Shown: positions 1 through 64,000 of the stretch, piece by piece
Position numbering within the stretch: position 1 is the first letter of the stretch
Layout of the letters: every line of letters begins with the position of its first letter
Assembly: GCA_951406725.2 (NCBI GenBank)
Contig: OX597832.1
Coordinates: forward strand, 4,030,001-4,094,000
Length of the DNA: 64,000 nucleotides
Source of the DNA: Octopus vulgaris
Lineage: Eukaryota
Direction of reading: 5' to 3'
Notes under the pieces: model-generated
Database searches by the model: none
Told to the model about the DNA's origin: nothing
Seen by the model: the letters and a program-made list of their open reading frames with translations, nothing else
Made by a program: the position numbers and the translations under genes

Positions 1-185
1 GTTTAGAAAAGTACTTGCTGACACATGAGATGGGAGAGAGAAGCTAATAGAGACTTACACAGTAGAGAACAACTAGGCATCCCTATGAGACAACCTGCCT
101 TGAGTAACAGACCAGATCTATGTCCGTAACAGAGTTCCAAGATGGAAGGTAACATGATGGTGGAATAAAATTGCAAGTAGAGCCA

Positions 186-420
186 TCTATATATATAAAA
201 CTGAGAATGAGTGTCTGTTTGTCTGTCTGTATGTGTGCATCATTAAACCTCAAAAACTATGCAAGCAATTTCATTCAAATTTTACACATGCCTTACTTAG
301 GGTCCATACAATGTCATGGGCCAAAAAAAATTTCAACTTCTTGCCTAATGCAAGCCCAGAGCAAACTCTTATCTATCACACTCTTTCAGTATTACGTGTC
401 AAAAGTGAAACAATAACATC
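186..420 (+). mobile_element. Possible non-autonomous Helitron-like 5' end
   Basis: A|TCTATATATATAAAA start, (GTCT)n, then aaaactatgcaagcaatttcattcaaattt. This layout is typical of Lep1-like non-autonomous Helitrons. No 3' end found. Confidence 0.45.
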
Positions 421-469
421 TCTATTGTAATGTGATAATATTTTCAGTTTCATTTCTATTACTTTCACT

Positions 470-671
470 ATGATATATTTATGCATGTATATGTATGTAT
501 ATGTGTGCATGTATATGTATGTATACATATATATGTATATATATATAAGTATATATATATATATATATATTTATGTATATATATGTTTATATTTATGTAT
601 ATATATATATATGTATATCTATGTATATATATGTATGTATATATGTGTATATATATATGCATATGTATGTA

Positions 672-714
<43 letters not shown>

Positions 715-800
715 ATATATTATATATTTGCACATATATATTTATGCATATATATATATGTATGTATATATATATGTATATGTATATGTATATATATTTA
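470..800. repeat. Compound (TA)n/(TATG)n microsatellite
   Basis: Directly visible. Similar tracts at 6884-7050, 9343-9400, 32270-32448, 33228-33372, 33590-34380 and 35710-35840. Confidence 0.97.
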
Positions 801-801
801 T

Positions 802-1265
802 GTCAGGTCACTTTCGAGTGCTACTGGTAACATGTAACCCAGCACAACCTGTTGCATGGTCGGGTCGTCAGCGACTAAACTGACAACCCCACCAAGCTTG
901 CTTGGTGAGGAGGGTGTTAATTGGACACCCTGCGGGATGAAAAACAAAACCCGTCAAAGGGCGGAGGAACTCTTGAGAGTCAATGGCCATCCAATAAATG
1001 TCTTAAGGCTGTATCATGTGTGGGGACATAGAAATAATCAGACTGAATACCCAATCGCACGGTTAAACCATTGGGAGTGAAGGACTCCTAGCCTTTGTTA
1101 GGGCATCCTTCTAGGAGAAGGTAACTCAGGTAACTGGGATAACTCCGACATAAAACCTGCGGCTCAGTGGTTACCGATGATGTTGACTTGTTCTTCTTTT
1201 CGGATTATGGCTGCTGTTGCTTTGTGAGTGGGATTGACTCAGTGCACAGCCTATCATCGCTTTAA
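802..1265 (+). mobile_element. GC-richer interspersed repeat, probably an RTE 5'UTR-derived element
   Basis: Compositionally distinct and contains a gggcatccttctaggagaaggtaactc motif of the kind seen in RTE 5' regions. A decayed second copy begins at about 11480 (tactggtaa..tgta..caacct..tgcatggt). Confidence 0.45.
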
Positions 1266-1384
1266 AAAAAATCTTCTTACACAGGCATTGCACGATAACA
1301 ACATTGATTAAGCTTCGTGCAATGGCCATACTCAATAACGAGGGGGCAGCATATATATGCATATTCATATATATATATATACAT

Positions 1385-1782
1385 AGCTGCAGATGTCGCT
1401 GTGTGTTAAGAAGCTTCCTTCCCAACCACATGGTTCTGGGTTCAGTCCCACTGCGTGTCACCTACTATAGCCTTCGGCCGACCAAGGCCATGTCAGTTGA
1501 TTTGGTTGACAGAAGCTGAAAGAAGTCTGTTCTACATATATATATATATTTATGTGTTTGTATTTGTGTATGTGTTTTTTACTCCCCCCCCCCCCCCACA
1601 TCGCTTAGAAACTGATGTTGGTGTGTTTACATCCCCATAACTTAGCAATTCATTGGAAGATATCAATAGAATAAGCACTAGGCTTACAAAGAATATATCC
1701 AGGGGTCGATTTCTTCAACTAAAAGATGGTACTCCAGCATGGCCACACTCAAATGACTGAAACAAGTAACAGAGTAAAAGAG
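1385..1782 (+). mobile_element. Microsatellite-containing SINE (same family)
   Basis: Same head, internal (TA)n and ...gactgaaacaagtaa tail. Confidence 0.8.
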
Positions 1783-2122
1783 TAATATTTAATATATATA
1801 TATATTTATATATAAAATGTAACATAAACGCAATAGAGGACAATAAAACATTTGTTTTGAATTGGAGAAACCGGTGGATGGTATATGAAAAATATGGAAT
1901 AAAGTAATGAAAACTGATTTTTCCAAAAACTGAACGACACAAGCAAGATGTTAAATGACCAGAACATGTAGTAAACTCTTGTGCCAGAGAAAAACCCACC
2001 CAAACAGTAAAACAGGCATAAAATGATGGTAGTGATATAAGGTGGGATGTAAAATGTTTATATTTACTTTAGGGCTCTCTCACTCATTATGTTTATGTTA
2101 TGTCTCCATCTATCACTCCCCA

Positions 2123-2158
<36 letters not shown>

Positions 2159-2317
2159 TCTCTCTCTTCATTACCCTCTCATCTATTACTCTATTTCACT
2201 ACCATTATACTGCTTGAGTAACAATAGATGACTCAGTCCTTAAACAACCCTGATTATTATAACACATCTTTATCATTACCAATCACTTACTCTCTATTTC
2301 TCTCTCTCTCTCTCTGT

Positions 2318-2370
<53 letters not shown>

Positions 2371-3099
2371 CCATTACTCCCTTTTCCATTACCCTGTTTC
2401 CCTCCAATCACTCTTTTGTCACTACATTTAATATGCTGTTTTTCTTTTCAATCTCACTATCAACAACCTATACATCACTGCCTGTTACTGTCTCTCTCTT
2501 CTCTGTCTTTCTGTAACTCCTATCATCTTATTTCTTCTAGCTTATTCTCTCTTCTGTCATCTTCTTGATCTGGTTCTCTGTCTTCTATTGATCTCCCTTC
2601 TATTCACCCTCTCAGTCATGGTGCTTTGAACAACCAGAATCTGTACTGAGAAGACTATTAGACTTGTTGGGTAGAAAACAAGCTTCTTGCACAAGTGCCA
2701 CAATAAAAGGTATCCAGTACAGTCAGTATCATGATTGGCAAAAGAACAGAGATAACATAGAGTAGAGAGAACTCTTTAGTCATACCAGGGAAAGATAACA
2801 TCTCCAGTGCTGGTGCCACAATAAAATGCACACTGTACATTCTACAAAATAGTTGGCATTAAAAAGAGAATCCACCCAGTGAAAGCATGCCCAAAATTAG
2901 AATGTACAAGGAAAATGTAGTCCCTGACTCACCTAGAAAAGAAGAAGAGCCATGACAACCTGTCCAACTCATGCCAGCATTAAAAACAGACAGATGACAA
3001 TAACGACAACAATAATGACAATGAACACTTTTATATACAATAAACGGCATATGTTAAAGCATATTATGTCTATTAATGAGACCAAAAATCTTAAACTTT

Positions 3100-3528
3100 T
3101 GTTTCAAATTTTGAGACAGGCCAGCATTTGTAGGAGAGGGAAAGTTGATTACATCAATCCTAGTGTTCAACTCGTACCCAAAAGGATGAAAAGCAAAGTC
3201 AACCCCAGTGGTATTTAAACCCAGAACATAAATTCAGATGAAATGCCGCTAAGCATTTTGCCCAGCATTCTAACAATTCTGCCAGCATGCCACCTTAATG
3301 CACTAAAATAATAGTTTCAAATCTTGGCACAAGGCCAGCAAGTTCGGGAGAAGGAGTAAGACGATTTTGTTAACTCCAGTCTATAACTGGTACTTATTTT
3401 ATTGACCCCAAAAGAATGAAAGGCAAAGTCAACTTTGGTGGAATTTGAACTCAGAATGAGAAGACAGCTAAAACACTGCTAAGCATTTTGCCTGGCATGC
3501 TAACGATTCTGCCAGCTTGCTGTCTTAA
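3100..3528 (-). mobile_element. Two tandem Meta-domain-like SINEs
   Basis: Reverse complement of ggcag.gagctggcagaatcgttagca...gagttcaaat...gactttgcctttcatcctt..ggggtc.ataaaataagtacc...gtgccaaaatttgaaac. Confidence 0.8.
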
Positions 3529-3875
3529 TGCTGTGGAATATTAAAAAAACTGTAATAGTAACATACCATTCTATTCTATGTTAAAACTGTTTCATCAATA
3601 TCTACTGGTATGGTTTCTGTAGTCAAGGCTTTTTTTATAACTCCAAGATATTACTGAGACTGTTTTGTGGCAAATTTAGACTCGTTTGTGTTAAACAAAT
3701 ACTTATTCAATGATATATTTGATTGGTAAGTTAGTACTAACATATTTAATGTATGAAGATAACTAGAAGCAAATATACAGTGACTAAAATTATATTAGTC
3801 AGTGATAAATATTATTTTCGTTTTTCCAGCAAACATAATAAACATATCCAGACGTTTTTTTGCCATCCAATTCTA

Positions 3876-4213
3876 TATTTTTGAGATGAGGAATTTATAT
3901 TATGTACACTGTTTACATTAGCTGGTGTGATGTCCTCATCTTGATAGTTGCTTTCTCTAAGTTTCAGCCACTGTATACTCCAGCCTTCTTCAGGCGTCTT
4001 GCAGATAAAGCCATTGGTTAATGCAGTGCACCCACCTAGAGTTTCTGAGTCCAATTCCAGGCAAGGAACTGAGGTAAACCACAAGACACCTGAAGAAAGG
4101 CAGGAGCATACAACAACCGAAACGAAGTGAAAGCAACAATCAAGGTGAGGACACTTCTCTAACTGATGAGAACAGTGTACATAATGTTTTATGTCTTCCT
4201 CTAACTTCAAATA
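3876..4213. mobile_element. Inverted pair of Penelope-like pseudo-LTR ends with degenerate hammerhead cores
   Basis: Arms of about 125 bp (3876-4001 and 4082-4213) are diverged reverse complements. Each carries CTGAAGA-agg...-GAAAC (3993-3961 on -, 4090-4123 on +). Confidence 0.6.
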
Positions 4214-6882
4214 AAGCATAACATTTATTGTACTTGTAGAAGTAAATATTTAAAAGTGTACATTTGATGATATAAGTAAAATAGAATTATCTCAAGATTA
4301 AATATTTCAGACACCACATGAAGTAAAATTTAATGTTGATGTATTTAATGAATGAAGTATAAAATATAAGTTATTGACTAATATATATTTATTACTATAG
4401 AATATTTTGAGGTTAATTGAAAGTGTTGAGCTGGCCAAATCATTAGCACTCCAGGCAAATTGCTTAGCAGCATTTCATCTGTTTCTATGCCTTTCATCCT
4501 TTAGGGGTCAATAAAATAAGTAGTTGAGCACAAGGTTGATGTTATCAACTTGGACCTCTCCCCCAAAACTGCTGGCCGTGTGCCAAAATTTGAAACCAAT
4601 ATTAATACATTATTATTTATAGTTTTATTTATTTTGAGTTCAACTATTAAAAATGAATTAATTCATTCATTTATTTTAATGGGAATAAGGTTGCCTGAAA
4701 TATTTTCAGGCAAGTGCTCTTTTCACAATTCATGTTTTATGGATTCTTGGGTATGTAATATGAAGTGTAAAAATATTGTAGAACACTACAACTGCAAATT
4801 CTAAACCTACAATTATGGAAGAAATTCTTAAAACCATTGTTATATTGTTTCACTACAATAGGAAATTCAATAATCTTAATTGATAAAGCTTCATATTCTA
4901 AATACTTCACAGCTAATTTGTCTCTCTTCTAGTTATTGACATCCAGTTCTTAACCACATTTAAACAATTTTAGTGTTGCTAGAGATCTTCCATAAATTTC
5001 ATGTCTAATTTAATAGCCCCCACCTATTGCTATTTAGTTAGACCAGCAGTTAATCTTAACTCATTATCATCTTCATTATCATCAGTATCATCATTGTTAA
5101 CATCCACATCATCATTATTATCCTATTTATCATAATTATCTTCTGCTGTCAATAGAATATAATGAACTAAATGCTTATTGTTATAATGCAAGCTATATCA
5201 CATGTATGCTTTTATAATTTACTTAAGACTGTATGCTTTTACTGAATACAGTTAGATAAAGAAGGATTCAAAATGCAGAACAATTCACTGGATGATAATA
5301 TCTTCAGAAAACTTGTTTGTAACATCCTTGGCTATTTGCCATTGTTAAAAGATGTTATTAAGAAGACGGTCACAAGCTACTCCTGACAGCCAGTTAGCTA
5401 GAAGGAAAAGAAAATAATACTGAGTAGACCATTTCCTTGAAATTTATACATCTATCATTTTCTCTGTTTTTCTCTTGCCTGCATCTCAGTGCGAAGGAGA
5501 AGAGAATAGATTATGCAGAAAACTGCCAGGAAAATATATTGTTTTATATCTTGTCTATTTTCAGATTCATTCTTTTGATAGTTCATGAAAAAAACATTAC
5601 CAGCTCTGTTTTACATATTTACATTTTTTAGTAAAGCAACATGCCGTAATATAGGAAGTACTCTTATGAATAAGAATAACAAGTATTTAGTTTATTTAAA
5701 TATGTAAGCATATGTTCACTGTTTAATCCTAAATGAATTTGATATAATCCTTCTACTTTAATAATCCTCAAATCATTTTTTAAAAGCATCTCTAATATAA
5801 AGAGATAATATTGTCATTAGACTGACTGGGGCCAAGTGTGGAAGATATTATGTGTGATTTAGTTTGGTGAGGGTAACTTTCTTTTAAGCCATGACCTTTG
5901 CGTTTTGGTTTTCTGGAATACATAAACTGCTATTGCCATCTTGGATTAGTGCCAGCAATACAGAATTTGGAAATTCTTGAAAATGATACTGCCTTTCAAG
6001 AGTAAAACTGTAGACTATCTTAGCCGTAATATTTCATGCACTGATTTTTATGTTAATGTTGACAAATATTAATTGCTATTGTGAGATTTACTTTGGGATG
6101 CAGTGAAGCTATTATTGGGTGTTGCTGTTGAATCAGTTCATTGTTTACTATTTTTATTGAGTTATTCATTCTATCTTCAGTAGAAGATATGGACAATAGC
6201 TAGGTTTCTGTCTCTCTCTAGCTTTGTTTTAGTTTATTTCTTTTCTTTCTTATAATTTTGTTTTATTTTTGCATATATTTTAGTTTGGTTTTGACTAATT
6301 ATTTTATTTCTGTTGTGTGTGAATGACGTGCACTTTTCTAGTTCATTAGTTTAGCTGTATGTGGATGGGGTGCGGCTGATGTTGCATGATGTCTTTTGAA
6401 ATGTGTCATTTATTTTATTTTCATATGCATCTGCATTTAATTTATTCAATGTGTGTGCTGTTTAAGTGATTTGACATCTGTGAATATGGCTTCAGATTCT
6501 TTGTGAAAATGACTCCATCAAATGTTTAATAGTTTATGTGAACATTTTCCCTTTGATTTCCAATTGATCTGTGAGAATGATAAAGATGTAGGCGATGAAA
6601 AAATAATTGGGAAGCTATTTCATAAGAAATTTCCTTAGCTATGTTAAGATAAACATAAATACCTGGAGAGAAGTTATTGTAATCTGCCTGGTAAGATGTG
6701 TTGGATATTGATTAAGTTTATTTAGTGAATGGTAAGTGGGAATGGCATCTTCATATGTTGCTAATATTAAATATGCAAGGAATTTCAATGAAATTTCTTT
6801 CTCATGAAATGAAGAAGTCTGAATAGAAGATTTAAGCTGATATCATCAAGGTCTAAAGAGTTTTTTGATAAAGCTTTTGGCA

Positions 6883-6945
<63 letters not shown>

Positions 6946-6976
6946 TATACGTATATATATGTATGTATGTGTGTAT

Positions 6977-7035
<59 letters not shown>

Positions 7036-7518
7036 TGTATGTATGCATGTGAGTTGTCTAAGAGAATAGAGATCAGTCACCATATTCCCTTACATATCAG
7101 CTAACTCTGATGATCATAAAGTTATATAATCAGTTAATTACCAAACATTCCATTGTATTCTTTATGTGAAACTGATTGGTAAGACCAGCCATGATGAATA
7201 TTTGATACTTTACATTTCAGATAATATATATATATATGTTTGAACAGTAAAAATTACAGGGTGACTCAAGGGTTGAGAGTTTTATGTATTAGTACATTTA
7301 ATAAGTACCACTACACGAAACTTTCAGATCCTGAGTCCCTCTGTACAATCTACTGATTAAGTAATATGTGTGCGTGTATAGAAAAATAATGTAGACAGCA
7401 GCTTGCAATGTTTCACCAAAAAGGAAAACTATAATCGTCACTAAATGTGACTACGGTGTTAGAAACACCTACATTAGCTCTTATTTCTAGCAACGTTGGT
7501 GTTTCTAACATCCTAGTC

Positions 7519-8930
7519 ATCATCATCGTCATTTAATGTCCATTGTCCTTGCTGGCATGGGCTGGATGGTTTGACTGGCTGGCATGCTGGAAGGTTGCGC
7601 CAGGCTCCAGTCTGATTTGACATGGTTTTTTATGGCTGGATACCCTACCTAACACCAACCGCTCTGAGAGTGTAATGGGTATTTTTACACACCACCATCA
7701 TGGGTGTCATTTGCATGACACTGGTATCTGCCACAACAGCAATTTTGCTCAGCTTGATGGGCCTTCTTCTCAAGTACGACAAAATGCCAAAGGGTTTGGT
7801 CATTGCCTCTGTGAGGTCCAACACCTAAAAGGAACTTGGCCATTTGGCCACCATGAGGACCAGTGCTCAAAAGGAACTCAGCCACCTTGCCTTCATGAGG
7901 CCTAACACATGAAAGGAACTCAACCACTTTGCCTCCATCAGGCCCCAATGCTCAAAAGAAACTCAGCCACTATGCCTCCATGAAGCCCAGCACTCGAAAG
8001 GAACTCAGCCATTTTGCCTCCATGAAGCCCAACGTTCAAAGGTTGATCTTTTATGTGTCACAAGCACATGTGCATTTGACTTGATGGGTCCTCTTAAGCA
8101 GTGTACATCACCAAAGATCTCAGTCACTAGTCATTGCCTCTGTGAAGTTCAAAGTTCAAAGGTCATGTTTCACCACTTCATCCCATGTCTTCCTGGGTCT
8201 ACCTCTACCACAGGTTCCCTCCACAGTTAGAGACTGGTACTTCTTTACACTGTTGTCCTCGTCCATATGTATCACATGACCATACCAGCGCAGTTGTCTC
8301 TCTTGCACACCACATCTGATTCCTCTTATGCCTAATTTTTCTCTCAAGATGCTTACACTCTGTCAAATATGCACACTGACATTGCACATCCAGCGAAACA
8401 TACTGGCTTCATTTCTCTCAAGTCTATCCATGTCCTGTTATAACTCATGTTTCACTGCCATGCAGCATCAAACAATCTGCCACACAGGCATCAAACAATC
8501 TGCCCTTCACTCTGAGAGAGGGACACTTTGTTGCTAGCAGGGGTAGGAGCTCTCTAACTTTGCCCAACATAATCTTATTCTTACAGCTATGCTCTTGGAA
8601 CATCCACCTCCACTACTAATCTGGTCACCTAGATACTGGAAGATATTTACTACTTCTAGCTTGCCCCACTGGTAGTTCATAGAGTCTATTTTCCATACAT
8701 TCAGCATTTATTATGCCTGTGCACCTTCCACATACAAAAGTCTCTGTTAACCTTCCTTTGATGTTGCTGCACCTTTTGTGTGTCCAAAGCTTACACTGCA
8801 TATTTATGGTGTTGGTACCTACACCTTTTCTACTGATTGAGCAGGGCCATCTCCCCAAGGGGATTTGTGATCTGTCTGCCTTCCTACTTACTATGACTTT
8901 GGTTTTTGCTAGGTTAACTCTAAGGCCCTT
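7519..8930 (-). mobile_element. 5'-truncated RTE LINE (same family as 48692-50653)
   Basis: LRWYGHV...VEGTCGRGRPRKTW RT C-terminus, shared 3'UTR and (CAT)n tail. Confidence 0.88.
7806..8040. repeat. About 42-bp tandem repeat (about 6 units) inside the RTE 3'UTR
   Basis: Repeated gcctccatgaggcccaacactcaaaaggaactcagccacttt-like units. Confidence 0.8.
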
Positions 8931-9338
8931 GTTAGCAAAAAATGCTAGGAAGACAGGCTGGTTCCTCTCAAATTCTTTGTGAACTCTTAAATAAATCTCC
9001 TTCTGTGTATATATATACTACCAAACAAACATGATTTTTATTGAACTCCTAATACTTTTTCTGTGTATGTATATAGATACTACCAAATAAACATGATTTT
9101 TATTGATCTCCTAATACTTTTTGTTGAATATTTTCTAAAAGACTTTCTTGTAAACTGTTTTTAACATTTTCTTATTAATATCAAAGAATGTATATATGTA
9201 TTTTAATACTTTTGTGACAACCAGTACTTGACACAACAAAGCTTATACAAAGCTTTACATTTTACTTTTGACAATCTTTTTCTAAAAAAGTGAAACTGGT
9301 CCGAATAAACATCTTTAAAATTGCATTTTCAAACCTTC

Positions 9339-9403
<65 letters not shown>

Positions 9404-9849
9404 GGTGGTGCCCCAGCATGACCACAGTCAGAGCAAAAGATTATGTGAATATTTTACAAGAATGTAGTGAATTCAGTAATGTTCATTAATTTCAATCAAC
9501 ATCTGTCTACCTATCTCATACTATGCATAGACAACTCCCCTCAAGGATCTTCTCAGACATTTTGAAATTAGTACCATGTTATTTCAAATGCTAACTGTAA
9601 ATGGAAAATTCTGTTAGGTTCTTCATTTATATATATCTGAAAGATGAGTATGATTGAAGTATCAATGTTTACATTTACCTTTCATCATACCTTCACATCA
9701 GTGTTTGGTTTTTGAGAAGAGGATTTTTCCATCGTATATGATTTCTTACACTTTTGATCCATAGAGTATATTGGCCAGGATACTGGAGTAGGTGGCCAGG
9801 TCTTTTACCAATGGAGAAGTTCTTAAGCAGATCAGGCTGAAAATGTCGC

Positions 9850-10115
9850 TAGAAGCTAGGATCACCAAGCATAGATTGACATATTTTGGTCATATTATGC
9901 GGAGAAAATCCCTGGAGAAGGACATCATGCTCGGAATGGTCAGTGGCAAGAGAGGAAGAGACTGACCAAGAACCCGCTGGCTTGACACCATCAAGAGTGA
10001 TACTGGAATGGACATAGCCAATCTGAAAGAAGCGGCCCAGGATAGAACTGACTGGAGGGCACTGATCCATCGAGTAACCGAGAGTCGACATCGACTGAGC
10101 GGATAGATAAATAGA
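9850..10115 (+). mobile_element. BovB-like RTE 3' end
   Basis: YFGHIMRRKSLEKDIMLGMVSGKRGRD*PRTRWLDTIK...AAQDRTDWRALIHRVTESRHRLSG* resembles the BovB ORF C-terminus. Confidence 0.75.
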
Positions 10116-10402
10116 TGATTTCTTAAGTATAACATGATAATTAAGAGGCATGTAATGATATTTCTGAATGTACATTTAGCCTCAGTTAATATTGGTTTAT
10201 TTGTTAAATTCTTTGTATAAACACTGAAACTGTCATTCAGTTTAAGATTGTTTCTGTTGCATTGTTCCATATGCCTCTGAGAAATGCTTATCAATAAAGG
10301 CTAGGATATTCTTAGCAAAATTAAATTTAACATTTAAAGAAAATGGTTGTGTGAACTTAGTAATGTTACAGAATATCTTCTCAGTGTGGATTGATATATG
10401 TA

Positions 10403-11284
10403 TTGGGTCATTCCAGAAATAATGCGTTTTCTTTTCAATTGTATGAACTAAAATTTGGAGGGGAAACGGGATAAAATACCTGCACCAATTTGTTATAAAG
10501 GCAGGTAGTAATTTTATCTTGTACTTATTTTTAATGCAAATTTTGAAGAGTGCAGTTTGATTTTAACAGTTATTTTTTCAAAGCTATAATGAAAGTGACA
10601 AAGGAGCATATTTGGCATATTTTGCTTTATTAGTTCAATAAAGGCAACAATGCAACAGAAAGTGTGTGAAATATTAATGCAGTATATGGGGATTGGACAA
10701 TAAGCATAAGCCAGTGTCAACGGTGGCTCCAGAAATTCCAAGCCAGAAACTACAGCCTTGAAGATGAGCTTCATCTTGGAAGATCTGTAGATCTCGACAA
10801 GAACATCCTGCAAACTCTGGTGGAACAAAATCCCATCGTAACTGTTGAGGAACTAGGAGAGAAGCTTGAATTTGGTCATTCAACCATTCATCAACACCTG
10901 CGCTAGAAGAAAAACAACCATCTTTGGTTTCAAGATGAAAGGTGTTCTTCCATCAGAATGATGCTCAGTCACCTACAGCAAGAATGACATTCCAAAGGCT
11001 GGAGCAGTTTGAATGGGAACCGATACCCCACCCAGCCTGTTCACCGGACATTGCCCCATTCGATTATCATTTATTCTGCAGTTTTCAAAATGATTTGGAT
11101 GGAAAAAATATGAATTCTGTAGACAAGGTCAGAACAGTGCTGGAGAAGTGTTTTTCATCGTGGACAAATGAATTTTGGAACTGGGGCCCTGCAAGTCTAC
11201 CAAATAGATAGAACTTTGTTTATCTTAATTTTGAAAAATAATATAAATATTAAAAAAAAACACATTATTTATGGGATGACCCAA
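10403..11284 (+). mobile_element. Internally deleted mariner transposon
   Basis: TIRs ttgggtcattccagaaataatgcgtttt / aaaacacattatttatgggatgacccaa with TA flanks. Decayed transposase FHQNDAQSPTA and PHPACSPDIAPFDYHLF (HDNARPH and YSPDLAPSDYHLF). Confidence 0.92.
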
Positions 11285-11452
11285 TATGTATGTATGTATA
11301 TATGGATAGATGGATGGATGGACGGATGGACGGATGGACGAACGTACGTACGTACATATGGATGGATGGATGTATGGATGGATGGATGGATGGATGGATG
11401 GATGGATGGATGGATGGATGGATGGATGGATGGATGGATGGTTGGATGGATA
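11285..11452. repeat. (GGAT)n microsatellite
   Basis: Directly visible. Confidence 0.97.
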
Positions 11453-14173
11453 TGTGTTATATGTCTGCTTGTTCACAAGTGTTACTGGTAATGTGTAGGT
11501 CTGTACAACCTACTGCATGGTAAGGTGGTTGGTAACTAAACCAGCTTTCCCATGAGGCTTGTGCAGTGAGAGGGTGTTCAAAATTAGCAGGACAAAAATC
11601 AATATCATTCAACAGGATGGATGAACCCAGCATTAGTTCAACATCTAATAATTTCACAGGGACATAGAAATAAATGTGATGGTGAACAACTGCATCACAA
11701 AACCACCTCAGAATGATGGATCCCTATTTCTTGTTAAATGTCTATCTTGAAGATAGGATCATTTAGCTTGTAGTTGTCAGGATCATTTAGCTTGTAGTTG
11801 TCACAGCCAATGCTGGGCTGCTGAAAGGAAAGTTGTTCTACCTGAAAAGTGAATGCAGCTTTGTGCACACTTCATTCATTATAATCAATTTCATGTGCAG
11901 GAACTTCTTGGAGAACATACTTTGAAAAACGTTCTATGGCAAAGTGGTGTAGTGCAATGAACAGACCTGACATTTTTGAAGTTTATAATTGTAAATCTGC
12001 AGAATAGCAGCTTGGAATATTGATTGTACTATGGCAATGGAGAGATTAATTAGCATCTTGATTGACTGATTAACCCATTTCCAGGGATAGCACTGCTCAC
12101 CTGTTAAACAAGAAGTGCTTATAAGAGGTGATTTAAACAAAGCTTGCTTAATTCTGGAACTGGCCAGAAACTCCATGAACTCTCTTTGTTCATTTCAATG
12201 ATAATATCCAAGAAATTTACCACTTTCCCAGTGACTAAGTTAACTTCTGCCATTTATACAACATACATGTGCACACACACATTATATTTTACCTGGTGTG
12301 CTAATGATTTTATGAACACCCACACACACATATGTTATGCCTAAAAGTTTTAAGCATTTTTACCAAAGTTTTATGAGTTTTCTAGTTACTGTTTGTTATG
12401 TATTTATTTTATGATGTATTTTATTAGCTTCTTGCAAGCCCTGATTTGTTATAAAGTTAGTTTATACCCATATTCAAGTTTGTATATCTTGCATAATAGT
12501 TATTTGAATCTCATATGGTGAAGTAGTTCAGCTCTAAAATTAAAATTATATTAAAAACATCGAAGTGGTTCAGATTAAGGATAGGTGAGCAGTTTAGGTC
12601 AGATAAGTTTTAGTTAACTTAGGTATTTATGCTCTGTGTAAAGGATTTTGTATGCTATTATTGGTGTTTTATTGATTATGTTGATATAAATTACAGAGTA
12701 GTGTTATACTTTGCACACAACAATGGTAGCACCACTCTTAGAAATGGTCTCATATAGCAGAGTACTTTTTCTAATGCAAACCATTTTATTTCTATCACAA
12801 CTGAGCAAGTTGCTCATATCACTATTTTAACTGTGTTATCAATGTAAATATTCATGTATTACTGTATATAATTTCATTACACAAAAATGAACATATATAC
12901 ATAATTGCATTATATGAAAATGTATCTCAATTTAAAAGCAATGCAAAACCATAGTAATTCTTTCAAACAGAATATTTGATGTTTCTGATGTTTCACAGAA
13001 AAGTGTTTTTCCCTATTCTAAAGTAAGTGATGTGTGTGTGTGTACATATATATATATGTGTGTGTGTGTGTGTGTACATATGTATGTGTGTGTGTGTGTG
13101 TGTACGTACACATATGTACATATATATATATATATACATGTGTATGTACATACACACACACACACACATATTGCTTACAAGAGGAATTCTTTTTTTTTTC
13201 AACTTTAGCTAGCTGGCAGGTAGAGGATGTTCTATTAAAATAACGTGACATATGACATATTTCTCCATGCAACATATGGTGTACACAAATTTAATTGAAC
13301 TACAAAGCTATACAAATTATTCTTTTGATGAAATAATCTCTTCTAATCTGTCAAACTACACATTGCTGATACAGCAAATAGGATACCTGAAATGTGTCAA
13401 ACAAATTTGTATTAAAAAAAGAATAATATTTGAAAGGTTTTTTTTATCAATATATTTAGTTATTTATTTACTAATCATGTAAACTTTAATCCATAAGGAA
13501 ATGTAAGAGGCTGTAGCAGTTATAAGTTCAGGTTTTCCTTATAAAACATTTTGCTTTGTATGTTAAAGTTTGCCTATGTGAAAGAAAAAAATAGGTTCTG
13601 TGTCTTAAGAAGAGTATTTAGGTGTAATAATACAATTGAACCATGGTACACATGCCCACTCGAGCAAACTTAGAAAAAAAACATGAGTGTAAAATAGTAT
13701 AAAGTAAAGTAAGTAATCAGAGATAAATAAAATTAAGATGTTCTGTTGGTAAGAATGTTAACAGTACATGTAATATGCTGTAGTTCATCATCAAGAAAGT
13801 AAGAAGTGAAAAAAATAAAGAAGTGAGAAGTGAAAGAATACCTTTTGTAAGGAATGAACAGTTTATGACTGACAGTTCAGTATTTTAGGAAAAATAATCA
13901 AGGTTTATGCTATAGTTTCATTACAAAAATATAACAAATAAAATAAATGAAAAATTATCTCAGCGTTTTTCCTGAAAAATTCATCATATCATGTCAATAT
14001 TATTTATTTCTCTTGTTTTATAATTAGAGTTTCAATTGATGCACTTTCAACTTAAACTGTCAAAATAAAATATAATTTGGAATGAAGGCTTTTAAAATCG
14101 TTATTACAGTTTCTCTTTATACACAAACATACTCAGAGACACATTTATTTACACATGTATGTGTGTATACATG

Positions 14174-14553
14174 GTGGCACTCCGTCGGTTACGACGACGA
14201 GTGTTCCAGTTGATCTGATCAATGGAACAGCTTGATCATGAAATTAACGTGCAAGTGGCTAAGCACTCCACAGACACATGTACCCTTAACGTAGTTCTCG
14301 AGGAGATTCAGCATGACACAGAGCATGACCAGGCTGGCCCTTTGAAATACAGGTACAACGGAAACAGGAAGAAAGAGTGAGAGAAAGTTGTGGTGAAAGA
14401 GTACAGCAGGGTTCACCAGCACCCCCTGCCGGAGCCTCATGGAGCTTTAGGTATTTTCGCTCAATAAACACACACAATGCCCGGTCTGGGAATCGAAACC
14501 ACGATCCTCCAACCATGAGTCTGCAGCCCTAACCACTGGGACATTGCGCCTCC
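14174..14553 (-). mobile_element. tRNA-derived SINE
   Basis: Minus strand starts GGAGGCGCAATGTCCCAGTGGTTAGG (A box) and includes GGTTTCGATTCCC (B box), followed by an unrelated body of about 300 bp. Confidence 0.8.
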
Positions 14554-14931
14554 CTAAGTATATGTTAAGTATATGTGGTCAATAATGTTTATCACTCTTG
14601 CACTGCTTCTATTTCATATTTAAATTTATTCTTATGATGTATGCATTGTTGGGGCATACCAGCACATAGATTTCACACAGTATGCATATAAGCCATAGAC
14701 TGGTTTTGCAATTGACTTCTATTTTGGTTTTGATAAGTGATGTTGATAAGCCACAAAAATGGCAAAACATCAATGTCCATCACTGCTGAATGGGATTTAG
14801 GATGAGTTATCTTGTCTGTCCATGATTTCCAAGTGTTTTAATACCAGGCACTTTGAGGAAGTAATCTCCAACATGCCTAATCACAACCTATCTGCAAACA
14901 CACAAGCTGTGTACATCAAGTATGTATGGTT

Positions 14932-14977
<46 letters not shown>

Positions 14978-14984
14978 TTTCTTT

Positions 14985-15608
14985 TTTTATTCTTTTACTT
15001 GTTTCAGTCATTTAACTGCGGCCATGCTGGAGCACCGCCTTTAATCGAGCAACTCGACCCCTAGGACTTATTCTTTTGCAAGCCCAGTACTTATTCTATC
15101 GGTCTCTTTTGCCGAACCGCTAAGTAACGGGGACATAAACACACCAGCATCGGTTGTCAAGCAATGCTAGGAGGACAAACACAGACACAAACACACACAC
15201 ACGCATATATATAAATACATATATACAACGGGCTTCTTTCAGTTTCCGTCTACCAAATCCACTCACAAGGCTTTGGTCGGCCCGAGGCTATAGTAGAAGA
15301 CACATGCCCAAGGTGCCATGCAGTGGGATTGAACCCGGAACTATGTGGTTGGTAAACAAGCTACCTACCACACAGCCACTCCTGCGCCTATATATTATAT
15401 ACATATTTCTTCTTTTATTTTTTCTTTTATTTGTTTCGGTAATTTGACTGTACCCATACTGGAGCACCACCTTTAGTCGACCCCAGGATTTATTCTTTGG
15501 AAACCTAGTACTTATTCTAGTACTTAGCCGGACCACTAAGTTATGGGGACATAAACACACCAATAATGGTTTTCAAGCAACGGTTGTGGGGGACAAACAC
15601 ATTCACAT

Positions 15609-15666
<58 letters not shown>

Positions 15667-15826
15667 GACAGGCTTCTTTCAGTTTCCGCCTACCAAATCC
15701 ACTCACAAGGCTTTGGTCGGCCCAAGGCTATAGAAGACACTTGCCCAAGGTTTCATGCAGTGGGACTGAACCTGGAACCATGTAGTTGGTAAGCAAGCTA
15801 CTTACTGCACAGCCACTCCTGTGCCT
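14985..15826 (-). mobile_element. Two tandem copies of a tRNA-headed SINE with an internal (TA)/(TG) microsatellite
   Basis: Head ggcgcaggagtggctgtgtggta...gggttcaatccc and tail ...gctccagcatggccgcagt.aaatgactgaaacaagtaaaag. Copies at about 14985-15388 and 15420-15826. Confidence 0.85.
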
Positions 15827-16219
15827 GTATATATATATTATATATAGTGAATCCAAACAAAGAAGAACAAACAAGAAAAACAATAACGCGAGGACATGGT
15901 ACAAGTACTGTATTATTGGACACTCAGGAAAGGAAGGAAAGAGGATTTAACATTTCAAGCAAAGCGCTTCTTCAGAAATAGAGGAAAGACCAAAGGAAGG
16001 GAAGACAGAGGAAGAAAATTGCCAACAATACACACATGGTTACATTATATTATATATATATATATTTGCCATCTAAATATGACTAACCACTAAGGGTGGA
16101 TGTTACTGTAGCTTGTAGCCCCAGGAGAACATCTTCTCCAGCTGGCTATTGACACACTTTCTGTGCCCTATCAGTATTTGCAAAGGGAGGTCATCTTTCC
16201 CTCGTCAACCTAAGTGATA

Positions 16220-16264
16220 CACACAGACTTCAGTTTCTGGGTATTGACCCATCATCAGCGCATG
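16220..16264 (-). ncRNA. Minimal type I hammerhead ribozyme
   Basis: Minus strand CATGCG-CTGATGA-TGGGT(CAAT)ACCCA-GAAA-C(TGAA)G-TC^TGTGTG. Complete CUGANGA/GAAA/GUC core, 5-bp stem II, 2-bp stem III, 6-bp stem I with three G.U pairs. Predicted cleavage between 16226 and 16225. Confidence 0.75.
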
Positions 16265-16273
16265 ACAATCACC

Positions 16274-17853
16274 TTTCTCCTTATTATAGGCACAATGGCT
16301 TGACTGAAGAGGGTACATATAACAAAAATACAGAAAGGATGATATGAAATGAAATATTAACAATGAATTAAATGAAATGGCTTACAAGCCCCCCCCCCCC
16401 AAAGCTCGCAGTTTCATTTACAATTATGGTTATACTATCTGGGGTGTTCATCAGTAATGTAAACGAGTAATTCATCTTGCTCTATAACTCCGGGCAAACT
16501 GTCATATCGAACATAATGCGCTATGGTTACAGCTGTATCTGAAAACAAATTCATTAATTTATTTACCGTCTCTTTTTCCATTATTACAGCCTTTATTTGC
16601 TTAGCTTATATCCTCGGGTTCAATTTCACTCTTGTTTGATTTTTCATTATCGCTAATTTTTTCTCAATTTCTTTATCTTCTGTGTACAATATTACAGCTC
16701 TGAGATTCTTTCCTTTTGGTCTTCCTCCTTCCTTGCATACTTTCAAACATTCTTCCACTTTTGCTGACCATTTTTCCCATTTCTCTCGCCTTGAACCTTC
16801 ACTCACTTTAGTTGCTGTATCTCTCCCTTTGTGTGTTCGATCCTCTACTCGTCAGCATACTTCTTTTTAGTTTTTTTCTTTTCTTGGTTTTGGGTGGTGA
16901 TTCCACCCGTATTAACTTTCTATCCTCTTTTTCTTCTGTTCTTTCCTCTTCTTTCTCCTTCACTAACTCGTCGTCACTTTCCATATTATCTCCTAAATCC
17001 TCTGTCAAAGCTCTTATTGCTTCCTCCAGTGTTATCTTCTTCTCTTGTATTTCTCCTTGAGGACACACATCCTCCATGTGCCCTCTGCTCTTACATTTAT
17101 AAAACACTGGAGGTCTCCCCTCCACCACAACTCTCAGTGGTGTCTCATTGGGGAACACCAACTCCTCCGGGATGTTATACAAATCTGGCATGGTTATGTG
17201 GACTAAAGCTTCCACTGCATAACCCCACTAGTTTATTTCATTCGAATTTTCCACCTTAAGTATGTCCACGTTCTCCTTGCAGTTGTAGATTATTGCAGCT
17301 ACTATTCTTTCGGTATCAAGTTCCAGTGGGATTTTGCTTATTCGTATCCTCACCACTCTTTTTCCACAATAACTAGGGAGTAAAACCCATTTTTCAGATC
17401 TCAACACTGTCGTTGCGTTCCTTTTCACTTCATCTTCATTTTCGAAGCGAACGTCTACCGTAGTGTATTTTCTACCTCTATTGTAGAAGGTAGTTCTTCC
17501 TTTAATTTCTTGTAGATATTTTTCAATCTCTGCTACTTCTATTCTTTTTGAGACCACATTCCATGTTCTGTATGTTATAGATTTTTTCTCCGCTTTTTTC
17601 ACTTCATCTCAGACAGTCTCCTTCCTTCTTGAAGCTGTCGTAGTATTTCCTCAGATTTTCTTTCTCGATAATTATTTCTTTTAACTGTAATTCGTTTGCA
17701 GCCAGGCTTTTGCCTGCTGCTCCCGCATAAGTCTGGGCTTGCATACCCAACAAAGAATTCAACAATTCAACACGACGCAACAGTTTTCAACAACAATAAT
17801 CAAAAAAATTCAACTCACAACCACAAATCCGAAAAACCGACACAAACACTTTC
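16274..17853 (-). mobile_element. Non-autonomous ORF1-only Tx1/L1-like (HAL1-like) element
   Basis: Flanked by a 16-bp direct repeat, gcgcatgacaatcacc (16258-16273) and gtgcacgacaatcacc (17854-17869), 14/16 identical with both differences CpG transitions. Contains 5'UTR, ORF1 and a short 3'UTR ending ...ataataaggagaaa. No endonuclease or RT. Confidence 0.7.
16367..17744 (-). pseudogene. Disrupted LINE ORF1/gag-like protein (about 450 aa) with a CCHC zinc-knuckle remnant
   Basis: Starts MQAQTYAGAAGK at 17744. Continues through track ORFs 17228-17602, 16808-17215 and 16606-16806, then an open stretch to about 16367, with two frameshifts and two in-frame stops. VEGRPPVFYKCKSRGHMEDVCP is CX2CX4HX4C with the first C changed to F, followed by an E/K-rich region. 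Confidence 0.75.
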
Positions 17854-18311
17854 GTGCACGACAATCACCGGTTTATGATGGAAGGGTCCCAATGCAAATA
17901 CATATATCCTTTTTCCAGTGACTTTTCATCACTGATCTTGAAAAAGTGTATACAAGCAATAATAAATCTCTGAACGAGGTATAGACAGTAACTGCACAAC
18001 AATGTGAAGTATATTTGCCATCTAAATATGGTTAACCACTAAGGGTGGATGTTACTGTAGTTCCAAGAGAACATCTTCTTCAGCTGGCTATTGACACACT
18101 ATCTGTGCGTATCACTTAGGTTGACGAGGGAAGGATGACCTCCCTTTGCAAATACCGATAGGGCACAGAAAGTGTGTCAATAACCAGCTGGAGATGTTCT
18201 CCTAGTGCTACAAGCTACAGTAACATCCACCCTTAGTGGTTAGCCATATTTAGATGGCAAATATACTTCACATTGTCATGCAGCTACTGTTTATACCTCG
18301 TTCAGAGATTT

Positions 18312-18362
<51 letters not shown>

Positions 18363-18451
18363 GTGCACACACACATATGTATATATATATTTATTTATAT
18401 ATGTATGATATTTTATTTTCATTGAAACTCTTAATGTTTTTTTTTCTGTAG

Positions 18452-18553
18452 GTTTATTTGCCCATCCAAAGCCAGTTGGAGGATTAATACACCTTAAGGA
18501 GAGTGATGAATCAATAGAAAACTACATGACTCAACTCGATGAATTCCTGGAAG
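18452..18553 (+). CDS. ATP1B: Na+/K+-ATPase beta-subunit-like gene, internal coding exon (first one seen in the window)
   Basis: tttttctgtag acceptor and GTCAG donor, phase 1/1. Translates (G)LFAHPKPVGGLIHLKESDESIENYMTQLDEFLE, matching the PGL..P / LD.FL..Y region that follows the TM helix of P-type ATPase beta subunits. Splices in frame to the next exon. Confidence 0.85.
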
Positions 18554-18837
18554 GTCAGTTCATTTTACTATTTTAGAATTTCTGCCTTCTATTATTTGTT
18601 TATTTCAGTTTCCAAAAGAAGGAAAAAAGCAACAAAACTAAATTTCTGAATGGCTTATTCATAACCATAACAAAATAATTAAAGATCTGTGTAGTATTTT
18701 GCATAGACTTGTTTCTTTTTTAAAGTGAAAGAAAAGATTTCTACCATCTTAATATGAATGTTTCCTCTCTTCATATCTTTCTCTCTCTCCCTCTCACGCA
18801 CACAATACATATGTGTGTATGCATATATGTATGTATG

Positions 18838-18919
<82 letters not shown>

Positions 18920-20155
18920 TGTATGTATGTATGAGTTTCTCATTCATTCTTTAAATGTTCTTTATGCACAAAAGTATGCATATCTCACGCTGGTTTGATA
19001 TCACACCAGTATGACCATGTGGGTAAGGCATACATGAACTATTGGAATTTCATTGCTGATAACTAGTTTTAATGTAATGTCTATTGTAAAACCTGCAAGT
19101 CACATGGAGGATTGAAGTGCAATTTAAACATTCTCAATAAACAAGCAGAAAAAGGAGCCAATGTTGAAACTGAGACATTGCTGCCATTTATCAGGATTCA
19201 AAAGCCATTTCAGATTTTTTGGAAAATATTTGCAGATGGAAGTGCTACCAGTTGAGAGCTCTAGACACTGGATGCTAGCAAGTTTATAGGGTCATCAAGG
19301 GAGAATGCGCCCCATTTTGGGGCCTTTTTCTCAACATCATTGCACACCAGCCCACCTCACTGAAATGAAGTCCCACTTGCTAGATCAACTGGTTATTAGG
19401 TTTTGCTCAATATTCTTCTAATCATTGCTCATCATTTCTTTTTAACCAAATCCAGTGACTTGCCTTCCCCCACTGTAGTTTGGATATCACTCATGGTGGT
19501 ATTTGCTTTACAATGAATTAGAACTAGCGACAACAACAGTCGCCTCACTCTGTGACCAGCGAATCCTCCACCAATGAATTCAAGCAATTATAGCTACAAG
19601 AACAGGTCAAGCTCTGAAGGAGCAGATGACCATCATGTTTGAATGTATCCCTAAATTTTTATGCCGGACTCTATCTAAAAATACTCTATCTAAAAATGTT
19701 CTGTAAAGAACTAATTTTTACAACTTCATGGATTTGACAACTCTTAATTAAATCAGTCTAACTAGATTACTACATTACTAATCAGTAAGACTAATTGTTA
19801 AGTGTTTCAGTAGTGTCAGTTCATCTAATCTACTTCTATATCTTGAGTTCATGACCATATTTCTAATGAAATGTATTATTTCTATTTTCTATTGAGTTTG
19901 AAAATAATCAAAAATTTGGAGGGATTTAGAATATATCTAAACATGGGAGTTGGAATATATCTTAAAAGATTTTTACATAAAATTATGATGGAAAGTTTTG
20001 ATTTAAATATGAACATTATCAAATGAGAGAGTTGCTGTTATATGGCCGCAACAGCCACAGACTGGTTGCTATCAAAAGATTTAATCAATAATGCACTTTG
20101 TTCTGGAGATGAAGGAATTTTTTCCAATATATGTTAATTTTCTTTTCTTTTGTAG

Positions 20156-20346
20156 CTTACAAGGAGGAGAAACAAGCAACTGACAAGTTTATAAAATGCC
20201 ATGGTTTAATGACATGCAGTCCATTTGTGGATAAAGTGTGCCGATTTCCCCTTAAAAGGGCTGGGGATCTATGTGTCAAGGGAAATACTTTTGGATACAA
20301 CCCAAGTGAAAACCAATCCCCATGTCTAGTACTTACTTTACGCTTG
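20156..20346 (+). CDS. ATP1B: Na+/K+-ATPase beta-subunit-like gene, internal coding exon
   Basis: cttttgtag acceptor and GTAAG donor. AYKEEKQATDKFIKCHGLMTCSPFVDKVCRFPLKRAGDLCVKGNTFGYNPSENQSPCLVLTLRL contains the C..C.F, C...FGY and PC motifs of the beta ectodomain. Confidence 0.9.
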
Positions 20347-22639
20347 GTAAGGAGTGTATTTCATTTTTATTGTTATTATTGTAAAAATTCAGTTTTGTGT
20401 TTAAAATAAATGTAAGTTTAGTATTGAGTTTTAGTATGTGAAAGAAGCAATCTCATCTCTACACATCAAAAAGTAACAACTTTCCTCTTTTCAGATTCTG
20501 AATTCTGAATCAAAGTTGATTGAATGAAAGGGTTAAGAAAAAATTGCACCTACACATCTCTGCTAGAAGAGATGTCAGTGATTTTTGTATAAAATGTGAA
20601 ATGTATAAATGTGTCAGCTAGTTTCTATGCAGATAAAAGACAAATGTAGAAGATTTATGTGGGTGTGACATATAGTTTTTGGCATTAGGTATACTTTAAA
20701 TTGGGAAGCAAATCAATCAGATTATTGACATAACCAGAAAACATTGTAGAATAATTAAACCCAGGCATAAAAACTAATGTGCCATTCCTGTTTTTATGAT
20801 TGTAGAGTGAGATTTGAGGGAGATTTTGATGCTATTTTAAGCAGGTTGAGCAACTGCACAAACGCATCGTCCTTTGTGAGATTGATGTGGTTGATGTTCA
20901 ACCTGAATATATGTAGGTTGGTCCCTGCAGAAAAATCATATGTTGTGTGAATTCCAAGGGATTTCAACATGAGGAAGAAGAACTAGACAAAATGTTTAGC
21001 AGGTGGTGAGGCACTATAAGGTTGAAAAAAAAAGGGGGATGAAAGATGGGAAGATTAAGTGGCCTGAGGCAGGGCAGGCTCAAGGTACTGGAGTGCCATG
21101 TGCTAGAGGTGCCAAGGAGGGTGTAACAAAGACAAGGGAATTTCCATGACTGTGAGCTTGTACATGCCAAAGTTCAGCTTTCCCAGGGCACCAACAGCCC
21201 TAGGTAGAGATATGCAGACATTTGTTCAGAAGAGCAGGGACAGTTGTAGTAACAAAAGAAGAGGTAGAGATGAAAGTAAGAACAGCATATCTCTAAGCTA
21301 GAAATTGGAGGATGTTGGTGAGTGAATACTTGCCAATCAGTCCCAAATTGCAGGAGGTTGTGAGAGATTGCTAGGCCAAGCTTTTATAGAGGCTTTGTTA
21401 GGTCTAAGTATGAAATGTTCTTGATTTTGGAAGGGGAGATATACATTTGTTTCTTGGATATGAATTGAGATTGAGTGTTTGTATTACTGAACCAAGCTGG
21501 AATATCATGCCTCCCCACCATCCATCCATACAAACTTTAATAATGTTTTAAAATTCTCCATTTATGGAAGCAGTATATGCTTAGCTTTACATGTTTAGGA
21601 GTATAGAAGCAGAAGTGAAGACAGAGTAAAAGATTGTCTTCATGTGGTTATTGTGCTGAAGGAGAAACTGACTGATGTGGCTGAACCTTCAGTTGATAAA
21701 ATGTGAATTGAAGACCTTACTAACGTAACATGTTGCAAAGTTATAGTTTGACAAGAAGCAAGAAGGTTTCTGAGCCAAAATGATAAAAATGCGAGCTGAG
21801 AAAATATCTTAGTCCAGAGTGTTTTTATACCTGATATAGTTACAGGTTTTGTTGATGCCAATGCCACCAAATTTCCCAAAGGCAAGAGACCTCTAGAGAG
21901 TTACATAGCAGAGGAACTTACTGAATGATAAAAAAATTGGGAAATGTTTCAGAAGAGACTAAAGAATTCTGAGGGAGATATAAGCTCTCTCTGAAGTGCC
22001 TAGTTGGATTGGCAAAACTGTTAGGGATGCAAGAATATGTAAATACTAACAGGCAAACACTTCAGAAAGCAAACATTGTTTCAGTTTCTGCAGTAGCAGC
22101 ATAGTGGTAGAAGTGTGATAATCCAGTGAAGCTGAGTACATAGAAGTCAATAAGGATAACCACTTTGAGGAAATGTGAAGTAGGATATCTTTAAAGCAAG
22201 ATGTAAGATATGTAGAAGCTAACAATGATTGAAAACATTTGGCGTACGGTAGAGATAACAAATGAAATTAGAGAAATTGTGAGAAGAAACTGGGAGCCAT
22301 TTGTACAGTATATTACAGACTTTTAGGCTCTTCTTTGCTCAAACTGATCAAAGAAGATGCTGGAATTACTAGCATTAAGTAATACATAGCTGTAGAGCTG
22401 ATACATAAAAAGATGTAATCTGGGCAGTGAAAATTAAAAACGTTACATATATTATCTAGTTTTAATTACTGCATGGTTGATTACACTTTTTTTTTTCCAT
22501 TTATTCCTTGTAATTATTTGTGTTTCTTACATTTTTAAGAATTTTAAGAATAAGAAAGGAGTTTTAGATTTAACACAAATTCCAAGAGAAAAAAAAGAAT
22601 TAATTTGGAGAATTTTGTCAAGTATCTCTTTACTGTAGA

Positions 22640-23200
22640 CTCTAATCCAGGAGAGATTGAAGAGAAAAAATACTACACCTATGTTTTAAATGGTTAAAAC
22701 AGGAGTTAGAATAGACTCAGTAAGAAATTTCAAGGAGAAATTCTCTCAATCAAAACTGGAGAGGGTTATGGTATTGGTCTGCTGCACTTTCAAGAACAAA
22801 GATTCAACCAGAAATATAGACTGAAATAACTTGATATACCTCCACCCATACACTTGTATATGGGGAAAAGAAATACAAGGAGGACAAGAAGAGACACTGG
22901 AAATTGTGTGGATCTGTCACTTTTGTATTGCAGTATAGACAGGAAGTTAAAACACATTTGATGAAGAGACCATTTGGTTTAAGGAAGCAGGGTCATTTGC
23001 AAGACCTATTGACCTCCAAAGGCTACAAGATCATATCAAGACTGCACACAGTTGAAGGCAGTGAGGCAAAGGATATGAGACTGATGGTACTGAGAAGAAG
23101 GCCTAATTGTTACACATGTAACAGTAAAAATCACTTGAGAGATTATTTCCTCCAAAGAAACAGAAAGACTAGGAAAGGAAATTAGAAAGAAAGCCCCAGT
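22640..23200 (+). pseudogene. Decayed ORF1/gag-like fragment with zinc knuckle, probably related to the 16367-17744 protein
   Basis: MVLRRRPNCYTCNSKNHLRDYF aligns by eye with VVVEGRPPVFYKCKSRGHMEDVC. Upstream sequence is frameshifted. Confidence 0.5.
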
Positions 23201-24214
23201 TTCAAGAGCACTATCAATCACAGCTTTGGTAATGTTGGATATCACCTCATCTTTATCTTGGAAATAAGTGAGTAGCCACCCAGTCTCCTGACTGTAGCAA
23301 CCAGCAGCACCACTCCATCAGCATGTGATGAAAGAAAAGTAATGGTTCTGAAGAAAAATACTCAACCACATAACTACAAACACCAGGAACTCTCTTAACT
23401 CAAAAAGTCTTGTCACTTTGTTAGTGATGGGCTTGAACTCTCTCAAGAAGAACTTAAATTAATCTCAAAGAAAAACCATACAAACGCATACACACAAGGT
23501 GGTAATGATTTGAGGAAGTTGCAGTCTCTTTACTCATAGCTGGTCTTGCTTCATAAAACTTGATATCAAAAATATAACTGTATTTTAGTAAGATAAATAT
23601 CTAAAATAGAAATGTATTTTAAGATATTAATAACTGACTTTGGTTTAACTTATAATGTTTAACAATCATTTATGTCTTACCTTTGAATACTTTCATAAAC
23701 TATGGATATATTGCATGTTATGCAACATGAAAAAAATGAAAAGAAAATATATACATAAATGTTATTTTAGCAGTTTAAATTTTTAATATAGTTTTATAAA
23801 GAAGAGTAAATATAGACACGTCAGTAATAATTCAAAGATTATTTAAAATTGACTTTCTTCTTTATTATTATTCCAATATTCACCGCATAAAAAAATATTT
23901 ACGTGGTTACCTGATGGATGATGAAACTCTCAGATGCAGTACAATCAATGATCAGTCCAGCTTTTGAATATAACTATTAGAATCTACATTTTTGTACTGG
24001 GTTCCCTATTACTGAAAATGATTTTATTCCCCATATAAACATGTGGTTGACAAATTTGCTTTGTAGCCACATGGTCCTAGGGTTCAGTCCCACTGCACCC
24101 CACAAACTTTGTTATTTTCAACTACAGCACTGTTTTGACTAATACTGTGTGTATGAATTTGGTAGGTGGAAACTATTAAGTGGCAACCTATTCTGTATAC
24201 ATACACATATTATG

Positions 24215-24805
<591 letters not shown>

Positions 24806-27800
24806 AGATTAATGAATATCATACCAACAAATTATGTTAGACTTTTTTGTGTAAAGGTACTAATGCCATGCATTTAACAGATGGGGTTGTTAAGTTGAAC
24901 AATGCTAAAAAAACAATAACTGTTACAGAAGTTCTTTGTGTAAAGCTTTTCAGAAAAGAGAAAATGTTATTACTGCCCAACCATGGCATTTAAGAAACTA
25001 ATTAAAGGAATGAGCAGAAGGATTTTGTGTCCACTCCCCACTATCATGATATGATACTGCTCTTGTGGCAAGCAAACTTAAAGAGATCACATACACCCCA
25101 AACCGAACCCTCCAAAAAAGATAATGCCATCACAATGTGATCTAGTTTACATCCTTTCTTTTCTTCATGTAAGTGTTATCATCTAATTTTAAGTTAGATG
25201 ATACACATTTCTCCACAAACATAGGTATAGAAAGTATGGCCCTAATGACAGGATAGGGGGTTGTATTCAGCTCATCTTGGAAGCATTAGCTACTATAAAA
25301 GGCATCAGTAGGAATATTACTTGTCACATGGTGAAGCCTGTGCCAAATCTAGACAAATCAAGAATCAGGCCTCAACCTACTAGGAGTTGAAAGAGTGAAT
25401 ATAAATATAATAAGTCAGATGGTATTTATTGCACATTCTAAGAAAGCACAAGAATGATTGAATCTAGGATTATCCCCACTACTCTTAAAACAATAAACTA
25501 GTAGAAGAAAGTTACATAGAAAATATTACATGGTTTAAGCCCCTTCCTGCTTTTTTGGAATTAATGTAGTCTCAGATTATCCTGAAATTTTCTATAGGGC
25601 TTTGCAGAAGCATTGAACTCCTAGTAAGCATAGTAAAATCTTTAATGGGTATACAGAGAAGTTTGTGTATTCTACAATGCTTACTTTAGCTAGTAAGATA
25701 GCAACTGTTAACAACGATAAATTAAATAAGTTTAGTAATAAGGTGTGTACTTTTAATTTCCCTCTCTTAGCAACAGCAATAATACAAATGCAATATGCAG
25801 TGTCTCTTCAGATAGTAATCCTAATAGTATGTGTAACTATGGGGATCAAAATATATGCCATTTAAATAACCAATTGCTTAGAAATAATTTAGTTCATAAA
25901 TGTTCTGTTGAAACAGCAGATAAAGTTCATTATTGCAGAAGTGCCATGATATCTAAATTCAAATTTAGGTTTCATAATCATATACATCCCTTTTATAATA
26001 AAAGGAAAGCTCTGAGCATCTTCCAAACTAAATTTATCTTGGATCTCAAAAAGAGTAATAATGACTACTCAATTTTATGGTCAGTTATATCCATACATCA
26101 CTCCCATACACAGAAGGTGGCTGTAATTTATGCTCAATGGAAGCTCTTGAAATTTTCAGGTATAGATCAGCTTTAATTAACAAGCATAACAAATTATTAT
26201 GCTTGTTTCCAACAATTCAATAAAACTTTCTTAACTTCCATTCAACTAACATGTACCTAATTTTAACAGAGTCAGAGATAGCATTCTTATTCTTTGTGTT
26301 TCTCCAGCATTATAACAGGTGATTGTATAAAAAGTGTTATCTATATCTTAATAGCATCATGCTTAAATTTTTCCTGTATGATCAATAACTTATTTTTTAA
26401 TGATTTTATTTAATTTCAACCCTAATTAGTTTAATATCAGGCAATAACTCCTATGGTGGTCTTATAGCTTTAGTCTGTACTTTTATTCTTTTTATTACTT
26501 GTCCTCATTTATTACTTGTTTTCATTGTTTTAAATCTTATCACTATCTCCATATTCTCTTTATATTTTTATTCTTCCTATTTATTCTTCCTAAGAATATA
26601 GTAATAAACTGTATGGGGAGTGTGATGAGAAGGTTATAATAATAATACATGAAAGTATAAAATTTATATAAAATTTATTTTTTTGATATAAAATCATGCA
26701 GCAATATATGAATCTAATATAAAAATGCAAAAAATATTTATATGTACATACATAATTACTAACATGCATACACATATATGCATGTATAATACATACATGT
26801 ATATACATCAACATGCATATTAAGAAAATTATTTAAAATAATGAAAAGTAATACTTTGTAATAATTAATAAAAATTGTAGTAACTCCATGACTGCAATAG
26901 AAACAAGATTAAATTAAAATCGCCATCTGTATATCATACTAAATTTATATACACTGTTGAAAGGCATGATGCTATAATTTCATTTTAGAGAAAGTTTTCT
27001 TTTACACCTTGTTTTTTAAACATGTCTGTGAAGATAGATAGATGGACAGACAGATGGACAGACGGACAGACAGATGGACATATTAACTGAGGTGCTGAGT
27101 TGATACATTTGTGAATTAGTTGTAAATAAATTTATATGTATTGATTAATAAGCACACAAGGTGCCACACAGTTGGACTAAACCCAGAACCATGTGGTTGG
27201 TGAGCAAGCTACTTACCACACAGCCACTCCTGCACTTATATTGAACATTTTCCTGGATTCGTTCAGATAATTTTAATCTATGTGCATTAATGACATCAAG
27301 CCTTTTGGGGAATGCTATTTCAAATAGGCTAGCACTGTTTATTGGCTGTGAGGTTTATATTTTACCAGCTTAAGAATACAGAAAGTTAAGTATTGCTTCT
27401 ATGGAGTGTTGTTGTTGGTCAATGAATATCAACTTTAATTAAAATTTTATAATTACCAATTTCCAAGAGGTCACCCAACAATGCTCTTCAAGTGCAGCTG
27501 ATAACAGATGACAATCAAATCAAACAGGTATTTTATCCACATTAAACTGCAGCCACCAGCCCAATAATTTTGTCCACTTTTGCATAAACCTAGTTTGACA
27601 TTAATTTCTCATGTATTTCTTGAGCTTACAAAGCAATACATATCTGACATGATTTTTCAAAGACTCTATTTTAATTAAGACTTAATTATCTAGTATTTTC
27701 ACAGATGCCTATGTCCAATGATAGACATCTGGCTAAATGTTTCTGGAGATGTTTGACTCCAATAGAAGATCATATATTTAAATTTTTTACACTTCTTTAA

Positions 27801-27850
27801 CCACATTGATTAAGTTTGTTACGTAATTAATACAATGATTTTTTTTCCAG

Positions 27851-27964
27851 CCTCAAGAACTGAGACCAATTCCATTTTCTGAAAATGACACAAATTTTCC
27901 AGTGAATTTAGAGGAAATGCTAGACATTGAACCATGGACATTACCTGTAACGTGTCAGGGAAAT
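27851..27964 (+). CDS. ATP1B: Na+/K+-ATPase beta-subunit-like gene, internal coding exon
   Basis: ttttttccag acceptor and GTAAG donor, 114 nt, phase 0/0. PQELRPIPFSENDTNFPVNLEEMLDIEPWTLPVTCQGN contains the V.C.G motif and an NDT glycosylation sequon. Confidence 0.85.
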
Positions 27965-28117
27965 GTAAGTATTTATTATCATAACCACAAACATTCATAA
28001 GCAAATTAGTATAACCCTAATAAAATTACCTACAAGATACTATCTGGTCACTTGACTTTCTAGAAATACAAGCAAAACCTCTCTTATATTACAATCTACA
28101 ATCTTAAATAAGAACTG

Positions 28118-28240
28118 GCATGGCAAGAAGCTTGCTTCCCAGCCACATGGTTCCAGGTCCAATCGCACTGTATGGCACCTTGGGCAAGTGTCTTCTACTA
28201 TAGCCTCAGGCCAACATATATATATATATATATTACATAC

Positions 28241-28273
<33 letters not shown>

Positions 28274-28292
28274 CACACACATATATATATAT

Positions 28293-28363
<71 letters not shown>

Positions 28364-28995
28364 TGTATATATTCATGTTTGTGTGTGTCTGCGTTTATCC
28401 CCCTGCCATTACTTGACAACTGATGTTGGTGTGTTTTCGTCCTTCAAGCTTAGTGGTTCGGCAAAAGAGACCCATAGAATAAGTACTAGGCTTACAAAGA
28501 ATAAGTCCTGGAGTCGATTTGTTTGAGTCAATTTGTGCTCCAGCATGGTCACAGTCAAGTGACTGAAACAAGTAAAGAATAAAAGAATAAAAGAATACAA
28601 CTCTAGAAAAAAATGTACCTCAACAAAATTCCTTCTAACCCATGTGAGTATGGGAAGGTGAGGAGCTATATGAAACCTTGAGTAAGTGTTTTCTTTTATA
28701 GCCCTGGGCCAATCAAAGCCTTGTGAGTGGATTTGGTAGGTGGAAACTGAAAGAAGCCCATCATATGTGTGTGTGTCTTTGCATCTGTGTGTCCCCCATC
28801 ACCACTTGACAATGTTGTTGGTGTGTTTACATCCCCATAACTTAACAGTTCAGCAAAAGACAACAATAGAATAAGTACCAAGCTTTAAAAATAATAAAAA
28901 AGGCCTGGGGTCGATTTGTTTGTCTAAAACCCTTCAAGACAGTGCCCCAGCATGGCCACAGTCAAATGACTGAAACAAGTAAAAGATAAAAGATA
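28118..28995 (+). mobile_element. Two copies of the microsatellite-containing SINE
   Basis: Copies at about 28118-28595 and 28700-28995. Fragments also at about 24050-24185, 27155-27236, 34112-34190 and 45410-45630. Confidence 0.8.
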
Positions 28996-29627
28996 AGCAC
29001 ATACATTTATGCCAAACAACAACAGTTACAATTATTATAATAAACTAATGAATTTTAGATAACCTTTCAATTAACACATCATATTAACATGATATACTTT
29101 GTTTTACTGTAAAGAGCATTTCAAGTTGTTTTAATCCATCTCATTAGTTTCATGTCAAATCATCTCAACTTTCTTTGATGCTTTAGCATGTAAACTAATC
29201 ATATCTGGCTCAAATATTCTTCTTGTTTTATGTTCAAACCAGCCAGATCTGGTTTCTCACAACCACCCTACAATGTCATTCTAAAATTAAACAATCACAT
29301 CATCAATAACTTGAAGCTTAAAGATAATGCATGATTAATTTAAAACAATGTGAATGAATAAGTATTACATTTCATAGAAGAATCTGAATGCTAAAGGGTT
29401 AAATTGAAGTTTAGGCCTCACTCAAAGAGCATGTGACAGCAGATATAAGAAGATGAGATGAGAGACTGCTAAAGATATTCCAAACTGTACATCAGCTTCC
29501 TTGATTTTAAACCTAAATACTCTTTACATCATGACTAAGTATGGTTGCATGTATATAATAACTATTTAAATGTTTGTTTATTTTCTGAAATTATACTTCA
29601 TTTTGGGTTGTTTTATCTTTATTTTAG

Positions 29628-29855
29628 ACCCCAGTGGATCAAGATAATATGGGTGAAGTGATTTATAAACCTATGGCTGGTTTCCCTCTTTATTACTTTC
29701 CATACCATGGACAGGAAAATTACTTGTCCCCTCTGGTTTTCATCATGTTCAAAGGAATCAAAAGATCAATGGCTGTGACAATTACATGTTCAGTGTGGGC
29801 TTCCAACTTCAGAGAAGGATCCTATCAAACTACTTTTAGCTTACTTTTGGACTGA
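29628..29855 (+). CDS. ATP1B: Na+/K+-ATPase beta-subunit-like gene, terminal coding exon
   Basis: attttag acceptor. TPVDQDNMGEVIYKPMAGFPLYYFPYHGQENYLSPLVFIMF...ITCSVWASNF...FSLLLD* carries the diagnostic GFP.YYFPY...YL.PLV and C..WA.N motifs. TGA ends at 29855. Confidence 0.92.
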   Translation, partial: TPVDQDNMGEVIYKPMAGFPLYYFPYHGQENYLSPLVFIMFKGIKRSMAVTITCSVWASNFREGSYQTTFSLLLD

Positions 29856-32282
29856 AAAAAAAAATCATTGATTAAAAAAAAATGACTATCATAAACAAGA
29901 TTATCAAGGATCTATCAACTTTGCACCTGGTTTGCTATTCTAACAATAGCATTTCAAGTGTTCAAAACGCATCCATTCCAACTGTTTCTAATTTAGTACC
30001 ATGTAGTGTAAGCTTCTGTGACAACAAGAGATGTCAGAAAAGAGAGCAAAAACAGGTAAATTCTGGGCCATTTAACTCCTATTGAGACACACAGTGCCTC
30101 AACTTGACTAGTAACAAGTCTATTTATCAACTGGTATACCTGCAACATACTACTGGCATCTTGTTATACTTTAACCATAAAACCCTATCCAAGTATACCA
30201 TTATCTCATTGTTTCTCATTCCACTCCTTTTTCGGTGCCAATAGCTTTCTTATAACTGGAACTTTGCAATACATATGTTTGTTTTTGATTTTCTCATTCT
30301 TTTTGTTTCATTCTGACTTAATACACACATTTCCAAAAATTACATATATTAATTTTCATGCAATTACACACAACAGGATTTCTCTATAATTTTATTATTT
30401 TTTTCTCTCTATCAGATTTAAATAATCAAAGATATCAGTATCCTTTCAGTTGCTGGAATTCTTAGGGGATCAAAAGCCACTGAAAATCAGTTGACAGAAA
30501 GATGCTATCAATTATCATTTACATTTGGACACTATTCTGTTAATGATCTAGTCATTAAATAATTCTTTAATTCTTTAATTTATAAAGGCTAACAGCTAAT
30601 AAGTTTCAGAAAACTACGATATTATCAGAGGTTTTATTAGCATTTATTTGTTACTTTACCTAAGACAGTTGCTGAAATTTCCCTGCCATCACTACTGAGC
30701 TGCTCCATCCCATATGTCTGCAAAGCACTAAAGCTATACTTATACCATTACCTCTGGTGTTACTGGGATGCAAATCATTCATGAGATATGTATCATTTCA
30801 TCATAATATAATTGTCTATGCAAACCTTCCTAACATATGATATGAGTTCCCTAGTCATGTTCACAAGAATTAATAGCTGATGTCTAACACAAATATTACA
30901 GCTAACTCGAAAGGATAACATTGAAGCTACCACACATGACTTTTCCAACTTTTTATTCTCCACTGGTAATTGAAAAGAATTGTAGCGTAATAGAGCTCAA
31001 CCTAGTTTTCATGACATCAAACTTTCTCCATCTAGGATTACTCTGATACCAGATGTAAACATGATAATAAAAACAGATATCATGCATAGATCATACGTAT
31101 AATTAAATGCTAACATCCCTTATTAGTAATACTATTTATTGAGGGAAAGCAAACACAGTTTTCCCAGTCACTTCACATTTATTCATTACAATTAAAGTTC
31201 TGTTCTGTACCACAATATTGTTTTACTACATTAGTCAAACTCCCATTCTACTTATTTGCTCACACCAGTTATTCAATTTCACCGTCGTTAACCTTTCTCA
31301 ATCCTTTCATTTCCCTCCAATACTACCGATCTTCTCAGGTGACAAGTATTGCCATAATATAGAAAAATCGCTCAATTTTTATACCAGAAATAATACCAAA
31401 ATGTAGATCACAAAATGTAGATCACAAAAAGATATACATTCTATAGAAGCAAACAGCAAATGGCTGAGTAGATAAAGTGAACTACAATTCCAGAGTCTTC
31501 AGTTCTAATCTGCTTCACGCTTCTTTTATCTGTTTCTGAATAGGACACTTAATTCTACATGTCTTTCTTCATTGACCTAGCAATGAGGAAAATATATTTA
31601 TTTTATTCAGATGAAAATTTAATGACATGTAGCTAGAGTTAATTATTGACAAAATGAAACTTGTATTCAATACAGTAAACGTTTTCACAGAAGCATAATT
31701 TATATAGTAACACACTGTAATATATTTTTTACTACAATACAAGCTTATTGAGTCTGTAACAATGGATCTGTTTATAACTGAATGTAATACTTCATCAATC
31801 AAATACTTTTGAAAAATTTTGACAAATTTCACTTATTAGTCAATAGGCTTTCAACATTGTTCTTGCCTACAGCTCAGCTGTTTTAAAATATAAAGAACAA
31901 GAAGAAAATCTCATTGCTTTCTATAAACATCTTTAGGAATGTTTTCAAAACATTTAATAGAATGTTTTCATTACCCAAGCCATCCATAGTTTGGTGCCAA
32001 TACAATGTATTCTTATAATTTTTTTTTAATGTATTTTGAAATGAAAAAGAGAAAAGAAGATAATTATTTTAATCTTGGATTACCAAGAATATAGATCTTT
32101 AAACATTCAATAGCACTTTATTCTTGAACTAAGAAAGGTAAAAAAAAAATAGGCCTTGAATGACTGAACTGTTTTCTTACTCCTCATCAATACGTATACA
32201 AACATTCATATATATATGTATGTGTGTATACATATTTTATATATACATATATTATATATATGTATATATAATATATATAATT

Positions 32283-32357
<75 letters not shown>

Positions 32358-32390
32358 ATATATATATAATATATATATATTATATATATA

Positions 32391-32451
<61 letters not shown>

Positions 32452-32691
32452 TATTCAAATTAAAATCCAGAAAATGAAGAAGTAGCATTAATATAATTTT
32501 CTCCATTTTCTGGATTTTAATTTGAATATTTATAAACCAAGATTTATATTTAAACCTATCATTTTAGGAATATTACTATTCACAACAAAATAATAGGTAA
32601 CAAACCAGTAATTCATTGGATGTTTTTGATCCCTTAAGGTGGCTTTTTTAACCTCTATTTAAGTATATATACATATGTGTGTGTGTGTGTG

Positions 32692-32749
<58 letters not shown>

Positions 32750-33224
32750 TAGGTAGCTTGGGTAACTCCCAGGTGTTTCCTCTTTGAAGCACATCTGCTT
32801 ATTCCATTGTTACAATCACTATGTAGCCACAGTTGCTGCTGTATGTTAATTCAAAATGCATATTAAAATTGAGGATCATGGAAATATTATTTGCAGAGTT
32901 ATTGTATAACAAAACAGGGAATTAGAAATTTCGGGGTACTATTTATTTTCCGTTCCACATGTTTCATTTGTTAATAGAAATAACAGAGCTTTACTTGTCA
33001 TATAGGCATGTAAGGAAGTTCATCTAAGAAATTTGCCAGACAGAGAAAAAAAGATTATATTTTGGTATTATAAAATTTTTTTTCTCCCTGTTTGAAGAAT
33101 TTCTAATTGGAAATTTCTTACATGTGTATATGACATGTAGATAAAACGCTGTAATTCCTAATAGCAAATGAAACTTGTGTAATAGAGAATAAATAATACA
33201 AAAAAATTTCTATTTTCCTGTTAT

Positions 33225-33273
<49 letters not shown>

Positions 33274-33302
33274 GTATATGTATGTATGTATGTATGTATA
33301 TG

Positions 33303-33376
<74 letters not shown>

Positions 33377-33660
33377 CTGTGCAGAATCATTAGCCAACAG
33401 AGAAATACTTTGCAATATTTCTTCTGGCCCTTTACAATCTGAGTTTAAATACCATGGAAGCCATCTTTGCCTTTTATCTTTCTGAAGTTGATAGAATAAA
33501 GTGCTGGTTAAGTACTGGGGTTGATGACAATCAACCAATCCCGCCCCTCACAATTACTGGCTTCCTGCCTAAATTAGAAACAATACATATATATGTGTGC
33601 ATGTGTATGCATATATGTATACATATATGTATGTGTGTGTGTATATATATGTATGTATGC

Positions 33661-33697
<37 letters not shown>

Positions 33698-34079
33698 GAC
33701 AATATATTATATGTATATTATACACACATATGTATAATGTAAGTAAAGCTGACATAATGAAATAGGAGCTTTTATAGGCATATTCAAAAATGTTTCCTGT
33801 AAACGAACTTAAATTATACATGTATATATACAGACATATATATATATACCAACACACACACACACATATATGCACACATACACACACACACTCACACATA
33901 TAAATATATATAAATATATATATCATCATCATCATATATATATATATATATATATATCTCCAGGTTTTTGTTTACAAATGAACGAAAAAGTACTCAGTAT
34001 ATGTTGTAGATTTTATGCTTATTAGGAATCAGTTACTGATTCACTGATTCATTCCATTACTACACACACAAACATATAT

Positions 34080-34111
<32 letters not shown>

Positions 34112-34209
34112 AGTCCTGGGGTCAGATTGTTCAACTAAAGGTGGTGCTCCAGCATGGCTGCAGTCAAATGACTGTAACAAATAAAAGAGTATATCTATAT
34201 ATATATAAA

Positions 34210-34247
<38 letters not shown>

Positions 34248-35738
34248 GCACATTTATATTTCATATATTTAAATATATATATACATATATATATATACAC
34301 AGTTATATTTCATATATATATATATATATATATGCACATGCACACACATGCATGTCTATACATACATAAAAATGTACATATATATATATGTGAAAAAATA
34401 ACTTATATACTGTACACTTCCAAATTAATTTCTTTGAGCACTCTTATGTTTTCTTATATGTATATAAGTTTTGTGTTTATAATGTGGTACACTATGCATG
34501 TGTGTGTCATGTGCACACATACATGCATGTGTATGTTTGTGAGAAAGTGAGAGTATTTTGTGAATATACACAAATTTCGTACTACATATGTTTATACTGA
34601 GATCTATATTTCCATATTGCAGTCTGTATGTTTAAAACTTGACCAATAGATCCATCATATATTCGATATGCATACACAGCATTCTACTGTGTTCAGTGTT
34701 TCTGCATTGTGTTGTACAGTGTTACATTTTCAGTTGCATATTGTGAATATGGTCTTTGTGATCAAATTGTATAATCTATATTTATATCTATTTTGGTCTA
34801 TATTTCCACATTGGGGTTTTTTGTATGTTCACTTTATACTTTATATGTTTCTACTGTTATTTATATGTCCATTCTAAACTCAGTTTATCCTCTCTTTGGA
34901 TTAACTATTTATACTGTATACCCCCATTTCAACCTGTTTGTCAGCACTGTGGTCTCTACAGCCACACTGCATTCTGTGTGTCTCTCTTCTAGATGGTAGG
35001 TCTCATCCGTGATTTCACAGTACAGCCAAAAAGTTGTCAGTATGTCCTCAATTGTTACCTGTACTTCCCTTTACAAGTTACAAATTCATATCATTACCTA
35101 TATTTATACAAAACTATAAATCATAAATTCCGATTCTTAGAGAAGAGAATAACAACAAATCTCATTTTTAGAAAGCTTTACAACAAAATCATTGTCATAA
35201 ACTTTTGATAGTATGGAAGTATAGAGTGAATGAGGTTCCAAACTTATAGCTTAGATACTGTAACATTTAAAACAGATTATTTTACCCATGGTAGATAATC
35301 TGAGAAAAAGTTTGTCTTTCATTTACTTTATGATACAAAAGCTGGACACTTATGCAAGCCTTATGAGTCATAAGAATTTGGAAAGCATACAAACTTGGCA
35401 GTATACTTTGTTCCCCATGGGATGCCATTCTTTTTAGATATGCAATAAATAGTGTTCTCAGGTGATTCAGTTTGGAACTTTGAACTTCCAACAGTCTATA
35501 CTAAAGCATATTTTAACTCCAGACATTAATATCACCATTAAAATATTTATGAAATCAACTATGATCATACATTAGTATAGATTATCAGCTAGATTTTCAT
35601 CTAATATATCAAGGATTAACAACATCACTCTTTTTTACTTACTTTTTTCTTTCCGTGATAAAAATTTTAAATAAACAATGAGTTCTTTTGAAAATGAGAA
35701 CATAATTGTTTATTTTACTCATTCAAATTATATATATA

Positions 35739-35845
<107 letters not shown>

Positions 35846-36577
35846 TACCAGTTTGTATTAGTTTTTAATCAGAACTTTACAGAGCCAGAAATGACATTTT
35901 TTTCATAAAACTGAAAGACAAAAGCTAATAAATCTACTATTAAGATGAAGTAGATTACTTGTTAGAGTCAAGACATTGGACAACCAATTTCTCCTCTGAC
36001 TTTTTATTCCTAAAAAGAAAATGCATAAACTATTTGATGTTCTCAAATCTATAAAAGTAAATTTTGAGTCATAGAAAGTTATGAGGTAAGCTGACATATA
36101 TTTAATTGAGCACTTAAGATTTTTTTTTAATTATTGTTTTATTCATAAACACACACACACAGATGCAAAGGTATTTACCTCAAAATTTCTATATGGAATA
36201 ATTATTTCATTTAGAAATTAGTTTTGTACGTGACTTGTTGACATTATTAGCAGGCAGCTCTAATGATTTCTTTTCCCTGTATATTTAACTTGTCCAGACT
36301 TTCAACATTATTAGTTTTCTATTTTTCTGGGAATATTTCTATTTGTTTAATTATCAATAAATTGGAAATGCCATCATTCTAGTTCTAAATGTTTGTATAC
36401 AAAAAAAGAAAACAAGATTAGAAGAGAGAGAGAGAAATATGGGGAGAAAGATGTGAGAAATAAGTTCATTGTTTTAATGAATTAATCTATGAATTGGTCT
36501 ATCAGCATCTGGATTAAAATTGATTAAAGCCCACTGACTGAAACAAATAAAAAGATAAACACTGCTAGAGTATTTAA

Positions 36578-36800
36578 CCCTTTAGCATGCAAATTACTCT
36601 GTCAAATGTAATGCTTATTTATTCACATCGTTTTGTATAAATCATGAATTATCTCATAGCCTCAAGATTTCAATGATGTTATTGTTTATTTTTACAATGA
36701 CATTGTTGGAAAGGCATGAGATCTTGGATCTGACCAGTTTTAACATAAAAAAAAATTCAGAATATTTTGGTCAGATATGGCCTGTTTGAATGCTAAAGGA
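36578..36800. mobile_element. piggyBac-type MITE (TTAA target)
   Basis: TTAA-ccctttagcat ... atgctaaagga-TTAA. A second copy in opposite orientation lies at about 29179-29398. Confidence 0.75.
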
Positions 36801-37313
36801 TTAAATATTAAATATGCACTTTTTGCAATGATGGACACATGTAATAAACACCAACCAGTAGAGTTAGTCTAACACAGAACATGGGTTTCCATTCCTAGTA
36901 GTAGCCTTTTTGCTTTACTTACATCCATAATATTGTTTATAAAGTCATATTTGTACCCACGTAAATCTAGGGCACTGTGCCTGTGTTGAGAAAATAACAT
37001 TTACAACATATTCAATAATACTCAAAAATCATCCATCTTTCACAGAAATAAAAGATCTGTTTTTCTACTAAAATAATTGTAAGATTTTCAATGTTCACTG
37101 TAAGATAGCTAAACAGAAAGTATGAAACTGCCACTGGCAGAATGAATTCAAACAAATTATAAAATTTATGTTTTAATTTTCTATTTCTATCTTTTTTTTT
37201 CTTTTTTTTTTTTAGCAATTCTGAAATAAATAGTTTTCTTGCCTTTTGGATTCTCCAAAACAAGCAAAGCAATGGAAGTATAAAAATAACCTAACTACAT
37301 CTGTGTATGAGTA

Positions 37314-37386
<73 letters not shown>

Positions 37387-38467
37387 ATATGATATTGTTT
37401 GTGTTTTTATGCCTCTAACACATGTGTATGCTACTATATATGTCTGTCATGTATATGTGATCATTAAAGGAGGGTTAATTTCATTGGTGGATACAAAGTC
37501 AGCAGGTATTGCTTGACAATAAAATCTAAAATGTAGGGGGAAATTAAACCAAGATAAAATATATAAATAAATATATTTATATATTTATTTTTCACATAAC
37601 ACATTTCATTTTTGAATTGTCATCAAGTTAACACAGCTAATATATTTGATAATTATCTTTTTTGTCCAAAATTTTCACTTGTGTACTCCCTAAATAATAA
37701 TATCTGTTAAAACCAACTAAAAATGTTCAAAAGCTTGCCTTAAAAGGCAATAGTTTCTCTACATGCATAACTTGATGTTGTTATTTTTGGAACAATCTAA
37801 TTTATAGTTGAAGAACGTACATTTGGTGTAGGGGAAGTAATTCTATTGTTACTGTACTGCAGAATTGATCAAGAAAACTTCTCAACACTGTTTTGTTTTT
37901 TGTTTTTTGTTGTTGTTTTTTTTTTTATCCCAATATATAAATGTTTGATAAAAAGAAAATATGAAATAATACTCAGAATACCATAACATTTAATAAATAG
38001 ATTTGTACAGAAATAAATTTCAGATGATAGATTCTATAAAAAAACATGAAATAAAAGTAATAAATATTTGCCTTTCTTACAATTGTGTATATTTTGATGA
38101 ACTGAAAGTTTTATGATTATAATTGTTTTTGTTGTTGTTGTTGTTGTTGTTGCTGCTGCTTGAGGGCAAAGATTTTGCCACAAGCAGTAGCAAGTTGAAC
38201 TTTAATGTTCAATATATCCCTATTATAATTTCCAGTCAAACTAGATGTGATTTTCGTTTTTATTTCATTTTTTCAGTGGCAATTTTAAAATGTCACCAAT
38301 AAATTGGATAAATTCAGTTGAATATTTTCTCTAAAAAAATTATCTTATATTCGGTGAAATTACGTTTTCTTTTTTCCCTCCTTCTTTGAACAGTTTATTT
38401 TATTTTGTGAGTCAGCTTTAACTCTGTCAGTAACCATTTCCATCCTTCTAATATTGTTTATTATTAA

Positions 38468-38681
38468 GGCAGCAATCTGGCAGACTCATTAGCATGCTGG
38501 GCAAAATGCTTTGTGGCATTTTGTCCATCTTTATGTTCTGAGTTCAAATTCTGCCTAGGTTGACTTTACCTTTCATCCCTTTGGGGTCGATTAAATAAGT
38601 ACCAGATGAACACTGGGGGTTGATGTAACTGACTTATCCTCTCCCTGAAATTGCTGGCCTTGTGCCAAAATTTGAAACCAA
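38468..38681 (+). mobile_element. Meta-domain-like SINE, full length
   Basis: Same consensus. Other + copies at about 4425-4600, 33385-33583, 54272-54462 and 55810-56015. Confidence 0.8.
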
Positions 38682-39098
38682 TATTATTGTTTATGATCCT
38701 ACCCCTGTGCATGGTAATAATTTTATGACTGATTAAAGAAGAATTTATATGTGTAAAATTGTTTGTTACATTTTATCATTCCTGGCATTAATTATCAATT
38801 GTACTAGTAAAATTAATGTACGAATATGACTAAATTGGTCGAATCTACCTACTACTTACTATGATTTGGTTAACAACTTTTGAAGTGTATTAGATGATCA
38901 AGCACTCTTTATGTAATTATTTTGACATTTTGTGATAATTATTGCATACATACAATTGCAGATACACACACACTCACACACACACCTATACAGATGCATA
39001 TATATGTACGTGTGTGTGCGTGCATATATGTATATGTATATATGTTTGTGTGTGATCATCATCATCATTATCGTTTAACATCCACCTTCCATGCTGGC

Positions 39099-39140
<42 letters not shown>

Positions 39141-41365
39141 TCAGTAGTTCATATATCTGAAATAGAAGCAAAATGTTAGGATAGTAATATCTAGAAGGTT
39201 GTTTGTTATGAGCAGTCAGAGAGTGACCATACAGTTAAGCACCTTATGGAGTCATTCTGTTACCAGTCATTAAAAACAACCTTCTATATATATATATATA
39301 TATATATTGACACATATGTATGTACACATACACACACAGGCAGTAATCACATTGTTGCTCTATACCAAATGTCCATTTTTATTCTGATCAAAGTGTTTGT
39401 GCTGGTAGAAGCAAATAACACCAATCTTCTGGTTAGTTTACATTGCCCATATACTGAAGGGTTTTCAGTACAAAAATGGGGGTAGCTAATTGGTACTCTC
39501 TTCTATAGTTGCATTTCAGTGTCTCCATTTCTTATATTTTTTCAGAATTCTATCTTAATAAGTTTTTTCAATTATAATTCCATGATACTAAAATGGAGTC
39601 ATTACTATTGAAACAAAGAAAGTAATATTTCATTTAAAAAAATATCATTCATCTGTAAAATATTTATGAAATTAACAAAAGTATTTACTGTTTTATCCAG
39701 ATCCTTATTGATATGTTACAATATATTTTACTCTAGGCTGCCTTAGTAATTTTCCACAAGTTTTATTTCAGCTTTGAATTTTTTTTTCCAATGTTTCACA
39801 TGCGTTAGTGAAATGTAATGGTTGTCAAGAATTACATTGAAAACCAGACAAATCATTAGAGAGATAGCATTCTTTGAGTGTCAAAAGAAGTCTTGAGTAT
39901 CTATCTCAAATGTAGAAATTCCATATAATACTTTTCCATTGTTCCTATTCAGTAACATTTGAAGTGTTGATGGTAACTCACCTCATAAAATATTTAACAA
40001 CAGTCACTTCTATCTTTGATGTATAAACATAAAATGATATAATTCTAAAGGATATTTCATCAGATAACCATTATAAAACTCATTTCTGCTAGTGAACTTA
40101 CTGTGGATGGTATTCTACATATTTAATTTAAAAAGTTGTGAGACAGTCTTGATACAATTGCTTACAAAATGATAATAAAATGCTATATTAGAATAAATAA
40201 TAACATATTTTCTCAATAAAACACTCTGAAATAGTATTTAGCATATTATAAATAACAATAATTAGTTCTATATATTACCAACTTTCACATTTGTTCCGAA
40301 AATTTTGAATTAATTGATATAGCAGTCTTCACCTATTTTCTAACATTCATTCATACAAAACAAAATGCTTTCTTTTCCTAGATACTCTACTCCAGTTAAG
40401 AAACCCAATGAAAACTTATATTAATAAAAGGTAACAATAGATTAACACTTGGTGCTGTATTTTAATGATTGAAACAACTTGAATGCCTACTGAGTTTAGT
40501 GAGCACTGCAGATAAGGTAGTGGAATACTGATGGTTCTAATACCATCACTAGCATCGAATAGTAGCAAGGTCTCAATATAGTTTATAGTTATTCAGTTAG
40601 CTAGCAACAAGATACAACATCTTCAGGTAACTTGGGAAATAGGAAAAAGAAAAGAAAGCTTATTTGGTGGTGAGGTGGAGTTAAGAATAATGTTACCTGA
40701 CAATGAATACTTTTAGAAATTAGGAGATGTATTTTAGTTAGTGAATAGTTTCCAAAATATTAATATCAACATGAAAAAAAGTGCCACAGCATGGTCACAT
40801 TTCAATCATTGATACCTGTGAAAGAATAAAAGAACTAAATTTGACTCTTGCCAAAATATTCCCAACTTTGTAAAGCAATGTTTAATTTCACTCTTTACCA
40901 AAGCAATAGAATCTGACCTTGACAAAGGTGTTGCTTAAAACAAATCAAAATTTATCAATGCATTCATTTAAAGAATTCCTCTCACACTCATCAACTTTGT
41001 AACAGAGAAAATAACTTTAAACAAATATCTATAGAGCAGAACCAATAAAAAGTATATAAAAAATATAATTTCAAATACAACATAATGCTCAGTTTCTAAT
41101 GTATTAAAATCACTCATTTTCCAAATTTGTCAATGTAAAAATAACCAAGCATATGTCTATATAACATACATGTCTATATTTTCTAACCATACAATCATAC
41201 ACATATGTAAAGACGACTTACACTTGTGAAGCAAATTCAAATCTCTTATTTTCTATCTTTTCTGACAAGAAGCTACGAGATTAAAGACCGATTTGTTTGG
41301 AATATGAGAACACTAAGTTTGATTCCAAACTTGATGGTATCCTGTATTTTGCCATGCCTCTTTCA

Positions 41366-41446
<81 letters not shown>

Positions 41447-41488
41447 CATACATGCATTTTTAAATATACATATGTATGTATGTATGTA

Positions 41489-41702
41489 TAGGGGTGCTGA
41501 AAAGTTCCTTGCTTTGGGTAAAAGACAATACAGGAGGATCAGTTAATTTTGATTCTATTCAACATATTCCTCTCTTAGATTCACACACTTATTGCAGTGG
41601 TCCTTCAGTTTTTCTAAACCCTGTAAAAGAACTCGGAAAGCAGGGCCTCCAACCAGGCTCTTGCGATACCCTTGAAGCCAAGAACTTTTAATCACCCCCT
41701 CG
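41489..41702. mobile_element. Mariner-type MITE
   Basis: Imperfect TIRs ggggtgctgaaaagttccttgctt / aagccaagaacttttaatcacccc with TA flanks. A second, inverted copy lies at about 55294-55481. Confidence 0.75.
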
Positions 41703-42817
41703 TATGTATGTATGTATGTATGTATGTATGTATGTATGTATGTATGTATGTATGTATGTATGCATGCATGTATGTATGTGTGTGTGTGTGTGTGTGTGTA
41801 TGTGTGTATGTGTTTTTTTGATTCTACATTTGAAAACTTTATAAGAAACAAAGAATCATATACTTACATATTTATGTATTTTTAATTGTACTTGTGTATT
41901 TCTACATGTGGGGTATATAAGGGTGGATATTTAATAAACCTATTTCATTAATTCCATTTTGCTTCAAGGCCATTCACCTGGGTAGAATTTTCAAAAATGA
42001 TGTATAAATCAATATTTTTGACAGATGAACATATTGTGTATGTCTGTGTGCATGTGTGTATATGTTTAAAATCTCACAATTTCATTACTCAAGTAACAAA
42101 AGTGTGATATTTTAAATCCTAACATAATAAATATGCTCTCCCACACGCATCGAGTACTCTTTTTCTTGCTTAATATCCTATAACAATGTGCTCAGAGACT
42201 GATGTAATGCTTTGTGGTCATGCTTGAAGGAGTACATGTGCTAGTATAGTTGATTCTTAAGTGAGTTTACTGTCTTATATTGGTTTAATAGAGAACTCAA
42301 TTTAAAAATTAACTAGAGAAACACATGAATCCTTTCAAATACTGTCATAAAGAGAACACTATATCACTCTCACTATATTACTTTTAGCAATAGAAAAACA
42401 GCAATGAATTTACTGGCATTGCATGAGCTGTTTAAGACTGAACCAAACCTATAAATACCAGGTCAAAATGGTCAAACTTTTGTTTGAGTGAAAAATATAA
42501 TTACCGTAATGATATTTTGAGATGATATGATGTAATACAATATGATGTTGATTTGATATGAATTATGAAAAGAAATTATCATAAACCACTTCAAACCAAT
42601 AAGGAAAGGAAATAAAGAGTTGATGTCAACCTGCAGGCAGAGTATGAAGTTTTAACTATCTCTTTTTGGAGCAACTGACAAAGCACCAGTGACATTATAA
42701 ATCAAGTTACAAGCTACTTTATTAACTTTTACTTCAAGAACTACAGCAGATTCCACCTGAGATTGTTGTGTCCAAATTCATGGATATGAGCATGAAACTA
42801 TGATAAGGAAGCACCTA

Positions 42818-44069
42818 TCAGGTCATTAAGAATGAAATGTCTGATTTTGAACTGAAAGTTTATTTTACTTTATCTCAACAAAAAGCAATGCAGTTAATCA
42901 AAGTATGCACCTAAATTATCAACACAATTTTGCCATTTTATCAATAGCTTATTTATGCTGGCAGCAAAGAATTCTGGAGAGCAAGAGGTGATGAAATCAC
43001 AAAAGGCTCTTTTTGCATCTTTTTTCCTTGCAAAAAGTTGTCTAATGCCTGGAAAACATGATAGTCAGTTAGTGCAAGTCCAGTGAATAAGGTTGGTGAC
43101 AGAGTATTTCCAAGTTCAGTTCCTGTAACTTGAGTAGCATTCTTTGTGCAACATGTGGTCAAACATTATCTTGCAAGAGAATTGGCCTGTTTCTATTGGC
43201 CAATCTCAGTTGTTTAATGGCAAGTTCACTCATTATTTCATCCAGTTGGTTGATGTATACATTCGCTATAATTGACTTTCCAGGTCTCATGAAGCTAAAG
43301 TGGATGACACCAGTCCAGCACCAAACAGACGCGATTAGCTTTTTTGGTGAATATTCTTTTTTGGATTGTGTTTTAACACTTCGTCTCTCTGCAACCACCA
43401 TGCAGAACACTTGCTATTGTTGGAAAGAATCCATTTTTCATCATACATAACAATACGACACAAAAATGGTTCACTTTTATGCCATGAGAGCAAGTTTCAA
43501 GACAAGGTTTCATTTGATGCTCATTCATTTTGTGTGGTACCCACTTGTCCAGCTTCTTTACCTTGCCAATTTGTTTCAGATGATCTAATACAGTTGAAAT
43601 TGAAACATCAAATTTTGCTGCTAACTCATGTGTAGTTTGAGATGTATCCACTTCCACTACAGTTTCCAGCTCATCATTATTCACTTTGGTCTCATGTCTA
43701 CCACAGGACTGATTTTCAAGAGTAAAGTCACCAGAATGGAACTTCTGAAACCATTGATGTACAGTGTTGTTTATGAATATGAGTTCCATTGACGTACAGT
43801 GCTCTCACTTGCTATATCTTCACCATTGATGTTTTGAGCTGTCTGGGATGCATTGGTTCCATGATGGAACTCATATTCATAAACAACACAAATTTTTTAT
43901 CTATCCATGGATTCACAAAAATTGATTTACAAGAGAAAAATCACAATATAATCAGACACCATAAATTACATTTTTGAAAAGTGATAATGTAACTCTTCAA
44001 TGTTATAAAACAAAGAATTGTCAGGACTTGGTGCATAAGAAAATCAGACATTTCATTCTTAATAACCTG

Positions 44070-44070
<1 letters not shown>
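42818..44070 (-). mobile_element. Near full-length decayed mariner transposon
   Basis: About 31-bp TIRs tcaggtcattaagaatgaaatgtctgatttt / aaaatcagacatttcattcttaataacctga with TA flanks. WVPH, LLQDN and TDYHVF motifs, frameshifted. Confidence 0.93.
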
Positions 44071-44101
<31 letters not shown>

Positions 44102-44539
44102 CATCATCATCATCATCGTTTAATGTCTGTTTTCCATGCTAGCATAGGTTGGACGGTTTGGCTGGGGTCTGGGAAGCCAGGAGGCTGCACCAGGCCCCAA
44201 TCTGATCTGGCAGTGTTTCTACAGCTGGATGCCCTTTCTAACACCAACCACTCCAAGAGTGTAGTGGGTGTTTTTACATACCGCCGGCACAGGGGTCAGA
44301 GGAGCTGGCATCGAACACAAACAGATGGTGCTTTTTACATGCCACCGGCATGGAAGCCAATCAAGTATAAAGAATGTATTAGATTTACGCTTAGAAAAAG
44401 TAAAAATAATTTTTTTTTGTTTTGTGCATATGCTGACCTGCCAACATTTTATTCCAGATTGAAGGAGAGCTGTAACAGCACTTTGAACACATGCTACTAA
44501 ACACTGCTTCCCACAGCTGATTAGTTTGCAGAATGCAGT

Positions 44540-45045
44540 CAGAACATGAAGACAATTGGAAGTTCCTGATGCCATAAAGTTTTGTGTTTAACTGGGCAAA
44601 AATGCTACAGAAACTTATGAAATGCTCCAGGCTGTTTATGGATTAACTTGTAGGAGCTGAGCAGCAGTTTTTCATTGACACAAGAGGCCAGGCAAAACAA
44701 ATGCATATGTTTGACAGCAAGGGAATCATCTACATCCACTGGATTCCCTCTGGCCTGAAGGTCAACAAAGAGTACTTGAGGGAATTCAGGAAGAGATTTC
44801 ATCACAAAATCCAGCACATGCACCAGGACAATGTGTCAATCTGCAATTCCATTCTGGTTACCAAACACTTGAGAGACATGGACATCAAGACTGTCCCTTA
44901 CCTTCCTCACAGTCCAGACTTGGGTCCTGGACACCTTTACTTTGGAGATCTTCCATGGGGGCCTTCATGAAGTAGCTGGAGTGCTACAACAAGTGCATTG
45001 AAGTCAGAAAACTTATTTTGAAGTAGATTAGAATTTTGTACTTCT
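44540..45045 (+). mobile_element. Mariner transposase fragment
   Basis: FDSKGIIYIHWIPSGLKVNKEY...HQDN...LPHSPDL motifs. Confidence 0.8.
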
Positions 45046-45879
45046 TTCATCATCATCATCGTTTAACGTCTGCTTTCCATGCTAGCATGGGTTGGACGGT
45101 TTGACTGGGGACCAGTGCACCAGATGGCTGCACCAGGTTCCAATCTGATCTGGCAGAGTTTCTACAGCTGGATGCCCTTCCTAACGCCAACCACTCCAAG
45201 AGTGTAGTGGGTGCTTTTACATGCCACTGGCACAGGGGCCAGTCAGTGGCCCTGGCAAACAATCACACTCGGATGGTGCTCTTAGCACTCCTCTAGCATG
45301 GATGTCAGTCATGCAGTGCTGTCATTGAGTTTGATTTCAGAAATTAATAAATGTCCCTCCTGTTAAAGGGTTTCAAAACAACTGGAGTGCACCTTGTGTA
45401 TATATCTTTCATCTTTTACTTATTTCAGTCATTTGACTGTGGACCATGCTGGAACACTGCTTTGAAGGGTTTTAATCAAACAAATCAACCTCAGGACTTA
45501 TTTGTTTTAAGCCTAGTACTCATTCTATCAACTCTCTTTTGCCAAACTGCTAAGTTATGGGGACATAAACACATCAACATCAACTGTCAAGTGGTGGTTG
45601 TGGGGTGGAGTGGGGAACAGACACACACACACATATATGACCACTTGACAATGGAGAATCCTAAAGAAGAACAGTCTTAGTCTTAGCTTCTCTCAGACCC
45701 ATGGTGTATTGCACAAAGACAAATTTCACCCAGTACAACCACAACTCCTTTCATGATTCTGCACCCACTCAGGCCCCTATCTGCCTAGTCCCTCTTCTGC
45801 AGACTTCAACTATGTCTTTACAGATCTGCCTCACTTTTTACACCCCTTTTCTTGCATCTATTTGAGAAAAGCTCTCACA

Positions 45880-46375
45880 GGGTATGTGCAGAACATAATG
45901 AAGTATCTTCTGCCATCTATAATCTTTCCAAGACTTCATTTGTAATGTGGTCATGCCAAGAAAATCTTATAAACTAAAGACGTCTGGGAAAACATCTACA
46001 GTTGTATGCATTCATTTAATTTTTTTCCAAATTTTGTAGGTGTATGTCAGTTGTCATGAGGATAGATGTATATAGGTGAAGTTTGGTGCAGTGGTTGATG
46101 AAGGTGCAGGAAGACAATTGCAGCTTTGAATCTCTTCACATCACACCCTGTGCATTCTGTCAAAGGTCTTCTTGAAGTCGATGAAGTAGACTATAAGCAG
46201 CTGCTGGCACTTGCAATTCAACTTGACATTGCAGAACCTGAGGATTATTTTTCACAACCTTCTGCTCCTAAATTTCAACGATTCTTCTCAGAAATGTTCA
46301 TCAACCACCATTTTCAGGCAGGTAATGAAAACACTGAAGGACATTTTGTCAGGGACGGACAACTGGATTAATCTA
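45880..46375 (-). mobile_element. Decayed RTE-like RT fragment (different family)
   Basis: Minus strand contains an FIDFK(K)AFDRV-like motif at about 46155-46190 amid frameshifts. Confidence 0.55.
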
Positions 46376-46763
46376 CATGTTGCTGCAGTCACTTAGAGCT
46401 TCTTTCCCAGGCAATGCTACAATCACTCTGTCCACTCACAGCTTCAATGACTTACTCTTCTTACCATATTAAGTCGCAAAGATATTTAAACTTTATTGCT
46501 GGAACATCACCATGTTTAAGCAGTCGCCTTGTCTAGCCCTGTAATGTTGTTCAACAAGGAATGGGTTTTGGTGGTGTTAAGATGTTCTCAACTGTCACCT
46601 GTCAACACTTGTCCAACAGAGTATTCCTTTAACTTTGCAATATCAAGATTTTGAAATGAATATTCTGCTTTTAATTTTGGAGCACACTTTGAACTTCAGT
46701 TTAGCTTGTTTAAGCTTATAACCTGTATTAAATATTGTATGTCTTAAAAACATGGACATCATT

Positions 46764-47608
46764 CATCATCGTTTAACGTCCGCTTTCTGTGCTAGCATGG
46801 GTTAGACAATTTGACTGAGGTCTGGCGAACCAGATGGCTGCACCAGGCTCCAATCTGATCTGGCAGAGTTTCTACAGCTGGATGCCCTTCCTAATGCCAA
46901 CCACTCCGAGAGTGTAGTGGGTGCTTTTACATGGCACAAGGGCCAGTCAGGTGGTACCGGCAATGGCCACGCTCAAATGGTGCTTTTTACGTGCCACCTG
47001 TACAGGAACCAGTCCAGCGACACTGGCAATGACCTCGCTCAAATGTTTTTTCACGTGCCACCAGCACAAGTGCCAGTAAGGCAACACAGGTAATGATCAT
47101 GCTCGAATGGTGTTTTTTACATGTCACTGGCATGGAGGCCAGCTTGTTGCTCTGGCAACGATCACACTCGTATGGTGCTCTTTGTGCTCCACTAGCACGG
47201 ATGCCAGTCATCAAATTTGATTTTGATTTTGATTTCATCTGCCTCAACAGGTCTTCGCAAGCAGAGTTTAGTGTCCAATGAAGGAAAGGTATGCATAAGT
47301 GGGCTGGTTACACCCCTGGCATAGGCCACAAGGTTATGGTCACACTTGAGCTTGCCAAGTCTTCTCAAGCACAGCATATTTCCAAAGGTCCTGGTCACTA
47401 GTCATTGCCTGAGGCCCAATGTTCGAAGGTCATGCTTCACCACCTCATCCCAGGTCTACCTCTTCCACAGGTTCCCTCAACCGCTAGGGTGTGGCACTTT
47501 TTCACACAGCTATCCACATCCATTCTTGCCACATGGCCATACCAGTGCAGTCGTCTCTCTTTCACACTACATCTGATGCTTCTTAGGTCCAACTTTTCTC
47601 TCAGGGTA
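46764..47608 (-). mobile_element. 5'-truncated RTE LINE
   Basis: RRLHWYGHVARMD...GRGRP and the same 3'UTR and tail as the other copies. Confidence 0.88.
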
Positions 47609-48527
47609 CTAATCCTTCTTGTTAAAACATAATTGTTCATGTACCATTTTTTGGAACCTGTACCTCTTTAGATTCACAAAAAGTATTACAAATTTTATTA
47701 GTACATACAATTTTAGCAAGATTAATATACAGAGAGGGGATTCATTAGTAACTAAATGAGTGTATATGAAGGTGCTGAATAACTAAATAGGTTTAGTCAT
47801 AGCATATTGTACGGACCATGACTATTAGCACTCTTACAACACCTACATAAACAAATGGATAAGAGATAAGTTGGAAACAGTCTTAAGTTTTCAAAATTTT
47901 GTTGTTTCAAGAAATTGATATTTCACAATGTCTATTAAGTAATGCAGCCTTGGCTATGAGCATTTCATAAGTTTCTGTAATACAAAGGTCAGACTTCTGT
48001 TGTTCATGTAAGATTTAGCAATGATGAGGATTTTCTAATTTAAGGTGTAGGGTCTATTTTTATTCTTCAGTTCCAAAATATAAGCTGAAAATAATGAGGA
48101 TTTGCTTCTAGTGAAATGTGTACAAATCAAGATGTGCTGATTTTATTAAAATTTGAAATGATTGACAATGGAACTGATGTAGAGTTATATGAAGTTAGTT
48201 GTTGTATATTACATTGATACACTATACAAGGTGCATTCGTAAAGTATCTGACTTTATTTTTTCCTGCCAAAATTAATGCCAAGTAGGCAAAATCCTTTGG
48301 GTGGAAAATGACACAACCCTTTCTACAGGGTGTGAAAATTTTCATGTCACTACAGATGTGTAATGTGCACTCATCAGATTCTCACTTTAATCAAGTTAAT
48401 GAGTCTCATCAACGGATCATTATTAAAATTTGTTTTATGATATTTGAAAGTCTACTCAGAGTCTGTGTCCAAATCAGATGTAAGCCTGTATCTATGAGTA
48501 ATAATTTCATTCAGCATATACCATGAT

Positions 48528-48563
<36 letters not shown>

Positions 48564-48691
48564 TGTAACAGAATTTGAAACAAGACAATTATGCATCATA
48601 TTATTTTTGGTTTTATCATGACGCACACAGACTAAACAGTAATGTCACATTTCCTGAATTTTTCTGCTTAATCAAGATTAAAATGTGTTGT

Positions 48692-50653
48692 TCATCATCA
48701 TCAACATCGTTGTGTAACGTCAGATTTCCTTGCTGGCATGGGTTGGACGGTTTGACTGAGGGCTGGCAAGCCAGAAGGCTGCACCAGGCTCCAATCTGAT
48801 CTGGCAAAGTTTCTACAGCTAGATGCCCTTCCTAACGCCAATCACTCTGAGAGTGTAATGGGTGCTTTTACGTGCCACCGGCATGAGGGCCAGTCAGGCA
48901 GTACTGATACTGACCATGCTCAAATGGTGATTTTTACAATGGTGCTTTTTACATTCCACCACCACGGGAATCAGTCAGGCAGCACCGGCAATGACCACGC
49001 TCAAATGGTGCTTTTTACGTGCCACTGGCACCAGTCAGGCACCACTGGCATTGACCACACTTGAATGGTGCTTTCTATGTGCCACCAGCACAGGTACCAA
49101 TCAAGCAGTACTGGCATCAGCCATGACAATGACATCATTTGACTCAACAGGTCTTCGCAAGCACAATTTATTGTCCAATGATTGAAGGGTACTCTTAAAT
49201 GGGCCGGTTATGCTGCATTTGCATAGGTCACTGGTATGGTCTCACTTGGCTTGCCAGGTCTTCTTAAGCACAGCATACCTTCAAAAGTTTTGGTCACTTG
49301 TCATCGTCTCCATGAGGACCAACAGTCAAAGGTTGTGCTTCACCACCTCATCTCAGGTCTTCCTGGGTCTACCTCTTCCACAGGTTCCCTCTCTGCTGGG
49401 TGTGACACTTTTTCACACAGCTGTCCTTATCCATATGCAACACATGACCATACTAGCGCAGTCGTCTCTTGCACACCACATCTGATGCTTCTTATATCCA
49501 ACTTTTCTCTCAGGGTGCTTACACTCTGTTGTGTATGCACACTGACATTACACAACCAGCGGAGCATACTAGCTTCATTTTTTGCATGCTTACGCATATC
49601 CTCAGCAGTCACAGCATGTTTCACTGCCATGTAGCATGGCTGTTCGCACACATGCATCATACAGTCTACCTTTTACTCTGAGTGAGGGGCCCTTCGTCAC
49701 CAGCAGAGTAGGAGCTCTCTGAACTTTGCCCAGACTATTCTTATTCTAGCAGCTACACTCTCAGAGCATCCACCCCCACTAGAGACTTGGTCACCTAGGT
49801 AACAGAAGCTATCAACTACTTGTAGTTTTTTCCCTGGCATATGATGGAAGCTGTTTTCTGCACAAAAACTGTCTTCTCAGACTTCCTTTGTTATTGCTGC
49901 ACCTCTTATGTGTCCATAGCTTACACAGGGTACATCTTATGGAGTTTCTACCTATGCTTTTTCTACAGATCTACCTGAAGGGATATGCGATTTGTCTGCC
50001 TTCCTTCTTAAGACTTTGGTTTTTGTTAGATTGACTCTAAGGCCCATCGATTCTAGACCTTGCTTCCACACCTGAAACTTCTCCTCTAGTTCTGATAGTG
50101 TCTCAGCTATTAGAGCTAGGTCATCAGCATAGAGAAGCTCCCCGGGGCATCCTGTCTTGAATTCCTCTGTTATTGCCTGGAGGACTATGATGAATAAGAG
50201 GGGGATGAAGACTGATCCTTGGTGGACCACTACCTGAAATTCTTTACTATACTCATTGCCAACCCTCACCTCACTGACAGCATCCCTGCCCATGGCTTGT
50301 ACATAGTTTCCGCATTGACCACCAGATAAGAGATCGGGGGACCCTGTCAAAGGCTTTCTCCAGGTACAGAGGTTTATCTTTGGCTAGGTATTTCTCTCTC
50401 TCCCTAATCAGTTGGGCTATGACCTTCTCCGTGATTTTCATTACCTGATCCAACACCTTGATACCTCTGTAATTATTCGTATCTTTGTAGCAGTTGACTA
50501 TGGTGCTGCTACACCAGTCATTGGGTATGACTTCTTCATGTATCACGTGACTGACTATACGGGTGACTAGACTACAACCGTCACCACCAGATATTTTAAG
50601 CATCTCTGTGGTGATTCCTGATGGGTCAGGAGCTTTCCCTGTCTTCATACCCT
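48692..50653 (-). mobile_element. RTE-clade LINE, 3' part (reverse transcriptase, 3'UTR with internal tandem repeats, (GAT)n tail)
   Basis: NYRGIKVL, LEKAFDRVP, VHQGSV and LLYADDLAL RT motifs. Tail reads catcatcatc on + at about 48693. Confidence 0.92.
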
Positions 50654-52924
50654 TGTAACGAACTTAGAGAGTGAAAATATCTTCTCTTGTACTTTCGGGG
50701 TACAAGAAAGCAATCACTAGCCGTTGCTTTAATAATCCAGATTCTCTACCAGTCAGAAACAACAAGACGCAGACGTAAAAGATATATATACTACTTTATT
50801 CTCTTTCTTGGTAACAGTAACAATAAGTGTGTTATCTGATGTCCTTGGTTCTGGGCGCGCAAGGCTGAAAGTTAATCGATTGTAATATTTACAATGTTCA
50901 GCCGCTAAAACAGAACGGGGTTAAAGATGGCGTCGAACAATGGAGATGATGTTGGTCTGCAACAATTTGGTTAAAGGCCTTTTGGTAAGGACTGCTAGAA
51001 GCAAGTTCGAACGGAGAGAAAATATGCGTGACCGCCGCCTTCAATCGCTGCCGTCCCAAGTCGCCGCTGCTGCTGCCAGCGGTCAAACGTTCTACGGCCC
51101 CCTTGCCTCACTAACTGCTACGTAGGCAATAGGGTTCTTCTTCCAGTGGTTCGCGCATGCGCGAGAGGGCCCTTCCTCTCTCTGCCTTGGTAAAGGCACC
51201 AACACACGCGAAATACAAATGGACGGTGCGCGAGCGCGCGCCGTTATAGGATCACTACAAGGCTCCCCTCCAGTGCGTACGCACGAAAGGAAACTTATTG
51301 TAGTGACTGCAAAACTCAAGGTGGACACCAGATAACCAAATAGCACACAATAATATAATGGCAAAATTTATAACATACACAAGAAATTTACTAAAGGAAA
51401 AAGAGAAAAAATACTCAATGAGCAAAAATCAAGAGTGCATGCATGAAAGTGTATACGTCACAAAGTATAGAGCCTTCCGCTGTAGGAAGCGGAGGGAAAG
51501 CAAAACTCACAGTCAATGAACCTAGGCGAAATTAAATCCAACTTCTCTAAAGGTGGTTAATCCTGCAAAATAGCAGTTAAATCAATTGCTGCAGGAGAGG
51601 AAATGGAATTGACAGAAGCTCGCTAGTAACACAAAAGGCAAAAGTGCAAACATGCTGGTGTGATGCGCGACACAGATAATTTTCTGTTAATTACGTGACC
51701 AACAGTGGTCTAACAGGGAAAAATAATTACGCCTAAACATGGCGCAGCGCATGTGAACATCCGACTTTTTATGAGTCGGGAAAAGAATTAAGCTACTGCA
51801 AACGTGTTGCAAAAAACAAGGCAATACACGTGCGAAGCAATGGCGCATGAAATGCAATAGAGCTTGCCAGACCGAAAAAACAGCAATGAATATGCCAGTG
51901 GTTGAGCGATTATATGCTTCGTTCGTATAGGAACAAAAGTATGACATGCTGGCGCGTTATAATGGACAAACAACCCTCTCTATGTATACGTGACCGCTAG
52001 GGTCTATAGAAATGAGGGGTGTCCACAAAAGGCAAATTTAGCATGGAAAAAAACAAGCGAGAAAAGCATGTGTGACGTATGTATGTGAGAGATAGCATTT
52101 ATGTGTGTGTACGTGTGTGCGACAAAAATACATACAAGGTGAATGTGAGCAAAAAAATAAATACAGCGCATAGAAAAAAATCTCTCTCAAGGCCATCCCA
52201 GACTAGAGTTAGTTTACCAGTCTGCAATAGCCTGATGCACAATAGCAGTTCGTTCTGTAACAGAAATGTTGAAATCACAAAATGCAGATGCCGGTTGAAC
52301 ACAATGTGTAGCGGTTGTAGCTTCAATGCTGTGACAGGTTAAATCGTTACAGAAAAATCTCGTAGATAGACAGTGCTGTTTATCCTTGGTGTGCATATGC
52401 ACCAAACAGCGTGCACGCTAAAGTTCCGCGAGTTGCTATGTACATCTTGTGGAGGTCGACGGTGTTGAAAGGCGACGGTGGTGGTGGCGACTGTAGTGGA
52501 CTTGAGACAACATCGTTCTTAGTGATGATGGCGACGAAGATAACGACGACGTGAAGTAGAAAGACGACGATGGCGATGACGAAGGTGGAGAAAAGGCATC
52601 GATGATGTGATGGCATTCGTCATATTGGCTGTAGAATAAGAAAGAGGCTCCTTCTACAACTGTTTGTGGTGGCCGGAAACAAATCGTCGAAAGATGATGA
52701 CTGCGTAGAGTTAAATCGTGTTCCGACTTCGCAGAAAAACTGGATTTCTTTGTTGTTAAGTGATCTCTGGTTTTAGACCAGAATCACGTCGAGGGGTCAC
52801 CACTGTAACGAATATGTGAGTGTGAGTGTGAGTGAATATCTTCTCTCTGCCTTGGTAAAGGCACCAACACGCGCGAAATACAAATGGACGGTGCGCGAGC
52901 GCGCGCCGTTATAGGATCACTATA
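50654..52924 (-). mobile_element. Non-autonomous LTR retrotransposon (probably Gypsy-derived) nested in an RTE LINE
   Basis: LTR 50654-51259 (TG...CA) and an internally deleted LTR 52804-52924. 4-bp TSD CCCT at 50650-50653 and 52925-52928. Minus-strand PBS TGGTGACCCCtcGACGTGAT at 52802-52783 and polypurine tract GGAGGGGAGCCT at 51271-51260. No gag/pol recognisable in the 1.54-kb interior. Confidence 0.9.
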
Positions 52925-54240
52925 CCCTTAATTGCTTTATCTACCAAGGTACTGTCAATTTGGATAGCTGTTGGGTCGATATTTGGCAGACTCTCTTCCT
53001 CCCATTCATTCTCTTCATTTAGCAACCTTTCATAATGACATCTCCAAGTCTCTCTCTTTGCAGCCTCATTAAATGCAAGTGAGCCATCATCCATGCAGAC
53101 ACATTTCTCTCCCATGACATTATGATTCTCTCTCACACACTGTCTTGCAACACAAAACATTTCAAGTCTTTGGTCCTCATGACACAACATTGGCAAATTT
53201 TTTATCTGCTTCCCCTCTGGCTAAATAAACCTGTCTCCTAGCTTCCCTTCTGGCAATCTGATACAATCCCCTGCTACCACCCTTCTTCCAGTTCTGTTTC
53301 TTCTCTCTAATGGTCCTGTCAAATACACTATTTCACCACCACGTTACCTTGGGTCAAAAGTATGCTTTGCACCATTCACAGATCTGGTCAGTAGCCCTCA
53401 ACAGGTTGTCCCACAGGAACCTCCAGTTGTCTTCCACATCATGTGATGCTATATCCTCCTCTATTTCGTCAAAAGCTTCAAGTAATATGTCTCTAAATCT
53501 CTGTCCATTAACATGGTCCTTAAGCTTCTAGATCCATCTTTTCCATGCTGGTTGTCTACTGGGCATCCATTTAGCTCTGATCCTGAAGTCACTAACTACT
53601 AATCTATGTTGTGGGGTGCATTCTTCACCTGGGAAGGTTTTGGCATTTATAAGTAGCCATCTTTCTTGTTTCCTGGTGAGGATGTAGTCAATTTGACTAG
53701 TGTGTCCACCAGACCAGTAGGTGAATAGGTGACTGGCAAGTTTCCTGAAGTTACTGTTACAAACCATAAGATCAATTGCATTGCTGAATTCCAGTAGCCT
53801 GGTTCCCTCCTCACTGCAGGAACCAAAACCATAGCCACCACATATGCCATAGAAGCCCCCTGCATGTTGTCCAACATGCCCATTGAAGTTGCCAGCCACA
53901 AAGAGAAGGTCCCTGCCATTCATTGATGAGGTAGTCTGCAAGAGGGTGTCATAAAATCGGTCTTTCTGTCCATCGGGTAGCCCTGGCTGAGGGGCATAGG
54001 CCAAGATAATGGTTGCTAATCCATGTTGCAGTACTAGTCTAAGCTCAAGTATTCTATCACAGACTCTGACTACCTCGATTACCTTATCTACCCATTTCTC
54101 CACAAGAAGTATACCCACACCCCCAACCCCATCAGTGATCCCGACCCAGAAAATCTTATACCTATGTTCTTTGCCTGTAAGGAACCTAGCAGAACTTCTC
54201 CACCTTACTTCTTGAATGCAGCACAAATCTACATCTCCGT
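52925..54240 (-). mobile_element. RTE-clade LINE, 5' part (AP endonuclease and linker), decayed
   Basis: CIQEVRW, AYAPQ, GNFNGHVG, SQIDYIL and QHRLVVSDF endonuclease motifs in ORF 53528-54226. Sequence rejoins 50653 across the LTR insertion. Confidence 0.92.
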
Positions 54241-56863
54241 TCAGATATTGTTAATATTTCATATAAAGTTAAGGTGGTCAGCTAGCAGAATCAGAAGTAT
54301 TTTGTCCATCTTCACATTCTGAGCTCAAATTCTGCTGAGGTGAATTTTTCCTTTCATATTTTTGGGGTCAATAAAATAAGTACCAGTTGAGCACTGGAAT
54401 TGATGTAATCAACTTATCCTCTCCCCCAAAATTGCTGGCCTTGTGCCAAAATTTGAAACTAATATTTTGTATAAAGTCAAAGAGATCATCTTCAGAGTTT
54501 TGAAGTCTCCTAATATCACCAATATTCAAGAGGAATACCACTAACTGTGTGTCATATCACTAAACACTATTCAAACAATATGAAGTAATGAGGCAACTTG
54601 ATCAGAATAACAGCTAATTCTTCTTATATAACACTTCCCACCTTAAAAAAGGAAAGACAGTAAATAATGTAGTCCTACATTATTTACACACTACATCTAG
54701 AAAAGAAAATAGAAATAGATAGGATGGTCAAAGCTGGAATGCTTTTGATCAGAGCTGATATGAAACCCACAACTCAAATAATAAAGCGCTATATGTAACA
54801 CTCTTACAGAAAAAAACCGTTCCAGTTCCTACTTGCTTTGCTTTCAAATCAACAATGCTGTACAACTTTTCAACATTATTTTCACATAGAATGTCAAATG
54901 CAAAGACTTCTCTAATCACTCCAAACCAGACAGCCATTCTATTATTCTGTGACAGTGCACTCTCCAGCTAGCTCTTATTCTACCTTAATTTTCCCCTTTC
55001 TACAGGTCTCTTAGATCCAAACTATGGCTATACATGAGGATGTGAAATCATCATCAGAAATTATTAATGATTGTGAAGGTTTTGTTGTATAATATTCTTA
55101 ACTCAGAGTGATTGTGGTACAAGTGTTTCTGTTGTGTGCAGTGATTATGTCATTCTGCTGTTGAAAGAGAGACAAGATTAATGTCTCTACTGGAGAATGT
55201 CACTGAGATATATATTAACAACAGAGGCTGTATTAATACCAAGCAATAATATTTATCCCCACTTAAATGTGAATGTTCTGTTAGAACAGACCACAAGGGT
55301 TGCTGAAAAGTTCCTTGCTTTAAGGATATAATAAAAGCCTGGTTGGAAGCCCAACCTTCCAAGTTCTTCTACAGGGCTAGAAAAACTGAAGGACTGCTGC
55401 AATGAGTAAATCTGGGAGGGGAATATGTTGAATAAAATCATAACAGATCCTCCTGTATTTTCTTTCAGCACCCACCCTGTATACTGTGGTAGACAAACTT
55501 TCATACTGGCTTTTGGTGTAAAATGCTAGCAATATAAACAAGAGTGCGTTTTGCACCAAAAGCCAATACATGTGTTCCTCTCATGGTATCTACTGCAGTA
55601 TAGTTTGTTCTAACAGAACACCCACGTTTAAGTGGAGACAAATGTCACCAGTGTTTCTGTTCATGAAAGTAGTATAGATTTGTTTTAAGGTGTTTTGGTT
55701 GCATGTGATAACATTTGGGTGCATAAGGTTAGTGGAGAGTGAAAGGTGGTCTAATTTCAATAGTGGTGAGTTATGTTGGGAGTGACAGCATGTAGGTCAT
55801 TAATATACAGCACGTCGGGCGAAATGCTTATCGGTATTTCGTCAACTGCTACGTTCTGAGTTCAAATTCCGCCGAGGTCGACTTTGCCTTTCATCCTTTC
55901 GGGGTCGATTAAATAAGTACCAGTTACGTACTAGGGTCGATATAATCGACTTAATCTGTTTGTCTGTCATTGTTTGTCCTCTCTGTGTTTAGCCCCTTGT
56001 GGGTAGTAAAGAAAGAGAAATATACAGGAGGAAGGGTGTGGGTAACATAACCAAACCTTAGAACACACCAGAGTTGGTAGAGATCAGTTCAGGGATTGCT
56101 CTGTCAGTAAATACTATGATGGTGCAATTTGAGACTCTAACTGATCAGAGATTACAGGCATGATTCATCCTGTGTTACTCTATATAACAACAAAACCTCC
56201 AAAAGAATATACAATAGCAGTTGAACTTAGACTGGATGAGTTGAAATTAAGATTCAATCTTCAAATATTTTAATGATTTTGATAAAAGTAATTTTTCCCA
56301 GAATGATTTTAACTGCTTCCACTTAAACATTTTCACTTAATGAACAGGATTTTTTCCATTCAATAGTACCAAACTATATTTATCATTACAATATTTGTAG
56401 ATCGTTTTGGTGCCTTCTTTCTTTTGTTCATATTGAGATAAACAAGTTTTGTTTCCTAGTTTTAAATACCCTGTCTCAATTACATCTTTAAATGTCTTTC
56501 AAAAAGGCATAGAACAATATAAACAATGAAATTTTGTGGTGTGTATAAAAGTTTAAGTTATACACATACATGCAGGTATCTCTCTCTCTCTCTCTATCTA
56601 TGAAACAAATTCTTATTTGTAAGCTAACAAACTGTTCACACTAAACACCTTTTCTCTATCCATTTACTGCAACAGTTTTAATATTTTTCTGTAAAGAAAA
56701 ATCCATCATTTCTCAGGACTTTTTCATAAGTTCTTCACATTTTGCAAAGGTTTTACTATTTGTACACATTCATTTCCATAATTTTGTGTACAATTGTACT
56801 CAACACTCTTAAAAAATTTGTATTGGGAGCTTTTGAAATGTGTAAAATTATTTTATCAAAATA

Positions 56864-57509
56864 ACATGTGTGTGCCACTGAATAACCAAAAGCTACAAGT
56901 ATTTTGTTTGGAAAAAACCCTCCATAGATGTATCATGTTCAAAAACACAATATACTGTACTTCAGAGTTAGTGAAATGTAATCAGCCCAGAAACAAGCAC
57001 AAAATTAACATATATATTTAGTTGTTGCTGTGGCTTGGCAATGTCATGTACCTGTGTCACTTCCAAAATGAAACTGAATCAGCCAATCTGAAATATTCAG
57101 AGTTAGTGTATAAGCTATACACTAGTTTGCAAAAGCACCACATATGCAGAATAAAATTCAAATTATGCAATAGAAGCAGCCCTATAGTAAAAACTTTATC
57201 AATATAACATATTTAATAAATGTGTGTTGTTGAAAAACCAGAAACTGCAGTTTCTCACCTGGGAAAACCCTTTTATAGATTTACTGTGTTCAAAAACACA
57301 ATATATAAAGAGATAGGTGAAACGAAATCACTCCAGAAGTAACCAGAGGAGCAACGGATACATTTCACCGTTGTGGCTTGTCAAAGTCACATACTCATGT
57401 CACTTCTGAAGCAAAACTGAATCAGCCAGTCTGAAACATATAGAGTCAGTGTATTAACTATACACTGGTTTGCAAAGATGTTGCATAAACAGAATAAAAT
57501 TTGAATTAT
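56864..57509. repeat. Old tandem duplication, about 350-bp period, downstream of the PCID2 stop codon
   Basis: About 56864-57166 versus 57219-57509 share tgttcaaaaacacaatata, tgtggcttg, tgtcacttc, aaactgaatcagcca.tctgaaa and cagaataaaatt. Confidence 0.85.
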
Positions 57510-58086
57510 ATTTTCAGTTGATTTTTGTTTTGTTTTTTACATAAGTGTTAAATTTTGAAATTTGTTCACTCACAGATCTCTTTACAACATTTTGGTAAAA
57601 CACAATTCACATCAGACTCAGTTTTCCTTGTTCCCACCTCACTTTTAGGAAGCACAAACATTTTCACACATGACAGGAACTCCCACCTACCAAATTCAAT
57701 CACAAGGCTTCAGTAGGTAGAATTAAAAAAACAAAATACAACTTATATGAGCCATATCCACATACAGTAGAAGTCATAGAACCTCAGCTTTCTGTACAAG
57801 ATTTCAGATTTAATAGACCATAAAAAAATGCACAAGAAGAGAAAAATATAACAATTATAAATTTCTGATACAATGGATGAAAATTAACTCAATTTGAGTC
57901 AAAATGTTTATCTTTGCAAATAACCTTCAAATTTTTCAGGCAGTTTTGTCCTGTGTTTCTGTCTCCTTGAATTTCATAAAGCTGGTTTTATCCAAGTATG
58001 TTTACAAGATTTTCAGTCTTAAAGTTTGTGTGTGTAAAACTTCATACCACCAGATTCCATTCTTTTGTTTTTTTTTTCAAGATGAT

Positions 58087-58176
58087 TCAAAGAACAGTTG
58101 ATAGCAGAGGAAAAGGATTTTGTTTGCTGACAACCAGTTTCTGATGTTGATGAGAGATGTAGCCTTTTACTTTATT
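58087..58176 (-). CDS. PCID2: PCID2 terminal coding exon
   Basis: Minus strand tttctttctag acceptor. NKVKGYISHQHQKLVVSKQNPFPLLSTVL* is the characteristic PCID2 C-terminus and is in frame with the 60180-60236 exon. Confidence 0.93.
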   Translation of the reverse strand, partial: NKVKGYISHQHQKLVVSKQNPFPLLSTVL

Positions 58177-58239
58177 CTAGAAAGAAACGAAGCAAATGTA
58201 TTATAAAAATAATATTCAATTATAAAACATTTTTACTAT

Positions 58240-58760
58240 TTGGAGGGAACTTGTGGAAGGGGTAGACCCAGGAAAACATGAGACAAGGTGGTGAAGCACA
58301 ATCTTCAAATGTTGGGCCTCACGGAAGCATTGATAAGTGACCAAGACTTTTGGCAATATGCAGTGCTTGAGAAGAAGACCCATCAAGCCAAGTAAAACCG
58401 TAGCCATGGCTAATGCTGGTGTCATGTGACTGGCACCTGTATCAGTGGCATGTAAAGAGCACCCGTCAAACATTGGGCCTGATGGAGGCAATGGTAAGTG
58501 ACCAAGACCTTTGGCGATATTTTGTGCTTGAGAAGACCCATCAAGCCAAGTGAAATCATAGTCATGGCTGATGCAGGTATGATGTAAAAAGTATCCATTA
58601 CACACTTGGAATGGTTGGTATTAGGAAGGGCACCAAGCTGTAGAAACTGTGCCAAATCAGATTGGAACCTGGTGTAGTCCTTCAGCTTACAAGTTTCAGT
58701 CAAACCATCTAACCCATACTAGCAAGGAAAGTAGACACTAAATGATGATGATGATGATGA
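58240..58760 (+). mobile_element. RTE 3' fragment in the last PCID2 intron
   Basis: ggagggaacttgtggaaggggtagacccaggaaaacatg (EGTCGRGRPRKT) followed by 3'UTR and (GAT)n tail. Confidence 0.8.
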
Positions 58761-60179
58761 CTTGCTGAGACTGAAGGAAGGGGTAGTGCCCATGCCTTTT
58801 GCAGGGCCTCTGAGACTGGTGATACTGATGCTCTTCTAGGAACGAAGAAGCCAGCATAGTGACTAGTGTAAAGAAAGGGTGGCTGGACACCTCAAGGGTT
58901 CAGAGAAGTGAAGAGGTGAATGGGACAGGATTACCTGAGTAGTGGAGGTAAGAGGCCAACCAGTGCTGAGGTGGGTAGAGCTATTTAGAAGTGATAAGAA
59001 AAACAGTGAGAAGAAACAGCTTGTCTTTTGCCAGAGACTATAATGTGTCCAGACCTTCCTCTGGATATGATCCAAAATGATGTCAAAATAGGAGTTTTTA
59101 AACATTGAATGGCTTTGGGGGCCACCAATATAAAATAGTAACCAAAGGGGTCTATATATAAAAAATGATTGAGAACCCTTGGTCTAAATGTTACTCTAGT
59201 TCTCAGTCTTTAACTCATTCTTTAAATTTAAGTAATGTCTCTAAAGTTCTCTGAACTCCTCTCCTCCAGCCATTTTCTTGGCTATAAACAGGCATTACCC
59301 AACTATTGTATTCTAGTTCCTATATGGCAGCAGTACAACTCACAACCATAACATACTACTGTTTAACCCTACTGTCTTCTGTGGGTACTATGCAACTACA
59401 GTTTGATAGCAAAAGCTCCAGGTTTACAGTATTCTACTCTATATAATAAATTCTTTTCAGTCTCTGTGGATATAATTAAGGTTTACATAAACAATTTGGC
59501 TTGGCGTCCCTGCAATTTCATTAAAGGGGAGATCCTTGTTCAACTCCCCAGCAGAACACAAAAACAAAAACAGTAAAACTAAATAATGCAAAACATTTAG
59601 TCTGGTGCTCTGTTATTCTTACAATAGCGAATTCAAAAGATGAACGGGTAAGGTCTTAGAGAGATAAATCTGAATCCTAGTTTGAATTTCTGGTGATACT
59701 ACTTCTCACAGTCAGTACTTTTGAGAAAAAGCATGAATATCATAACTCCCCATTATCCCCTGCTCTAAAATATAGAGACTTTATGTCTAATACAAAATAA
59801 TAACAAAAAATATAGGCTAAGTAAATATATCCAGGGACGTTTGTTAACCAGATTGTGTGCAGATGTAGTTGAAATGATATATATGGACAAGAAGGTTAAA
59901 TGAACTGGTAAAAACATATATTTGAAGCTGTTTATGGTGAAAGTCTTCTTATAATTAGAAGAGTATTTAAGGCAGCAACATATAAAAACAGAAAATTCTT
60001 TTGTGTCTTTTCAAAATCCTTGACTGATATTTAAAAAAAGTGAAAGCTCTAAAGAGAAGTAAGTTTAATGTATGATCCCAACTCTAAGAAACACCGTAAT
60101 CTTTATTAGATTATATAAATTCTGTTTAAGCAAGAACATGAAATAGAATAATTAGGAATTTTAAAAAAGAAGTCCTTAC

Positions 60180-60236
60180 CTCATTTATTAAATTTGCTAA
60201 AATACATTCAGTTTCATCATTGTCAATGTCTTCAAC
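60180..60236 (-). CDS. PCID2: PCI domain-containing protein 2 (TREX-2 subunit), penultimate coding exon
   Basis: Minus strand ttttgcag acceptor and GTAAG donor, 57 nt. VEDIDNDETECILANLINE resembles the vertebrate PCID2 segment VEDVDIDEVQCILANLIY (recalled, not searched). Confidence 0.9.
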
Positions 60237-60289
60237 CTGCAAAATATAATTTATGAAACAAAATATTGATTTCAAATTTTGGCACAAAG

Positions 60290-61052
60290 ACAAAGCAGAA
60301 TACAGTAATGTATACATGGTGATGGGGGAAGAAACAATACATAATATTGTCTCTGGTTGCCCAGTCTTGACCAAGAAAGAATATATCCACAGACATGATA
60401 GTGCTGGAACTTACATACACTGGATGTCATACCAAAACTAAGGAATGCCAACAGAAAAGAGATTACATAGGCATACTCCAGAAAAGGTGTCACAAAATGA
60501 CAAAATAACCATTGGGCTGCCACCCTCTTGACACCCAAGCCACATTCCTAGCACACACACCCAACTAACCATCACAAACATAGACCTCTTTCTGAAGCAA
60601 ATTCAAAGCAACAGTATTTCACAAATAAAACTTAAAACTAATGAACCCATTATTTTGTTGTTTTTACATGAATCACCACTCCATTATTGCCCCAATATTC
60701 ACATGAATCGCTACCCCATTATTGCCCCACGTTTCTTTCCACTGCTCCCCTCGGGGGGGGGGGGGACCGCCCACTTTGGGAACCACTGTCCTAGTATATG
60801 CCAATACACACATAAGAAGATCAAGATGAATCAGTCAGATACTGTTGCCAAGAACAACAAATTCTTTAAAAAAACCTGGTAATTGGCATCCCAGATGACT
60901 ATGTATCTCTGAAAGAAAGAGAGAAACTATCAAAATACAAAGATCTGGAGACAGAAATAACCTGAAAACAGAAAACAATCCCTATAGGTGCTTTAGGTAT
61001 GGTCAAAAAACATGCAGACAAAACATAGCCAAAATCCCAGGACTTTACAAAT
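60290..61052 (+). mobile_element. R4/Dong/NeSL-type LINE remnant (restriction-like endonuclease region), interrupted
   Basis: ETIHNIVSGCPVLTKKEYIHRHD (zinc-finger/RH motif) and later KEREKLSKYKDL...PIGALG at about 60880-61005. Confidence 0.7.
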
Positions 61053-61055
61053 ATA

Positions 61056-61655
61056 TAGGTGCAGGAGTGGCTGTGTGGTAAGTAGCTTGCTTACCAACCA
61101 CATGGTTCTGGGTTCATTCCCACTGCATGGTACCCTGGGCAAATGTCTTCTACTATAGCCTCGGGCCGACCAAAGCCTTGTGAGTGGATTTGGTAGACGG
61201 AAACTGGAAGAAGCCCGTCGTATATATGTATGTATATATATATATATACACTCATGGAGTGGTTGGCGTTAGGAAGGGCATCCAGCCGTAGAAACATTGC
61301 CAGATCAGACTGGGCCTGGTGCAGCCTTCTGGCTTCCCAGACCTCAGTTGAACCGTCCAACCCATGCTAGCATGGAAAGCGGACGCTAAACGATGATGAT
61401 GATGATGATGTGATATATATATATATATATATATATGTGTATATGTTTGTGTGTCTGTGTTTGTCCCCCACCAACATCGCTTGACAACCGATGGTGGTGT
61501 ATTCACGTGCCCGTAACTTAGCGGTTCGGCAAAAGAGACCGATGGAATAAGTACTAAGCTTACAAAGAATAAGTCCTGGGGTTGATTTACTCGACTAAAG
61601 GCAGTGCTCCAGCATGGCCACAGTCAAATGACTGAAACAAGTAAAAGAGTAAGAG
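61056..61655 (+). mobile_element. Microsatellite-containing SINE with an RTE tail inserted in its internal (TA)n
   Basis: SINE head 61056-61222, RTE 3' end 61250-61410, SINE tail 61440-61655. Confidence 0.85.
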
Positions 61656-61804
61656 ATTATATATAGGCACCACTCACATCTGACAGAGCAGAGCACTTTC
61701 AATACAAACCACCGCACATACCCAAGGCACACACAATTGTGCTCAAGAGTGTAATGAGAGCAGGGAATAAACACAAAAGTAGTGAACAACAATAATAAAC
61801 TTAA

Positions 61805-63120
61805 TATAGGCACAAGGGCTGAAATTTTGGAGGAGGGAGTAATTGATTACATCAATACCCAATAATTGACTGGTACTTATTAACCTTGAAAGAATGAAAG
61901 GCAACATAGGCAGAATTTAAACACAAAATGTGAAGTCTGAAGAAAAATGCTGCTGAGCACTTTTCCTGCCGCACTAACAATTCTGCCAGCTTACTGCCTT
62001 TAACAATTACAACAATAACCCTTTTCACTATAGGTACAAAGCCTGAAATTTGGGGGATGGGAACTAGTTGATTACATCAACCACACTGTTCAACTGGTAC
62101 TCATTTCATTGATCCTAAAAAGGATTTGAACTCAGAATGTAAAGACGGACAAAATGACACTCAATATTTTGTCCACCATGCTAACAATTCTGCCAGTTTC
62201 AGGCGATAATAATAATAATAATAACAATAATAATGGTTTCAAATTTTGGCACAAGGCCAGCCATTTCGGGAGAGGGGGTAAGTCAATTACATTGACCCCA
62301 GTGCTCAACTGGTACTTATTTTATCCACTCTGAAAGGATGAAAGGCGGTGTGGACCTCAGTGGAATTTGAATTCAGAATGTAAAGACAGATGAAACACCA
62401 CTAAGCCATTTTGCCCAGCATGCTAACAATTCTGCCAGCTTGCTGCCTTAATAATAATAATCCTTATTGAAGACCTGTTGAGGCAAGTGAGGATCAGAAT
62501 CGAAATCGATCAATGGAAATTGCAGATGTGTTACCAGTGCCGGTGGCATGTCGAAACTCTACTTGTGAAGACCCGTTGAGGCAAGTGAGGATCAGAATGG
62601 AAATCGATCAATGGAAATTGCAGATGTGTTACCAGTGCCGGTGGCATGTAAGAGAACCTTCCGTTTCGTGACCGTTGCCAGCACCGCCCCGTTTCGTGTC
62701 CGTTGCCAGCCTCGCCTGGCCCTTGTGCCGGTGGCACATAAAAAGCACCATCCGTTCGTGGCCGTTTGCCAGCTCTGTCTGGCACCTGTGCGGGTGGCAC
62801 GTAAAAAGCACCCACTACACTCACGGAGTGGTTGGCGTTAGGAAGGGCATCCAGCCGTAGAAACACTGCCAGATTTGACTGGGCCTGATGAAGCCTTCTG
62901 GCTTCACAGACCCCAGTAGAACCGTCCAACCCATGCTAGCATGGAAAATGGACGCTAAACGATGATGATGATGATGATGAATAAAGGCACAAGGACTGAA
63001 ATTTTGGGGAAGGGGACTAGTCGATTACAGCAACCCCAATGTTTCACTGGTACTTAATTTATTGACTCCGAAAGGACGAAAGGCAAAGTCAACCTTAGCA
63101 GAATTTGAACTCAGAATGTA
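61805..63120 (-). mobile_element. Cluster of four head-to-tail Meta-domain-like SINEs
   Basis: Copies at about 61805-62000, 62030-62200, 62233-62450 and 62985-63120, separated by (AAT)n. An RTE tail lies between the last two. Confidence 0.8.
62468..62980 (+). mobile_element. RTE 3'UTR fragment with an internal ~84-bp direct duplication
   Basis: 62468-62551 is repeated at 62566-62649. Ends in ggacgctaaacgatgatgatg. Shorter tails of the same family lie at about 44101-44350, 45048-45340 and 61250-61410. Confidence 0.8.
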
Positions 63121-64000
63121 ACAATGAGCACAAGCTTGAGGAAAGAGACCCTGTGAGACCCCTGACAACAGGCTGCGATCCACTTTCACAGAATGAACCA
63201 GAGCAAGTAAGACCAAGAGCTCTGAGAAGTATAATAATAATAATAATCATAATAATAATGATTTAAGCATTGGCACTAAGGCTGCTGCACTCACTGTCAT
63301 CCACCAACTCTCATCCCTCAACACTCCATTTACTATCACCCACCACTTTACACACTAATATAGATCAGGAAGATATGTATAATAGTTTAGTTACATAAAA
63401 GATTTTAGACAGACCTGCATAAATTTCAGAACAGTAGTGAATGATTCAATAGGAAGCTGGTGACTTTTTTGGATCAAATAACTGAAATGGAAAACAGAAT
63501 TACATATAACAACAGTTTGAGGAATGTAATTAAAGAATTTCAAAGAGTATCAATAAGAATGTCAATGAAAATAAACTGTGCGTGGAAGCTGCTCATGCAA
63601 ACACTGTATATCACATTTGATTTGTCAGTATTTAGTTCCGAAACAGTTTAATCCTTGTGGTAGAGGCTCAACACTAAGTGCAATCCATTGCATACCCAAG
63701 GCCTCAACAGTGGAACAAACAGAGAAAGGGAGTATCATTACTCAATGGTTGTGAAGGTAGATGATGGCTGCAGCATCTGCTTAAGCTCCAATCGTTTTTT
63801 AATTTCCTTGCCATTGGGATCAGCTTGAGGAGTTTAACAAGCAAAATAAAATTTTAGTTTTTTTTTCTTAATTAGTGATTAATAAATAAAAAAGGACCTC
63901 AACTATATTCAGTTGTTTCTGAAAAACCAAGGTGGACACTTAAGTTATAATCAATCAAGCAAACAAACTAGATAGAAACATGGAACCTAAATTTTTGGTA

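Follow-up and report, generated by a model that had tools for sequence, protein, structure and literature searches.

Which autonomous element moves the retrozymes of animals is under discussion, with Penelope elements proposed for the part (PMC7229834; bioRxiv 10.64898/2026.07.22.740005), and the role of the hammerhead in Penelope-type transposition is likewise at issue, the ribozyme having been reported as dispensable in vitro (PMC11167929). The locus described here combines a retrozyme-sized monomer with the signatures of a Penelope insertion, and its inverted arm starts at the point where the hammerhead is predicted to cut. Does that junction record the cleavage of an RNA in the germ line, and what kind of element was inserted? 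One copy settles neither of the two general questions; the family is abundant enough, however, for its junctions to be counted in any octopus assembly.

Layout of the locus and its family

When the nested insert is removed, the minus strand of the locus shows a non-coding monomer of 353 nt that is repeated in tandem for 1.3 units (Table 1). A first, sequence-only reading of this DNA had described it as a partial tandem of about 350 nt with an element nested in it, and its coordinates were right. The monomer, counted without the insert and with one of the two target duplicates, has a GC content of 41% and contains no long reading frame. Its positions are numbered from 16225 (minus strand), the first base past the predicted cut. 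Along the minus strand the order of the parts is (TA)n, inverted arm (copy C), copy B, insert, hammerhead, copy A, and again (TA)n; the (TA)n runs at both ends, as well as the inverted copy at the 5' side, running from position 1 onward, had thus been correctly recognized. The element is present once within the window (the whole 64-kb stretch of DNA that was analysed).

Table 1. Positions of the parts of the locus, counted from the first letter of the window.
Feature	Position	Strand	Remark
(TA)n flank, 3' end of direct arm	16046..16061		sequence
Copy A, monomer positions 1-164, downstream of the predicted cut	16062..16225	-	without tail
Type I hammerhead (predicted)	16212..16273	-	descriptor match; cleavage predicted
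Target duplication, downstream copy	16258..16273	-	14 of 16 alike with 17854-17869
Nested element, 1.58 kb	16274..17853	-	separate, far less abundant family
Target duplication, upstream copy	17854..17869	-	17857-17869 if the insert 5' end is 17856
Copy B, 5'-truncated, positions 60-321, including the tail zone (165-226)	17854..18108	-	
Inversion junction, with 6-7 nt that both arms can supply	18102..18108		
Copy C, inverted arm, positions 1 to about 213	18104..18313	+	no catalytic core
(TA)n flank, outer end of inverted arm	18315..18349		sequence

The arms of the locus end at position 164 on one side and at about 213 on the other, the 3' end of copy C exceeding that of copy A by about 49 nt (a one-sided tail). 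Copies A and C differ by 7 substitutions in 161 columns, and copies A and B in 6 of 98 columns and by one indel. The A/B divergence resembles the decay of the target duplication of the insert, and does not separate a circular from a multimeric template. The private changes (one in A, five in B, two in C) are distributed unevenly to an extent that is not significant (P 0.26). Copy B carries a 7-nt deletion that is absent from copy C, and most of its changes are not found there. No target duplication of the whole insertion is readable in the (TA)n flanks. The monomer is predicted to be highly self-paired, with an unusually stable circular fold: the calculated energy is -102.9 kcal/mol, compared with -84.4 +/- 5.0 kcal/mol for 100 shuffles (z -3.7).

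The family was followed in the contigs of four of 24 public sequencing runs (X1, X2, X15 and X18, the last presumed to be RNA), aligned to 16066-18108 at 82% likeness; for X1 about 80% of the contigs were covered. The summed depth in X1, which is not a copy number, amounts to 1.2-1.3 million over positions 23-160, 0.33-0.35 million over 17929-18066, and 0.07-0.13 million around the hammerhead and on its upstream side; over the insert it falls to 0.8-19 thousand. The repeat and the insert are plainly different families. Several joints skip the insert (16273 to 17887, 16273 to 17886 and 16268 to 17887 in X1, 16258 to 17887 in X2), which means that the uninterrupted tandem monomer exists in other copies. 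A native 1.9-kb unit with the 1.58-kb ORF as a part of it was considered and rejected, given the depth of the ORF, lower by about two orders, and the other copies that skip the insert.

Among the best 24 of 942 rows of loose ends, those with a TA- or AT-rich flank lie at 17949 (18 contigs, X2), 17954 (18 contigs in X2 and 3 in X18) and 17955 (2 contigs, X18), which correspond to monomer positions 220-226, and at 16068 (position 158; 3 contigs, X18). The 3' ends of the family therefore form, among the rows listed, two TA-flanked zones about 55 nt apart. In both X1 and X2 the sequence upstream of the cut has about one tenth of the depth found downstream, and the main subfamily differs from the locus copy over positions 1-24. 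The depth profile of X15 resembles the DNA profile. In X18 the cut site is spanned by three of the contigs listed, as would be the case for a precursor, a circle or DNA alike, and positions of about 247-315 are almost uncovered. No accumulation of molecule ends was listed, a feature that contigs are not able to display. Two X1 contigs match up to 16260, just upstream of the core, and continue into ~95 nt of other sequence; perhaps they stem from an autonomous partner that carries this hammerhead in its pLTR, or from another insertion at the place where the insert itself lies. An exact-pattern scan gave no match in viral contigs and none in prokaryote genomes, and the sole match in metagenomes was rejected as a chance 20-mer in unrelated coding DNA.

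The predicted hammerhead

The hammerhead was located with a descriptor composed from the general core motifs, and it is the sole match on both strands of the 64 kb. In a dinucleotide-shuffle control, one of 200 sequences gave any match and none an equally strict one. A search of Rfam returned no hammerhead at E values up to 10, just miRNA-type matches driven by repeats. The type I core is complete, with CUGAUGA (C3 = 16258), GAAA and GUC (for the general CUGANGA, GAAA and NUH) and helices I-III in order; C17 is 16226, and the predicted cut lies between 16226 and 16225. Helix I consists of a 6-bp proximal part (three of the six pairs are G-U), an internal loop, and a distal stem. Helix II has 4-5 bp, UGGG(U)/(A)CCCA, with a U-A pair at 10.1-11.1 in place of G10.1-C11.1, and helix III has 2 bp, AC/GU, closed by a UGAA tetraloop. 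An ATG-ATG at 16255-16252 (minus strand), 27 nt ahead of the cut, overlaps both the core and the beginning of helix II.

The motif had been called a minimal type I hammerhead with a full core. The type I core stands, and the word minimal does not: in the definition of the two builds given in PMC4209133, the minimal hammerhead of Penelope-like elements has no helix III, a helix II of 7-8 bp, and a helix I of 4-5 bp, so that the present build, as judged from its sequence, is canonical. Invertebrate hammerheads whose helix III has 2 bp and a tetraloop have been reported to cut as monomers (PMC7229834, PMC7761336). As also pointed out in the earlier reading, which regarded this as expected of dimer-dependent cleavage, the stem III segment ACTGAAGT is one change off a palindrome. 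The pairs of helix III have a probability of 0.001 in the fold model of the monomer, and the corresponding dimer duplex is calculated at -2.8 kcal/mol. The isolated 65-nt hammerhead piece folds only modestly better than shuffled sequences (11 of 200 were as good). These folding results, the U-A pair and the empty Rfam search speak against the hammerhead.

The other copies of the family lend the predicted hammerhead favourable, though thin, support. The consensus of the loose ends at 16201 (74 contigs in X1, 63 in X2) keeps the GUC, and the first pair of helix I is of the Watson-Crick type. One variant contig of X15 shows a compensated helix II with G10.1-C11.1 and, in helix III, a perfect six-base palindrome.

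Insertion and the inversion junction

Every feature of the locus belongs to a described kind. With the metazoan non-LTR retrozymes (Cervera and de la Pena 2020, PMC7229834) it shares a non-coding tandem monomer (353 nt and 41% GC, thus within about 170-400 nt and under 50% GC; mussel retrozymes have 350-390 bp), a canonical type I hammerhead, a stable predicted circular fold, and a genomic copy of more than unit length. It differs from them in its 1.3 units, its one complete hammerhead, and the U-A pair at 10.1-11.1, and it adds the inverted arm and the one-sided tail; the word "inverted" has no occurrence in the available text of that paper, which also names no octopus family.

The added features are those of Penelope insertions, in which two direct repeats, an adjacent inverted one, a one-sided tail, and microsatellite targets have been described (PMC3846280, PMC8557442), with palindromes at the inverted junctions (PMC3846280). 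The protein of the lizard Penelope element nicks both strands at AT-rich DNA, and copying starts at two sites within the RNA, which delimit the tail (PMC11167929). In common with the insertions of endonuclease-bearing Penelope elements, the locus has a partial tandem, an adjacent inverted 5' arm whose overlap with the direct arm falls on a palindrome, a one-sided tail, an AT-rich (TA)n target, and a hammerhead in the repeat; an ATG at the start of helix II is found in both (PMC11167929), and the family ends, among the best 24 of 942 rows, indicate two internal start zones. The tail zone is of about 50-60 nt in the locus and its family, compared with 30-40 bp in Penelope elements. Unlike these elements, the locus contains neither an RT nor a GIY-YIG ORF, and its hammerhead is canonical, not minimal (PMC4209133). 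The earlier label of a retrozyme or Penelope pseudo-LTR-like repeat is in line with the monomer size, the hammerhead, the tandem with its inverted arm, the (TA)n target, and the uninterrupted monomers found elsewhere.

A link of this sort has been proposed by Li, Clavereau and Pollet (bioRxiv 10.64898/2026.07.22.740005), who regard retrozymes as non-autonomous derivatives of Penelope elements, and the locus fits their proposal. As far as the available text shows, its basis is co-occurrence and the phylogeny of the pLTRs, mainly in vertebrates, whereas the present locus, likely from a cephalopod, adds signatures at the insertion site. What they define as an active retrozyme, with two units in succession whose hammerheads are both complete, would not include the locus. 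In the open-access literature no account of an octopus retrozyme or hammerhead family was found; repeat libraries such as Repbase, supplements, and closed-access papers may already contain the family. The main text of a 2026 paper on O. vulgaris repeats does not contain the word "ribozyme". A literature search for a retrozyme with a Penelope tail and an inverted arm gave general papers alone.

We are moderately confident that the locus is a copy of an abundant 353-nt repeat with a predicted hammerhead, that is a non-LTR retrozyme, which was inserted at (TA)n by Penelope machinery and whose two arms were joined at a self-complementary patch. This reading is preferred because the inverted arm, the one-sided tail, and the (TA)n target are the described Penelope signatures. 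The endonuclease would nick both strands of (TA)n. One nick would then prime copying at a position of about 164, from which 458 nt would be read on a template that may have been an uncut multimer or a ligated circle; the read-through of GUC is itself observed. The other nick would prime at the second start zone (about 213-226), with copying towards position 1. The new DNA ends would anneal at the inverted repeat formed by positions -2..+11 and 53..66, and would be trimmed and joined. As can be seen in the structure, an unrelated ORF1-like element has landed in helix I, duplicating 13-16 bp.

The sequence-only reading went further, and took the inverted arm as reverse-transcribed from a self-cleaved RNA, which would make the locus genomic evidence of an active ribozyme. 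In this account the inverted arm was copied from a hammerhead-cut linear monomer, on which the reverse transcriptase ran off at position 1, the product annealing to the first cDNA. We regard it as a tentative alternative, and one on which the junction speaks in both directions. The inverted arm does start within a span of 7 nt that contains the predicted cut, and the TCTGTG microhomology noted earlier is present in the sequence. All bases of 18102-18108 can, however, be read from copy B alone, and copy C is therefore required only from position 6 (18109).

The junction is part of the imperfect inverted repeat named above, and it is one of 24 exact inverted pairs of at least 6 nt in the monomer. 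Among 25 listed DNA duplex clusters its patch ranks fifth (-9.4 kcal/mol, the best being -11.1 kcal/mol). If the two bases upstream of the cut are included, the duplex reaches -9.1 to -9.4 kcal/mol, and if they are left out it falls to -6.7 kcal/mol (rank 24), which argues against a template that ended at the cut, although a cut end would still offer 4-5 bp and a further 5 bp at the latter energy. By a hand count, microhomology alone would place the start at the cut in one of ~43 configurations, in up to three of 43 with looser limits, or in one of ten if the choice is limited to the five strongest patches, that is in about 2-10% of events. The coincidence of the junction with the cut is real and suggestive, and it was picked out because it is a coincidence.

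In the direct arm the GUC junction is crossed and intact, which means that at least one template was uncut or re-ligated. If the inverted arm did stem from a cleaved RNA, a single insertion would have used two RNA forms, a circle or uncut multimer for the direct arm and a cut linear monomer for the inverted arm, a combination that we consider conceivable but rather doubtful. Linear monomers make up from under 5% to 50% of the retrozyme RNA in mussels and corals (PMC7229834), and the GUC kept in the main-subfamily consensus of X1 and X2, the Watson-Crick first pair of helix I, and the X15 variant with its compensated helix II and palindromic helix III are also in favour of such a ribozyme product. 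On the other side, hammerhead-dead RNA of the lizard Penelope element inserts normally in vitro, and no RNA-seq reads of that element were reported to end at the cut (PMC11167929).

A pile-up of copy boundaries at GUC was to be expected from the cleavage account. Among the best 15 of 74 joints, four change strand in other copies (16125/16169, 16173/16272, 16188/18037 and 17966/18001), and none of the four has an end at the cut, either at 16225 or at 16201, the point where a main-subfamily arm starting at the cut would leave the alignment. Among the best 12 of 49 gapped joints none has an end near 16225 or starts at 16201. The rows listed are the best-supported ones, in which a recurrent common junction would be expected to be visible, and the sample is small and biased; moreover, given the divergence of the main subfamily over positions 1-24, any joints that it has at the cut are less likely to be seen. 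One copy alone does not demonstrate the cutting of RNA. It is thus possible, yet hardly to be called probable, that the template of the inverted arm ended at position 1 through a ribozyme cut; the claim is not upheld in its original form, as the same spot is also the fifth of 25 patches and the direct arm crosses the intact junction. If two RNA forms were indeed used, the locus would preserve a trace of germ-line cleavage by a ribozyme and of the mobilization of a retrozyme by Penelope enzymes, and the very abundant octopod family would allow genome-wide counts of both.

We consider it unlikely that the repeat is instead the pseudo-LTR of an autonomous Penelope element, or a tandem amplified as DNA, with no circular RNA and with mostly short, 5'-truncated ends. 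The ~tenfold lower depth upstream of the cut in X1 and X2 would fit such ends, but the drop is at least partly due to sequence divergence beyond 16201. The two X1 contigs that exit at 16260 into other DNA look like a pLTR beside a coding body, whereas in the locus the two ends of the 353-nt unit meet with no coding body between them, a join that other copies share. The ATG at the start of helix II has its counterpart in the lizard element (PMC11167929), but the frame from it stops after 16 codons in the locus copy. Frog retrozymes and pLTRs are related (bioRxiv 10.64898/2026.07.22.740005), which would also suit this alternative; against it speak the canonical build of the hammerhead, which is associated with retrozymes (PMC7229834), and the unusual stability predicted for the circular fold.

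Very unlikely is an inversion after or apart from retrotransposition (DNA fold-back or repair), or a 1.58-kb element carried as cargo between repeats, since, although the junction sits on an inverted repeat, copy C extends about 49 nt further than copy A, which rules out a simple fold-back on the latter, lacks the 7-nt deletion and most of the changes of copy B, and has its outer end near the second end zone of the family.

The nested insert and the surroundings

The insert comprises a 5' leader, a broken ORF, a zinc knuckle near 17100, a G-run, and an A-rich end. The ORF starts with the ATG at 17744, shows a frameshift near 17610, and is interrupted by a stop at 17228-17230, within which most contigs of the insert family carry a different base. 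The target duplication has 16 bp with two differences or, in the shorter reading, 13 bp with one (12 of 13 alike), and one contig of the insert family ends at 17856. The duplication restores the whole 5' strand of helix I, and thereby the predicted hammerhead survives the insertion.

Relatives of the ORF number 314 proteins at E values up to 0.001. Of ten matches that were looked up, seven bear names from Octopus bimaculoides, O. sinensis, O. vulgaris or Argonauta and three bear none, and the host is accordingly likely to be an octopod. In the O. bimaculoides relative a zf-CCHC domain exceeds the Pfam cut-off, and zf-CCHC-type is the top family (E up to 0.01) in six of 13 further relatives. 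No Pfam family with L1 in its name was matched among the relatives scanned, and a 126-aa piece of the insert protein had no match among longer proteins. HAL1 elements are ORF1-only derivatives of L1, and L1-Tx1 elements have an ORF1 of their own. The insert is alike to them in its single zinc-knuckle ORF, its A-rich end, and the 13-16 bp duplication, features that suggest an ORF1-only element of the L1/Tx1 type. It differs in that the relatives of its protein are unnamed proteins or octopod proteins of the CCHC type, and no search linked the protein to L1 or Tx1.

One X2 contig with a depth of 300 joins the 3' end of the insert (16281) via 36 letters to the middle of the ORF (17384); this is a head-to-tail partial tandem of the insert family. 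Three further X2 contigs share the G-run and the 3' end of the insert and differ upstream of 16394, and possibly belong to an autonomous partner with a common 3' end.

To the right of the locus, an exon-like piece of 102 nt (18452-18553, plus strand) is preceded by a pyrimidine tract with AG and followed by a GT. The encoded peptide presumably resembles a Na,K-ATPase beta subunit; the piece gave no Pfam match and no useful PDB match, and among the 38 of 52 candidate plus-strand frames scanned in Pfam for a host gene none reached an E value of 0.05. If the exon is real, the element would be intronic, its hammerhead would be antisense to the host gene, and its arms would be able to form double-stranded RNA. 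An abundant SINE-like repeat, about 440-470 bp long and with a (CA)n(TA)n tract inside it, is found at 14949-15845, 1367-1814, 28328-29010 and 61050-61664, and two of its copies stand in tandem directly left of the element. Farther along the window, a decayed LINE fragment at 53528-54250 (minus strand) has an Exo_endo_phos match with an E value of 0.00017, below the cut-off, and related pieces lie near 46757-50127. Recent 84-bp duplications, each 97.6% alike, are present at 51174-51257 and 52839-52922, and at 62468-62649.

What the first reader, a model, noticed from the sequence alone, without database searches (positions are those of the whole stretch)
16258..17869. ORF1-only Tx1/L1-like element inserted precisely at a hammerhead ribozyme, with a target duplication that rebuilds the ribozyme
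Seen: a 1580-bp unit (16274-17853, minus) encodes only a ~450-aa ORF1-like protein (TYAGAAGK start, CCHC knuckle, charged C-terminal half) and has no endonuclease or RT. It is bounded by a 16-bp direct repeat whose two mismatches are CpG transitions. That 16-mer is the 5' strand of hammerhead stem I plus the first core base, so the element's 3' end is followed directly by a complete same-sense ribozyme. Known: Tx1-clade LINEs are often sequence-specific for other repeats or small-RNA genes, and ORF1-only HAL1 elements exist. Inference: this is either an ORF1-only element that targets a ribozyme repeat and may use the cleavage to define its RNA 3' end, or a composite unit in which a retrozyme carries an RNA-chaperone gene. 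I do not know of either arrangement being described.
Basis: partly seen in the sequence, partly recalled or inferred. Interest (0 to 1): 0.85.

Follow-up and report, generated by a model that had tools for sequence, protein, structure and literature searches.

The report
Half-LINEs targeting a self-cutting RNA repeat
This is one of dozens of copies of a jumping gene that carries only an RNA-binding protein gene and sits, in most copies, just in front of the hammerhead-ribozyme motif of a small repeat, leaving that motif whole; it likely borrows its enzymes from full-length jumping genes found at the same spot and likely also rides along when the small repeat itself is copied.

Summary
Observation confirmed. 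The unit is one copy of an old ORF1-only (HAL1-like) non-LTR family: 31 full-length copies measure 1.5-1.8 kb and none has ORF2; ORF1 shows purifying selection (dN/dS 0.09-0.36). Of 72 exact 3' ends genome-wide, 59 lie at one site just 5' of a hammerhead core. The hosts are at least eight subtypes of a non-coding ~350-nt hammerhead repeat that are only 59-85% alike. Near-identical elements sit in different hosts, so this is repeated targeting. Full-length L1/Tx1-type LINEs share the site and the 3' end, and are the likely enzyme donors. Truncated copies lacking duplications, and mirror units, suggest secondary co-mobilisation with the host repeat. Ribozyme-defined 3' ends are not supported: none of 12 off-target copies carries ribozyme sequence. 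Cleavage and Tx1-clade membership are untested. The scan earlier noted an autonomous Tx1 targeting Penelope tails in another genome (e1-7857660, unchecked). Verdict: new variant of known kinds.

The parts
16274..17853 (-). ORF1-only (HAL1-like) non-LTR element: TG-rich 5' UTR, ORF1, short 3' UTR ending AATAA(G)GA plus a GAAA tail
16435..17744 (-). Broken ORF1; intact relatives are ~460 aa: predicted two RRM folds, CCHC knuckle, charged C-terminal half
17854..17869 (-). 5' copy of the 16-bp target-site duplication (stem I 5' arm of the host hammerhead)
16258..16273 (-). 3' copy of the duplication: stem I 5' strand plus first core C
16214..16273 (-). Type I hammerhead motif with a short stem III; predicted cleavage between 16226 and 16225; activity untested
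16061..16273 (-). Downstream part of the ~353-nt host repeat (monomer 1-213, 94% to a natural monomer), ending in a TA run
17856..18108 (-). Upstream part of the host repeat (monomer position 108 up to the target site, 91%)
18102..18316 (+). Inverted, 5'-truncated arm of the host repeat (monomer 47-264, 93%), ending in a TA run: Penelope-type mirror layout

Best explanation
The unit is a copy of a long-lived ORF1-only non-LTR retroelement that sits, in most copies, in the 5' arm of hammerhead stem I of a ~350-nt non-coding repeat, and it is likely inserted there by the endonuclease and reverse transcriptase of full-length L1/Tx1-type LINEs that occupy the same site.

Shown: family structure, site preference, duplications, movement between host subtypes, LINEs at the same site with a similar 3' end, and selection on ORF1.

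Inferred mechanism: the element's own ORF1p coats its RNA. A partner ORF2p recognises the shared 3' end (TG-rich tract, small hairpin, ATAATAAAGA), nicks 15-32 nt upstream of the core and primes within a few nt of AATAAAGA. The second nick falls between about -17 and +1 of the core, so the duplication regenerates the inner stem I and the downstream ribozyme motif stays whole. This can be a by-product of where the nicks fall.

Inferred secondary route (about 0.7): because the motif survives, element-plus-host RNA is sometimes re-copied by the host repeat's own Penelope-type pathway, giving duplication-free and mirror-image units that end in TA/TG runs.
For: Family: 31 full-length copies of 1535-1756 bp, none with an ORF2 match. 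On an ORF1 tree, 25 of 26 rows labelled ORF1-only form one branch (SH-aLRT 96) apart from 8 LINE ORF1s. dN/dS is 0.09-0.36 in 16 pairs of ORF1-only copies; one further pair was saturated.

Site: of 72 exact 3' ends, 46 have a core 15-42 nt behind, 3 a mutated core, 8 the stem I arm followed by another element of the group, 1 the arm only, and 1 an interrupted host, giving 59. One more sits at a different hammerhead-like repeat and 12 are off target. The pattern 'AATAAAGA, then hammerhead' has 172 matches against 9 in the control. Most of the 100 listed family-1 sites (of 390) are empty.

Independent insertions: of 112 pairs with elements at least 90% alike, 48 have hosts under 75% alike (35 copies, 595 pairs).

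Partners: 5 of 30 loci carry ORF2 just upstream. L178, L180, L182, L184 and L191 hold ORF1 plus ORF2 at the site; L191 has an intact 1138-aa APE-RT-zf ORF2. Searched by their own 3' ends, about 48 of 64 and 10 of 17 LINE ends are followed by the host arm (counted by eye). 7 of 10 partner 3' UTRs align to the element's better than shuffles (at most 8 of 300). L082 and L089 sit directly on a partner LINE.

Hitch-hiking: only 2 of 16 on-target truncated copies have a duplication, against 5 of 8 off-target ones (Fisher p=0.02; my classification, test). Mirror units L041, L042, L071, L075 and L086 have no upstream host; in L071 and L075 the element and host parts of the two arms are equally alike (94-96%).
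Against: No partner ORF1 is closer than 26-38% to this family, so the specific donor is not identified, and 3 of 10 partner 3' UTRs are no better than shuffles. Host label is clustered on the element tree (20 changes against 34.5 shuffled), so part of the spread is with the host or subfamily-specific. 12 of 72 ends are off target. Five ORF1-only labels on the tree (L006, L069, L138, L145, L062) have under 1.4 kb of downstream DNA. Duplication-free truncated copies could also come from target-site deletion, and mirrors from DNA fold-back. No transposition, cleavage or RNA was tested.
Confidence: 0.85

Rival explanations
1. The ribozyme is used by the element: transcripts read through, self-cleave about 50 nt past the element, and the cleaved tail is the functional 3' end, possibly pairing with the nicked target as a guide. 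Keeping the ribozyme whole would then be selected.
For: All mapped on-target insertions are in the ribozyme's sense, and the inner stem I is always restored. There is no poly(A) tail. Element subfamilies keep host preferences. The first bases at several off-target sites resemble the host arm. Some copies carry 19-26 nt of host arm from another site at their 5' end (L018, L021, L022).
Against: None of 12 off-target ends carries core or stem II sequence, and duplications start 15-32 nt before the core, not at the cleavage site. An AATAAA signal lies at the element's end. Eight ends are followed by another element rather than a ribozyme. Host 5' ends show no peak at the cleavage site: 2 true junctions lie there among the 122 alignment ends listed.
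Confidence: 0.2
2. Composite element only: a retrozyme captured an RNA-chaperone gene once and spread as one unit through the Penelope pathway.
For: Mirror and duplication-free units exist. 39 of 112 close element pairs also have hosts at least 88% alike.
Against: Near-identical elements sit in hosts 62-75% alike; junctions and duplication lengths differ; off-target copies have their own duplications; different ORF1 families and LINEs pile up at one site.
Confidence: 0.07
3. Unique internal deletion of an ordinary LINE that landed at a ribozyme by chance.
For: LINEs with ORF2 occur at the same site, and one (L185) has an internal deletion.
Against: 31 full-length ORF2-free copies, a deep ORF1-only branch under purifying selection, and 59 of 72 ends at the site.
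Confidence: 0.01

Closest known systems
Tx1-Mar LINEs and SINEU of crocodilians (PMC4494074, parts 2-3 of 5 read)
   Same: Tx1-group LINEs and a non-autonomous passenger share a target inside another transposon; tandem insertions sandwich a duplication; U1-derived heads; host-derived 5' extensions.
   Different: There the passenger is a snRNA-derived SINE and the target a DNA transposon, and hitch-hiking was tested and rejected. Here the passenger encodes ORF1, the target is a ribozyme arm, and hitch-hiking appears to occur.
HAL1 (half-L1) of mammals (passages of PMC5753468; the original paper was not held)
   Same: Non-autonomous L1 derivative that encodes only ORF1p.
   Different: Here ORF1 is of the RRM-RRM-CCHC type, there is no poly(A) tail, and insertion is site-specific. 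I found no site-specific HAL1 in the searches.
HeT-A of Drosophila telomeres (passages of PMC5537684)
   Same: Gag/ORF1-only, site-restricted non-LTR element under selection, thought to borrow Pol from TART or TAHRE; head-to-tail arrays.
   Different: HeT-A attaches to chromosome ends. This element makes internal nick-type insertions with duplications.
Non-LTR retrozymes and Penelope pLTRs (passages of PMC7229834 and PMC8557442; part 1 of 5 of 10.64898/2026.07.22.740005)
   Same: The host repeat is non-coding, ~350 nt, has a type I hammerhead, partial tandems, inverted 5'-truncated arms and microsatellite ends.
   Different: None of the passages read describes a LINE or ORF1 cargo inserted at the ribozyme. 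The autonomous Penelope partner of this host was not found.

Membership tests
HAL1-like ORF1-only non-LTR element | Multi-copy family encoding ORF1 and no ORF2 | tested here: met
   31 full-length copies, 0 ORF2 matches
HAL1-like ORF1-only non-LTR element | ORF1 homologous to that of autonomous L1-group LINEs and kept by selection | tested here: met
   26-38% identity to partner ORF1s; dN/dS 0.09-0.36; model pLDDT 83 with RRM matches, Foldseek E 1e-4, Z up to 8.4
HAL1-like ORF1-only non-LTR element | Target-primed insertion marks: duplications, 5' truncation | tested here: met
   8-21 bp duplications on target, 15-20 bp off target
HAL1-like ORF1-only non-LTR element | Mobilised in trans by a LINE ORF2p | not testable with these tools
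   Shared site and 3' end only
L1/Tx1 group LINE (partner) | ORF2 with APE endonuclease, RT and C-terminal zinc finger; closest solved relative L1 ORF2p | tested here: met
   Pfam Exo_endo_phos, RVT_1, zf-RVT; human L1 ORF2p E 3e-70 against R2 E 3e-22
Tx1 clade in the strict sense | RT groups with Xenopus Tx1L, Keno, Kibi in a tree | not testable with these tools
   No named Tx1 reference among 68 homologues or 9 clusters
Tx1 clade in the strict sense | Target-specific insertion into a repeat | tested here: met
Type I hammerhead ribozyme | Core CUGANGA, GAAA, NUH with three stems | tested here: met
   Motif in the window; stem I covariation over 49 copies; stem III region palindromic in 30 of 49
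Type I hammerhead ribozyme | Match to an Rfam hammerhead model | tested here: inconclusive
   No hit at this site at E<=1 nor in 5 related loci at E<=0.01
Type I hammerhead ribozyme | Self-cleavage | not testable with these tools
   Needs an in vitro assay
Non-LTR retrozyme (host) | Non-coding 170-400 nt repeat with a type I hammerhead, in tandem or partial tandem | tested here: met
   353-nt period in L026; partial tandems and inverted arms; 390 exact sites
Non-LTR retrozyme (host) | Circular and monomeric RNA in vivo | not testable with these tools
   Only contigs were available
Penelope pLTR (host) | Repeat flanks an RT plus GIY-YIG ORF | tested here: inconclusive
   Five copies of two Penelope families have their own different ends; 20 empty sites have no Penelope ORF within 1.5 kb by one probe; other Penelope families were not examined

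The most novel reading that the evidence does not exclude
A three-tier system: LINEs and their ORF1-only parasites home in on the ribozyme arm of a retrozyme because the ribozyme survives insertion, so the element gains a second, Penelope-driven route of spread (possibly as a self-cleaved or circular RNA carrying an RNA-chaperone gene) and may use the cleaved read-through tail to find new targets. One passenger would then be copied by two unrelated reverse transcriptases.
Probability: 0.35. Interest if true: 0.82.

Novelty: new variant of a known kind. Interest (0 to 1): 0.63.

Why it matters
It joins three known things in a way my nine literature searches did not find described: ORF1-only elements, target-specific L1/Tx1-group LINEs and hammerhead retrozymes. 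The same structural position is hit across hosts only 59-85% alike, which makes a compact test of how an APE-type endonuclease (or read-through RNA pairing) picks sites, relevant to targeted-insertion tools; L191 offers an intact ORF2. Purifying selection on ORF1 without ORF2 bears on why half-LINEs keep ORF1. The mirror units give a natural marker for what the retrozyme/Penelope pathway can carry, a pathway whose mechanism the reviewed papers call unresolved.

Tried and rejected
1. L061 first looked like the autonomous partner and like a Penelope pLTR. Both were rejected: its ORF2 belongs to a separate abundant LINE sitting inside another family's 3' part, and its Penelope ORFs belong to families with different ends.
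2. A peak of host 5' ends at the cleavage site was not found.
3. The single-sequence fold was uninformative (pLDDT 31).
4. Rfam gave no hammerhead hit at the site.
5. No RNA holder was listed. The one guessed-RNA run gave short contigs only, so it is no evidence either way. Three other runs hold related multi-copy sequence under three organism labels, but no piece spans the locus.
6. The protein search for ORF1 gave 1 hit among 7999 scored (52%, an octopus CCHC protein).
7. Rows dropped or corrected: L064 (another family) and L095m5163 (duplicate of one long copy) were in the tree but left out. L064, L012 and L006 were left out of the pair comparison. L047 was mislabelled H2 and L094 as off target by the script; both were corrected by hand. 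From the truncation count I left out internally deleted copies (L027, L038), other subfamilies or families (e.g. L132, L156) and copies cut by the locus edge. The 107 motifs included chance hits, so one search was used.
8. Literature searches without a description of this arrangement. Repbase Reports and subscription journals were not searchable, and no supplements were read; an octopus Tx1 entry with this target could exist there. PMC13282606 (passages) lists 13 L1-Tx1 families in an octopus table and does not contain 'ribozyme' or 'HAL1'.

Full report
Observation. The window (G000:C19, a 2.8-Gb genome; the only ORF1 database hit is an octopus protein) holds at 16274-17853 (-) a 1580-bp unit between 16-bp repeats at 17854-17869 and 16258-16273. 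Its only coding content is a broken ORF1 that aligns to an intact 460-aa relative in three pieces; neither an ORF2 probe nor a Penelope probe matches the window. The 3' repeat is the 5' strand of hammerhead stem I plus the first core C. Around it lies a ~353-nt non-coding repeat: monomer positions 108 to the target upstream, 1-213 downstream, and an inverted arm at 18102-18316. Both outer ends run into TA repeats.

The hammerhead. Rfam misses it. Among 49 motifs directly behind element ends, from eight host subtypes, stem I is 90.5% paired against 17-49% in slid controls, with compensatory pairs at each of six positions. The stem III region is a perfect palindrome in 30 of 49, which suggests the dimeric form known from minimal hammerheads (recalled). 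Empty sites extend stem I by a long distal helix that insertion separates from the core. The window copy is decayed but keeps every core base. Activity is untested.

The family. A DNA search gave 292 candidates, 40 scored, most near full length at 81-91%. Thirty-one full-length copies measure 1535-1756 bp with no ORF2 match. An alignment-based model (pLDDT 83) shows two RRM-like domains before the CCHC knuckle (Z values are middling). On a tree of 34 ORF1 stretches, 25 of 26 labelled ORF1-only form one branch apart from eight LINE ORF1s. dN/dS is 0.24-0.36 among close copies and 0.09-0.24 between subfamilies, where dS reaches 2.6. Five labels rest on short downstream DNA. This is a long-standing ORF1-only radiation of several families, not a one-off deletion.

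Targeting. The exact 3' 23-mer, shared by several of these families, has 72 matches and 0 in the control; all 72 were examined. Forty-six have a core 15-42 nt behind, 3 a mutated core, 8 the stem I arm followed by another element of the group, 1 the arm alone and 1 an interrupted host. One lies at a different hammerhead-like repeat and 12 are off target. Host subtypes are 59-85% alike. Of 112 element pairs at least 90% alike, 48 sit in hosts under 75% alike, while 39 sit in hosts at least 88% alike. Host label is clustered on the tree but changes 20 times. Duplications start at about -15 to -19 or -25 to -32 from the core, going with the element subfamily's short tail, and end between -21 and +1. 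Most family-1 sites are empty (100 of 390 listed).

Partners. My first candidate was wrong. A search for AATAAAGA before a hammerhead gave 172 matches against 9; 5 of the 30 loci cut carry ORF2. Extended loci show full ORF1-plus-ORF2 LINEs at the same site with duplications, one with an intact 1138-aa APE-RT-zinc-finger ORF2 closest to human L1 ORF2p among solved structures. Searched by their own ends, about 48 of 64 and 10 of 17 are followed by the host arm (by eye; the last pattern letter excludes about a quarter of random flanks). Their last 80 nt share the layout of the element's end, significantly in 7 of 10. Trans-mobilisation is inferred, not shown. Strict Tx1 membership could not be tested.

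Does the ribozyme define the 3' end? None of the 12 off-target ends carries core sequence; copying starts within 2-6 nt of AATAAAGA, about 45-65 nt upstream of the predicted cut. Host 5' ends show no peak at the cut. Internal priming on a cleaved read-through RNA remains possible, as read-through pairing is known for some site-specific LINEs (recalled). I give it 0.2.

A second route. Among on-target 5'-truncated copies with a visible junction, 2 of 16 have a duplication and upstream host or element, against 5 of 8 off-target truncated copies (p=0.02). L041, L042, L071, L075 and L086 are mirror units: two element 3' pieces head to head, each followed by hammerhead and 130-300 nt of host, mostly ending at or near a microsatellite. 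In L071 and L075 both parts are 94-96% alike between arms. Passages of PMC8557442 describe inverted 5'-truncated copies and microsatellite bias as Penelope marks not seen in LINE insertion. The simplest reading is that element-plus-host RNA was re-copied by the host's pathway; target deletion and DNA fold-back are alternatives. Whether the window's own unit formed by insertion into a pre-existing mirror or was carried as a whole cannot be told.

Comparison and novelty. Tx1-Mar with SINEU (PMC4494074) is the precedent for LINE and passenger sharing a target in another transposon; HAL1 and HeT-A for ORF1-only elements (PMC5753468, PMC5537684); retrozymes for the host (PMC7229834; 10.64898/2026.07.22.740005). 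Nine searches found no report of LINEs or ORF1-only elements targeting a hammerhead arm; Repbase was not searchable. An earlier unchecked note of this scan (e1-7857660) reports an autonomous Tx1 at Penelope tails in another genome; I saw it after forming the targeting reading and did not test it. Verdict: real, a new variant of known kinds, interest 0.63.

Noticed in passing
L098-L127 (e.g. G000:C2:70644602-70646284): A very abundant L1/Tx1-type LINE (4348 candidates) ends AATAAAGAAATT; 28 of 29 other top copies are followed by the same SINE-like repeat, so it appears to be a second site-specific family with a different target.
   Followed up: partly
L020 5' junction; G000:C18:49051772-49051806: An off-target copy starts with 14 or more nt that read like the 5' end of U1 snRNA (recalled; no Rfam hit). 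A partner LINE end is followed by the same motif. U1 heads are reported for Tx1-Mar (PMC4494074).
   Followed up: partly
L047 and L099 3' flanks: An ORF1-only copy and a LINE both sit in front of another repeat with a CTGACGA...GAAA motif enclosing a long hairpin: a possible further ribozyme target.
   Followed up: partly
window 14725-14800 (+): Degenerate hammerhead-like motif, Rfam HH9 36 bits, below the gathering score of 52; unrelated to the host repeat.
   Followed up: no
window 18452-18553 (+): Exon-like stretch with AG/GT borders; a contig of a guessed-RNA run stops matching at its 5' border. The element would lie in an intron, antisense to that gene.
   Followed up: partly
L198-L201: Two young, high-copy Penelope families with intact 784-aa ORFs (20734 candidates) whose ends differ from the host repeat.
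   Followed up: partly
L062/L003/L096; L011/L097; L009/L095: Head-to-tail pile-ups of different ORF1-only families at one target arm.
   Followed up: yes
host repeat copies in many loci: Family-1 host 3' ends cluster about 171-176 and 213-222 nt after the predicted cut, often against a microsatellite: fixed priming points of the host's own pathway.
   Followed up: partly
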